NCBI RefSeq assembly: GCF_009914755.1
Contig: NC_060942.1
Reading direction: 5' to 3' (one strand)
Length of the DNA stretch: 64,000 nt
Source: the human T2T-CHM13v2.0 reference genome, Homo sapiens
Shown here: piece after piece, positions 1 to 64,000 of the stretch
How the letters are laid out: each line of letters opens with the position of its first letter
How positions within the stretch are numbered: the stretch's first letter is position 1
Translations under genes and position numbers: made by a program
The notes under the pieces: model-generated
Database searches by the model: none
What the model was told of the DNA's origin: nothing
The model's input: only the letters and a program-made list of their open reading frames with translations

Positions 1-257
1 TCGAGGAAAAAGACTTTCGTTTGCAAGTTTCATGGAAAATGACATAATCTTAAACTCCCCAGAATCCTTGCAACATTTATTTGTAGGTCCTTCCAATTAG
101 TTTATTTTCTATAGAAAGTCTGAGGTCTTGAATTATGTCCCAGAGTCAACATTAGATGAGTGAGCAACCTTTTGGTTCACCTCACTACTCTTGCACATCA
201 AATACAGATTTTGGCTGAAGGTATTCTTTTTGGAATAATCTTTCTCTGCAACTTTGA

Positions 258-539
<282 letters not shown>

Positions 540-1971
540 TAAGTAAACTTATATAACTCGAGGACTTTTAAAAGATAACTTGTAAATAGAATGGCCTCTT
601 CACTTAGGCCACATACCGTAATGGCAAATTAACCTCTATAAAGGCCTAATCTATCTATGCAGTCTACTTATTCATTTCCTAAGAAAGTGATTTACTCTGC
701 CTGACAGTATTTTATCCTCATCATTGAGTTTCAGCCTCCTCTGTTGAATTTTCAGATTTTTTGAGTTTGTAAAGAGTGTAACATCAAAGGTAAAAGAACA
801 ATAACATACAATTTCTAAATCCAGGGACTAATTTAAAAGCTTGAACACGCACCGCATGCACTGAAAAACCTACTAAAAGCAAATTGAGATTTGAGGAATA
901 TGAGAGATAACCTCTATTGGATAATCTCACTCCCTCTACCTTGAATCACTAGATTCAGCTATGTTTTTTTTTCACAAAGTAGAGCAGCTGAATGTTCTTT
1001 GACCAACGTATAATTCAATGATTTCAACTTTGATAAAGGAAGAGCTCCAGAATTACATATCGAAAACTATTTCTGTACTTGACAAAATTTTGTTTTTTCT
1101 TGTGCATTTCTAATGTTTTTTGAAAAGATTAGTTGCTGATGAGTCATTCGCCAAATTTGTTTTGTTTCGCATTAAAAAACAATTGGAATTTAAAATCAAA
1201 ATGAAATGCATGGCTACTTGTTAACAAGCTGCCTTATGTTAAACACCTAACTGTACCTGTTTCCTTTTTATATAACAAAATTTGTAATGATATTTTGATT
1301 TCCTGTTCATTTTACATGAAACTGTAAAGAGGTATATCAAAATCACCTCTTGTATTTTGGGAATAAGGTGAAGTAGAGATTGGAAATATTTTAACTGGTA
1401 ATTGTGAGAGAGTAACCTTTGTAGTCTATCACTTCTTGGGTGGTTTAAATCAGCAAGTCGAAGAAGAGAGAGCAGGAGATACAGTCTGAGTGCACTTTCC
1501 ACAGAATCTCCATCCTTTCTTTCATTTGGCCAGGGCTACAGAGACAAGATGATAACAAATTGGAATAAAGTATTAATTGAAGGGACGGAAGAGGGCTAAG
1601 TTGTGCAAGTACTACAAATATTTGCCTCACAGAAATAAAAACCTCAACAACTTCAAAAGCATAGTCATGTTGAGGTTCCAGACAATTATTTGGAAATGCA
1701 GGCCCCCAGGCATAATAATAATTTGTAGGACCCAAATAATTTCTGTTTGCAAAATAAAAACACAGGGGCACATTGTTAAAAATTATTAAGATTATGGGAT
1801 GGCTACAGCAGAACGTGAGTCCTTGCACAACTTCACCCTTTGCTGCCTATGAGCTGGTCCTGCTCCCAGGTTTCTGTTCTGGGCAATGTTTTGTTGCTGT
1901 ACTGATTTAAATCACTAAACAATGCCAATTTCCTCTTCATAATGTCTATATTAACATAACATTTCAATCTT

Positions 1972-2216
1972 CTTTTTTTATTTTTGTGACGGAGTCTCAC
2001 TCTCTTGCCCAGACTGGAGTGCAGTGGCACAATCGCGGCTCATTGCAACCTCCGCCTCCAAGGTTCAAGCGATTCCCAGCTAATTTTTGTATTTTTAGCA
2101 GAGACGAGCTTTCGCCATTTTGGCCAGGCTGGTCTCGAACTCCTGACCTCAAGTGATCCCCCTGCCTCGGCCTCCCAATGTGCTAGGATTACAGGCAGGA
2201 GCCATCGCGCCCAGCC
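1972..2216 (-). mobile_element. Alu (S-like) with ~50-bp internal deletion in the right arm
   Basis: T-tail, gacggagtctcac...; ggttcaagcgattc joined directly to ccagctaatttttg. Confidence 0.92.
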
Positions 2217-5200
2217 CAACATTTGGGTCTCAATTGCTTTATTGACTTTCTCTTCATAGATCATCTATGTAAAATCAATAACTTTTATGACTATTTTATA
2301 TTTTTGATTAAAAGCAAATTAGGTTTTACATATATATAATACACACACACTATATATGGTATATCTCATGTGATAGATAGGTCAACAATTTAAAAACTCT
2401 TGAAAAATTCCTTAAAGAAATCCTTGATAAATTTTCCAGTATTGGAACTAGCTTTAAAAGCATGCTCATTTTCAAAAGATCAAATCTCCATGGATTATCT
2501 GAATTTTTCATCTCCTAGTTCTAAAATTATCGTAAAATTGTTATACTGTACTTTTCAGAGCTGACTAGTCATGATTACATTGCATTTCTGATAAAAATCC
2601 TGGTTGGTTAGCCTTGCTTTGTAAGAATGAGCATTTTTTTTCCCCTTGATCAATACTATTGTTTCTAAGCATTCAACTTAAGAAAGCAATTTTCAGTGTT
2701 TTAAAATTTTACTTCTTTTTTTTTTTTTTTTAACACCAACGTTCCCAAGCCAAGGGACAGTAAAGTATTTTCGTTTTTGACACTGGCTAAGAACACTCAT
2801 TCCATAAAAATTAAAAAAAATAAAAACTATGATAAAATGATACAATATATTCTGCTATTTTAATATAATTAAGTTAAAAAGAATAATGATTTTTTTGTAT
2901 CACACATATGGCCTTAACTTTGTAAAACACAAACAATGACATAATTCATAAGTATGTTTAATAAACATTTATTATGTTCCTAACACTGTTCCAGGCTGCA
3001 TGAGGCATGTTAGAAAAGCATATGTGAGTAATAAAGCAGCAGTATTTATGGATCTCAGCAGATTTGGGGGGAAGCAGGTATTTTAAATATGTAACAATAA
3101 CAAAACAACTCGAGTAGGGGAACTTATAAGAAGTTGGTAAATGGAATACAAACAATCTGAGTCACAGATTTGCTCGTGGGCCCATGACCTGTGATGGCTG
3201 CAGCATATTACCTAGTTAATTTCTTATGCCCAGATCATACTGCATCCACCTCCTCAAATCAGTCTTGTAATCCAGTTACAATGACAGCCATGTCTATGCT
3301 TTATATATCACACATTCCTTCCCATTCAGAAAGCAGTGTGAAAAATTTGTGCAGAGCACCTCACTGGACCCAAGTCTCTATAAGCATTTACTTTGCTTAA
3401 CAATTAGCGTAAATGATAAGGCATAAAATAACAAAAGCCTAACTGAATAAAACATGCTGATTGTTGGTATTGTTGTCACATATAAATTCTATTCTCTAAG
3501 AAATGAAAATGAAGAATCTCTCTGCTTTAGAAACATGATGCAGCCATGAATCTTTTTCATTAATGGCAGCAATAACAGCCTTAGAATGCTAACCATATTT
3601 TGGCCTTTAGTAACAGCATTGTTCTATTAAATTACCCATTTTCTTACCAGTATATGGAATAAGGATACCTTTGCAGATCATTGTTTATTTGCACTATGAT
3701 TTGATTCTGTTTCACTGAACATTGCCACTGGATAATTCCTCCCTTACTGAGTAGATAAGTAGTTAGGAATAAAGTAGCCTGCATAAACAAGACATTCAGA
3801 ATATCCTTTACATGTGCAAGAGAGTTAGCCAATTGCTTCAATTCATGTATATTGAGTACTACTAAACTCACTTGCCGTCTTTCTTACGGACATTAGAATA
3901 AATAAATTATATTATCATGAGTGATAGGCATTGCATGTGTATTTTATCTTCTGTTGGTAACATAAAATGCCATTTTGGCAATTTGAAAGTATTTCTAGGA
4001 TAAGGAGCACTTACTTCATCTTCTCCAAGCCTGCTCAATAAGACACCCAATTACTGAAGAAGATGGAATATACCAGAGATCCTATGGTTCCTTTCCTTTC
4101 CTTTCCCATTCCTTCCTCCCTTCCTCCTTCCCGCCATCCTTCCCTCTTTGTTATAAGCCCATCTTTCTGTCCTTAAGAGAAAATGCGAGGGCTGGTTTTA
4201 TGACTTCGCTAGACTATCAGAATTTAGTGGCAAGATCAGGTTAAAGAAAACGTTTTCATCAATATTTCTTTTCTGACAAAATGATCTTATCTTTTGAAAA
4301 TGGGTCTCAGCTGAGTATGCATTTGGTTGCTGCTTTTATCAATGTTTTCCAAATGTGATGTAGTAATTGTACACTAAAATTACATAGCTTGTATACAAAT
4401 TGAATTTCAAGTTTTTCATATTATTTGAAAATATCAACTCTATTATACAAACCATATTTGCAAAGAATAAAACTGATGGAAAATATGTCTGAAATATAAA
4501 TCAGCCAGCAACTGTTTCTAAAAGTGCATACATTTTGTAGTAATCATTTAAAGAGATCGACAGCCCAAGATCCAGTTTATGAAATAATTGCTCGAAATAG
4601 AAAGGCTTGATTTATATGAAGGTTTGTGTCCTCTGATGGTATCTTCCTTTGCTAAACCCTTGCCCATTCTCCCCTGCCTTTATGGTATGTAATTTCTCTA
4701 CCATATTATCAGCCAGGATTTAAGTCCCTGTCTGCTTAAGACTTGTCTAATCTTTTCATACCACATGTGGAGATTTTTTGAATTATTATTTGCAGTCCTT
4801 TAAGATCCTGTTAAGGCGGTTTAATCATAAAGGATGTTAAAATGGACCACATACTGGCTTGAGGGCTTGAGTTAGAATGGGAAGCCTATTTGCAAGACCA
4901 CAACTCAATTACCTACAAAACTCTTTTAGATTTAAGAGTTGTAAGTAATATTCTTAGTCTATTATATTCTTTACACTAAAAAGATGAGTGAAAGCAACCC
5001 ACCAATTTGAGTGACTTTAGAATATATTATCTAGAGGAATAGCCATATTTGCTTCTTTCCTCCTTCATGAGATTTTAAAAATTCTAATATGGCTCTACTT
5101 GTATGGTTGTTAGGAAAAGAACAGAGAAGTTCAAATAATGTCTCTGAACATTACTACCTGTATCCTAGAGCAAGTTTGTCAATCATCGAGACCTCAGTTT

Positions 5201-5636
5201 CCTGAACTATAAACGGGAGTATCATTTATTCCTCTTCTTCCTAAGTTGCAAAAATGAAATATGATAACACGTGGGCAGCCACTGGGTCTTGCCTGGCATC
5301 TCATTTAAAAAAAAAAAAAAAAAAAACTCCCTGATCCAACGGGATCAAATAAGAACATAATTTCAACTGCTCTACATTTACAAACAAAGTGGGATACTCA
5401 TCAGGGTAATCACTTGGGTAAATAAGGCTAATATAATACCTCATTTATAGTTTAGAACTAGCTTGATCACTATACAGTCAGCACATTTACATACTCTGCT
5501 ACTTTCTCCCTAATTAACCTCTCCTTAGCATTTGGCAGGCTGTTATAGATTGCCTTGTCTAAATTTTGAAGTCTTATGAACAGAAAGTGCTACATTATCC
5601 CGTAAGATGTATCACAGCATTGCCATTTTATAAATA

Positions 5637-6087
5637 AAGCCATGTGTCACTTAAGGAAGGAAATACATTCCAAGAAATGCATCATTAATTGTTTCATTTT
5701 TCTGAGAACATAATAGTGTCTTACACACCTAGAAGGTAGAGCCTACTACACACCTAGGCTCTATGGTATAGTCTACTACACACCTAGGCTATATGGTATA
5801 GTCTACTATACACCTAGGCTATATGGTATAGCCTATTGCTCCTAGGCTGCAAACCTGTATAGCATGTGACGGTACTGAATACTGCAGGCAATTATAACAC
5901 AGTGGTATATGTTTGTACATCTGAGCATGTCTAAACATAGAAAAGGTAATGCATTGCATTAGAATGATATGATAGCAAGATGTCACTAGGCGATAGAAAT
6001 TTTTCAACTTCATTATATTCTTATGGGACCACCTTGGTATATCTGGGCTGTTGCTGATCAAAACATTGTTATGTGACACTTGGCTGT
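5637..6087. mobile_element. Tigger3/MER7-type DNA transposon remnant with internal 30-bp triplication
   Basis: Degenerate TIRs agccatgtgtcacttaa / ttatgtgacacttggct; characteristic ctactacacacctaggctatatggtatagcctattgctcctaggct. Confidence 0.8.
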
Positions 6088-6705
6088 CATTGGTTGGTTG
6101 ATGCTGGTAGAATATGGTTTGGGAAAGATACAAAATATCAGTTATATTTATTAAAGTATGGTTACATAAATTAAGCAAACTAAGTTGATCACAGCTCTGT
6201 CTAGCTCATTACTTTTGTCACTTGATTTACAATGATTAACTGCACTGCACTGAGATTTGAATAAATATTTGGGGTGACCACTATGGCAAACCTGTCCACT
6301 CGACAACAATTCAGTTGTCTGATCCCGTACATGGCCAGACATAAATAATGGAAAGAAGTAAAGATAAGCACTGGCATTACATCTTTTTTGGTAGCATACA
6401 AATACATTATTTTAAAAGTCTCTGGATGTAAAAAAATGTTTTCAGGTGTTATAAATAAGAGATGGGGAACGTTAAAAATTTATGGTTTAGTATCCTCTGT
6501 GACCAAAGGCTTAAGGAATTCATTTAGATTTAATGGTCAATTAGGCTAGGTATGATGTCTTTGATAATGACATATATTAGTGGAAGGATTACAGGTGGGC
6601 TTGAGATGATGGGTTGTTTAATCACCTCTAGAAGACTTCAAAGCAAATGTGAGTCACTGTGTTCTTTCTTCATTCATTTAAAAATATTTATTTTGTGCTA
6701 AGTTC

Positions 6706-6992
6706 TAGAACTACAGTTTCCAGTACAGTAACCACAAGCCACATTGGTCTATTTAAATTTAAAAGTATTGAAATAAAATAAAATTTAAAATTCAGTTTGT
6801 CAGTCACAATAGCCCTATTCCAACTTCTTAGTAGCACTTAAAATTTAAATAAAATTAAAAACCAAAAATTCAACTTATCTCTCTTGTGAGCCACATCTCA
6901 CGAATTCATATATGATTACTGGCTACTGTATTGGAGATCACAGAGAACATTTCCATTATTTCAGAAAGTTCTCTCAGACAGTGGCAGTCTAG
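6706..6992. mobile_element. MER33/MER3-like hAT-Charlie element
   Basis: ctag termini; accacaagccacat...aaatttaaaattcagtt...ggctactgtattgga...gaacatttccatt...gaaagttct motifs. Confidence 0.6.
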
Positions 6993-8011
6993 GCACTATG
7001 CTGGTAAACGAGGATACAAATGCAAGTCAGAAATGGTCCTAACTTTCAAGGAACTGGTAGTCTAGTGGAAACAACTTTAAATAGAATTCACTAAAAACAG
7101 CTTTCACAGATTTCATCTCCCTGAACAAAATTGTTCAGTTTTGTTCAAAACAAAAAAGTTAATTATGTGCTAAAATAATAGACATGATTTTTTAAAGGCC
7201 ACAGAATCTAGACCTGAAGATATGCTGTTTATTTACTTAAGTTAGTTAATCACATTAAAAATCCATTACCTGGAAAAATACATAAGCATCTTCCGAAGTT
7301 CAACTGAAAGTGAAGGACATAGCTTACTAGTTGCTTGGGTTGAACAGTGGTATATCGTAAGTGTAATTTCCCTAAGAAGCTTCTGCTGGCTCTCTTATTT
7401 TCTCTTTTCTTTTGAGCACACAGTACGATTCAGGCTTCTTCAGTTGGTATAACCAAACATCTAGAAAATTTATCTGCTTCATGAGAAATTGCATAGAAAG
7501 AAAGCTAACTTCTCATAGATAGACATAAGGGAGTGTAGGAAAGGGGATAAGAAAGTGTCATAATAATTATTGGTTTTCAGGCAGCACGGTCAACTAGTCT
7601 AGGAGAAAGAGGTTCCCTAAGTAGATCTGATTTGGGTTTAATCGCCTAGTTTGGTTATATGCCCTACTAAACGTGAAAGCGGTTGGTTTGCTAAGCTGAA
7701 TTAGAGCAAAAGCCAGCATGAACATCTTCGGGGATATTGTCGTCATGCTGGTGCAGCTGAATGAAACTCTACTCCAAGGACATGAGCTGAGCTGCTTTAG
7801 GCAACCGCTTTGATGGAGAGCTGATGAACACCACTGAGAAAGGGTAAAGATAGAAAGGAATAAGGCATTTTAATCACATGTGTATTGAAGCACTCCCTCA
7901 TCTTTAGAGCATATTTTTCTATGCAGTTCATAAGTATTTACTGAGCACCAACTATGTATCCAGCCTTTTATAACATGCTTGGGATAGAAAATAAAATAAG
8001 GGCAGAAGTTT

Positions 8012-8724
<713 letters not shown>

Positions 8725-9924
8725 TCTATTTCCTTTTTTTAACCTAAAGTTAGTGTTACAAAGTTTCATTGTGTAATTAATGCATAATCTAACGCAGATA
8801 TAATTTGATGCACAAACCATATTGCCTTTTAGTATAAAATATTTTAGTATATTTTAGAAATTATCTGATCTAACACTCCACCAAAATTAAGTAAAACTCC
8901 CTTTTAAATTACTGTACTATTTTATGGATTCTTTTAACTGCAGGTTATATTCTGCCTGCTGTAATATATGGTGAATTTTACATGTTACATAAAAAGTCAA
9001 TAATATGACTTTAGCTATTTTTCTTTAACTCCAATGTTCTTACATTATGTTACTTTAATTGCCCAATCTTTCCTCCTTGGGGAACCCAAGATCCCATGCA
9101 ATGAGGAGTTGAGTTGGGACAGAATTTCTGATTACAGGCTATTCTGCAGGGAGCGGAGATTACCATGAGTTAAAATAGAAAGATTTTAAGCCTATGACAA
9201 GCAATTACTGCTTCTAATTGTAGCTGTTAAAGTCAAAGCTGAGATGGTGTCACTCATTTCTGGAAGGAAATGACCACAGATTTGTATCAATTGAAAGTCA
9301 AGCAATGGAACTCTAAGCCCATGGTCAGTGCTAGTAACTTGTACATTGTCCTCTTATTTAAACCTATAATTGGTGTTATAAATTATAACTCTGGGTACCC
9401 AGAGTCTGACACATTTCCCGGTGCCCTGAAACATAATTTTAAATCCATCAACACTTTAAGATAGTAGATTCCAACCATTGAAATGTGCAACCAATAAACC
9501 TGGGGACCAGAGCTTTTAAGGCTAGCCATAGAATACGTCAGTGCATTAGTGAGAGCCCAAGGCCTATGTCTAGATTCCTAAGTACAGGCATGCTTATCCT
9601 AAACAATGGGCTTACAATAATGGCAGTTTCTCTTCCTGAAATGGAAATATCACTTTAAAAAATAAGCAAAAGATCTGTGTTCTAGACTGAGATTTATCTG
9701 TATTCTGCTGTTTGTTTTTGGGGAAGTCAGTTACCTGGTCTGATTCTCAAATTTTTATAAAATAAGGATCATACTGCTTGTTTTGGGATAATATGAAGGG
9801 GCACTAGAAAAGCCTCATTAAGGAACACTGCTAACTGATCTTACACAATTTACCTCAATTTCATTGATTTTTCAAATGTCTCCCTTAGAAATAAGTAAGT
9901 GAACTTGTTAACCCATTTGGGTGT

Positions 9925-10357
9925 TGCATTATTTATCTAGGGCTACCTTAACAAAGTGCCACAAACTTGGTGTCTCCAAACAACAAAATGTATTTTCTGA
10001 CCTTTCTGGAGCCTAGAAGTCCGAAATCGAGGTGTCAGTAGGGCTATATTTCCTCTGAAAATGCTTCAGAAAAATCCTTCCTTGCCTCTTCCTAGCTTCT
10101 GGTGGCTTCTGGCAATCCTTGGCATTCCTTGGCTGGTAGCTGCATAATTTCAGTCTCTGCCTGCATCTCCACATGGCCTTCTCCTCTCTGTGTCTCTGTG
10201 AGTCCTCTTCTCTTCTTATAATATACTTGGAATGCACCAAAATCCAGTATAACCTTGTCTTAACTAATTATATCTGCAAAGATATGTCATCAAATAAGGT
10301 CACATTCTGAGGTTCTGGGTGTACATGAATTTTTGGAGTACTATTCAACCCGATATA
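9925..10357. mobile_element. MaLR solo LTR (MLT1B/C-like)
   Basis: taacaaagtgccacaaact...ttctggagcctagaagtcc...cttgcctcttcctagcttctggtgg...aaggtcacattctgagg...ctattcaaccc. Confidence 0.75.
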
Positions 10358-10444
10358 CTGCCCTGTGAATCTTAGTAAGAATTCTTACAGATTCTTAGTA
10401 CGATTCAATGTCATCTGTTGGAGGACTGAGCAAACTATGAAGTA

Positions 10445-10550
10445 TATATTATGTTTGTATGTATTTATGTGCATGTATATATATGTGTGTGTGTATATAT
10501 GTGTATATGTGTAGATATGTGTATATGTATATATGTGTGTGTATATATAT
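10445..10550. repeat. (TA/TG)-mixed low-complexity repeat
   Basis: tatatatgtgtgtgtgtatatatgtgtatatg... directly visible. Confidence 0.85.
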
Positions 10551-11233
10551 TCAGGTCATAGCTGTTAAAATCAGAGTCCAGATATTGGCATTAGTGTCTG
10601 GAAGAAAAACATTTTAGGGATTTTATCAATTGAAGGTCAAACAGTAGAAATCCAAACCTGTGGTCAATGTTAGTAAGTTTTCACAGGCAGCTTAAAACAT
10701 AGCAATGCCAACACAATTTTATATATATATAAACTTTTCCATATATAGTGTATATATATATAATTGTATATGTACATATAGCATATATGTATACATATAG
10801 AAAATTAAAGTGTATGTCTATACAGGTATATACATACATTAATTAGCAAGCTATATTTTTCATTTTAAAAACCATTTCAGTCACTGCCTCTCAAGCAAAG
10901 TAGAAATGTTGGTATTAACAGACATCCCTAGTGTCCTTAAAATCATATTTGCTATGCTCTTACCTTCTTCATCTCTTCAGAATTCTAACCCTGCCTTGTA
11001 AGTTGTAGGACATAGCACTTTCTGAATATTAAGGACTGCAAACTGCTTAGGTGGCCTGAAGGAAACTAATAAGTGAATGAAGTTAGCCAAATAACAGATT
11101 TTGCTGAAGGTGCCTGTGAGATCTGTTACAGACATTGACCACATGCTTGGATTTCTACTGTTTGACCTTCAGTTGATAAAAACCCCTGGTTTTCTTCCAG
11201 ACACTGATGCCAACAACAGGACTCTGATTTTTA

Positions 11234-11529
<296 letters not shown>

Positions 11530-11758
11530 AGGACTCTGATTTTTAACACCTGTGGCCTGAAACAGTAATTGTGTGCCATCACCTTAAAATCTTTCAACTT
11601 CAGAAGAATAGCAATACTTTGACCTGTAAAATATCCTGTAAGCAAGAATTCTGGCCCAACCCAACTCCTACATTAGATATGACAAAATTAAATGCAAAAA
11701 AACTAATAGTGTCAGAGCCAGAGTTTGAACCTAGCATAATATTCCTACTACACTGCTA

Positions 11759-11762
<4 letters not shown>

Positions 11763-11795
<33 letters not shown>
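11763..11795. repeat. (TG)16 microsatellite
   Basis: Direct read. Confidence 0.95.
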
Positions 11796-11797
<2 letters not shown>

Positions 11798-11957
11798 ACA
11801 AACTAAGATTAGCCATGATCGTTTCAGGAAAAATGATCAAACATTAATTACCTTTTGATAACAGTTCTTTAATGAGTTAAAATTCTTATTAATTCACCAT
11901 TGATAAAAATTAGTTCAGAAAACATAGCAGTGACAACATAATATTTTTAAAATCTCA

Positions 11958-12362
<405 letters not shown>

Positions 12363-14049
12363 TCACCTATTTGATTTTAACTCTCAGTTGAATTTCTTGA
12401 TTCAAAGCCCTCTCCTATGGCCTTGCAGTGAAATAAAAAATAATGATTACTACTTCTATTCTTCAGAGGGGTTAATTGGCTTGTAGTTCAGTATAAGCTC
12501 TTCACAAAAATGTTGAGGACTCCCAGAAATGAGTAGATGTTAATTTTGATGGTATGGTTCATTATCTAACATATTATTTAAGAGCAAAAACAATATAATA
12601 ATAAATTTAACATATCACTTACATTTTTATTTATGCCACAGAGTGTTTAAATTAAACAGCTTGATTAATTTTTATCACTTTGGATATAATATGTTTTGTA
12701 TTTTCTTTATAACCTCATATTTTTATAGTATTTTTGCCAATCTTCTTAAAAATATTTAATTTTGTAGTATTACAACTAATTTCACTTATTTTTACTTTCA
12801 ATGTGCCTACTAGAAAATTTAAATTACATGTATTTGTAGCTTATATTCATATTGGACAGTGATTGCTTATATGTATATTGCTTGTGTCTTATGTCCAGTC
12901 AAAAGGAAGTCAAGAAGGTTGACAATCTGAAATTAAATTGAGTTTTCGAGTTACCAAAATACAGTGGTTAAATTTAACTCTTCTCAAATAACTGTTTCTA
13001 AAAGTTATCTAAATAACATTCATAGTTAACTGTTTTCCTTATTTTACTCAGTGTTTACTCAGCATGATAACAGCTCTTGAGCATGAGTCAGTCATTTTTT
13101 TTTTCCTGTTGATCTGGCACTTTGTGTCACCAATAGAAATAAAAGCAAAAGTGGGGTTGGCTAGAGAAAGGGGAATTGTTGATCCAGAGCAGCACACCAG
13201 GGTTCCCGTATTCAGTTTTACCTAAAGTCATTCTCCAGCTTCTGTGAGACGATTTACTGCTGAAGTCTATTTGTCTTCCTGCTGCTATCTCTGAACAAGC
13301 CCAAACCTTCCATGTGGTTAATAAACTTCTTATCTTTTGAATACTGAAAATAAAATAAACTTAATCCTCAGGGTGGTTCAGTCAGCCGACCAGAAGCCTT
13401 TGAGATGCTTCTTAGAGATACAGGAAAACTAGGTTTTCTGCCCTGTGTGATTATCAATCTTTCCATTGCATGCATGTATGTGGAAGGGCGTTAAAGGTGC
13501 TTCTCAGTGATAAATGTCAGCGAAATCGCAAAGTGAATATTAATTTCAGTATTGTCAAGGTCAGATGTGTACCTGGGTTCATTGTTACTGGAATTTTTAT
13601 TGTTGCTGCTATTGGGAAAGATATTTTATCTTGGGCTCATTTTTTCAAGTATGGAGAAAGAGTGAGAAAAATTCCTCAATGTACATATACATTGCTCAGA
13701 AAAAAAGTACTGTAGCACAGTCTGGTCTGTTAATTAGGGAAATTATTTTGAGTCCCTAAAAAAAGATCAAGGTGTAAGTTTGGAGGAGTTAAGCTAGGTG
13801 GGAAACAGAGCAAACAGATGATCACGAGATCTGGAGACTAGCTGGTCTTCCTGAAAAGCAGCTGACTATCAATCAATAGAAAAAGCAGAAAATTGAAGAA
13901 GAAATAAAGAAGAAAATAGTTTGTGATGTGCCCATTAATAGAAGTAGGGTGTGAAATTATCTAACTGGGAGCTTATAAATTAAAAGAAGAGAAGATAGGG
14001 GAAGATGTTAGGTTATGAGTGTTCATACAGGAATGAATAACCAGCTGGA

Positions 14050-14900
14050 CATCTCTGTATACAGTGAACTGCCTCAAAGCCAGTGTGGTGGCAAACCTGT
14101 GAATTCACTCACCCACACGTCTCCACCTACACGCATGCCCAGTTTAGTCTATTCCAGTGTTTCCTTTCTCAGTGAACAACACCAGAATCACCTAGCTATG
14201 CAAATCTGTATTGCAGGAGTCATTCCTGATGCTTCCATCAACTTCACTCTCTTACCACCAATCCAAGTCCTGTTGATTTTACCGTCCCTATAGCTCTTAA
14301 ATCCCTGCCCTTCTTTTCATCTCCATGGCCAGCCATTATTCTAATTCAAGCTGTTTTCCTCTCTCTTCTGGACTATGGAATATTCTACCAATTGATATCT
14401 CAACACTCATCTGTGCCCCTTCAATTCACTGTCTGTGTACAGTAGACAAAGTGAAAAATGCTTAAAATGGGAATTTCTTTCTGATTTTTAGAATAAAAGA
14501 TCCACATCCTCCCAAGGCTTTTAAGGCCTGGCATGGACCTGCCCCCGAGAATTTTTCTCACCTCATTTGGACTCCTCTCCTCCCTGCACCTTAGGGTCCT
14601 GCCATATTAGACTGTGAGTTCTATGGAAGTGTTCACTCTTTCCCCTCAAATCCCCGCAGTGCCTGGAACACTGTAAAAATAGTTAACATTCATTGAGCAT
14701 TTCCTTTGTGCCAGATATAATTCATATATTATTTATTATTAATCTTCACAACAAACTTATCTGGTAAGCACTGCCCATTTTTTTTTAAATAAGGAAATTT
14801 AAACACAAAGACATTAAATAGCTTGATCCTAGCCACATAGCTTGAGTGAGTCTTCTGGATTTGAACCCTAAATCTCTGATTCTGGAGGGTATACCCTTTA
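14050..14900. mobile_element. Old L2 fragment followed by MIR-like fragment
   Basis: ggagtcattcctgatgcttcc...aagtcctgttgattttacc (L2-like); cattgagcatttcctttgtgccag...aatcttcacaac...ggatttgaaccc (MIR-like). Boundaries approximate. Confidence 0.55.
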
Positions 14901-15728
14901 CTGCTGGTCTCTGTTACCCAAGATGTAATAGATGGGATTTGCTGGCATCTTGGGCATCAAAGCATCCCGGAACTCTGACTTCCGTGAAACCTACGTGTTA
15001 GGAGAATAGAGTGCTAAATTTCTTCTTTAATTTATATTCCCTCCCAAAAGAGCCAGTTTACTCAAGGCAGTTCCTTATCTTTTAAAGCCTTGAAATAGAT
15101 AAACAATAAATTGATTCCCCGAAGAGATGGTATCTTTTAAGGTAGGATCTTTTTTTCATTATGTAGAAAAATCTGCTCACTTGACTGTCTGAAAAAAGAT
15201 TACTTGCTTCCTTTTCCTCTAATAAATGACAGCAGGGCTTTTTTATAAAAGCAATCTATACCTGTCATTTATTGCTCTATTAAAACTACAAACATCAGAT
15301 ATTGATTGTTCCCATATTGACCATAATACAAGCCAATTTTGAGAAAGGTTGCTGGGTTTAGTCACATTATCACCATGGGAAACACTCTGAGTTGTGCATA
15401 AGCTGAAGACACCTGCCTCTGGTGCATATCTATTTATAGAGAACTGAGATTTTTGCATGCAGAAATACAATCTTGAGATATATACAGGCTCAAATCAATG
15501 TGAAGTAAGCAAGAAGCCAGTGAATGCCCTTTCTGAAGGTTTCTGCTTGGGAGTCTTCTAAAGAATTAAACATCAATTTATGGTTTGTAGAGTATGGAGA
15601 TATAACAACAAATGAAACTCGATGTGGATTATTTATGAGGAGGTTAAAAGGCTCCATTTATATCGGTGATGTCACATGTCTGGATCATCCTGGCTTTTCT
15701 ATCAGGGACTCTGTTGGCCAGGTTTGGT

Positions 15729-16074
<346 letters not shown>

Positions 16075-19000
16075 TAAGCATAATCTTGGTCAGAACTTGG
16101 GCCACATCCTTTTAGGCATCTATGGAATGCTATGTTTTCCATCTACCCTTTGCATACATAATCTCTTCATGTTCTTCTAACAATACTGACAGTTAAGAAG
16201 ATTAAATACTTCTTCCTCCAATTGTCTAATGAGGTAACCAATATTTGAAAAAGCTTCAGGGTCTTGATTTCAGGTAACAATATTAACTAACATATTATAT
16301 TGAACACTTGCTTTTTCATATAATCTCATATAATCCTTATGCTAGCTCTGCGATACAGAAATAATGAATACCTGAGAAAATGATGCTCTGAGTATTTAAT
16401 ACTTGGCCCAAGGATACACTAATATCAAGTAGGAGAAGGGGTTTTTTGACTCAGGAATCAAAACTAAGATGTTTCAATCCTACCTGAAATGTTTTTTAAA
16501 AAAGCACTAGTTATCTTAGAGATAGTTTCTGACTTTTCTATGTGATTTTGTCAAAAGGCCTTGACAATTCATTTGAAAATTAGAGTTCTGTGAATACTTG
16601 TACCTAAACTGAATTTTCTGAGACAAGCATCTTGAGAAAAATGGATGATTTTTTAACTTTCTTTGAGTCTCATGAAAGAGACTACATTTTTCTGAGATTG
16701 GCAAAACATTATTTGATTTGTTGATGGTGGTTATTAGGAAAACAACTTAATGGTAATTCCATGCTTTGGGGAAAAATGTGGTTTCCTCAATACGAGATGA
16801 AATGTGCGATCATTAATTTAGTTCATCTTGGAATTATTCTCATTGTTTTTACTTGAAAACCTCATATCTGAAGCCTTCCACGAGGTATAGGGTCGTTTTT
16901 GTCTCCATTTCCCAACTTGTAAGTTCTGTTCTGGAAAGGCTCATGTCAAGTATGTTACCCATTCAACCCATTCCTCCTGATGTGTCCTGTCTCGTCGGAT
17001 TCATCCTTCATTCATCCATCTATGCAATTCTTAATTGTTCTTCAAGAAATGTTCTTAACTAAGCCCTCCGTTATCATCCCAGATTCCTATGTATCTCATC
17101 AATAGATCTATTTCTGGAATTCCTATATGTTTGGTTGTCCAGATAATTTTTAGCCTTGATTATATATGATATATTGTTCATTTCTAGGTGTTTTCTGTGC
17201 ATTTTGTCCTTCCTAAGTTCCTTGAAAATTTCTAATAAAAGTTCATAGTTCTAGAGAAAGCACTGTATGCTGAACACATAGAAATTATTATTAGACTTTA
17301 AAATCACGTGGTACTTTTATCTAAACATTTCAATCACAATGGGGAGTAATGAGACCCAGGCTACCGTGGAATTATTTTTAAGTCAGTGTGATTAGGTGTA
17401 TATGACATCAAGCTGTCAGTAATGTGTACATGTAACATTTAATATGTAAACCTAAGCACATTTGGGTGAAACTTTAAGTTTTTATCTTCCGTTTGGTGTG
17501 TGTAGGTAGTTTTTGTAGATCACAAAAACAGTTGCATTTGACATTACTTAGAAATCAGCACTTGAAACAATTTGAGACTTCCACCATGCAGTCCAGAATC
17601 TTCGTTGTTCACTACAATTTGCATTACTAAGCATTGCTTATGTTTTCCAAAGTAAAATTCAAAAAGCTCTACATTAAAAACATATTCTACATACTTCACA
17701 AGGTTATTACTACTTGGTTGTGTTAGTGAAAAATCTGAGCTGTCTTCCTGAAAGACCTTATCTGGAGGTCAATTCTTGTAATCCCTTTATTATCCAACTG
17801 TTTCCAGTTCTAGGTTGAATTACAAGAAATCTGCTTTGAAGATTATTTTCTTCACAGGGAGTCACTGAAGTTTTTTTCTATTAAGCTGTCAAAAATATTC
17901 ATTAATATCTAAGCATATACATATGTGTGTACAAAGGTAATATATAGATTACATCCATCATCTATATCACACATTATATATGTGTGTGTTTATCCATATC
18001 TGCATCCGTTCTATATATATTTATACACACATACGTAATGGCGCAGTTTAGAATATTGTGTGTTAGCAGATAGAAAATATTAAAACTAAAGGTAAAATGA
18101 GCAGGTAATAACTGCTTCCTCCAACCAAATGTTGCCAGACTCCTGTGGTTTTGTAATAGAAATCTACCCTATAGTTTGTGCTTCTTCCTAGCCAAATTAC
18201 TGTCTTATCTCCTAACTATGTACAGTTCAGTCAAGGAGAGGTTTCATTATGTTAATAATTACATTGCCTGCAGGCTTTTTGATGTTGCATTCCCCATACA
18301 GAATAGAAACAGATTTCATAGAAATATCATTAAAGCTGTTAACTACAGGAGAAAAAAAATCAAAGAGGCAATCAAAGCATATACTTTATTATCAATAAAT
18401 GTAAGTAGTTTCAGAAATGGCTTGCATTTGAAACACGTTCACTAAGCAGATCATCAGCAATGGAAGCTGCTGCTTAAAGGGAGAGAGCTTTGTGGTCTAA
18501 ATCCATTTGGATCACTACAGATGATTACTTAGGTCCTTTGCTATTCATTTTTAAATATAGGCTCAAGAATCATTTTTAAATTAGCAAACTAATAAAGGGA
18601 TAGAATCAGCCACAGAATTCTGACCTGAATTCAGGCTATGTGAATTATATATAGGTCATTACTGCAATGACAACACGTGACAGTTTTTCTTCAAATCCAC
18701 TTTTATTTTAGTTTTTTTTTTTTTTTTTTTTTTAACAGTGGCTGTTAAATTGATGATTTTGGAACAGTAGAACTCATTGTACTACACAGTCATTTAAAAA
18801 AGACTTTAAATATTCAAATGTTCAACTACATATTCCCTGACACTAACATTTATCTTCATTTTGGACTTCCAGCTGAGAAACATCAGTATAATGGCTCGGA
18901 GACATCAGCCTCGTTCAGTATTAGGAAGATAGTGGCATGCCTTGATCCTTCTAAAGCTTTTTCTTTGAAAACCTCATATTCAGATTCTTTTTTGAAAAGG

Positions 19001-19725
19001 ATTAATTAAGTTCCCAAGATTTTTAAAGAAACATATATGAAAAATCATAATTTAGGTTTTGTTCTGATTATTGCAAATATCAAATTTCTTACAGTAAAGG
19101 GAAGACAGGAAGGCAGATGTTTAGATAGTTGAATGAAAACAGAGTAAGAGAAAGAAAAGATAAAAAGTGTATTAATTCATATATGCTATGTGACTTCTTG
19201 ATTATCAGGAGCCCCAACATCCTATAAAACCTAAAATATTTGGTGAATTAAAGCAGATGAATTCAAATGTCTTTGAAATACCGATGATTTGGAAAATAAA
19301 ATAGAAGTCTATTTCACAAACACATTTTAGCTTTGAAACAGTAGCATTTGATTAAAAGTTGAAGATAGCTCTTTAAAGTGAAATTATGTTTTCCTGTTAT
19401 AAAGTAATTAACAATCACTATGAATGATTTGATGATAAAGAATCACTGATTTTCACAACCAAAAGAAACCAGAGATAGCTAATCCATTGGCAGCTAAAAT
19501 TTGGGGGATAGAAATGGTAGAAGCTCAGATACAATGATAGAAGCTAAGAACCCTACTCCTCAAAAAATATACATATTACAACTTTTAATGTGCAGATAAT
19601 TTCAGGGGCTTGTTCATGGAATCTTTGATGCTAATGACAGGTTTCTATCATAGGTAGAGTAGGGATAAAAAACCACACATCCTGTCATCTATAATTAATC
19701 AATTATAAATCATTAAACTGAGCAG

Positions 19726-19726
19726 C

Positions 19727-19761
<35 letters not shown>
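19726..19761. repeat. Compound (CT)n(CA)n microsatellite
   Basis: Direct read. Confidence 0.93.
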
Positions 19762-19762
<1 letters not shown>

Positions 19763-20360
19763 ACAGACACACACATGCACACCCTGTCTTCAATATGATT
19801 ATATGTAATCAATCATGCTTTGTTAAAGATTCGGCTAACTTTTATATGCCGTTTATTGGGTTTAATATCCAATAAGATCTCATTATAAAGTGCTCTGTTA
19901 TACTATAAATTTTTATATATAGTCAGAAATTACTGTTCCCAGTGCAAATAGTGACATGTAATACATCTCATTTACTCCAACATAAGTACTTAATTTGTTC
20001 TGAGATACAGGTGTTATAATGAATTTCCACTGTAATGAAATATTGAAATTTAAAAAAGGTAGTTGGATAGGCTGACATTGATTGATGAGTTACTTGCATA
20101 GATTATGCATCTATTCTGAAATCTTTCCATTCTTTGAAGAAATAGGTAACTTGAATGGAGATGGGGAGAAATTAGAAGCAGTTTGCCACAAAATTATTGT
20201 CCAACTGAGGGGATCAGTGAGGAATATTAAAGACATCTTCGAAATGATGAGCAGTTAAGCCCATTAAGTTCCTTGACTGACATACTAAAATGTAATGAAA
20301 TGGAAGGCTGAAGCTGTTAACGGTATTGATTTCACATCTAATTCCCATTGTTAAAAATTT

Positions 20361-20689
<329 letters not shown>

Positions 20690-23099
20690 TGAACATTTTT
20701 GAGTCTCCCTTTATTTCATTTTCTCTTGCAGCTCATGTGCATGTAATGTATCACATATGTAAAAGTATGTAAATTATACTAAAATATACTTTATGGATAT
20801 GGAGCTGAATAAATGTATAAGTATATATATGTACATGCATACCTATACATATCTTCATAATTAATGTAAATAATATATTCTTCATATATATGTAAGAACA
20901 TATATATATATATGACCTATAAATCAAAGGGAAAATATTAGGGAAATAATGAATTTGAATTTCTGGCATTTTTGTGAAGATGAGTAAGCATTTAATAGCT
21001 CAAGTGAAACACAGAGCCTCGACACTAGCCAGGAATGCAGTAAACACATATCTAACAAGCAAGCACTATTTTGGTCTATTTCAGAGCACTGATATTTTAT
21101 ATATGAAATATATGTATATTTTGATATTCATATTTATTCAAATCATACAATTATGAAATTTTTATTTTAACATATGAGAATAATTTGAAAATCAGATCAT
21201 AAAATAAATTTTACAACGAAAGAGTTGAAGTAGAAAACAATTTAGTACCAAAGGGCAGTCATTTCTCAGGAAACAAAAAGGCAGTTGGAAACTTTACACC
21301 AACAAATCGAATGTTCTCATTTGGCTGGCAATTGATAAAAACGCATCCTGTTGTTGTGAATACTTAAAGTAAATGATCCAGAAGAGTGCAGTTGATGCCC
21401 AGGGTATTGGGATTGGCAGTACCAGTGTAAACTGAGTGCAAATTATGGTACTTACTGCCTGATATTTCCCCGCCAATAGTAATTAAGCTACGTAGATATA
21501 AAGAAATTATCAGATGGGGAAAAGTGCCCACAGGCTCACATGCACACCAAACACATAGACACATGTACCGATTTTAGTTCATACCAGATGTGTGAAGAAA
21601 ACACTCTTTTCTGATCCCTTTTAGTAACAATGATGAATCAACAAAATCAAATGGGTTAGACTACATAAAGTGCCTTAGGCCTGTGATTTATGGTAACATT
21701 TGTAACTGTATATAAAATCACTCATTTGGCTGACATTTAATGAGTCCCTTCTATGTAGCAACATTGTGCATATCCTTGTGGAAAAGACAGTTGCTGCAAT
21801 TACTTGCACAACTCAATGGAGTGTGTACTGGCCGTTCTCCTGGGACAAAGAACCAGGACACTGAGCAGCCCTGGCTAGGCTTAGCAGGAGAGGAGTGTGG
21901 CCTCATGTTTGTTCTTATGGGGATACTGCTTTGAGCTGCAGATATTCCTATAGTCTATTTTCCCCCATGATGCCTGACGGAAGTGTGTGTGTGGTTGTCA
22001 TATCTGTTTCCCAGAAGTTTCCAAGCCTCAATGATTCTCAGAGTCATGGTCAGGTAAGGCTGTGCATGACCTCCCGCTCCAGACCATACACAGCCCCTAC
22101 ATTGCTAAGTAGCTCTCTCAGATTGCTCTTCCATATTCTCATAGGTTTCACTCTGGATGAACAGTTCATTTGCAGCTTCTCTTCCGTGCCACACTTGGAA
22201 CCTCAGAAAACTCTGAGTGATATGGGCACACCTCACACTCCTTCCTTCTCAGCAAATTTGCCACCTACTATGCATGTGGTGGATCAGATAAGGTGCATTT
22301 TCTTCTCCTTTGCCCCTTGAAACTTGGAGTCCATTTGAATTGTGTCACATCACCCCATTGTGCTCTAGTGGGAGAGATGAGCAGAAACTTCCCACACACT
22401 GCCTCCCTTTCCCTTCCCCCAGATACCCACTCATCTCCCAGTCCTCCTGGAGTGGTTCTGTTTGGGAAACTAGGGCTCAGCTCTCACCTGCTTTGAATGT
22501 GTTACAAGTCACAGGAGGAGTGATGCCCTTGGAGTTGGGTCATTTTAAAATCCAAATCTCTGCTCCCAGATTGAGCCATGTTCACAACAAAGAACACCCT
22601 TTCCATGTGGCCACAAGAGAGCAAGAAGGAACACATTCAATGAGTACTTTACTTATCAACTGGGCCACATGTTTATGCACTGTCTGCACCATATCACAAT
22701 TCTGGATCCCTCACATACGGCATATATCTTAACAGGTCATTCAGTCTCAATGTTCTCGTTCCTTTCTCTGCCTTCTGTAGAGGAATAATAGGTTCAGAAT
22801 CAGAAATGTCCCCTCTTGAAATATGTGCGTTGTCTTTGTGAATATATCAATAATAGTATAAGCATACAAATTATTTATGTTTTTTTCTTTAAAATACAGT
22901 ACTGTGACCATCCACTTGAACAATATTAGTGGACACATTTTTGGTTTGCTTTGTTTCATTTTTTTCCCATTAAGGAAATGTCTGCTTTGTTATAACACAA
23001 TACTAATGCATCACTGTACACTTTAAGACTCCTCGTTGTTCAACTTTTTCTCTTAAAGTCTCCTTTTTGGAACATAGAGCTTTTTCATAGAAAAAGTAT

Positions 23100-24490
23100 T
23101 TCTTCCTGGAAGAATATTGAAGTGGAGACACTCATAAAGTGTCTGTGAAAATACAACTCTCTAGGAGTAAGGGTTCTTTCTGTGAAATAACACATCAAAG
23201 AGGAATGAGGAGAGCAAGACAAAACCCAGTAGAGATGGATTGGAATGGGATGCATTACTTTGGAGTCATGAAACATATGTACTGTCTGTGTATATGTATA
23301 TAAACATTTGTGTAAATATATGTGTGTGCGTATGTATGCATGCACACATGTTTCTTAGCTCTGTTCACCAAAAAGACCTAGAAGCAAATGCACTCAAGTA
23401 GCAACTTATACACCTAGGATTCAAATATTTGTCTTTATACCATTCCCCACTAAAAGAACCAGAAAACCTTGAAGGAATGTCTTTTTCTAGAGCTGAGGCA
23501 AGATCAAGATGAGCCTGGAACATATTATGCCAAAAAGAAAAGAGGTACTCCAATAAACAATGGGGCATGTCACAGGGACAGAGAAAAACGATTAAAAAGA
23601 GCTTCCCTAGTTGAATCTGGGTAAATTTGAACACCAGTATAATTAAGGACAATAATGAATTATAGATTATAAAAAGGAATCCATGTGCCCATTGAAATAA
23701 AAGATTCACAAAAGAGAAAAATATGGACTTTTGCTTATAGTCAAATGCTAAGTGTCAACAAGTAAATGTAGAGAAAGGAATGCTGGAATAGGAAAAAAAA
23801 TCATTATTTTGTAACCACCATGCTAGAAATGGACTCCATCAAGAACCATTAGTAGATGCTAAATCTATGGGAAATGTTGATAACAAGCATATTTATATGG
23901 TCCTAATGTTATCTCCCCATGGGTTGCTTATTAGTTGTAAGTGGTAGAGTAGAGGGCTGGGAAGGCGTAGGGGACCTTCAAATTCTGCTTGGCCAAGTAC
24001 TCAGTTCTGGAATCATAAATGAGGCCAGAGAGAGAGCTTGTGCCTCTGGATGTGATGCCCTGAGAACAGATCATTTACATTTCATTTGTCTGAATGCATA
24101 ACCTAAGTCTAACATGAGACAGAGACACATTCAAAATGATGAACATTTTATTTATAAAAAGGGGCTAGATTCTTTAAAAATATCAGTTGCCTGAAAGTCA
24201 ATGTATTTAGTACTGTTCCAACTCACAGCAGCCTGGAAAGACATGGCAACAAAACCTGACCCTAAACTGGATCCTAAATTGGTGAGGGGAGTGCTACACA
24301 AATGACATTATTGGTCAGTTGCCAAAATGCAGATGAAGATTAGATAAAAGTATTGTGTTAATATTAAATTCACTGAAGTTGAGAACTATACTATTCATAT
24401 ACACATTTATTTTTAAGAAATATGTACCAAAGTATTTAGGATTAAGGAGAAATGATTTGGGTAGCTTATTCTGATGATATATAGATTCTC

Positions 24491-24528
<38 letters not shown>

Positions 24529-24700
24529 GTGTGTGTATGTAATTATACAGAAAGGAATATTTTGGTATATATATTTCAAAGTGTTGACAATAGGTAAGTC
24601 TGGATAAAGGAAACATGGCTGTTCTATGCACTATCCTCATTCTTAAAATTTCCTTTGGTTTTAAATTATTTAATACCTTTTTAATGGCAAGAAGGAAAAA
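23100..24700 (+). mobile_element. Old L1MC-type 3' region
   Basis: ccattccccactaaaagaaccag...caagatgagcctggaacat...ggggcatgtcacagggaca...aaagagcttcc motifs recalled from L1MC/L1MD 3' ends. Boundaries approximate. Confidence 0.55.
24492..24536. repeat. (TG)~22 microsatellite, one interruption
   Basis: Direct read. Confidence 0.95.
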
Positions 24701-25180
24701 AAACACAGTAATTTGTAAAGATAAAAAAATACAGTGTTAAGAACAAGGAATCTCAAGGTTCCAGGACTGATGGGAAATATGTGAAGGTGACATTAATACA
24801 TGTTCTGCCATGAATAGAAATATTTTTCCAAATGAATGTATGAGCAGTGATACCATAAGGGGCCTGGGTTCCATGGAATAAATCTTGAAAAATGATGCAG
24901 AGTTACGCTGTTAGGTTCCACGCTGATCTAAGAAGTGTATCAACAGATTCATGCCAGTCAGTTTTTCCTATGCCATTTTTGCTATGGAAGTTCAAACTCT
25001 CAGAACTGTATTACAGGCCTACAATGTATATCTGTCCAAAGCTAGGTGTTATCCAAGCCTGGGGAAAATACACAGACAACATTATTAAGTAAGGCTGTAG
25101 TTAAACCTGGAATGGTGGTATCATTTGTTGATTTTAGGTAACCATAGTGTGGCCATTGCATTTACCATTTACAAGCTATA

Positions 25181-25882
25181 TACAGGTCCATATGCAGGAA
25201 TACAAAATTATGAAAAAATACAAAATTTGCAGAGAATCAAAATGGAAGCTTTTTCTTAACACATTCTGTATCTGAACCTGACCTGACCTCATGCTAGGCT
25301 ATTCATAGTCTCTAATGAGCCCATTTGGCATGAATATCATATGCTTTACTGCAAATATGTAGTTACATTTGATTAACAATGTAAACAATTTGATATGAGT
25401 ATCATATGCTTTACTGCAAATATATAGTTACATTTGATTAACAGGGTGCTACTACAGACCCCATTAGGGAAAAAAGAAAAAAAAAACCCTGCACAGATAC
25501 TATGTTACTTTTCTAAAATCTGAAAGTTTCAAAATCTTAAGATACCTGGGCTGGGTGTGGTGTCTCACACCTGTAATCCCAGCACTTCGGGATGCCAAGG
25601 CAGGAGGATCGCTTGCCAGGAGTTCAAGACTGTCCTGGGCAACAACATAGTGAGACCCAGTATCTACAAAAAATAAAAATAAAAAAATAACTGGTCATGA
25701 TGGTGCATGCTTGTAGTCCTACCTATTCAGGAAGCTGAGACAGGAGGATTGCTTGACCCCAGGAGTTCAAGGTTGCAGTGAGATGTGATCATGCCACTGC
25801 ACTCCAGCCTGAGAAACAGAGCAAGACTCTGTTTCTGGAAAAAAAAAAAAAAAGTGTTTTAGGTAAACGATTGTGGATCTGT
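25181..25882. mobile_element. MER46C-like Tigger element interrupted by an AluJ
   Basis: Termini tacaggtcca.../...gattgtggatctgt; internal ctgacctga, tttgatta..agggtgct, ctttctaaaatc. Confidence 0.55.
25549..25853 (+). mobile_element. AluJ-like
   Basis: ggcaggaggatcgcttg, gtgagaccc, ggaggattgcttgacccc; poly(A) tail. Confidence 0.92.
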
Positions 25883-26467
25883 GCTGTCTAATTTCATTAG
25901 CAGACAAGTTATTTATCCTTCTTAAGTAACAATAATAAGAGAAAATGTAATACTAAAAAGTGGAATTGAAAATGGAACACTAAAATTCATTTAATGAACC
26001 CAGAATCAGGCAAGATTTTAAAACTCTGACTTAAAGAAAGACAATGTGGTAAATTATCCATAGCTGTGCGACCTATTTTAATTATAAGTAGAACCATAAT
26101 ATACAAGTACTCCAAATGTACTTTCTCTTTTCCTTCTGCAGTTATTAGCCATGTGCAGGCAAAGACATAGTGGCATAGTGGCAAATTTTTCAGACTAAGA
26201 ATTTAGATTCACAATCCCACTCTTTGCTGCCATTATCTTAGTCACTTGTACTCCTTTACCAGTTTCTCTAAATGTAAAATAAAATAGGCAATTTTGGTTA
26301 ATGTAAGCTTTCTTATGAATTTTAAAATGAAGCGATTCTAAAGCTTCCAGAGTTTATATTTTTATATTCTTATTCCATATTATTCTAAAATACATACTCC
26401 TAGAATTTTATTGAACTGTAAAAATGTAATTTTGTTTGTTTTGAGAACAAAAACCCACTTATCCTAA

Positions 26468-26710
<243 letters not shown>

Positions 26711-27317
26711 TAGCTCTAGGGCTGGAGAAATAGGAAAAGACTCGCAAGCTCTTGAAACAGCCCAGTGTTAACACATTCATTGAAAAGCTGATTAGTTTTA
26801 AAGCACTTGTTATTGGAAACTTTACACAATTTAATTAAATTCTGGTGGTAAGAGGTAAATGGGCAATAAAGTGAAGTCAATAGAAAGGATACCAATTTTT
26901 TGGTTGAGTCTGCAGTGGCCTGGCGTGTGTGGGCAACCAGATTTGTATTAACTCACCTGGTCGTGGAAGGCATTTGCAGTTTTATTCCTTAGACTAAGGG
27001 GTGATTGCCCTCCTAGTCAATGGCGTTTGCCAAACTGCTTTTTTCATTCTAAGACATTTATATCTAACTCCCTTCCATCATCAGGATGTGTCCTACCATT
27101 TTTTAATGTTTTCAGAAGAACTTACTCTGAGAAGCCTAGTCTCCTTCTCCTTACATTTTGCTCCTACCCAATGGTTAGCATAGACACCTGAAAAGAAGCA
27201 AATTAACTGTTCAGGTAAACTAAAAGTAAAAAGGTCTTTAGGGAGACACATGAAACTGAAAAATTCTATTTGGTGATACATGCACACACATATGTTAAAA
27301 ATAGAAATTGAGTTTCA

Positions 27318-28018
27318 TATATATGTGTATATATAATATGTATACCTATATAATACATATATATTACATATATACGTATATGTATTATACATGTATAATA
27401 CATATATAAGCAAATACATATACATCTATATGTATACATATATTATACATGTATAATATATACTATATATATTATACATATAATGTATAATATATGTATA
27501 CATATACATATATTATATATTATATAATACATATATACATATACATATATAATACATATATGTATACATATATAATACATATACATGTGTATATATACAT
27601 ATATGTGTTATACATAATACATATATACCACATATATGTATTATAACACATATATACCACATATATGTATTGTAACACATATATACATATATGTATTGTA
27701 ACACATATATGTATATATGTATATATACATATATGTATTGTAACACATATATGTATATATGTATATATACATATATGTGTATATGTATGTGTTATATATA
27801 GTATATATAATATATAATGTATATGTATTACATATCTATGTATATACATGTATTATATATAATACATATCTATGTATATATACATGTATGTATTATATAA
27901 TACATATCTATACATCTATATGTATATAATACATATCTATGTATAATATATAATACATATATGTATACATATATATAATATATGTATACATATTTATAAT
28001 GCATATATATATGTATGA
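27318..28018. repeat. ~700-bp AT-rich (TA/TACA/TATG) array with embedded higher-order units
   Basis: Direct read; 42-mer catatatgtattgtaacacatatatgtatatatgtatatata tandem at 27686-27769. Confidence 0.95.
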
Positions 28019-28936
28019 CTGTTGAGGTATTTACTTCCAGATTCTCAACTTCATGTAGGAAAATATATACAGACATGTATATATTCAATAGTTAAATCAA
28101 AAATTGGCCCCAGGATATGGGAGTTCTTATTATTTGTTGTGAAGCTTGTCAAGCATAGAAAGGCCTTCCTGCTTTCACATAAACTGCATGATCAGAATTT
28201 TTACTTAAAAATAAGAAATATTTTATATTCAAAAATAGCTCAAGCCCAGTCCCAAATTATATTATAAGATAAGCATTACAAGAGCTCCTCCTATGTAATC
28301 ATGGGTTGTATTTTTTTCTTGCTATCTTCAAGCTATTTTTTGCTCTTGTTTTTTCAACTTTCTGTTTTATCTGCCTTTCTATATATTTTAGCTCTTCAAC
28401 GCATTTTGCCAACCAATTTAAATAAATTCAAAACCATCATCATCCAAGATAGATGTGAGTGTGAAGATCTGATTCCTCAGTAACCTTCACCTCCAGTATC
28501 TCATTTACTGCAGCCATGAGAGGCTCAAATAATTTCAACCAATCTAACAGCATTTTGGGAGATAAAAATTGTGGCAAAGTGTCTGACAGTTTCAAGAGCT
28601 GTGGGTATATTTCAGCAAGAGAAGCACAAAATCTATTATTTCTTGGTGAATTATTCCATTTTGGGTACAGGAGAAAATCTCTGTTCCCATGGCGTTATAA
28701 GCTGCCTTCTGCCTGTGAGGGTTTAGGTGTGGGTAGAATAACCCAAACCATTCAGTACATTGAGTAGTGTTAAACAAATTGGAACTTAATGACTGTAAAA
28801 ATAGCATGTGCTGTTTTAACAAGGAGTCTACAGATTAGTTGGTTTTTAGTGGGGGAGTCTGTGTCACAAGGTAGGTTTTATAGCTCATTAGAAGGCTGGA
28901 GTGTAGTTTGTAAGAGTCTAATGTCCAATTCACTGA

Positions 28937-29182
<246 letters not shown>

Positions 29183-29311
29183 TGACATAATATTGACAAT
29201 AATGACATGATATTGCACATATATCATATATTCCATTTTCAAGGCTTCCTGACTAAAATTTTATGGACTATTACAGTTAAATGTAAACTTTCTATCAAGA
29301 TACATACTCCC

Positions 29312-29645
29312 AGCTGGATGTGGTAGTTCACACAGGTAATCCTAGCACTTTAAGAGACTGAGGCAGGAGGATGAGTTAAGCCTAGGAGTTCAAGACCCAC
29401 CTGAACAACATAGTGAGACCCTATCTCTGTAAATGTTTTTTTTTTTTTTTTTTAATTAACTGGATATGGTGGCATGCACCTGCGATCCCAGCTACTTGGG
29501 AGGCTCATTCTGGAGGATCACTTGAGCCTGGGAGTTCAAGACTGCAGTAAGCTGTGATCGTTCTACTGCACTCCAGCCTGGGCAACAGAGTAAGACCCTT
29601 TCTCCAAATTAAATAAATATATATGTATATATGTATATACATATG
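29312..29645 (+). mobile_element. AluJ-like with poly-T in the central linker and TA-repeat tail
   Basis: ggcaggaggatgagttaagcc, gtgagaccc; linker aaatg(T)n aatt. Confidence 0.9.
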
Positions 29646-29987
29646 TATATACTCTTGAGTCAGTATATACTAATAGGTAATCCTCAAAATGTGACTATTG
29701 ACTAAGAGCTAAAACTTTGTGTATTTTTTATTTCTTTACATTTTCTAATACACATTTGTGCATGTGTGGATTAATTTTGATTGGCATGTTTTATTCCCCC
29801 ATCTAAAAGTGTGCAGATGATTAAAGGTGTAAATGATAGACAATCCCCCTATATTTACCTCTTAATTAGAAAATATATCAAAAGGAATTAGGCCAAATAA
29901 GCTGATATTAAAATTTAAAGTATTAAAATTGAGCATGAAAAATGTGTATGTTGCCTACTAAATGGAAGAATAGACACAAACACACAC

Positions 29988-30479
<492 letters not shown>

Positions 30480-32771
30480 ACCTGTTTTTGAATGCCATAA
30501 AAGAGAGGAACAAATCTTAATAAAGAGAATAAATTTGACAAAATAATGGCCAGGGGAAACTAGAAACCTAACTGCTAGATGATCATGAAAGGTTGGGAAA
30601 TTTTATAAAAAGTGAAAATAAAATACATCAAAGTATATGATGTGGGGCCAACGAAAACTCAGGCAGGTGCAGAAATGTAGCGATAGGCCCTTGTGAATAT
30701 TAAAAAAGGCCACAAGCTAGCTCTTTTCAGCAACAATTTCCATTTGGTGTGTTTAATTCTATAAATTATTTATCTTTTTAATTAAAAAATGACTTTAGCT
30801 TGTGATTTCTTGACAGATCTATCATTGTTTATTCTGGGAAAGTACCTGGGTGTACATTTCACACAATATCAGTGAAATGAGGAAGGGCATGCATATTATT
30901 AAGGACAGTACAAAGAGAACACAGGAATAATGCTCATTTGCAAATTCAACTTTAAAATGTATTTTATACGTAATACCACTTTGGTATCATTTTTAATGTA
31001 ATTCTTAGGCCCATCCATCCAATTCTGTTATTGAAGACAGAACAGAATATTTATTGGTAGAATAAATTACTTCACAACTTATAATTATAAAAATAAAAGA
31101 AAAACAAATGAAAGTGAATGTTTTACATAATTTATGTAGATTTCATTCACTCTGAACTGTAATACTGTGGCCTGATTCTCCACTTTGGTTTTAAATGTCA
31201 TAAGTGAGAAAGATAGATTATTATTCATTAGTCCAAGAATTATCTTCTGGAAATGTTACAATGTTTAGGACTTAGACAGTGTCTGTCAGTATAAAAAAAG
31301 TATTTCGTGACCCTAACCCCAATAAACATCACTGTGCAAAGGACACCAAATTCTCTCTCTCAAATGCACTGAAAGGAGATAGCAAGGACTTTATAAGCTT
31401 CTTAGAGTGGACACCGTGACCTCGTTTGCATTCATTTTTACAATCAACCCATCTCTTTTAATGTCCAACACAAATGTGTGGCTCTTGGCTTTCATTTCCT
31501 TATTATCCAGTTCCTTTCTGTCTACTTCAATCTCATGTCTCCTCCTCTGTCCTGAAGCTGTTCATGCTGAGGTCATATATCACATTGAGTTGTATTTAAT
31601 CACATTTAATAGTCACCTGCTTCCCAGTCTTCAGTCATGGAGCACTCTTCTTCGTTAACTTTATGTATGTTGTAACAGGTGGATGTTGTGAAAATTAAAT
31701 GGGCTGATCTGTGTAAACATCTAACAAAGTGTATGACATTTAAGTGTTTAATAAACATTATCTCTACCAAAGTGCACTTCACTTTTTCTCATTATATTAA
31801 TATTAAATACCCCTAAATATGAAGGATGCTGTTATATTCACCTCTGTTTTCTTCCTGAGTAAATATTTATCGAATTAATTAGACAGCTCAGTCAAAACTG
31901 TGCAAATTTCTGTATGCAAAGGCTTATCTTTAGGATTTCCCATTTGTGGAACTAATTTGATATATTAATTTAATATATGACTGTGTCTAAATGCATCTGT
32001 ATTATAGTGAACATAATAATTCTTTTCATATCAGGAGTCTTACCATAAAAAATATATTGAGACATAGAAAAATTTTTAAAAAAGCAAAAGTTAAGTGTAA
32101 ATACATTTCTTCCAATTTCATTACTTTATGTTTTTTTTTCCCTGTTCTACTGGGATGCTTGTAAAGATCTTTGTCCAGATGAGCTGTCATCTCTAATTTA
32201 GCTCGGCTTTATTTTCTGAGTAGAAACCTTATTTTTTATTCAAATTCCTCCACCTAGAAAACCACTGGTTTACAATGAGCCATTTTTTTTTCACACCACT
32301 GAGATTATACAGCATATGATCATCTAAATAATTTTGCCAATTTGTTCCAAAATACTGTCTCTTGCACTAGTTGGTAAGTCACTAAGAGCTTTTATGAACG
32401 AATGAACCATTGAAAGTTTCCATGCCAGCTTGTCCTGTGTCCAAATGCAGAAGGACCTGATTTCATAGGCAACATAAGAATGTGCTTATTATTTTTATGA
32501 ATGTTATTAATATTTCTTGAATACTTACTAATGGAAGGCCCTGATCCAAGTACTTTGCCTTTACCTTTCATCCTCACGATACTACTAAAATTTTCCCTAC
32601 TTTACAGATGACAAAACTAAGTCAGAAAGAGTTCACAACAGGTAGTAAGCAGCAGAGCCAGACCACATAAGCTAGTAAATTCAGAGGCAAGATTCATTGT
32701 GGAAACATGTTTCTTTTATTCTATGATAAGTGCCTTTAAAGGAAAATGCTTATAATTAAATATGAATTACT

Positions 32772-33385
<614 letters not shown>

Positions 33386-33917
33386 TTAGAATTATTTTGG
33401 TCTATAAATTCTGTGTACATGGCAGCATACATTTGCTGAGGGGAGGAATTGAAGTGCCTGTGCCTTGGGAGACTCATTTACAATTATGGGGACTTGATCT
33501 GTCCTACAAAATACCTCATCTCCATGAGTTTCAAGCCAACATCCTTCTCCATATTGAGGGAAGTTTCCAGCCCCACCTCTCATTGGCTTGAATGGACCTA
33601 TTTATTATAAATAATAAATTATTTGACATTTTGAAGAGAAAAGTGTTCTTTCACTTCTGCCTCATGAAACAAGAAGCGTCTTGGGAAGACAAATATAGAA
33701 AAGAACAATCGATATGGATTCTCTTCACTTTCACCTAGCCCTAGCATCTATTGTATCTATCTATCTCCAAATAATATGGAAATTGATAGTGAGAAGGAGG
33801 GAGTAGGAACTGATCACTAAAAATACTGTAGAAAAAATTCTCTACTCTCCTCCCTGACATGACAACAATAGCCAGTGTGCTATCAGTGGAAAGTTAGAGA
33901 AGAAATGTGCACTGTAA

Positions 33918-34301
<384 letters not shown>

Positions 34302-34697
34302 TGCCTTTCAATTCTTAATACAGAAAACAGCCCTGATGCTTATAAAATTGTGGTAGCTACAGAAAAAAGAACACATATATATCTATCCTCTTAAAGTTTT
34401 CTTGGCTTTCTAGAAATAAGGAGTTAAATGCCACTTGTAAACTCAAATGAAAGTGACATTTAAGGGTTGCATATCAGCTAGAACAGTACCTACAACAAAA
34501 CACATGATAAATGTTACCTTCTCTTTCTTCCAAAATTCAATTATCTATCAAAAATTCAGTTAGTAATTGATATTATGTTTGGATACTAATTGATCAAAAA
34601 GTTAGTGTAATATTATTAGAAACATATAGCATGACATGTCAGTATTACAACATTAAATATAAACTAGAAATATTCTTTCATGTTTAAGAAGTGACTC

Positions 34698-35022
<325 letters not shown>

Positions 35023-36641
35023 TTAATATTAAGACATTATTTCCAAACTTTGCTTTTAAAGGATAACATTTTTGGAAGTTTGTGAAATTATATGATATAG
35101 AGCATGTTATTTTATTCTACAAATAGTACTTCAATTTAAAAAACTAAATTGTAATTTTTATGTCAATAATTATAACGTTTAGAATAGATTAAATAATAAT
35201 ACAAGTACAATTTATACTTTAACTTAAAAATTTACAAAACAAAACTTGGGACCAAACCCTGAATATGGAACCATTTTTATTATAATTTATAAACTTTTTA
35301 TTAATATATTTATTCAGCAACTATTTACTGAGTGTACACCATGTGCCTTCAACTCTTCCTGATACTGGTGATACAACATCAAAATGAATAAATATCTTTT
35401 TCCTTATTGGGGTTACATTCTGTATTTAATTTTAAAATCAGAATAAGAATCTCAAAAAATTAAATAACATTTTATAAATTGTGGAATATTTTTGAAAGAA
35501 TACTTGCTGAGTTAATTCATGAAAAACAAGCAGATGAGCATTTTGTCAGAAACTACACTGGCTGCAACCTTCATCAGGCACTAAGATCAGAAGTTCAAAA
35601 TCAAAATAAAAAAAAAAGATTTCATTTTCTGTTATTCCCAGAAAGGTCTAGAACTATATAAGTAAGTACTCATTTGCTCATTCAATCATTAATTCAGTAA
35701 ATATTAATTGAATGTCAGTTTGGAAGTTAAAAGATTAATCGGTGGCACATCATGTCTTCATGATAATTACTATTTAGAAGATAAATTCAGAGTATGGCAT
35801 AAATAAATTCATGGTCAGATGTAAGTACTCTATAGAAAAACATAGATTTTTTTCCAAATTCTAGTAAAAGAAGGGGAAAGATGTCAAAAATGGCCCTTAG
35901 ATTCTTGAAAATGCCTGAGAACTTTTCTATTAAACTCATCTATTTGTGAGGAACAAGGATAGGGACTACTCACTTTATAGATTAATATGTGTTAACAATT
36001 TATTGAATGCTACTTCTATTCCTATTATGGGGCAAAAAGCTTTATTTCATTTATTTTTCATCCCAGACATCTAGAGTAGTTCCTGACACATAAAAGCCAT
36101 TCAATAAGTGGTTGTTTTTAAATTACTCACATGATAGAATATTCACTTTTTTGGTAGAGTAAATATTTATTATAAGTATTAAAAGAGAGCTGTATATGTT
36201 CTTCCTTCTATAAAGGAGTAGTTAAATAAAAATGTAGGCAAGAAAAACAAAATACCGTACCTAGAAACTCTACAAAGAAAAATATACTGCTGCTTTGCTA
36301 ATAGAATTGACTCATCAAGTGCTATTTGCAACCTGCTTGTATTTATCACATAAGGTTTAATTTTACACAGCTAAAAGAACTGAGAAGTATTTCTTCTTTT
36401 CACTTTTTAAGAGCTAATAAAGTTTGCATTACAGGGATTAAGAAACCTGGCTGACCATTAGAATGACAAATTTTATCATAAAATTATGCAGATTCTGAAA
36501 TGCGCAATATCTTAAGCCTTTAAAACTACTGTAAGAAATCTCCTGTGTGTTTTTATTGGTTTCTCTGGGAAAGTTATCACAAGAGGGCTGTAATTAAATG
36601 GTGGTGTTTGGTATCACTGCCCGCGTTCTCTTGCGTAACAG

Positions 36642-36662
36642 TTTTAGGGGCTCCCTACATAG
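36642..36662 (+). other. Candidate alternative microexon (21 nt from CAG acceptor, or 15 nt from TAG acceptor starting 36648)
   Basis: ttctcttgcgtaacag|TTTTAG|GGGCTCCCTACATAG|gtaagt. Both lengths are multiples of 3 and stop-free in the DCC frame (VLGAPYI or GAPYI). Inclusion is inferred. Confidence 0.55.
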
Positions 36663-36877
36663 GTAAGTTAACTGGCTAGCGAAATGAGAAAAAAAAAATA
36701 GACAAATACAGTTATTTTTCATCTCTCCAAAAATTTTTGAAGTACTACCTGGGTTAACCTACCTAATTATCATTATAAACTATATAAACAAAACCACACT
36801 CTCTTTTTACTAGACAGGTGGTATTTTTCTTTCAAGATTTTGGCAGTAACTGTGACAATTTGTTTGATTCCTTTTAG

Positions 36878-36927
36878 TGCCAAGTGCCCCGCCTCAGAAC
36901 GTCTCCCTGGAAGTGGTCAATTCAAGA
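36878..36927 (+). CDS. DCC: DCC coding exon (50 nt; exon 12), start of FN-III repeat 3
   Basis: ttccttttag|TG acceptor, AGA|gtaagt donor. G+TG CCA AGT GCC CCG CCT CAG AAC GTC TCC CTG GAA GTG GTC AAT TCA AGA = VPSAPPQNVSLEVVNSR. The ORF track shows a different frame here. Confidence 0.96.
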
Positions 36928-38589
36928 GTAAGTTGGCTAAATGTTCACTACTCCATTACCTATCAAGATTACCTATCATGTATAACCTTCACTCACCCAA
37001 CTGCTGTCTTGAGTACAGGATAGTGGCTTCCATGTGCAGAAATGTTCTGGAACAACACAGCAAGTGACATTGATCCCACATCCTCTTCCATCAGACTTAA
37101 GTAAATTAAATGAAATATTTGTCTACTTCTAAACAAATATTTTGATTTACAAATATTAAACAAACATTGATTTTGTGAATGTTTTAGTGGCCAAAGGCTA
37201 TTCCATAAGGAAACAAAGACATCTGCTTCGTCTATATTCACCAGTCTATCATATAGCAATGATGATGTGCTAGATGAGGAAATTGAAATAATTAGGAGAA
37301 AGAAAGACTGTTTCCTAACACATTACTTAGAATTGAATATTTCGTCATCATCCCCATTCTTCCTTTATAAATGTAGTCATTGAAGGCCATTCTTGAACTT
37401 CAATACAGTTATATTTATGTAGCGATGTTACCTAGTTGTTAGAACTTTCCTGGCCTGGAATGTTGCTATGACTTCCAAAGGAGCTCAACTTAGGCTAGTA
37501 TTGCTGAAGTAGCCTAATGCCAGAGGTCAGTTTTCTAGAAACATGTCATTATTTCAAGTGACTCAGGGTTGGAAATAAGCCAAGGCCACCTAGTAGAGTA
37601 TAACAAATGAGGATTCACCTGGTTTGACCCTGTCACCACCTGGCCACTATGCTTGGACCTCCAGTTAGGTACTTCTCATGTGAGGAAATTGGCCTAAATG
37701 ATTTCTAAGCTCTGGGAGACAGCAGAGAAATGATACAGGTCTTAGAAAAAGTCATACTCTGGGTTTTAAATCTAGCTTTCTCTTTTCATAACTATTTGGT
37801 CTTAGCAAAGTTTTCAACCTTAGCAAACCTCTTTCTATGTTTAAGTATCCTAAGAATTACTATCTTCCTTATTGACTTATCATGAGAAAGTAATAGTAAA
37901 ATGTATGCGATGAATCTGACTTGATAGTGATTCCTTCATTCCATGTGCAAATGCCTTGTCATATTTTGTAAAAAATCTATGAGGAAGCCATATCTTGTGA
38001 TGTTAATTGGATTTGTCTCAGTCAAATGAATTTATCTTTTGAAGCAAGTGAATGCATTATTCTCTTATACTTTTAGGCAATATGTTGGATAAGAACTATT
38101 AAAGCAAACATAAAATTAGAAGAAAATAACTAAACTTAGTGGAAAAAATGAGCTAAAGGAAAATAATCAAAAATTAACATAACCCTACAAATGACATTTT
38201 TATCTGCAACAACACTGCTTTAGAGATGTGCCACTTAAATTAAGAGATTGCCAAGTCAAAGTCAAGTAGATTTTTACAATTATTGTATGTTGTTAATGAA
38301 TGAAATTTGGAAAACATATTGTAATGTCTCTTGTTTAACAATTCATCATTGTTAGAATCCTCACTCACTTTATGTTTTTCCTCCAGGACAGAATATAGAA
38401 ATTGATATACAAGCTATTTTGTGTTTGTGTGTTCATACCCTTTAAGAGTGTACTCCAGGAAAAGATGAATGTTTTCACTTGAAACGTGTATAGGGCATTA
38501 CTGAATGACCCTGGATGCTAACTGTATTTGAATATGGATGTACTTTACTGAAGACGGAATTCCTGGATTGCAAAATTGACTATATATAT

Positions 38590-38592
<3 letters not shown>

Positions 38593-38628
<36 letters not shown>

Positions 38629-38659
38629 GTATATACACACACACACACACACACACACA
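38593..38659. repeat. Interrupted (AC)n microsatellite
   Basis: Two AC runs separated by tatgtatat. Confidence 0.95.
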
Positions 38660-39167
38660 AATATCACAGCTTCTACTCTTCTCTAATTTGCTTGCTTGCA
38701 GCAAGCAAATACAAACACTTCTACTTCTATCCTCTTGTAGTTGATATCTGGAACATTGCACTGCTAGAAAGTTTAAATTGTTCATTCGCTTTTCAGAATG
38801 AAAATACTATGCCCAGGCACTGGAAAGTCACACTCCCTCTCTCCTTTTTCTCTCTCTGATCTTATTTCATAGCTTCTAAGAAATTATGAATTATAAATTT
38901 TTATATCAGACTGTTTTCAAGAGAAAAGAAACTGGATGATCAAAACACCACTTTTTGCATTCTCAGTGTATTGATTCAGACAAAGGCAAATGTAATATTC
39001 TATTTTGATATTTGTGTTTTCTTTGAAATAGATGAAAAGTTTTAAAATATATTAATATTTACCCCTGACTGTGACCATTTCAAGGGGCAAACTGTATTTA
39101 AAAAGAAACATTATAGTTGAATAAATAATGTGTTCTTTTTTAATACTAACAGAATTCCAGGGTGTTT

Positions 39168-39468
39168 TTATTTTTTTTATTCTTTAGAGACAAGGTCTTT
39201 CTTTGTTGCCCAGGTTGGAGTGCAGTGACACAACCATGACTTACTGCAATCTTGGACTCTTAGGCTCAAGTGATCCTCTTGACTCAGACTCTAGCATAGC
39301 TGGTACTACAGGCATGCAACCACCATGACTGACTAATTTATTTTTGTGTTTTTTGAAAGACAGGGTCTCATTATGTTCCCTAGGCTGGTATCAAAGTCCT
39401 GACCTCAAGCTATCCTCCCACCTTGGTCTCACAAAGTGCTGAGATTACAGGCATGAGTGACCATGCTC
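39168..39468 (-). mobile_element. AluJ-like
   Basis: gagacaaggtct, ggctcaagtgatcctc, gacagggtctcattatgtt. Confidence 0.9.
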
Positions 39469-40432
39469 AATTCATGAATTTTTTACGTAATTTATTTTAC
39501 TTGGGATTTTAAGATGGAAGAGAACACACTTTGAAAACGTATTCTATATCATATTTGTAAATATAGAGCACAATTGATTTTTTTATTGATAGTAAATGAA
39601 ATAACTTGGTGCAACTAACATTTTTGCAGAAAGATTATTAGGATCTCTGTACATAAAACTGAGGGGTTGTTATAAGACATATGATCACAATCTAGGTACT
39701 CGTTAAGGTTTTGGTCACCCGTAAGCCAGTTGGACCCAGAAATCATGTTCCATAATAATTAAGCAGAGAAGTCTTTACACATCTAGATAATGGAACTAAG
39801 AACAAAATTCTCTTACTGTATCATTCTTGAAAACCCAGTATGGTAGAATATTTTTACAAAGCTGTAATAGCAGAACAGATTAGATTCCTTTTCTACAAGC
39901 TAACTATGAACACAAGTTTTTTGTTGTACTAATGGCTTGACTTACACATGTTACATGTCAGGTGAAACTGGGTCATAGTGAGGTGGTTATTTCTCATACT
40001 AAAATTTTGTTACAAGAAATAGTATCTTTTCCAGAAAAAGATAATGGTTTATGAAATGGACTTTAAAATGTTACGTTTTATTAGGAAAACTTTTTATAAG
40101 AATAATTTCCTTAAGAATTTAATTTGAAATTCAATTATTATTCAATTATTATTGATTCAGTTATTATATATTTCAAATACATACTACAACTTAATTAGTT
40201 GGCTGGAACATAAAGGATACATTTACAGAATGCAGAGAGCTAATGTTGGGGCACAAATATTAATACTTCCCTATGTTTCAATCTAAAAGTTCTGATGAGT
40301 AATAATGTTTAGAGGATGATAGAATTCAAGTTGCTTGGGTCCTTTTATTAACTCTTTGAACCTGTGAAAAGTCACGTGTCTCAGTTTTATTTATTCAACA
40401 CTTACTCTGTACCTGTTTTAATGTCATACATA

Positions 40433-40629
40433 ATAAGGAATGTGATCTAGAATTTGCCTTCATGCAGCTCACAGTTGGGTAGGAAAACGTGAAAGAACAT
40501 TCACTGTTCCTCTAGCCACTTTAATCTGTTGAACCTTTCAAAGTTGACATTATTTTCTCATTTTAAAATGAGAGAGCTGGATAGAGAATCTCTAAAATCT
40601 CCTGTGGCTTCAAACATCTGTGCCTGTGT
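40433..40629 (+). repeat. Left arm of ~200-bp inverted repeat (partner 42657-42856)
   Basis: Reverse complement of 42657-42856 aligns colinearly; about 89% identity by hand. Confidence 0.92.
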
Positions 40630-42437
40630 TTCTAACCATTATACCTTTTCTCAACCATTTTACTGTTAAAGAATTAGCGAAAACACAAATCAATTTCAGT
40701 ATACCAGTCAACTCACTAGTTCAGATATATATTGACTGAGCACTACAGAGTGATTGCAAGGAATGAAGTATTAACTCCCCTTTCCCCCCAAAACCCCAGT
40801 ATATTATGAGGCATAGATCATTGTTCAGATTTAAATTTTTAAATGCAAATTGATGGATTCCTCTCATTATATCACCTCACACCTCTCTGCTGTTGAAATC
40901 CTTATTCTTGAACACCAGATGCATCTATGTGAATGTCTTTTTGTTGCATTCCTAAAAGCTGGTACTCAGTCACTCACAATCTGATATTGTACATGGTGCC
41001 TTCAAAGCAACCGAAGAAAAAGTTTCTAGTGCCTTCCTACGTCTTAAAGTGTCTCACTCTCCCTTGTTTCAGCACAACTTGGCATGCTTAAATAACTCAA
41101 GCCTGAGTTCAGCAATCATATGATTTCCTTTATGCAAAAACTATACAGTAGGAGAACAGCAAGTTTCTACTCTGCAAAGCAAACTGATCATTTTTAACAG
41201 ATATTTTAACATTCTTTGTGTGTGTTTGTGTGTAACAAGACAGAGGAAATCTAAGTGTATTATGGGATAACTGCAGAAGGACATGCTTTTGAGGATGTGG
41301 TGCAACTTGTTGGATTTTGATGGAAGTCTCTATACCCTGTCATTGGGCTGGTGTTGCTTCTCTTATTAGCCAAGTCCATAGCCAAGTGGGTGGCTGAGTG
41401 AGTCATTTGCATATGACTCCTAGTGGGAAGGGAGGAGATGGGGAAAAGCTGGAGGCAAGGAAAAAATGTGAGTTATGATATTAAATTGCAGATCCTCTGT
41501 GTCTGGGGTATGTGTATGTGTGTATTCAGTTTTGTTTTGTTTTTTTCTGAAATTGGGGTTATCTTCTCTTGGTTATTCAGAAGGGGTTTCAGTTCACACA
41601 CCTCCCTGCTGCGTGACAATCTCTCTGAAAACATACTTTTAGAAAAGGGGTCTGGACCCACTTCTCTGCTTTCACCATTCTTCTAGTCAACGTTCATTTC
41701 TCTCCTGTATGTTGTATGGAGTCATAGGCCTCAGGCAGCCCATGGAAAAACATGCTTCTTCATGTCTCCCTAAGTCCTTTATAAAATACACTTTGGCTGC
41801 TGAGTTCCTGGACCCAGAGCTCTGAGCCCTCTCCTCACAAATGTAGTAGGTTTAAAAAATGGATTTAGTGAAGAGAAAGAGGATATATATGAGACTGCAG
41901 ATGATTGTATTTATTTAAAGATAAACTAGAACCAGCATTTGCTTATTAATGAACAATTTAAATACAACAATGTTGACTCTCACAAGCTTAACAATGACAC
42001 TTGTCCTCAATCATAACACAGAGCATTTCTGCCTGAGCATAGTATTTGCCCTAGTTATCCATCCATTTAATTCAAGTAGGTGTAGATCTCTTATATTTAT
42101 TTTAGTTATTGATTCCTTCATCTATTCATTACATGGTGATTTTTAAGCATAGATAATGTCCAGGGGCCTATGATTGAAAGTTTTAGGAAGGGTGGGGAGT
42201 AGGAGCATAATTGTAAGGAAGGCAATATTTCCTGGGGGCTCTTACAGTCTAGTCTTTCTGTTTGGAATTTGTAGGAAAGACTAGACTGGATATAAATGAT
42301 TATATTACATAAGAATCAGATAATTTGTAAGAATCTGTGAGACTCCCTTAAGGATAAGATTGTGTTTGGTCTATAATTTGGGTAGAACTCATCTTCAGAT
42401 CTCTTCCATCCTGTCTTTTTACTTAATAGATCCTTTT

Positions 42438-42975
42438 TTATTGTGGTGAAACAACTTTATATAAAATTTACCATTTTTTAATTTAATTTAATTTTTTAAA
42501 TTAAATACAAATTTAAGCATTTGTAAATGTGCAGTTTAAATGTGGTAAGTACATTCACATTGTTGTACATCTATCACCAGCTTCCATCTCTAGAATATTT
42601 TCCATCTTCCCAAACTAAAACTTAGTATCTATTCACCAGTAAGTCCCCATTTCCCCACACAGTCATAGATGTTTGAAGCCACGAGATTTTAGACATTCTC
42701 TATCCAGCCGTCTCATTTTATCAATGAGAAAATAATGTCAACTTTGAAAGGCTGCAACAGATTAAGTGTGGCTAGATGAAAAGTGAACGTTCTTTCACAT
42801 GTTTTCTTACCCAACTGTGAGCTCCATGAAGGCAAATTCTGGATCACATTCCTTATGTGGGAATGTGAGAGAAAATGGGGAGTTATTGGTGAATAGATAC
42901 TAAGTTTTAGTTTGGGAAGATGAGTTCTACCCAATTACAGAATCCCTGGCAACGACTATTTTACTTTTTGTATCC
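42438..42975 (-). mobile_element. L1MB-like 3' fragment split by an inserted inverted-duplication block (42657-42922)
   Basis: ataaaatttaccatttt...agtacattcacattgttgt...ttccatcttcccaaac; resumes as ccctggcaacgactattttacttt after 42930. Confidence 0.7.
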
Positions 42976-43571
42976 CAACTTACTTTATAAATGAGCAAAG
43001 AAACCAATTCATAAAAAAATTAATTTCCCTTTTGCTTCATTTAATTGAGAAATAAAACAGTTTTCCATTTTTAGATCCCCTTTCTTATAGAGAAATGAAA
43101 AACTTAATGAATCAGTGGTCAAGAATACAGACAGATGCTTTAATTGGCTAGGAAGAGATGCCTCACTTCCCATTATTGTCAGTGCTTTCAGAATACTTCT
43201 GTTCCAAAATTCCACATTTATAAATTGTTTTTAGAAAATCTGCTGAAAAAGCCAACTGTCATATTTAATAAGAGGAAACCAGAAACATAAACATAGGATT
43301 GTTCCAAAGAAACTGTAAAAGACATAATTTTGTCTCATATTCCATCAGAATTTAGACCAGAGCTCCTGACCAGTTGCTAAATTGATTCTTAGACTTTTTT
43401 TGAAGTTCCAAAAACTCAACAGTTTACGTCTTTTTTCAGTGAAATTACAGTCAATGAATAAAGATCAACCATGAATTAGAGGAATAATAAAATAGTAAAT
43501 TATTGGATAACTAGTTTTTAAACAACATAAATGCATCATTCCAACTTAACTGCTTTCTGTAATTAAGTTGA

Positions 43572-44008
<437 letters not shown>

Positions 44009-45339
44009 TATGGTACTTTCCCAAGAAACAAGGTTGCTATGGCTTAAAAAATTGTGAGAAATATGTGAGGTTTCCTATTGGAGATATTAAAGGCTATGAG
44101 AAGTATTTGTTTAACTCAGCTTTTTTACCAATTGTTTTTTCTACAAAAACATTTTAGATGAAATACAGCCTTTAAAACTCTGTCAAAGTTACTTAATGTC
44201 ATTGTAACATTACAAATGAGAACAATGTACTCCATAAATTGAAGAACCTCATCTTCCTCCAAAAATACCTTCTTATCTCAATTAATTTAAAATAATAATA
44301 TATATTAAGTGAAAAAATAAATTTATGGAAAGCAGAAGTGAATCAAGGAATAGTTATAAAGGACATTTATGCATAACTAGAATAGGATATTGAGAACCTT
44401 CTGTGACATCTGTTAGAAGATTTGAATAAGTTAGAGACATGATTAAATCTCCATGTCAATATGAATTTTTATTAATGTAAATAGGACTTAGGAAAACATT
44501 TTCTAGACTTTTCTCATCTTTCATATTTCATATACATAAAATACATCATTTTTCTGTTGTGTTTTGAGAATGTTATATTTTTGTCTTTTCCAATTTATTG
44601 CAGTCACTGCCATTGAGTATACTTGCACAAAGGATTTTGACAAAAAGAGATTAAAATATATGATAGAATACCATTCTCTTTTGAGTTCTAGCCTCACTTT
44701 AATATTACCTTATAATTTATACTTCATCACACACATTTCTAATGGCTCCATTTCTGCTTGGCTCTGAAGGCAAAGCTCACTTTAGCCTTTCCATGAAGTT
44801 TAATGAGATTTCCCTCAAGTCATACATTTTTGAAAAGTGGGAGGTTTAATAATGGGCTTAAATTAAATGAACCTAGGTCTAGTGATAAGGTCTCTGATTT
44901 TAATTTAGTTCATGGAAGTTGCCCTTATAGTTGGAATGGTTGATTAGTTAGAAGACATGAATAAGTTCAGCCCTACCAGTAGGTAAAAGCAGTTGCTAAC
45001 TATGTGATTTGATTTTAAAGATGTTGAACCATTCACCCATGTGCAAAAACTTTATTCAGTAGTATAGTTTTGAATGTTATTTATATTATAAAACAACTTT
45101 TAAAATGCAAGCACTTTATTGAAAGATTTAACACATTAACACGAGCTATTGTAGTCAATATTCTAGACACACATTCAGTGAATACCTAATTATAACTGTA
45201 ATAATGGCAGTAACCTTTCCCAAAGGTATTTTGTGCCTGGCAATGTGCTAAGCAATGAAAGCAGAATTTCATTTATTGCTTTTAATAATCCTATAAGATA
45301 TTATAAAACTAATTCTGAAATACCAATTTTGAACTGTGC

Positions 45340-47330
45340 TTGTTGCTGGAAAGGCTATAACAAAAGCAATCAAATGCCTTCTTTTCTAGAGCTTACTTAT
45401 ATTCTAATACATGGAAATAGACTAATAAACAAATTAACAATTGACACAAGGGAGTGGTAAGTTCTGTGAAGAAAATCAAGAACAGTCATGCGATAGAATT
45501 TGAGGACCTCATTTAAATCAGATTGTCAGGGAAGGAACTCTTAAGGAGATGAGCTGAGGCGTGAATAGAAAAGGATCAGCTTTGTGCACACTCAGAGTAA
45601 CATATTTCAAGTGATGCCAACAACTAGGGCAAAAGCAGTAAGGAGGGAACTATCTTTGCATGACTGTGAAGCTGAAATGAGAATAGAATAGAAGACGGAT
45701 TGCTGGGTTCCGGCCAGATCTGGCGGGGCTTTGTAGGGTGTGATAAAAGTTGGGATTTCATTCTATGGACAATGAAAAGCATATTGAAAGGAGAGTAATC
45801 AGATTCACCTTTTTTAAGAATTACACTGACTACTGTGGGAAAATTATCAGGGGGTGGAACGTAGAGGAAGCAGGAAGACCAGTTCAGAGACAACCAAGTG
45901 CTCCATGTGAGATCATGTAGCAGGAACCTAGGAGTCATAGGAGGTGATGGAGAGGGAAGTAGAAACAATCAGGGTCTGTGCTGGATCTAGAGCCAACAAA
46001 ATTGGTTATTGGATTATAGGGCAGAAGGCAGAGCAAGATCAAGGATATAGAGTAGATTTTTGGCTATAAAATGTAAGCAGATTGTGGAGCTACTTAATGA
46101 GATAAGATTTGGTTTAGGGGACAATCACTTTTGGACATTTTGAATTCGAGATAGCTATTAAATATACAATTAGGAATGTCAATCATGTAGACAAGTTGGT
46201 ATATGATAATAGTTCTGATGACAGGTCATGCCAGGAGATATAAATTTAGGAGTCACTGTCATATTGATAACACTTAGGGAGAGACTACAGTTAGAAAAAA
46301 TATGGCAGAAATTTGGAATACTTAACATTTAGAGATTGGGCAGATGAGGAGGAATATGACAGGGATAAAAAGAGGAAGGGTGATTTCACAGATGTCATGG
46401 TGGGGAAGAATGTTTCCAAAGGGTGGGAGCTGTTAACTATGTCATATACTAATGAGAGATACAGTAAATCATGTCAGTAAGGTGACCACTGTGGGAGGGA
46501 GATATGACATTCGAGAGAGAGTATGAAGGGATTAAGTAGAGTGACTATAGATTATATTTGTGAGGAGTTTTGCTCTGAAGTGGAGTGAAGAGATGGATAG
46601 TGCCTTTAGGAGGTGGTAGGCTTGAGGGAGGTGTTATTGTTTGTTTCATTTATTTTTGTTGTTTCATTTTTGAACATGAGAGATAACCACAACTTTTAGA
46701 AATAAAGCAGTAAAAGAGACACAGCAATGATGCAGAAGAGAGAATAGAAAATTGCAGGAATGCAATCCTTTGAGGAGGCAAGAACACACAGGATCCAGTA
46801 TACAAATGAATGGGCACAGACAATTGAATCTTGGTAAGTTGAGCAAAGGCAGAGAGAACAGGTCTGGATGCTGATATATTAGTCAATTTGAGCTGCAGAG
46901 ACGATAAGTGTAAGTAAAGGTCATCAGAGTATGAAGGCTTGGAGGAACAAGTATTGAGGATTTCAAAACAGGGAAAAAGGTGGAAAATGGTTATCTCAGA
47001 TTGTAGAAAAGAAGTCATAATATACATGACATTATGATTGCTGAGTACTGTGGACTGACCATTTGAGACTGGTTGTCATGAATTTAAAGTGAAACTAACC
47101 AACACAATCATGTTTGTTTTTCTCCCCATGGTTGATTGCTCAGTTGCTGGCTTGGGGTAGGCAGATAGCTGGGTTTTATTCAGTTTGATGTTTTTCCAGG
47201 GAAGAACGGGTCAGGGGGATTAATAGTTTTTGCAAAGGAGTGATTAAAAAGAAAACCCATGGATCTAAGCTACCTATGGAAGAAAAAAATGGGCATGGGG
47301 CAGAGTGGTGATGGATAACAGAAAAATAGT
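45340..47330 (-). mobile_element. Long degraded L2 remnant
   Basis: Purine-rich; ggccagatc...ggggctttgtagg, gatttcattct, ttttggacat..tgaatt.gagat, atataaatttaggagtca motifs of antisense L2. Boundaries approximate. Confidence 0.6.
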
Positions 47331-48236
47331 AAGGCCAGTGGGCTGCATTATTATCCCAATTTTACAGAGAGAACACTGAGGCTTAGAGAGATGAGATAAT
47401 ATGCCCCAGTGTCACACAGAGAAGGGCTGAGTAGCAGCACAGGGACTTGAGCCCCAGCCAGGGCTGTTGGTCATTTGGACACAATGTTTCGGATAGGGCC
47501 CAATGCTAAGGGAAGGGATGCAAATCAGAATACAAAAATAAGCCTTGCATTCAAGTGGCTTAGGTTCTCAGTGGGAATTTTTCCCAGACAAAGGTAAGGT
47601 CTAGATCAGCAGCTAGGAGACATCAGAACTGTTGGTGGAAACTGAAAGTTTTGGTTCTAAAATGTGCTGAGAAAGGAGAGCTAGAAGAGGAACCAAAATA
47701 ACACATTTCCCTGACTTTTCGGTTTTTTTCCTGTAGTGAACCTACATGGAAGATTCTGTACCTCAAGCTATGTATTTCTCCCCATGGGACTTAAAAAGCA
47801 CATCAGCGGGACAGCAGGTTTTTAAGAGAGCACAACTGATACCTCAATAAACTTCAGTAGACAAGCTTAAAAACTTAGGGTATTTTTGAATGTAATTCTG
47901 ACTTTTCTTCAATTCCAAGTTATATAATATATTTGTTATTAAAAGTTTTAAATGGGAAAATTGAGATCCACTGAAAAGGGCCTTACCTCATCCCTCAAGG
48001 GTTGTTGGCCAAAAAAACAAACAAACAAAACAAAAAACAAACAAAAAAGCCGACCTCTGATTATTTAGCAACAGAGTTCTGCAACCATTAGGAAATTTGT
48101 ATTAAATTCAGAGAAAATGCAAGTCATAAAACTGAGCATACATTTTATAATCAGTCATTATTAACTTAAATAGTAAATAAAACTAAACCAAATATATATT
48201 AGTTAAGTATAGAATAGATGTCAGATAATAGTGTAA

Positions 48237-48570
<334 letters not shown>

Positions 48571-50606
48571 AATCTGAGTATATTTTAAGATATAACTTCT
48601 TTAGATACTAAACTGAATCTGATATATTTTTATCTGGAAGTTATTTTAGTTTAATCTCATCAAATGTCCACCAGCATCATACAATCTTAATATATGTACT
48701 CAATAACACTCAACAATGAAACCCACTTATTTCATTTATTATGTTGTTCTTTCACATAGAAAATGATAGCCTCCATTAGTTTTCCAAAGCTGTTCAAAAC
48801 ATTACCCAGTCTACTGGAAAACTCTATGTAAAACTGACAGAATCTAAGAGCATCATCTTCACGTTTCCCTAGCATTTTGTATAAAGTGTATGTTGCATAC
48901 AAATGGATTTGTCAGATACATTGAGAAGTATGTTAATAGTAGGAAAAAGAAAGTATTAAGGAACAATTCTGTATCTTCAGAAAATTAACTTAAGAACATA
49001 TTATGTATCTAATCTTAATGCAACTGGTGGAAATTACCGTGTCTTCTACAAATAACTTTGTTCCAGGGTAAACAGTAAGAAATTTCACTTTCTTTTTTTT
49101 GTAGTAATGCAAGGTCCTCTTATCTAAACATTTCTCATCTTTCAGAGGAGTCTACTTGACAGACCATTTTGTGTTTTAGCTGAGAGGCAGTAGCTATTAA
49201 CTAGATTGCTGTCTATTTTATTTTTATGTGGATAAAGTTGAAGAGACTCACACAAAAGGGATTTATATGTCAAGAAATGCCTTATACTAACTTTAAACAA
49301 AATTGATATCTTTTTAAAATATGAAGCTGACTGTAGATTTTTATCTTTTATGCATAGATAAGTCTAAATGTTGCAAAGAATATATATTTCCATGTCCATG
49401 ACTACAGTATCAACATGTATTTCTCTAGAGATGCCTATATTTCAATATTTCCAAGTTGGGTTTTGTTTTCTTATACTTCAAAGAAAGGAAAATACATTTG
49501 TGTTTCTTTTCAATGCCAATACAGATAATTCCCTTGATGAAATCAAATATAATGGCATTTAAAGAAAACGTTGTTAGTAAAAAAATAAAAATAAAAAATA
49601 AAAAATCCAGATGCTCTCTTAATTTGGAAGGTTTATCAGAGAAAAGTCAATGAAGAATTTAAAGGTTATTTCCGTTACAATCTTGGATTATTTCTTTCAT
49701 TAATTAGTTTGTTTGTTTAATGATAAATATTCATTGAATATATGCTGTGTAGGAGTCACTTTCTAAACACTTCAGCTCCGTAAGAGTCTTCCAAATTATT
49801 TGTCAGCCAAAAAACCTCAGCACTTCTATGAATGTCAGCAATCAGTGAGCAACTGGCATATGATAACACCTGGGCTTGCGTAGAGTTTCTGCTCTTCCAT
49901 GGGGAATTAACTTCTCTACCTATGATAAAGGTAGCAGACACTTTCCCCTTGTCTGTCATTTAGAGAAGGTTGGGCATTTTCTGACTATACTTAACTTTGA
50001 TAATAGTCAAGGATTTCGGGGTTTATGAGATAAGAGGTCTATGAAGCTGAACCTTGGAGAAAGGAAAAGTTGAGGGGCCCCAATTAAAGTTCTCAAACTT
50101 TAAGGAACATAACAATACCTTAAACCAGTTACTTGTTTAAAATGCCAAAGATTTTTCCCTATTCCCCTAACACACACTCTTCTAGTGCATTATTAGTTGC
50201 AGTGTTATCTGACATTTCTTCTATACTTAACTAATTTATGTTCAATTGTTTTATATTTCTTTATTATTTAAATTAATAATGCTTGGTTGAAAATGTATGT
50301 CCAGCATTATGACTTGTATTTTCTCTGAGTATAATATACATTTCCTAATGGTTCCAGACCACTGTTGCTACTTCTGATTCAGTAGGTCTTTAAGCCAGAA
50401 ACTTAGTGTTTTCAAATTGTAGTCCAAATAGTATAAAGGGAGATGATCTACAGATCCCACTATAATAAAGTCTAATTAAATAAAAGGTTTTCACACTTTT
50501 GTAATGGAATAAAATCTTTTAAAAACAAAGATTTATGTGACATCCTGGTATAATATGCAAAGGCAAAGTTATGCAAAAACACAGATTGGTCTCCTTGGGA
50601 TGAGGG

Positions 50607-51010
50607 TAATGGGGTACTGGAGCCAGGTTGTACTGTCTTGCAAGAATCAATTGTTAATGTTTTAAGAATTTTGTGAGCCCTATGTTAAACACAGCAATTA
50701 TTAAAAATTCAGTTACATAGCCTTATAATTAAACAAATTATATTAAAGGCAAATGTATCAAATATGTTACATGTAACAGTTCCTCATTCTTTTACTACAT
50801 TTTACTATTATCTATGCCCTTTAGGTTATTCATATCGTATCTGTGGGGTGAAAATACACATCTCCTCCCAGCTCTGTTTTCAGTGACATTATGCTGGCAG
50901 CTTGAAATTGGCCTTCTTCGGTGTATTTGCACCACAGAACTCAGCAAATGCTACAAATTAAAGATTTTTTCACCTACAGAGCCAGATTTTGAACATTTAA
51001 TAGCTTACTT
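50607..51010. mobile_element. MER63-like hAT-Blackjack element
   Basis: tgttaaacacagc.attattaaaaatt, ttttactacattttactattatctatgc, gcttgaaattggcc, gcaaatgctacaaat. Confidence 0.7.
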
Positions 51011-54000
51011 CTAGAGAAGGGCGGATGCTAGGATTGCCAGTTTCTAAGCATCTCTCTCAATTCCCTCTGTAGGCTCTAGGACACCACAGGAAAAAAAAAT
51101 GTAGTTTAAAGAAAGGAAAAAAGCTGACTTAATTATATTGTGGCTGTGAACATGCAAAGGTAAAAAGAAGAAATCAAAAGAAAGGTCAAATTCTTTAGCA
51201 TGAACACATACATCTTACAAATTTGGTTATGAGACTATAAGCCTTTAGTTTCTTCCAATTCCTTGGAAAAATAGCAATAGACTAGATCCAAATAATTATT
51301 CTACCTGGCTATCTTGTTTTGCAAGCTCCTTTACATGAAGATGATTACAAAGATGAGGCTGTATAATCTGTGTATAAGTATCTCCAGATTACATCTTTAT
51401 TGTTTAGCTCAGAAAATGGTTCCTCCATCTTCATTGTTATTGATGAATGAGAGACACCTCTGCACCTTCTGTGAAATACAAGTGATCATCTTGCACAACA
51501 GTACCACATTTAGCATTTACTTTGGCAAATTTAATTATAGACATTTATCCTGCTTACTGTCTATAAACTATGCTTTTATCTGTAACACTAACATATAATT
51601 TGATATACCCCCAAAGTAGAAGAATTGCACAGTGCCTTTAATAATATCTTTGCAATGAATATAAATAATTTCATTAGTGATGGATTATTTCAGCCTTTCA
51701 AAAATGAAATGATCAGAATTTTTTAATGTTTGTTAGAAAACAAAGTTCTCTTTCCTTAAGGGACTCCAGCGTATCATTTTAAATAATAATGTGTATAGTC
51801 TTGTGTCTGTCATTCAGCTATTTATTCATGAATTTAATTTTCTTGATTCATTTAGTCAACAGCTATTATGTAACTATTGTTTAAAAATTAGATACTGATA
51901 TTCCTTAAGAAGCCTTATTTTTAAATAATCTGAAATTTAAATCATCAAAGTAAGGTGTCTAAATTGTAGTATAATAGGCTAATTAGACCAGTTAGTAATT
52001 TTTTCCCTTACTTTGAATTATATGTAAAGGGAGCAAATGCTGGCCTTAAGAATTTTCACTTCAAAGTTATAAAGTATTTACAAATTCCATAGATGGAGAT
52101 TCAATTTAGAATACTAGATGAAAACTGTGTTTCAATCATTCACCTGTATGATTGATTTTTCTCTATAGTTGATAGTAAATTCAGTGATTTTTTGGAAATA
52201 TGTATGTGAAGGAAGGATGTAAGTCTGTGACATCATGCAGTTTGAAGTCTACTTTTCCTTGGGGTATTATGCAGATATGTAGATTTGCCTATTATTTTCT
52301 TTAATAAAATTGGTGTTTTTTTTTCTGAGACTATTTTCCAGGAATGTAGTTTTGATCTTAGAATTGATTTTTTCCTCCAGACTGAGGAGGACGCAGATGT
52401 CAAGAAGTTTCCTATGGGATATGGCTTGACAGAGGGACACACAACAGGAGTCGGAGGTTACAATAAGAAAATATACTTACTCTATGACATGTGGGTCTTG
52501 TAAGGAACTGACATTGATGGGAAGTGATGCTTTTTAGCCAAAGGAAGAAGTATCTATCATGCTGTCACATCAGATTCGGTTCAAACTAAGCAAACATTTG
52601 TGTTATGGTACTATTCTTGGGAAATATATTTCTGAATGTGCTCTTGGCTCTTTAGATGAAAAGTCATAAATGATCATAAAATACATAAAATGGTACCTGT
52701 CATAATAAGCAAATGATAAAATAAATTTATGCTTATTATAACTATCAACATCTGTATGTGTAAAATAGATAATAAAGCAAGTGTCTGAACAATGCAGCAC
52801 ATACTAGCTTCACCTAATGCAAGCAATCAGCTATTCTTTGCCTGTCTTTGCAGAAGATTGTGACCAATGATATAATGAGTTTGAGGAGGCTGTTTTTATG
52901 ATTAATTCATAAATAAGTTAATCTAGACTTATTTCAGGTCTGGGTTTTACATTTGATGACTCATTTTCAGAGCCCAGAAAATAATATTTAAGGGAGTATT
53001 AATTGGATTGAAACTTTTAACTGTGTGGGTGTTACACAAATTCTATTTAATCCTCAGTGTGTTAGATTAATTTTCCAGTATTAACAATTTTAATTCATTC
53101 TACCTTTATCAGTCTTCAGCCTCTTCTTATCGCATGCACAACAGAAAAACAGAATCACCAAAAATGTATCTTTAGACTGTAATTCTTATTTTGCTGACTC
53201 AAAATATGTGCCAAAAGACTGATAAAAGTCTGATTTTCCAATAGTTCATTTGACGTTTGAGTCCTTTTACGTCATCTTCAAGCTCATGCTTGAACTTTTC
53301 TAATGACAGGGATATTTTTGTCTTTAAGCAACCATTTTTGTCATATGTAGGTCTAACTTTCAGAAATGTATATTCAAAGTTCTGTCCCTCTATAACGTCT
53401 GCTCATTTGTCATAATTGTTTCCCCTGGGACTATAAATACATCTCATGAGTTTAGTGACTTTCTCTTGCGGCATGACTTTTAATATTTGGGGATGTCTGT
53501 CAAGGGCCCCCCTCCCCCTTCTCTCCACCAATGCTTCTCTTCTCCAAGTAAAATATTCTTAGTTTCTACAAATATTTCTCTTTGCTTGTCAGCTCCCTAC
53601 TTGACTTGTCATCCTCCTCTGCATAGTTGCAAATGTCATGTGACTATTAGACATCCCTTAAGAGTACCTCTCTCATCTTAAGCACAGCATTATTATTCAG
53701 ATGTGCTACAATCACATTGATGTTGTGGGTGGTCACATTATCTTATGGACTTATTATGGATCTGATTTTCCATGAAAACCTATAAGTATTTCATGAATGA
53801 TGCTGACAAACTGCATGTCTTTCATTCTCTTCATGCCAGGCTCTGTCTGACTCACATGCAAGACCTCTTCATGTATCTTTGTTACATTTTATCTTACATT
53901 AACCCCACTGCTACAACCTCTCAGGGTACCTTGTGTCTTCATGCACTTATTCAACATCAATAAATGAAGGTTAGTTGTACACCTGGAATGTGTCCGGCTA

Positions 54001-55155
54001 AATCGAAAATGCTAATTCTGTGGCTCAATTATTTGACACACCATTCCAGCAATCTTCTCTACCACTTTATTTCATCCACCATACCCAGGCCATATTTTAA
54101 TCTTGTTTTCTTCTCCTCGAAGCGACTTTCACTAAAAACCTTAAACTTCAAAACCATCCTATATGACAGCCCCTGTGTTCATCTGAATCTCTAATGTCTC
54201 CGCTCTCAATAAACTGATTAGCTGATAAGCCTCATAAACACTTTCAACTTGCTCCTTTCTTTTTTTTTTTTCCCAGGTATTATTATTCTTATTTTCTCAC
54301 TCTCCTTTTAAAACTGGACCTTGTGGTTGATCAAGTGACTAACCATATTCTGCACCCTCAAGATTTATTTTATTTTTGCCTTTATACTATCATCATTTAT
54401 CTCATATAGTCCTGATGAACTACCTTGCCTGTTCTTAAGGTCAAGCTAATCAGTGCTATGGGAGAAAATCCTATAATGGCTGAAAAGCATAGATATGAAT
54501 GACCCTAAAAAAGCCACTAAACCTTTCTACATGTTGACGTTCTCCCGTTCTTTACATGTGTCATCATACCAGTTATTAATCCAATTCACCTGTAGTGTCC
54601 TCCCTATTTCTTCATGTAATTCACAAAAATAATTCAAATATTCTGCTTTACCCCAAAATACACATTTTTTTGCCTATATCCAAAAGGTCAAGTAATATGC
54701 AGGGATAGATCTAGCTCATTTTCATTCAAACTAAAATCATATCAAGAAACAGTTTTCAGTCTTTCTATACACTTTTTCCCTAGAATATTTGAAGCCGATT
54801 TTTTTAGGTAATTATTCCAGGTTTCCTTTTCATCTTATTTCCTGCGGTTTCAAGGTCAACATATTTATCATATTTTCATTCAAAGCCATAACAAAAATGA
54901 GTGATAAACAGAAAAATGATTTTCCTGCTTGACTTCCTGTTTATTCTGCTAAACTATAATCTGATTTTACTTAAAACTCTTCCGAGTTACCTTTGTGAAT
55001 AATTCACCAAGCATGTGAACCACTGCTTATATAACTTCATGATTGTTATAAACACCTTTTTTATGTGGCATAGTTCAAGGCTCGAACCAAAAGTGAGATA
55101 CAGGAATGAAGCAAATATGTTTGTCACTCTTTCTCATCTCAAAATGTATTGGCCA

Positions 55156-55780
<625 letters not shown>

Positions 55781-56929
55781 AAAATATTGGCCAGTCAGGT
55801 TTTTTTCTGCTTCAAGACCCCAGATATCACTCAACCCCTGGCCCAGTGTCTCACACAAGTCATAAGTAGGCCCTGTGAAAACCCTCACTCTCTTAAACAG
55901 TGACTTAGGGTCACGTGTTTAAAAGAAAATTAGTTATAAAATCACCCAAGCCCCTCATTTTCAAGACTGTGTAAAATATAGGCACATCCAAATCCCTTGG
56001 CAATTTAGTGACAAACCTGAAATCTGACTCCAGTTTTTTACCTAAACCAGTGCTTACTCTGGATTATATCAAAAGAAAACACTGAGGAACACACATGTGG
56101 ATTCTCAGTGAAGTGATAATGCCTTTTAATAGCTAGATCTCTTGAAGAAGTAACAATTTGTTCTGTAATTATTGATTTAAAGCTGAAGCTTTTGATGACT
56201 AGATGGTTTGTTCCTTTCTTCTTCTCTTCCTCCTTGTAAATATATTCATTTTATCACTTACACAAGACAAATATGTGTCACAAACGGACAGTCATATAAT
56301 TTTTGTTTGAAAAACCTCATGAGGATGGGTGCCCTCTAGATAGCCAATTTCCATTCTTTTCATTCTAATGTTAATGATGTTATTTAAAGTTATTGGATAC
56401 ACAGCATCAAATGTCATTATTTCAAATGACTTCATGACACAGGGTTCATTGTGTAAGGAATATCAAGTAGAGGTTCTCAGGTGTTGTCCCTTTAAAATGC
56501 AAGGGGAGAAATGCAATTGCTATTTTTTATTTAGTTACCTAATGCCTGCCCATCATGTCTTTTTGAATTTGGCCCAATAACTTATAATTAAAAGACTCAT
56601 TATCCCTGCTGGATGTGGGCACAAATTCACATTATTTCCATGGAAGCCTGTCTGCTGTCTCACTTTAATGAAAATTTAAACCCTTTAGAATGACATGTGA
56701 TGCTTGGAATTATTTATCTTTTGTCTGAGTAGAGTTACAAGAAGAAAGAACTCCTAGAAAAATAAGTCACTATTTCTTTCTGCAGATTCTTGTCTTCCAA
56801 GTAAGCATTCTTTTTTGTTTGTTTCTGGAAAGATTGACAGAGAAAACTATGAAAGTATCAGTTAGAGCAGAAAAAAATTATGGACTCTCCCACCTGTGCA
56901 CTTTTGACCTGGTATTTGGCTATCTTTTG

Positions 56930-58345
56930 TACATGTAGTAAAATATACATAACACAACATTTACCATTTCAACTGTTTTTAAGTGTACAATTCATTGACG
57001 TTAAGTATATTCATATTGTTTTGTAACCATCAACATCATCCATCTCCAGAACTTTTTCATCATCTCAAACAGAAACTCTACACCTCTTTAACAATACATC
57101 GCCGTTCCCCTCTTCCCTAAGAAACTGGTAACCACTATTCTACTTTCTGTCTCTGAATTTGCCTATTCCAAGCACTTCAAACAAATGGAATTACACAATA
57201 TTTGTCCTTTGGTGTCTGGCTTATTTTGACATGTTTCTGAGATCCATGCATGGTATTTAATATTATGGTAAATTTTTTGTTAAGTATAATTCCATTGAAT
57301 GGATACACCAAAGCATCTTTGATGAATATTGGATTGTTTCCATTTCAAGGATATTACAGATAAAACTGCTGCCACACTGTTGGAAAAGGCTTTACTGGAC
57401 ATAAACTTTGTCTCGTGTAGATATTTAGAAGTAAAACTACTGAATCAGAATTTAGATATATGTCTTACTTAATTAGAAATAATTTTCCTAAATGATTATA
57501 ACATTTTGTATTCGCAACAGAGGTATATGGAAATTCCAGTTGTCCAATCCCAACCAACACATGGAATTTGTTGACATCTTAATTTTAGCAAATCTAATAG
57601 GTATACAGTTACATCACCTTGTGGCTTTAATTTGTATTTCTCTAATAACTAAAAGTGTTGAATATTTTTTCATATATTTGACCATTTGAAGATTCTTTTT
57701 TGCACATTACTTTAGGTTGAATTGTTAATCTTCTAAATTATCAATGTGTAGAAATTCTTTACACATTTTAGGAAAACATTTTAATTATATTTTGGTATTG
57801 TTAACATTTTCTACAAATTGGAGGCTTACCTCTGTAAGTTGGAGGCTTTGGTATTGTTAGTATTTTATACAAATTGGCGGCTTACCTTTTTACTTTTTTA
57901 ATGCTGTCTTTTGATGAGCAGATGCTGTTTTTATTTTGTTAAAGTCAGAGTTATTGATTTTGACCTTTTATGATCTACTTAAGAAAGTTTTGTTTACCCC
58001 AAGGCATAAAGATATTCTTCTATGTTTTACTAGCTTTTACATTTAGGTCTGTGATACACCTTGAATTAATTTTTGTGTATAGATTAAGGAAGGGGCCAAG
58101 GTTATTTATATAGGTATCCAGTTTTGTCGGCACCATTTGTTAAAAGAGTTCTCTTTCCTCATTGAATTATTTAGTGCCTTTCTTGAAAACAGTTGACCAT
58201 ATATGTATGCACATTTGTGTCTATTTCTGGATCTTATTCTGTTCCATTGATCTATTTGTTTATCCCTATGGTAGTACCATGTGGTCTTATTTGCTATATC
58301 TTTATAGCTCATCTTGAAATCAAGCAGTATTAAGTACTCTAATAT
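56930..58345 (-). mobile_element. Old L1 (L1MB/L1ME-like) 3' end plus ORF2 remnant
   Basis: Minus ORF 58106-58312 KTTWYYHRDKQIDQWNRI...IYGQL...NSFNKWC resembles the L1 ORF2 C-terminal region; tttaccatt...aagtgtacaattca 3' motif. Confidence 0.8.
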
Positions 58346-58426
58346 GGTTCTTTTTTTTCCAAAATGGAATGTAACTATTTATATATGTTTAAAACCGTTA
58401 CTCTCCACAAATATATATATATTATA

Positions 58427-58516
58427 TATTCTACTGAGAGTACAGATCTTTATATATATGATCATTATATGTATGATGAGATCATTATATGTATGATCTG
58501 GACACCCAGTAGAATC
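58427..58516 (+). ncRNA. MIR4528: microRNA hairpin mir-4528 (mature about 58482-58503, UCAUUAUAUGUAUGAUCUGGAC)
   Basis: Stem attctactg (58428-58436)/cagtagaat (58507-58515) and cagatc/gatctg. Sequence matches my recollection of hsa-mir-4528, annotated in a DCC intron. Confidence 0.85.
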
Positions 58517-60258
58517 TAGCTCATTAGATTGTCCTTCACAGTTAAACAATGCAAAGCCTATAGAAGAACATTATGCTAAATATGTGGGTGTGTGGGTGAC
58601 TGAGATAAAATAGAAAAAAAGGCTAAATGTTTTTGGGGTACCTGCTATCTGCCAGTATTCTGCAAAGTGTTTTATATATCTTGGCATATTTGAATTTAAT
58701 TTTCACAAAAATTCTGTGAAGTAGTTATTGTCTCCATTAGTGGATGAACAAAGTAAGGGTTAGAGAAGTAATTTGTTCAAAATATTTAACTCGAATTCCT
58801 TTCATCTTTGATGGTCACAGCCAATCAGTAGTCATATTGAGTGCTCATGCAGGGTGCCTGCTTTGTGGTTGACAGCTGGATTTTCAGCTAGTGACAGGTT
58901 TGCTATATTAACCTAGTCAGTTGTCACACTGACTAAACATACAATTTAGAGCGTAGTTTTAATAATTCTGTGACAACTCAGTATACCTTCCATAAAAAAA
59001 TGCATCTAAAAGTACATTATTTATAAGTGAGTTCTTGTGAAAGAAATCAAATTATAATTCCCATTGTTTTACAAAATCATTATTGAGTATACAAAGTTAA
59101 ATAAAAATAACATTTATTTCATCAAAAAATGTCTGACAAACCGAGCTGCTGGCATTAAGCATTACTAGTTGTGAAATTATGTGTTAGTCACAAAATCAAT
59201 TTAAATAAACAACTAGATTATCATCTTGCCACCCCTGAAAACAAAGACCTTAGCACAGAATCAGATTTAATCTTCAAATCTATTACTTACCAAGAAAACC
59301 TAAGAACACAATTTGTTTGAAACCTTTAAACCTATTACTTTCTAAAAGAATCTCATGGAGCACTGTGCTTGACCTTCACAGGATAAACTTTGTAGATGTC
59401 AGGGGTTCAAAGCAATTTGTTTCTTATATTCCTTGAATTTATCTACTATATGTTGCTGATTATTTCCTTCATGACAGCTGTTTTTACTTATGACACACAG
59501 AAATGCATTACATTTTGGAGAATTGCACTTGATTCTACTCTTCCAATAGATATTCTAATTTATTATCTGATACGTAGTGTTGGGTTCTAGGTGAATCATG
59601 ACTCCTAGAATTATTCAATGTGAACACTTTATTGATGATAGATGTTACATTAACATATGGTAGTTGTGTTCCATAAGACTGTAACTATTTTAGAAATATG
59701 TTCACAATGAGACATTAATCTTTTAGTTATGCATATTAATCCTTATAAAGTTTTATGATATACACAGAATTGAAATATTTCCATTTTCATTTAAGATGAA
59801 GAAACAAAGAATCAGAGATATTGATATTTGTCCAAGCACTCACACATTTCAGGGGTCCCTTTTTCTTATAAGCTTTTTGTGTCCAAGCTCTTATAAGCCT
59901 TATGTGTCCAAGCTCTCACACATTTCAGGGGTCCCTTTACTTAGAAGCCTTATAATACTAGTAAACACTGAAAATGTAAAGATATATGAGAAGTATGAGA
60001 AGTATCATTGCAACTAAGGAACTCAGAGCCTAGAGGACTGAGACAAGCAGCCAAACATGTAAAAGTGAAATTGAAAAATGCTGTCATACAGGTATACTAA
60101 GAGGAGAGGAGAACCTCATTGTATGGGTAAATTTTCCTACATAAAGTGAACCCAGAGCAATCAGACAGCTAATATTTATTGAAAGGAACAATGTCTGTTA
60201 TGTGTCATGTAAATTAGCCATACCTAGTATTATTTAACCTTCACAAAACTCCAGCAAA

Positions 60259-60561
60259 CTATCGCAAGGACAAAAAACCAAACATCGCATGTTCTCACTC
60301 ATAGGTGGGAATTGAGCAATGAGAACACCTGGACACAGGAAGGGGGACATCACACACCGGGGCCTGTTGTGGAGTGGGGGGAGGGGGGAGGGATAGCATT
60401 AGGAGATATACCTAATGTAAGTGACGAATTAATGGGTGCAGCACACCAACATGGCACGTGTATACATATGTAACTAACCTGCACGTTGTGCACATGTACC
60501 CTAGAACTTAAAATATAATAATAATAAAAATAAATAAATAAAAAATAAAAATGAAAAAAAA
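60259..60561 (+). mobile_element. 5'-truncated L1PA (PA3/PA4-like) 3' end, TSD aaaactccagcaaa
   Basis: ORF2 terminus ...KTKHRMFSLIGGN*, G-rich 3'UTR, A-rich tail; TSD 60245-60258 / 60562-60575. Confidence 0.95.
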
Positions 60562-63233
60562 AAAACTCCAGCAAAGTCCATTACTGTTCTCCATTTTATA
60601 GTTACAGAAACTGGAGGGAAGAAAAACCTAAAGAATAGAAAAGATGAAATAACCCTTTATGGTTCCTCCCAGGTAGATCATTTTGGGGTTTTTCAAACCA
60701 CAGAGTCACTGCACCATGAGTTACTTCAGTTTTCTTCCTTGTTTCCAGTTAATCATATTCTCTGCTCTAAGCTCTTTAGTGATAGCTCATGTCACAAAAG
60801 GCCAGGATGAGAGATGATGGTTGTGCTGATAGGTGAGTGAATTCACGGAGCAGAGACAGAAATGAGGGAGAACGCACCCAGAGAAAGGTGCACAGGGGCT
60901 TACATCACTGGGCCCTTTGATTGGTGTTTTTGACATGAACACAAAGAAAAATATTTGAAAATGTCAAACAAAACCTCACTGATTTTCTACCTTGAGTAGA
61001 AGAATTCAAATGTTTTGAATGCTTAATATTTGATCCCAGGAATCAGAGAATTGTGGGAAAAGACCTCCAATTTTTCTTGGTTTCAATTCAAGGGTGTTCA
61101 AAATGATATACAGTATTTTACATGGCCTATTCAAAAAATTATTTTATTTTGAATAACCAAGGGCTGATAATATAATTCATGCCTTTTATCTTAGCATGTA
61201 AAAGTGCTACATAAGTAGAATGGTAGCATAATACACATTTTAATCAGAACAAGGGCAGAGCAACGAAGGCAATGCTTTTTATTTTTGTTAGAGGAGAATG
61301 GTGAGAAAATATAAAAAAACATTTAGACATTCAAAATTCTAGTTCTAGAGTTAAAAAAAAAAAAAAAACAAAAAAAAAAACAAAACACTTTTTCCCCAAT
61401 GTGTAATATGCAATCAAAAGCACTCATGCCTCTACTGTTTTCCAGAAGAATAAATATGAAAGTTATAATTACTATGAAAGTTATAATTACTTTTATATTA
61501 GACTAGATTTTTTTCTGGAGATGTTTTTAAAAGGGGAAGAAAAATCAGATAAACTTATAGACATGCTCATATTTAAAAATAAATGAAAAAGCCACAAAAA
61601 CAGTCAATAGCAAGCTTCCATCTTTACTCCTTACACTGAATATTTTCCCATTTCTGAGGCTGCCTCAATTCATCTTATGTCTTATCAAGAATTGTGGGAT
61701 CAACAATCATCTCTGTGATTGTCATAGTTACAATAAATTTTATATATGAAAAGCAGAGGAATAAAAGCTACCAATCCTGGGTTTACCACTGGAAGGATCA
61801 GAAGGAGCTGTCCCCTGTTATCCAGGTAGGAATATTTGTAGACAATGTATTAAAAAGTGATCTTCAAGGCATAAAAGGTCTTGGTGTCAGACTCAATATT
61901 AAGTCCCTCTTTTCATTTGCTTGACTTTTTATAGCTAATTAACAATCTAGCCATTGTTTCCCTTATCTGTAAAATGAGACTAATACTAGGTTCCAACTCT
62001 CATGAGATTGTCGTTGGGACTAAATAAGATAATGCCTCTAAATGCACAGCACCTAGAAGAGGTTGTCATTATCATTTTTATCATTTAATATTTCCATTTT
62101 TCTCTGAGGCTATGGCTACACTCACAAACTGGCTTGTCAGATTCTATTTTTAAAAAGATTGCATTTAGTTGATCCATTTTTCAGATATTTGTAATAGTTA
62201 CAGATAACATTTTCACTTTTAGAGAGTCTTGTTGTACTGTTTGCATATTGTTTAAATGCATAGAAGTATTGTTAGGGCACTAGCCTATGCTCTTGGTGCA
62301 GAAGAGCCACTGAAATGTGCTGGGGAGTTGGAAAGTCCTCAGCAATATTACTTACCTTCTTGGTAACCGAGATCTTTGAGCTTCTGAAAGGACCTTAGTT
62401 CCCATAAACAATTTGACCCTGAGGCTGGGAAGTAATGTTATTCCAGGAGAATGGATGAGAGTGATCAAAGGCAGAGAGATGAGGAGGTGTAAGGTGAAGT
62501 CTAAAGGTGGGGCTTGAGAAGGTGGCTTGGTATCTTAAATTTGTGACTGTCAAGGGCTAGGCTAAGCTGGAGAAATCTGATCTGCTTCAGGTCAGAGTAG
62601 CCATTAGCTGATCAAGAAAACAAGCCGAGATGAAAGTGACAGTCAAGCCTTTAATCACTGAACTGCAATTGTACAAGGAAGAGGTTAACCAGAGAACACA
62701 CCCATTCTCCCCAGTCCTGCTTTCCCCCACGGAGCAGCACCTGTGGAGGGTCAAGTGGACCAACATAGACAAGGGGTTGTCTCCCTGATGAGGGAGCTCT
62801 GAACCAAAGCTTCCCGCAGTTTCATGGTCCCTGGGGCTGGAGAGGTGGAGAGGAAAGAGCTAAGAATGGGAAATTACTGCACACTGAGAGTGGAGAAAAG
62901 TGTCTTCAAGGTTTTCTTCTGCTTCCGCCATAAAGAGAACCAGGCAGAGGTACCTCTGCTTGAAGGCCCAGACAAAGAACCTCTGAATGATGGTGCCTGG
63001 GCTGGAAATACAGATGTGCATAAGAGCATGGCCAGCCAGGGCGAATGAGTCCTTGCCTGCAACTTCCTTTGGAGGTTGCAGTGGCTGCGCACTAAGTCTG
63101 GTATGGGGAAGGCAGGTTCCCTCTATGTGATCTGCCAGGCAAAGCCTTTTTGACTGACCATGGCCAGGTCTGGAAAATCACACATGGAGTTTTAGCTAGA
63201 AGCCAGACTCCTCAATAGAAGGTAGTCCTATAG

Positions 63234-63359
<126 letters not shown>

Positions 63360-64000
63360 TAAAGCATGCGCAGTCTTTTTAAAAAGTTTTCCTGCTTCTC
63401 TTTAGTTGCAACAAAATTTTTCAAACAGGGAAGAAATGGTGGGCTTGTAGTAAAGAACAAACAGGAAGACTGAGTCTTAATCAATCACTGGTAACAAAGG
63501 GAAACTACAGCAGCTGCAAATTTCAAGGGAAGACAAGTGTGTTAAAACATTTGATTTAGAAAGTAAAGGAGAGCTAATTGGCTAGTGTAGACCTGTAAAC
63601 AACCTACAAAAAGACCTATATGCTTAATGATATAAGTTTCCAATGGGACAGCCAGGAAGATATTACTTTGTAGTTGTTCTAATTTGCATTTAGGACTAAA
63701 TGAATTGGCATACATAAAACACCTAACACATTATCTGAAACATAGTATTTGTTCAATCGATATCTGCTCCATTTTCCCAAGTAAGTTGAAGAGGGGGTAA
63801 ATATACAAAATGACCTACTCAGTGACTATATATTAGATACCTACTACTGTAAGCTTTCTTCATGATAAGGTAAGGCCATTGCCTGTAAAGAGTATTTATT
63901 CTTATTGGGGACATAGAAAATGAAATTTAACCCTATCATGATAGTATCTAAGAACCAAATAAATGCAAGAAAGTAATAGGATACCACTGTCAATGACAAC

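What the first reader, a model, noticed from the sequence alone, without database searches (positions are those of the whole stretch)
36619..36668. Candidate neural microexon (15/21 nt) lengthening the DCC FN2-FN3 linker
Seen: 215 nt upstream of exon 12 is cgcgttctctTGCgtaaCAG|TTTTAG|GGGCTCCCTACATAG|GTAAGT. It has a full-consensus donor and two acceptors 6 nt apart, giving 21 nt (36642-36662) or 15 nt (36648-36662). Both keep the phase-1 frame with no stop: TLSD-VLGAPYI-VPSAPP or TLSD-GAPYI-VPSAPP. The insert lands exactly between two FN-III domains. A UC tract then UGC (36632-36634) lies 8-16 nt before the acceptors, and CpGs are locally retained. Established: UC-rich plus UGC near the 3' site, strong donor and length 3n typify SRRM3/SRRM4 (nSR100) neural microexons. 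Linker mini-exons tune ligand binding in LAR-type RPTPs, and the DCC FN4-FN5 linker is alternatively spliced. Inference: a second, three-state linker switch in the DCC ectodomain. It is absent from the canonical protein as I recall it; I cannot say whether splicing catalogues list it.
Basis: partly seen in the sequence, partly recalled or inferred. Interest (0 to 1): 0.88.

Follow-up and report, generated by a model that had tools for sequence, protein, structure and literature searches.

The report
Unproven microexon look-alike in DCC intron
A 15 or 21 base stretch in an intron of the axon-guidance receptor gene DCC looks very much like a small brain-specific exon, but no transcript, protein record or paper I could reach shows that it is used.

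Summary
The sequence is as described. Two AG acceptors lie 6 nt apart, followed by 21 or 15 nt in an open frame and a GTAAGT donor. The site is 215 nt upstream of DCC exon 12 and lies at the FN2/FN3 domain boundary.

It is unusual by local chance. In 264 kb of the DCC locus, both strands, it is the only single-copy, 3n, microexon-sized acceptor/donor pair carrying a UC..UGC element at moderate thresholds. Its donor is the strongest in intron 11. It also abuts one of only two unique non-exonic CpG clusters in those 264 kb.

Every reachable test of use was negative:
- 0 of 138 vertebrate DCC protein records carry an insert at this junction, and 0 of 120 NEO1 records do.
- The human NEO1 intron has no counterpart.
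- Full-length nanopore DCC amplicons from adult human brain report no exon here.
- No paper found mentions it.

Cross-species conservation and RNA-seq junctions could not be examined.

A normally skipped pseudo-microexon is about 0.5 likely, and a genuine SRRM3/4-type neural microexon about 0.3.

The parts
29009..29147 (+). DCC exon 11 (end of FN-III domain 2). It ends in phase 1 and its donor is GTAAGT.
   Evidence: Hub annotation. (sequence, frame). (tblastn: mouse DCC residues 574-620). PWM 3'ss 8.61, 5'ss 10.26.
36612..36618 (+). Possible branch-point region (TATCACT, A at 36616). It lies 25 nt before the first AG, with no AG in between.
   Evidence: Read by eye. It matches yUnAy in 4 of 5 positions. 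This is inference and was not tested.
36622..36635 (+). Cluster of three CpGs (36622, 36624, 36634) inside the pyrimidine tract.
   Evidence: There are 18 clusters of >=3 CpG in 20 nt in 264 kb. Fifteen lie in multi-copy repeats. Three are unique: exon 11, this one, and one other intronic site.
36626..36634 (+). UC-rich run followed by UGC (TTCTCTTGC). This resembles the SRRM4/SRSF11-type intronic enhancer and also a PTBP-type UCUU site.
   Evidence: By chance a YCTC..TGC element lies within 28 nt upstream of 1.8-1.9% of AGs. The assignment of binding factors is recalled knowledge and was not tested.
36640..36641 (+). Upstream acceptor AG (CAG), giving the 21-nt form.
   Evidence: PWM 3'ss 6.18.
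36646..36647 (+). Downstream acceptor AG (TAG), 6 nt later, giving the 15-nt form.
   Evidence: PWM 3'ss 4.36.
36642..36662 (+). Candidate microexon, 21 nt (15-nt form: 36648-36662). It would add 7 or 5 residues between FN2 and FN3 in an open frame.
   Evidence: No evidence of use was found.
36663..36668 (+). Consensus donor GTAAGT (TAG|GTAAGT). It is the strongest 5'ss-like site in the 7.7-kb intron 11.
   Evidence: 10.42, against 10.26 for exon 11's own donor; the next best intronic site scores 9.95.
36878..36927 (+). DCC exon 12 (50 nt, start of FN-III domain 3). Its splice sites are the weakest among the four exons of the window.
   Evidence: Hub annotation. (3'ss 5.7, 5'ss 6.41). (Pfam fn3 best stretch starts at residue 625 of mouse DCC; the exon 11/12 junction is at 620/621).

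Best explanation
This is a splice-competent-looking pseudo-microexon. By my reading it is an intronic constellation of two acceptors, 15 or 21 in-frame bases and a perfect U1-binding donor, and it is skipped in essentially all DCC mRNA, or used only at noise level.

Shown: the constellation exists, is single-copy, and is rarer than local chance predicts. No reachable annotation, protein record, long-read isoform table or paper contains it.

Inferred: exons this short cannot be defined across the exon by U2AF and U1 alone. Without a dedicated activator the strong donor is bound but not paired, and exon 11 is joined directly to exon 12. The site stays a latent in-frame cryptic exon that a nearby variant or a change in splicing factors could switch on.
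For: - 0 of 138 vertebrate DCC cluster representatives carry an insert at this junction. Of these, 135 have the canonical junction and 3 show intron read-through or exon-12 loss. The set covers mammals, birds, reptiles and amphibians. It does resolve other small isoform differences, such as the 18-20-residue FN4-FN5 segment and a 28-29-residue Ig4-FN1 insert.
- 0 of 120 NEO1 representatives have an insert at the homologous junction. The homologous human NEO1 intron (3672 nt, same phase) has no similar sequence and no credible candidate.
- PMC12455821, supplementary file 2, DCC sheet (read), reports full-length nanopore amplicons from adult human brain. It lists 13 non-reference isoforms, and the only novel exon is a 55-nt exon 1a.
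- DCC is absent from file 7 of Head et al. 2021 (PMC7935315). That file's rows are exon-inclusion values for neural-enriched exons and include NEO1, PTPRD, PTK2 and NRCAM (I read passages only).
- No paper in seven full-text searches describes it. The three reviews whose passages I read name only exon 17 or unspecified alternative splicing for DCC.
- By rough extrapolation of the local rates, on the order of 100 such chance sites are expected in human sense-strand introns.
Against: - The joint features are improbable locally. The donor is the strongest in intron 11. It is the only unique 3n candidate with a UC..UGC element in 528 kb of strand length at 5'ss >= 7 and 3'ss >= 3.
- Three CpGs sit within 14 nt exactly in its acceptor region, in a locus with CpG observed/expected 0.19. 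Only one other unique non-exonic cluster of that kind exists in 264 kb. This hints at constraint.
- The negatives are soft. Most mammalian DCC records are merged into two clusters (722 and 16 members), so a mammal-specific isoform could be hidden.
- Nanopore aligners often miss exons this short (recalled knowledge), and that study sampled adult tissue only.
- The Head et al. table needs coverage in non-neural tissue, where DCC is barely expressed (inference).
- The hub table lists the exons of 1 of 5 RefSeq transcripts only.
Confidence: 0.5

Rival explanations
1. This is a genuine SRRM3/SRRM4-type neural microexon of DCC. In neurons SRRM4, with SRSF11/RNPS1, would bind the UCUC-UGC element just upstream of the acceptors and recruit early spliceosome components. 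The strong donor would compensate for the tiny exon. The 21-nt form (mainly) or the 15-nt form would then be included, lengthening the otherwise zero-length FN2-FN3 linker by 7 or 5 residues and changing ectodomain geometry. It may already sit unnoticed in splicing catalogues.
For: - The length is a multiple of 3 and the frame is open.
- The donor scores 10.42 and is the best in the intron.
- A UC run and then UGC lie 8-16 nt before the acceptors. Such a motif is found before only 1.8-1.9% of AGs.
- The UCUU-type tract could give PTBP repression outside neurons (recalled).
- The region is unique, non-repeat sequence.
- A CpG cluster sits at the acceptor.
- The insertion point is exactly between domains.
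- The DCC/NEO1 family does use alternative segments in other linkers: FN4-FN5 in both, Ig4-FN1 in both, and an 11-residue segment after FN6 in NEO1. A 33-nt neural NEO1 exon is listed with inclusion 11.6 against 96.2.
Against: All the negatives listed under the best explanation apply. In addition, no GCATG (RBFOX-type) motif lies in the 200 nt upstream or the 215 nt downstream, and there is no precedent at this junction in either paralogue. DCC is intensively studied, and a conserved exon with appreciable inclusion would probably have been annotated by now (inference).
Confidence: 0.3
2. This is a constrained intronic element that is not itself an exon. One example would be a U1-binding decoy or enhancer site 215 nt upstream that helps, or tunes, recognition of the small and weak exon 12. 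Another would be a protein-binding DNA element kept unmethylated.
For: - Exon 12 is only 50 nt and has the weakest sites in the window (3'ss 5.7, 5'ss 6.41).
- The candidate donor is much stronger and close by.
- The CpG cluster suggests constraint or hypomethylation.
Against: Nothing tested points to this specifically. There is no Rfam match and no unusual RNA fold (z 0.20). RefSeq lists no functional element here (hub table). This reading does not explain the open frame and the 3n length, which would then be coincidences.
Confidence: 0.1
3. This is a repeat-derived exonisation site (Alu or MIR type), or a recursive splice site used to remove the intron in steps.
For: Most other microexon-like hits in the locus lie in sequence I read as Alu, or as MIR (naming recalled, not tested). 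An A10 run follows at 36689-36698.
Against: - The 221-nt region is single copy in the whole assembly.
- A 160-nt piece matches only itself in 264 kb.
- A sensitive blastn of 36480-36800 gives the self hit plus 6 weak hits, five of them over the stretch that holds the A run.
- A recursive site needs the acceptor directly abutting GTAAGT. Here 15-21 nt intervene, and the intron is only 7.7 kb.
Confidence: 0.03

Closest known systems
DCC exon 17 alternative 3' splice site (DCC-long / DCC-short, NOVA1/2-regulated)
   Same: It is in the same gene. It is also an in-frame change in a linker between two FN-III domains (FN4-FN5). It is visible here as a missing 18-20-residue segment at residues 819-836/838 in 20 of 55 near-full-length DCC records. 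It is described in the passages read.
   Different: It is a 60-nt alternative acceptor of a constitutive exon, not a cassette microexon. It is experimentally established, whereas the candidate has no transcript support.
NEO1 33-nt neural exon HsaEX0042591
   Same: It is in the paralogous receptor and is a short in-frame neural cassette in the ectodomain. It is listed with inclusion 11.6 against 96.2 in PMC7935315 supplementary file 7 (passage). An 11-residue segment after FN6 is missing in 56 of 108 NEO1 records. Matching these two by length is my inference.
   Different: It lies at a different position (after FN6, not FN2-FN3) and is 33 nt long. It is annotated in many species. The human NEO1 intron homologous to DCC intron 11 holds nothing comparable.
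ROBO1/ROBO2 microexon 6b (9 and 12 nt, NOVA-regulated)
   Same: It is a tiny in-frame cassette in the ectodomain of an Ig/FN-III axon-guidance receptor that acts in the same commissural neurons (PMC6687390, passages read).
   Different: It is conserved between paralogues and functionally tested. The candidate is absent from the NEO1 paralogue and is untested.
LAR-type RPTP mini-exons meA/meB (PTPRD, PTPRS, PTPRF)
   Same: These are 3n microexons that alter ligand choice by changing a short inter-domain or loop segment (recalled knowledge). PTPRD and PTPRF microexons of 12-27 nt appear in the table seen.
   Different: They lie in or between Ig domains that directly bind ligands. No ligand is known to me for the DCC FN2-FN3 junction (recalled; solved complexes cover Ig1-4 and FN4-6 only).
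C. elegans unc-40/DCC exons 8.5 and 14.5
   Same: They are previously unannotated in-frame cassette exons of the DCC orthologue that insert between known domains. They were found only with neuron-type-specific RNA-seq (PMC12084653, passages read).
   Different: They are in a nematode gene with no sequence relation shown, and they were validated by RT-PCR. Deleting exon 14.5 gave no guidance defect in that paper.

Membership tests
SRRM3/SRRM4-dependent neural microexon | Length 3-27 nt (at most 51), a multiple of 3, reading frame preserved | tested here: met
   15 and 21 nt, phase 1 kept, no stop.
SRRM3/SRRM4-dependent neural microexon | Strong 5' splice site | tested here: met
   TAG|GTAAGT scores 10.42 on a crude recalled PWM. 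It is the highest in intron 11 and as high as the real exons.
SRRM3/SRRM4-dependent neural microexon | UGC-containing element, with a UC-rich run, close upstream of the 3' splice site | tested here: met
   TTCTCTTGC at 36626-34, 6-15 nt before the first AG. The chance frequency is 1.8-1.9% of AGs. That this defines the family is recalled knowledge.
SRRM3/SRRM4-dependent neural microexon | High conservation of the exon and flanking intron across vertebrates | not testable with these tools
   No other vertebrate genome is held. The only proxy is a unique CpG cluster at the acceptor. The human paralogue NEO1 has no counterpart.
SRRM3/SRRM4-dependent neural microexon | Inclusion in neural transcripts (junction reads) | tested here: inconclusive
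   No RNA-seq access. The adult-brain long-read DCC isoform table lists no exon here. DCC is absent from the neural-enriched exon table. Both sources can miss it.
SRRM3/SRRM4-dependent neural microexon | Dependence on SRRM3/SRRM4 | not testable with these tools
   This needs a knock-down or over-expression experiment.
Annotated DCC coding exon / protein isoform | Present in deposited or predicted DCC proteins | tested here: not met
   0 of 138 DCC cluster representatives carry an insert at the junction. Caveat: most mammalian records are merged into two clusters.
Repeat-derived exonisation (Alu, MIR) | Sequence belongs to a multi-copy element | tested here: not met
   Single copy in the assembly. 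Self hit only in 264 kb.
Recursive splice site | Acceptor AG directly followed by a GTAAGT-type donor, in a very long intron | tested here: not met
   15-21 nt separate the AG from the GT, and the intron is 7.7 kb.
Tandem (NAGNAG-like) alternative acceptors | Two in-frame AGs a few nt apart that are both used | tested here: inconclusive
   The two AGs are 6 nt apart and both are in frame. Use of either could not be tested. The upstream one scores higher.

The most novel reading that the evidence does not exclude
DCC carries a so far undescribed SRRM3/4-type neural microexon with two acceptors. It would insert 7 (or 5) residues into the otherwise linker-less FN2-FN3 junction. That would be a second, independently regulated hinge in the netrin receptor's ectodomain, beside the NOVA-controlled FN4-FN5 linker. 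It may be restricted to a developmental window or to rare neuron types, which would explain its absence from annotation.
Probability: 0.28. Interest if true: 0.6.

Novelty: not a real feature. Interest (0 to 1): 0.35.

Why it matters
DCC is the main attractive netrin-1 receptor. Its loss causes mirror movements and agenesis of the corpus callosum, and its one known ectodomain splice choice (FN4-FN5) changes guidance.

A second regulated linker would add a new control point for receptor geometry, and it would be easy to test.

If instead the site is a silent pseudo-exon, it matters only as a latent in-frame cryptic exon that a deep-intronic variant could activate. I chose the label 'not a real feature' because it is the single most likely outcome (about 0.5). 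It has not been shown. One junction-read query would settle the question.

Tried and rejected
1. Paralogue test. The homologous NEO1 exon was found and 20 kb downstream was fetched. The 3672-nt NEO1 intron shows no similarity to the DCC candidate and no candidate with a pyrimidine tract.
2. Protein records. Three database searches found no insert at this junction.
3. Papers. Seven full-text searches, including the 15-nt exon string itself, returned nothing on this exon.
4. Supplements.
   - MicroExonator (7 files): 'Dcc' is absent, but 'Robo1' occurs only in a file that quotes reviewers' comments, not in a table, so this negative is uninformative.
   - Li et al. 2015 (5 files searched, 1 not searched): no DCC.
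   - Head et al. 2021: DCC appears only in gene-expression-type rows; an earlier search covered 12 of the 18 files.
   - Irimia et al. 2014 is not held.
   - bioRxiv supplements are closed and could bear on the claim.
5. Rfam gave no hit in 36000-37300. The RNA fold of 36580-36700 is ordinary (z 0.20).
6. Repeat origin and recursive splicing were rejected.
7. Longer exon forms were rejected. No usable acceptor lies within 200 nt apart from the two AGs. The only other 3n option (171 nt) has a stop and a 3'ss score of 0.71.
10. No structure or complex modelling was done, because the insert-bearing protein would be a joined sequence.

Full report
**What is there**

- A pyrimidine-rich stretch with three CpGs and the run TTCTCTTGC (36626-36634).
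- AG at 36640-41, six bases, then a second AG at 36646-47.
- Fifteen more bases ending in TAG, then GTAAGT at 36663-68.

One search confirms that DCC exon 11 (29009-29147) ends after the first base of a codon and that exon 12 (36878-36927) supplies the other two. One search confirms that both candidate exons, 21 nt (36642-62) and 15 nt (36648-62), keep the frame with no stop. They would add seven or five residues.

The distance from the donor to exon 12 is 215 nt.

**Where the insert would fall in the protein**

tblastn of mouse DCC (P0036) against the locus places the exon 11/12 junction at residues 620/621. Pfam's fn3 model for the third FN-III domain starts at residue 625. The solved single-domain structures 2ed8 and 2ed9 cover residues 527-621 and 601-718. 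The insert would therefore lie exactly between FN2 and FN3, which normally abut with no linker. No solved structure spans this junction. The complexes in the Protein Data Bank involve Ig1-4 and FN4-6.

**Is it more than chance?**

I scored splice sites with a simple weight matrix whose frequencies I recalled from the literature, so the numbers are rough.
- The candidate donor scores 10.42. The acceptors score 6.18 (21-nt form) and 4.36 (15-nt form).
- The four real exons of the window score 5.7-8.6 (acceptors) and 6.4-10.7 (donors).
- The donor is the highest-scoring 5' site in all of intron 11, just above exon 11's own donor. Within 200 nt upstream, only the two AGs are usable acceptors.

For a null I added 200 kb of DCC locus upstream of the window and scanned 264 kb on both strands for pairs 3-30 nt long at or above the candidate's scores. 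This found the candidate, two donors of real exons (exon 8 and exon 10, identified), and five others. Three of the five lie in sequence I read as Alu and one in sequence I read as MIR (naming recalled, not tested). Only two of the five are multiples of three.

A UC-run-plus-UGC element within 28 nt upstream precedes 308 of 17091 AGs on one strand and 331 of 17507 on the other, about 1.9%. When that element is required and the thresholds are loosened to 5'ss >= 7 and 3'ss >= 3, the candidate is the only + strand hit. The five minus-strand hits, at three loci, read as Alu by recall (not tested). Two unique hits (9 nt and 6 nt) appear only at the laxest setting.

The region is single copy in the assembly and matches nothing else in the 264 kb apart from weak matches over the A-rich stretch.

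**The CpG cluster**

The window has a CpG observed/expected ratio of 0.19. Clusters of at least three CpGs in 20 nt occur 18 times in the 264 kb. Fifteen are in multi-copy repeats. The three unique ones are real exon 11, the candidate's acceptor region, and one other intronic site.

Two unique non-exonic clusters in 264 kb is about what mutation equilibrium predicts, by my rough Poisson estimate. That one of them sits within 20 nt of the best pseudo-exon in the region is a coincidence of roughly 1 in 2000 before allowing for post-hoc choice of features. I read this as a moderate hint of constraint, not as proof.

**Tests of use**

None of the tools holds another vertebrate genome or any RNA-seq, so the two decisive tests could not be run. 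The indirect tests all came out negative.

- DCC protein records. A protein search with the exon 11 peptide returned 185 hits, of which the best 120 were listed. All are DCC records from mammals, birds, reptiles and one caecilian. After the FN2 end, 117 continue with the canonical junction, 3 show intron read-through or loss of exon 12, and none has an insert. A second search centred on the junction of a caecilian DCC added 18 new records (frogs, axolotl, geese, ratites), all canonical. The total is 0 of 138.
- Resolution of that set. It does resolve other small differences: an 18-20-residue FN4-FN5 segment missing in 20 of 55 near-full-length records, and a 28-29-residue insert at Ig4-FN1 in five records. 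Most mammalian records, however, are merged into two clusters of 722 and 16 members. A mammal-specific isoform could be hidden there.
- NEO1. In the paralogue, 119 of 120 records have the canonical junction and one is a read-through. The homologous human NEO1 intron, in the same phase, has no similar sequence and no credible candidate.
- Long reads. PMC12455821 sequenced full-length DCC amplicons from adult human brain regions with nanopore. Its supplementary file 2, DCC sheet (which I read), lists 13 non-reference isoforms. The only novel exon is a 55-nt exon 1a, and nothing lies between exons 11 and 12. Nanopore alignment can miss exons this short (recalled knowledge), and no developing tissue was sampled.
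- Neural exon table. In Head et al. 2021 (PMC7935315), supplementary file 7 lists neural-enriched short exons with VastDB identifiers, among them NEO1 (33 nt), PTPRD, PTK2 and NRCAM. DCC appears only in expression-type rows of other files (passages only). This table probably needs non-neural coverage that DCC lacks (inference).
- Other supplements. The MicroExonator supplements held do not carry gene-named tables: 'Robo1' occurs only in a file that quotes reviewers' comments. The absence of Dcc there says nothing. Li et al. 2015 supplements (5 files searched, 1 not searched) have no DCC. Irimia et al. 2014 is not held.
- Literature. Seven full-text searches found no description. Passages from three reviews name only exon 17, or unspecified splicing, for DCC.

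**Other readings**

Rfam finds nothing in 36000-37300, and the local RNA fold is no more stable than shuffles (z 0.20). A recursive splice site is excluded because 15-21 nt separate the AG from the GT. A repeat origin is excluded by the copy-number tests. A constrained non-exonic element remains possible but has no specific support; one example would be a U1 site that assists the weak 50-nt exon 12 (3'ss 5.7, 5'ss 6.41).

**Weighing**

Extrapolating the local rates gives on the order of a hundred chance sites of this quality in human sense-strand introns. That compares with perhaps a few dozen real neural microexons of similar quality, nearly all already catalogued (recalled orders of magnitude). 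So the prior for an unannotated one is low. The CpG coincidence and the domain-boundary position raise it, and the annotation and long-read negatives lower it again.

My estimates are:
- about 0.5 that this is a normally skipped pseudo-microexon;
- about 0.3 that it is a real SRRM3/4-type neural microexon, catalogued somewhere or not;
- about 0.1 that it is another kind of constrained element.

If the exon is used, the upstream CAG acceptor should dominate. It is the first AG after the likeliest branch point at 36616 and scores higher.

**Comparison with known cases**

It would work like the FN4-FN5 linker choice of DCC exon 17, the 33-nt neural exon of NEO1, microexon 6b of ROBO1/2, or the meA/meB mini-exons of LAR-type phosphatases. 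It also recalls the recently found in-frame inter-domain exons 8.5 and 14.5 of C. elegans unc-40 (PMC12084653).

It meets the sequence-level criteria of an SRRM4-type microexon: length, frame, donor and UGC element. The criteria that define membership (conservation, neural inclusion, SRRM4 dependence) could not be tested.

**Verdict**

This is a well-observed, statistically unusual candidate with no evidence of use. It is worth one cheap junction-read and conservation look-up. It should not be counted as a discovery.

Noticed in passing
window 36878-36927: DCC exon 12 is only 50 nt. On the crude PWM it has the weakest acceptor (5.7) and donor (6.41) of the four exons in the window. One deposited rodent protein (P0017) lacks it.
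   Followed up: partly
window 48406-48416: Microexon-like pair (11 nt, donor score 12.97) in sequence I read as Alu (by recall; copy number not tested). It is out of frame and resembles the classic antisense-Alu exonisation site (naming recalled).
   Followed up: no
L028:964-987 and L029:5832-5849 (200-kb block upstream of the window): Two other 3n microexon-like pairs at or above the candidate's scores. The first is 24 nt, in what looks like a MIR core (recalled). The second is 18 nt, in sequence whose copy number I did not check, with a TGC upstream. Neither was checked for frame or for use.
   Followed up: no
L016:9137 (about 151 kb upstream of the window): The only other unique, non-exonic cluster of three CpGs within 20 nt in the 264 kb examined. 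The short sequence has a small inverted repeat.
   Followed up: no
window 36689-36698: A run of ten A lies 21 nt after the candidate donor. It accounts for most of the weak similarity hits of the region.
   Followed up: partly
proteins P0065, P0117, P0249, P0254, P0258 (DCC) and P0230 residues 432-451 (NEO1): Both DCC (birds, frogs, axolotl) and NEO1 records carry an optional 20-29-residue Pro/Ser/Thr-rich segment at the Ig4-FN1 junction. It is absent from the mouse DCC reference used here.
   Followed up: partly
window 58427-58516: The annotated MIR4528 lies in the same DCC intron region. I did not examine it.
   Followed up: no

What the first reader, a model, noticed from the sequence alone, without database searches (positions are those of the whole stretch)
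42603..42930. Fossil multi-step template-switch insertion (FoSTeS/MMBIR or Pol-theta-like) inside an L1
Seen: an antisense L1MB-like fragment is interrupted at ~42656 by three pieces. First, an inverted copy (42657-42856) of sequence 2 kb upstream (40433-40629). Second, a 9-bp snap-back, tcacattcc-ttatgtg-ggaatgtga (42844-42868). Third, an inverted copy (42873-42922) of the 50 bp just before the break (42603-42652; 48/50 identical, 36-bp perfect core). L1-like sequence then resumes. Established: serial locally templated inverted inserts with fold-back junctions are the signature of template switching or theta-mediated end joining. Inference: one germline repair event, old enough for ~10% divergence, which repeat masking would fragment and hide.
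Basis: partly seen in the sequence, partly recalled or inferred. Interest (0 to 1): 0.75.

Follow-up and report, generated by a model that had tools for sequence, protein, structure and literature searches.

The report
Old patchwork repair scar in DCC
A 280-base patch stitched from three back-to-front copies of nearby DNA sits inside an old L1 repeat in a DCC intron; it is a well-preserved but ordinary scar of error-prone DNA copying from tens of millions of years ago.

Summary
An antisense L1 3' fragment (about 42435-42662, resuming at about 42941) is split by a ~280-bp insert built only from inverted copies of + strand DNA to its left.

- **C'** (42657-42856) copies 40433-40629: 89.6% over 202 columns, E 2e-69.
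- **Filler**: 12 nt, including a 9-nt snap-back.
- **B'** (42861-42922) copies 42603-42664: 56 of 62.
- **A'** (42916-42941) copies 42370-42396, which is unique flank outside the L1. It has a 19/19 exact core.

Junction microhomologies are 6, about 4, 7 and 3-5 nt.

The 200-bp piece has only two places in the whole assembly, so it is not a repeat family. B and B' share four derived bases that are rare in 19 other L1 copies, so B' came from the local B. Divergence is uniform across the pieces (19 of 268 substitutions), giving roughly 17-37 My.

Best reading: one event of serial microhomology-primed template switching, probably replicative (FoSTeS/MMBIR type). Pol-theta snap-back end joining is the main rival. 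Whether it was a single event needs primate orthologues, which I could not reach. It is a new member of a known kind. Two further unique local inverted duplications lie in the same window.

The parts
40433..40629 (+). C: source (template) of the first and longest inserted piece; unique sequence 2.0-2.2 kb left of the break
   Evidence: Own-genome search of 40300-40760 finds only itself and 42657-42856.
42370..42396 (+). A: source of the third inserted piece; unique flank 40-65 nt outside the L1 poly(A) end
   Evidence: 19/19 exact core. 42300-42460 has 1 place in the genome. The L1 end is at the T-run 42435-42440.
42397..42602 (+). X: 206 nt skipped between templates A and B, bounded by the 7-nt direct repeat CATCTTC (42390-42396 and 42603-42609)
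   Evidence: X and B are contiguous in other L1 copies.
42435..42662 (-). Left part of the old L1 3' fragment (element on the - strand; poly(A) read as T-run at 42435-42440)
   Evidence: 40 of 40 scored genome matches are 74-83% identical L1-like copies, apart from self. 8 of 12 copies shown share the end at a T-run.
42603..42664 (+). B: source of the second inserted piece, the last 62 nt before the break
42657..42662 (.). Junction 1: 6-nt microhomology ACACAG shared by the L1 end and the start of C'
42657..42856 (+). C': inverted copy of 40433-40629
   Evidence: 89.6%/202 columns, E 2e-69; 181/195; 2 places genome-wide.
42857..42868 (+). Junction 2 filler; 42860-42868 is the exact reverse complement of 42844-42852 (9-nt snap-back, 7-nt loop); its TGTG overlaps the start of B'
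42861..42922 (+). B': inverted copy of 42603-42664 (firm from 42869)
   Evidence: 56/62; four shared derived bases at 42624, 42630, 42634, 42636, each in at most 2 of 19 other copies.
42916..42922 (.). Junction 3: 7-nt microhomology GAAGATG shared by the end of B' and the start of A'
42916..42941 (+).
42937..42941 (.). Junction 4: 3-nt (AGA) to 5-nt microhomology with the resuming L1; ACAG here repeats ACAG at 42659-42662
42941..42975 (-). Right part of the L1 fragment, colinear continuation
   Evidence: other copies run straight through; 15 of 16 copies align from 42941-42950 at the colinear offset; 5 of 16 had 0 of 200 shuffles as good.

Best explanation
This is one old germline event of serial, microhomology-primed template switching.

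A growing or broken + strand 3' end stopped at 42662 inside an antisense L1. It then copied three stretches of the + strand lying behind it:
- It annealed by ACACAG at 40624-40629 and copied about 200 nt leftwards, making C'.
- It came off and made a 9-nt snap-back on itself.
- It re-annealed by TGTG at the very end of the L1 stub and copied 54-62 nt, making B'.
- It slipped 206 nt further left through a 7-nt match and copied 20-27 nt of unique flank, making A'.
- It returned to its proper template through 3-5 nt of match.

Almost no original sequence was lost.

I favour a replicative route: the leading-strand end switching to the lagging-strand template or the sister chromatid, of FoSTeS/MMBIR type.

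Shown: the pieces, their sources, their orientation, the junction overlaps, the low copy number, and the equal divergence.

Inferred: that it was one event, the order of the steps, and the enzymes involved.
For: - **Pieces and sources**.
- **Geometry**: all 3 of 3 templates are inverted and lie on the same side within 2.3 kb.
- **Junction overlaps**: 6, about 4, 7 and 3-5 nt.
- **C' is not a repeat family**: 2 places in the genome.
- **B' derives from the local B**: four derived bases are shared by B and B' but seen in at most 2 of 19 other copies.
- **A is unique flank**.
- **Equal divergence**: 14/195, 4/54 and 1/19 substitutions; Fisher p = 1.0 for C vs B; pooled 19/268.
- **The L1 runs straight through in other copies**.
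- **For a replicative route rather than end joining**: about 0-3 nt of L1 were lost and 4 nt are duplicated at the site. One piece is 200 nt long, from 2 kb away. Templates of theta-mediated joining peak within 20 bp of the break (PMC11541566, passages read).
Against: - No outgroup or empty-site allele was available, so a single event is not shown.
- The divergence estimates have wide errors: B 0.078 +/- 0.040 and A 0.055 +/- 0.055.
- Every feature used is also predicted by a resected 3' tail folding back on itself. This includes all templates lying on one side, all being inverted, and B' starting exactly at the break.
- Junction 2 has 7-12 nt that are not cleanly assigned. The first ~10 nt of B' are only 6 of 10 matched.
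- Microhomologies are read from sequences that have since diverged by about 7%.
- Gene conversion between the arms could make the pieces look equally young.
Confidence: 0.55

Rival explanations
1. A double-strand break in the L1 was repaired by Pol-theta / synthesis-dependent microhomology-mediated end joining. After resection, the left 3' tail folded back on its own strand several times. First it made a 2-kb loop, then a 9-nt hairpin, then folded onto the stub end. It copied a piece each time until it could pair with the right end.
For: - All templates lie on the resectable left side and all are inverted.
- B' starts exactly at the break end, so B-C'-B' is a hairpin. The DNA fold is -75.9 kcal/mol against -30.8 +/- 4 for shuffles, with 0 of 100 shuffles as good.
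- There is a 9-nt snap-back.
- Iterative snap-back rounds are part of the SD-MMEJ and TMEJ models (PMC2943611 and PMC4032859, passages read).
Against: - A 200-nt piece templated 2 kb away is far outside the usual range. Templates peak within 20 bp of the break (PMC11541566, passages).
- Insertions in those papers are short.
- No deletion accompanies the joint.
Confidence: 0.25
2. There were two or more separate events. For example, a template switch first made a spacer-less palindrome B|B'A'. That unstable palindrome later broke at its centre and was mended with the C' filler.
For: - The first ~10 nt of B' next to the centre are poorly matched, 6 of 10, as if the centre had been reworked.
- The errors on divergence allow differences in age of many millions of years.
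Against: - The divergence of the pieces is indistinguishable.
- Each junction abuts the next with overlaps.
- It needs more steps.
Confidence: 0.13
3. The templates were RNA. The nascent DCC pre-mRNA (+ sense) tethered at the break was reverse-transcribed in three jumps and the cDNA filled the gap.
For: - 3 of 3 pieces are antisense to the DCC transcript.
- All three come from the same intron, upstream of the break. That is the only part a nascent transcript would contain (and the hub gene table).
Against: - DNA models predict the same geometry.
- No feature specific to RNA, such as a splice junction or a poly(A), is present.
- Low DCC expression in the germ line is recalled, not tested.
Confidence: 0.04
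4. There was no local copying. The pieces are independent members of repeat families, or chance matches.
For: B' also matches other L1 copies at 80-88% over 46-65 nt.
Against: - E values are 2e-69 and 6e-19.
- C' has only 2 places genome-wide.
- B and B' share four derived bases.
- A is unique and abuts B' exactly.
Confidence: 0.01

Closest known systems
MMBIR-type templated insertions (MMB-TI) in human germline and cancer genomes (Osia et al. 2021, PMC8421209; passages read)
   Same: These are inverted copies of nearby templates flanked by microhomologies. Complex germline events are copied from several templates, up to five, and do not lead to gross rearrangement.
   Different: Their search only takes templates within 100 bp and insertions no longer than a read. 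Here one piece is 200 nt from 2 kb away, the whole insert is about 280 bp, and the event is old and presumably fixed.
Short-range template-switch mutations, four-point model (Loytynoja & Goldman 2017, PMC5453318, listing only; Walker et al. 2021, PMC7954356; Loytynoja 2022, PMC9435742; passages read)
   Same: A reverse-complement copy of nearby sequence replaces or adds sequence and creates a hairpin-forming inverted repeat. The events are found as evolutionary differences among apes.
   Different: That model has one switch and one return. The median copied piece is 12 nt and the maximum 128 nt (PMC7954356). The longest pattern is 318 bp, with one case of two adjacent events (PMC9435742). Here there are three templates in series, one of them 2 kb away.
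Snap-back SD-MMEJ / theta-mediated end joining with templated insertions (PMC2943611, PMC4032859, PMC11541566; passages read)
   Same: A 3' end folds back on its own strand, primes at a few bases of match, copies, dissociates and tries again. The result is inverted repeats that span the junction.
   Different: Templates are usually within 20 bp of the break and inserts are short, often with a deletion. Here the pieces are 27-200 nt, lie up to 2.2 kb away, and there is no deletion.
FoSTeS / DUP-TRP/INV-DUP complex rearrangements at disease loci (introduction passage of PMC11541566; PMC11293582, listing only; the rest recalled)
   Same: Serial template switches occur with microhomology at several junctions in cis and produce inverted segments.
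   Different: Those involve kilobases to megabases and change copy number. This one is 280 bp.
L1 5' inversion by twin priming (recalled; mentioned in the abstract listing of 10.1101/2021.12.20.472354)
   Same: There is an inverted L1 segment inside an L1 insertion.
   Different: Twin priming gives one inverted L1 5' segment next to the target-site duplication. Here the inverted L1 piece lies between two sense-colinear L1 parts and is joined to two non-L1 pieces. The four shared derived bases also show the copy was made well after the L1 had inserted.

Membership tests
Complex templated insertion by replicative template switching (FoSTeS/MMBIR class) | Every inserted segment is a copy of sequence found elsewhere near the site | tested here: met
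   About 268 of about 280 nt are assigned to three local sources. 7-12 nt at junction 2 are filler or snap-back.
Complex templated insertion by replicative template switching (FoSTeS/MMBIR class) | Microhomology at the switch points | tested here: met
   6 nt, 7 nt and 3-5 nt at junctions 1, 3 and 4. About 4 nt after the filler at junction 2. These are read from present-day, diverged sequence.
Complex templated insertion by replicative template switching (FoSTeS/MMBIR class) | All junctions were formed in one event | tested here: inconclusive
   Equal divergence of the pieces is compatible with one event. No outgroup sequence was reachable.
Complex templated insertion by replicative template switching (FoSTeS/MMBIR class) | Arises at a stalled or collapsed replication fork | not testable with these tools
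   There is only circumstantial support. DCC is reported as fragile site FRA18B (PMC13564719, abstract and section 3.9 passages).
Theta-mediated end joining / SD-MMEJ | Templates lie in the immediate flanks of the break (tens of bp) | tested here: not met
   B is at 0-60 nt, but A is at 266-292 nt and C at 2.0-2.2 kb. The published peak is within 20 bp (PMC11541566).
Theta-mediated end joining / SD-MMEJ | Priming and resolving microhomologies flank the insert | tested here: met
Theta-mediated end joining / SD-MMEJ | Dependence on POLQ | not testable with these tools
   This is a fossil event.
Four-point short-range template-switch mutation | A single excursion: one switch out, one copied fragment, one return | tested here: not met
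   Three copied fragments from three places, plus a snap-back.
L1 twin-priming inversion | The inverted segment is L1 sequence only, at the 5' end of the insertion, made at integration | tested here: not met
   Two of the three pieces are not L1. The inverted L1 piece carries four mutations that the resident copy had acquired.
Dispersed repeat / DNA transposon with terminal inverted repeats | Multiple copies in the genome | tested here: not met
   C/C' has 2 places in 3.1 Gb. The search tool warns that its counts are lower bounds and that very diverged copies can be missed.

The most novel reading that the evidence does not exclude
The three pieces were reverse-transcribed from the nascent DCC pre-mRNA held at the break. 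That would make this a fossil of RNA-templated break repair in the primate germ line. All three pieces are antisense to the transcript and come only from the part of the intron upstream of the break, which is what a nascent transcript would offer. A less bold, more testable reading concerns the DCC/FRA18B intron itself. It may be a germline hot spot for such templated inverted insertions: 3 unique local inverted duplications in 64 kb here against 0 in 180 kb drawn at random. I put that hot-spot reading at about 0.2.
Probability: 0.04. Interest if true: 0.75.

Novelty: new member of a known kind. Interest (0 to 1): 0.3.

Why it matters
This is a clean, fully resolvable specimen of a multi-template inverted insertion. 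It has four junctions, three sources and almost no loss of original sequence. It sits in neutral intronic DNA of a very large fragile-site gene.

Such events are catalogued mostly as short, recent variants with templates within about 100 bp. This one shows that the same process can string together pieces of up to 200 nt from 2 kb away and become fixed.

It also built a 62-nt hairpin and a 200-nt long-range inverted repeat into the DCC pre-mRNA. I found no sign that either has a function: there were 0 Rfam matches.

Its main use is as a worked example, and as a prompt for a genome-wide scan of unique local inverted pairs against fragile sites.

Tried and rejected
1. I first read the L1 as sense on the + strand, from memory.
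2. B' as an independent L1 copy. Other copies match B' at 80-88%, so this was a real possibility. It was rejected on four shared derived bases.
3. A dispersed repeat or a transposon with inverted ends. Rejected: 2 places genome-wide.
4. L1 twin priming. Rejected (see membership test).
5. A known structured RNA. There were 0 Rfam matches at gathering score in 40000-43400.
6. Earlier findings of this scan.
7. Background rate of unique local inverted pairs. I drew 18 random 60-kb stretches and only 3 could be fetched.
8. The 21 L1-centred loci as extra background. Uninformative, because most pairs looked Alu-sized (about 300 nt) and no mask was available.
9. Primate orthologues. No tool here holds them.

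Full report
**What is there**

- **C'**: 42657-42856 is the reverse complement of C, 40433-40629. Identity is 89.6% over 202 columns, with 14 mismatches and 5 gap openings, E 2.0e-69.
- **B'**: 42861-42922 is the reverse complement of B, 42603-42664. Identity is 56 of 62, E 6.3e-19.
- **Core of B'**: That leaves the 36-nt perfect core 42603-42638.
- **Snap-back**: 42860-42868 is the exact reverse complement of 42844-42852, with a 7-nt loop.

With 25 nt of extra flank on each side, the C/C' homology stops sharply at 42657 and 42856.

**A fourth piece**

Searches also show that A', 42916-42941, is the reverse complement of A, 42370-42396. The core is 19/19 exact. Over 27 columns there is 1 mismatch and 1 gap, E 2.9e-4 in that search.

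A' overlaps the end of B' by 7 nt (GAAGATG, 42916-42922). The same 7 nt, read as CATCTTC, stand at 42390-42396 and at 42603-42609. So in the copy, A is joined directly to B, and the 206 nt that separate them in the original (42397-42602) are skipped.

**The host element**

Searching the assembly with 42300-42660 gave 909 first-look candidates. Of these, 40 were scored, and apart from self all were 74-83% identical matches covering about 42458-42659.

In window orientation, 8 of the 12 copies I printed end on the left at a T-run followed by the same start, with unrelated DNA beyond. That T-run is a poly(A) tail read backwards. I had first assumed the opposite from memory.

In other copies the sequence runs straight on from the stretch matching 42640-42662 into the stretch matching 42941 onward. 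In 15 of 16 copies, the best local alignment of the 100 nt right of the insert starts at 42941-42950, at the colinear offset of 6-21 nt. For 5 of the 16, none of 200 shuffles scored as well. For 10 of the 16, at most 10 of 200 did.

So about 280 bp (42663-42940) is an insertion into a once-continuous L1. At most about 3 nt of L1 are missing.

**Are the sources truly local?**

- **C/C'**: the assembly-wide search with C' found 2 candidates and 2 matches, itself and C. The search with 40300-40760 gave the same result. The tool warns that its counts are lower bounds and that very common words are skipped. Even so, a family with copies at 75-80% identity would have shown up, as the L1 did.
- **A**: it lies outside the L1 in sequence with a single place in the genome. 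The 27-nt A' is too short for that tool to find.
- **B'**: this was the weak point. Other L1 copies match it at 80-88% over 46-65 nt, not far below the 90% it shares with B. I aligned B, B' and 19 distinct other copies and counted states. B and B' agree at 56 of 62 columns. At four of these (42624, 42630, 42634, 42636) they share a base carried by only 1-2 of the 19 others. Two further shared states (42659, 42661) lie where the alignment is less sure, and two more fall in gap columns and say nothing.

B' was therefore copied from the resident B after that L1 had already acquired mutations. This also rules out an origin at L1 integration, such as twin priming.

**Junctions**

| Junction | Between | Finding |
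|---|---|---|
| J1 | L1 stub and C' | ACACAG (42657-42662) belongs both to the L1 stub and to the start of C' (6 nt). |
| J2 | C' and B' | C' ends at 42856 and firm B' homology starts at 42869-42873. The 12 nt between hold the 9-nt snap-back, whose TGTG also matches the stub end. The first ~10 nt of B' match only 6 of 10. |
| J3 | B' and A' | 7 nt (GAAGATG). |
| J4 | A' and resuming L1 | AGA is shared, or 5 nt with one mismatch. ACAG stands at both edges of the insert (42659-42662 and 42937-42940). |

These overlaps are read from sequences that have since diverged, so they are approximate.

If the last five bases of the snap-back are credited to B', only four extra bases need explaining. I therefore call the snap-back probable rather than certain. 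This is my estimate, not a computed test.

**Age**

| Piece | Substitutions | JC distance |
|---|---|---|
| C | 14 of 195 | 0.075 +/- 0.020 |
| B core | 4 of 54 | 0.078 +/- 0.040 |
| A outside the overlap | 1 of 19 | 0.055 +/- 0.055 |
| Pooled | 19 of 268 | 0.074 |

Fisher p is 1.0 for C against B. There are also 5 indel events in C and 1 in A.

With rates of 2.2e-9 to 1.0e-9 per site per year, this gives about 17-37 My. The rates are my knowledge, not a tool result. A slower rate would give more, and gene conversion between the arms would make the figure a minimum.

The pre-event and post-event mutation counts in B agree roughly: 4 shared derived against about 2 private on each arm. They place the event in about the last third of the L1's residence.

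**Mechanism**

All three templates lie on the + strand, to the left of the break, within 2.3 kb, and all are inverted. The simplest account has a + strand 3' end at 42662 using the + strand behind it as a template, in four steps:
- It primed at CTGTGT in C and copied about 200 nt.
- After a tiny snap-back, it primed on the stub end and copied B.
- It slid over 206 nt through the 7-nt match and copied A.
- It returned to its own template.

Two known routes give this result.
- **Replicative (FoSTeS/MMBIR)**: the leading-strand end switches to the lagging-strand template or to the sister chromatid.
- **End joining (SD-MMEJ/TMEJ)**: a resected 3' tail at a double-strand break folds back on itself.

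The B-C'-B' hairpin is strong. As DNA it folds at -75.9 kcal/mol, against -30.8 +/- 4 for shuffles, and 0 of 100 shuffles folded as well. Either route predicts this.

I lean to the replicative route (0.55 against 0.25) for three reasons:
- A 4-nt repeat flanks the insert.
- A 200-nt piece from 2 kb is far from the usual theta-mediated pattern, in which templates peak within 20 bp of the break (PMC11541566, passages).

A two-step history cannot be excluded without outgroups. In that history a spacer-less palindrome forms first and its centre is later mended with C'.

An RNA template, the nascent DCC pre-mRNA, fits the geometry equally well but has no specific support.

**Comparison with what is known**

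[quoted passage not shown] The search behind them was limited to templates within 100 bp (PMC8421209, passages).
- Short-range template switches among great apes have a median copied length of 12 nt and a maximum of 128 nt (PMC7954356, passages).
- In human haplotypes the longest pattern was 318 bp, and one case showed two adjacent events (PMC9435742, passages).
- The snap-back model, with repeated rounds, is set out in PMC2943611 and PMC4032859 (passages).

The present case belongs to this kind. It stands out only by the length and distance of its first piece, by having three templates, and by its age and preservation. I made four literature searches. None concerned this locus specifically, so I make no claim about whether this exact insertion is in print.

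**Noticed beside it**

A self-comparison of the whole window listed 22 inverted pairs within 5 kb. Apart from the two of this finding, most are about 300-nt pairs at 66-84% identity lying in masked repeats.

Two others are different:
- 10567-10693 against 11107-11231: 83.7% over 129 columns, 414 nt apart.
- 48066-48238 against 50195-50370: 80.8% over 177 columns, 1957 nt apart.

Each has only 2 places in the assembly. In each pair, one copy is flanked by dinucleotide microsatellites.

The filter was at least 60 nt, at least 80% identity, at most 5 kb apart, and no other hit in the pooled sample.

| Sample | Low-copy inverted pairs | Low-copy direct pairs |
|---|---|---|
| DCC window (64 kb) | 2, plus the 10567 pair (one stray hit, but unique) | 0 |
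| Background (180 kb) | 0 (26 inverted pairs listed, all with at least 57 other hits) | 5 |

By my own arithmetic, three of three falling in 64 of 244 kb has a chance of about 0.018. Leaving out the pair that drew attention to the window, the chance is about 0.07. That is suggestive only.

DCC is reported as the aphidicolin-sensitive fragile site FRA18B (PMC13564719, abstract and section 3.9 passages), which makes a hot-spot reading worth testing.

**Verdict**

The finding is a new member of a known kind, of modest interest.

Noticed in passing
window 10567-10693 and 11107-11231: A unique-sequence local inverted duplication: 83.7% over 129 columns, 414 nt apart, with only 2 places in the assembly. 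The left copy sits between (TG/TA)n microsatellites. The right copy abuts the poly-T end of an Alu-like repeat at about 11231.
   Followed up: partly
window 48066-48238 and 50195-50370: A unique-sequence local inverted duplication: 80.8% over 177 columns, 1957 nt apart, with only 2 places in the assembly. The left copy is followed by a (GT)n(TA)n microsatellite. It is older than the finding's event.
   Followed up: partly
whole window against three random 60-kb stretches (L027-L044): The DCC window has 3 low-copy local inverted pairs in 64 kb, against 0 in 180 kb of background. It has 0 low-copy local direct pairs, against 5 in the background. The sample is too small to conclude anything. DCC is reported as fragile site FRA18B.
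   Followed up: partly
window 25323-25378 / 25388-25443 and 59825-59876 / 59901-59951: Two short tandem direct duplications, 92.9% over 56 columns and 88.5% over 52 columns.
   Followed up: no
window 42470-42512: An AT-rich near-palindromic run inside the L1 tail region, absent from other L1 copies at that position. It looks like a local expansion or insertion.
   Followed up: no
window 42595-42945: The event built a 62-nt imperfect hairpin with a 196-nt loop, and a 200-nt inverted repeat 2 kb apart. Both are transcribed within the DCC intron. There were no Rfam matches. Double-stranded RNA or RNA editing potential was not examined.
   Followed up: no
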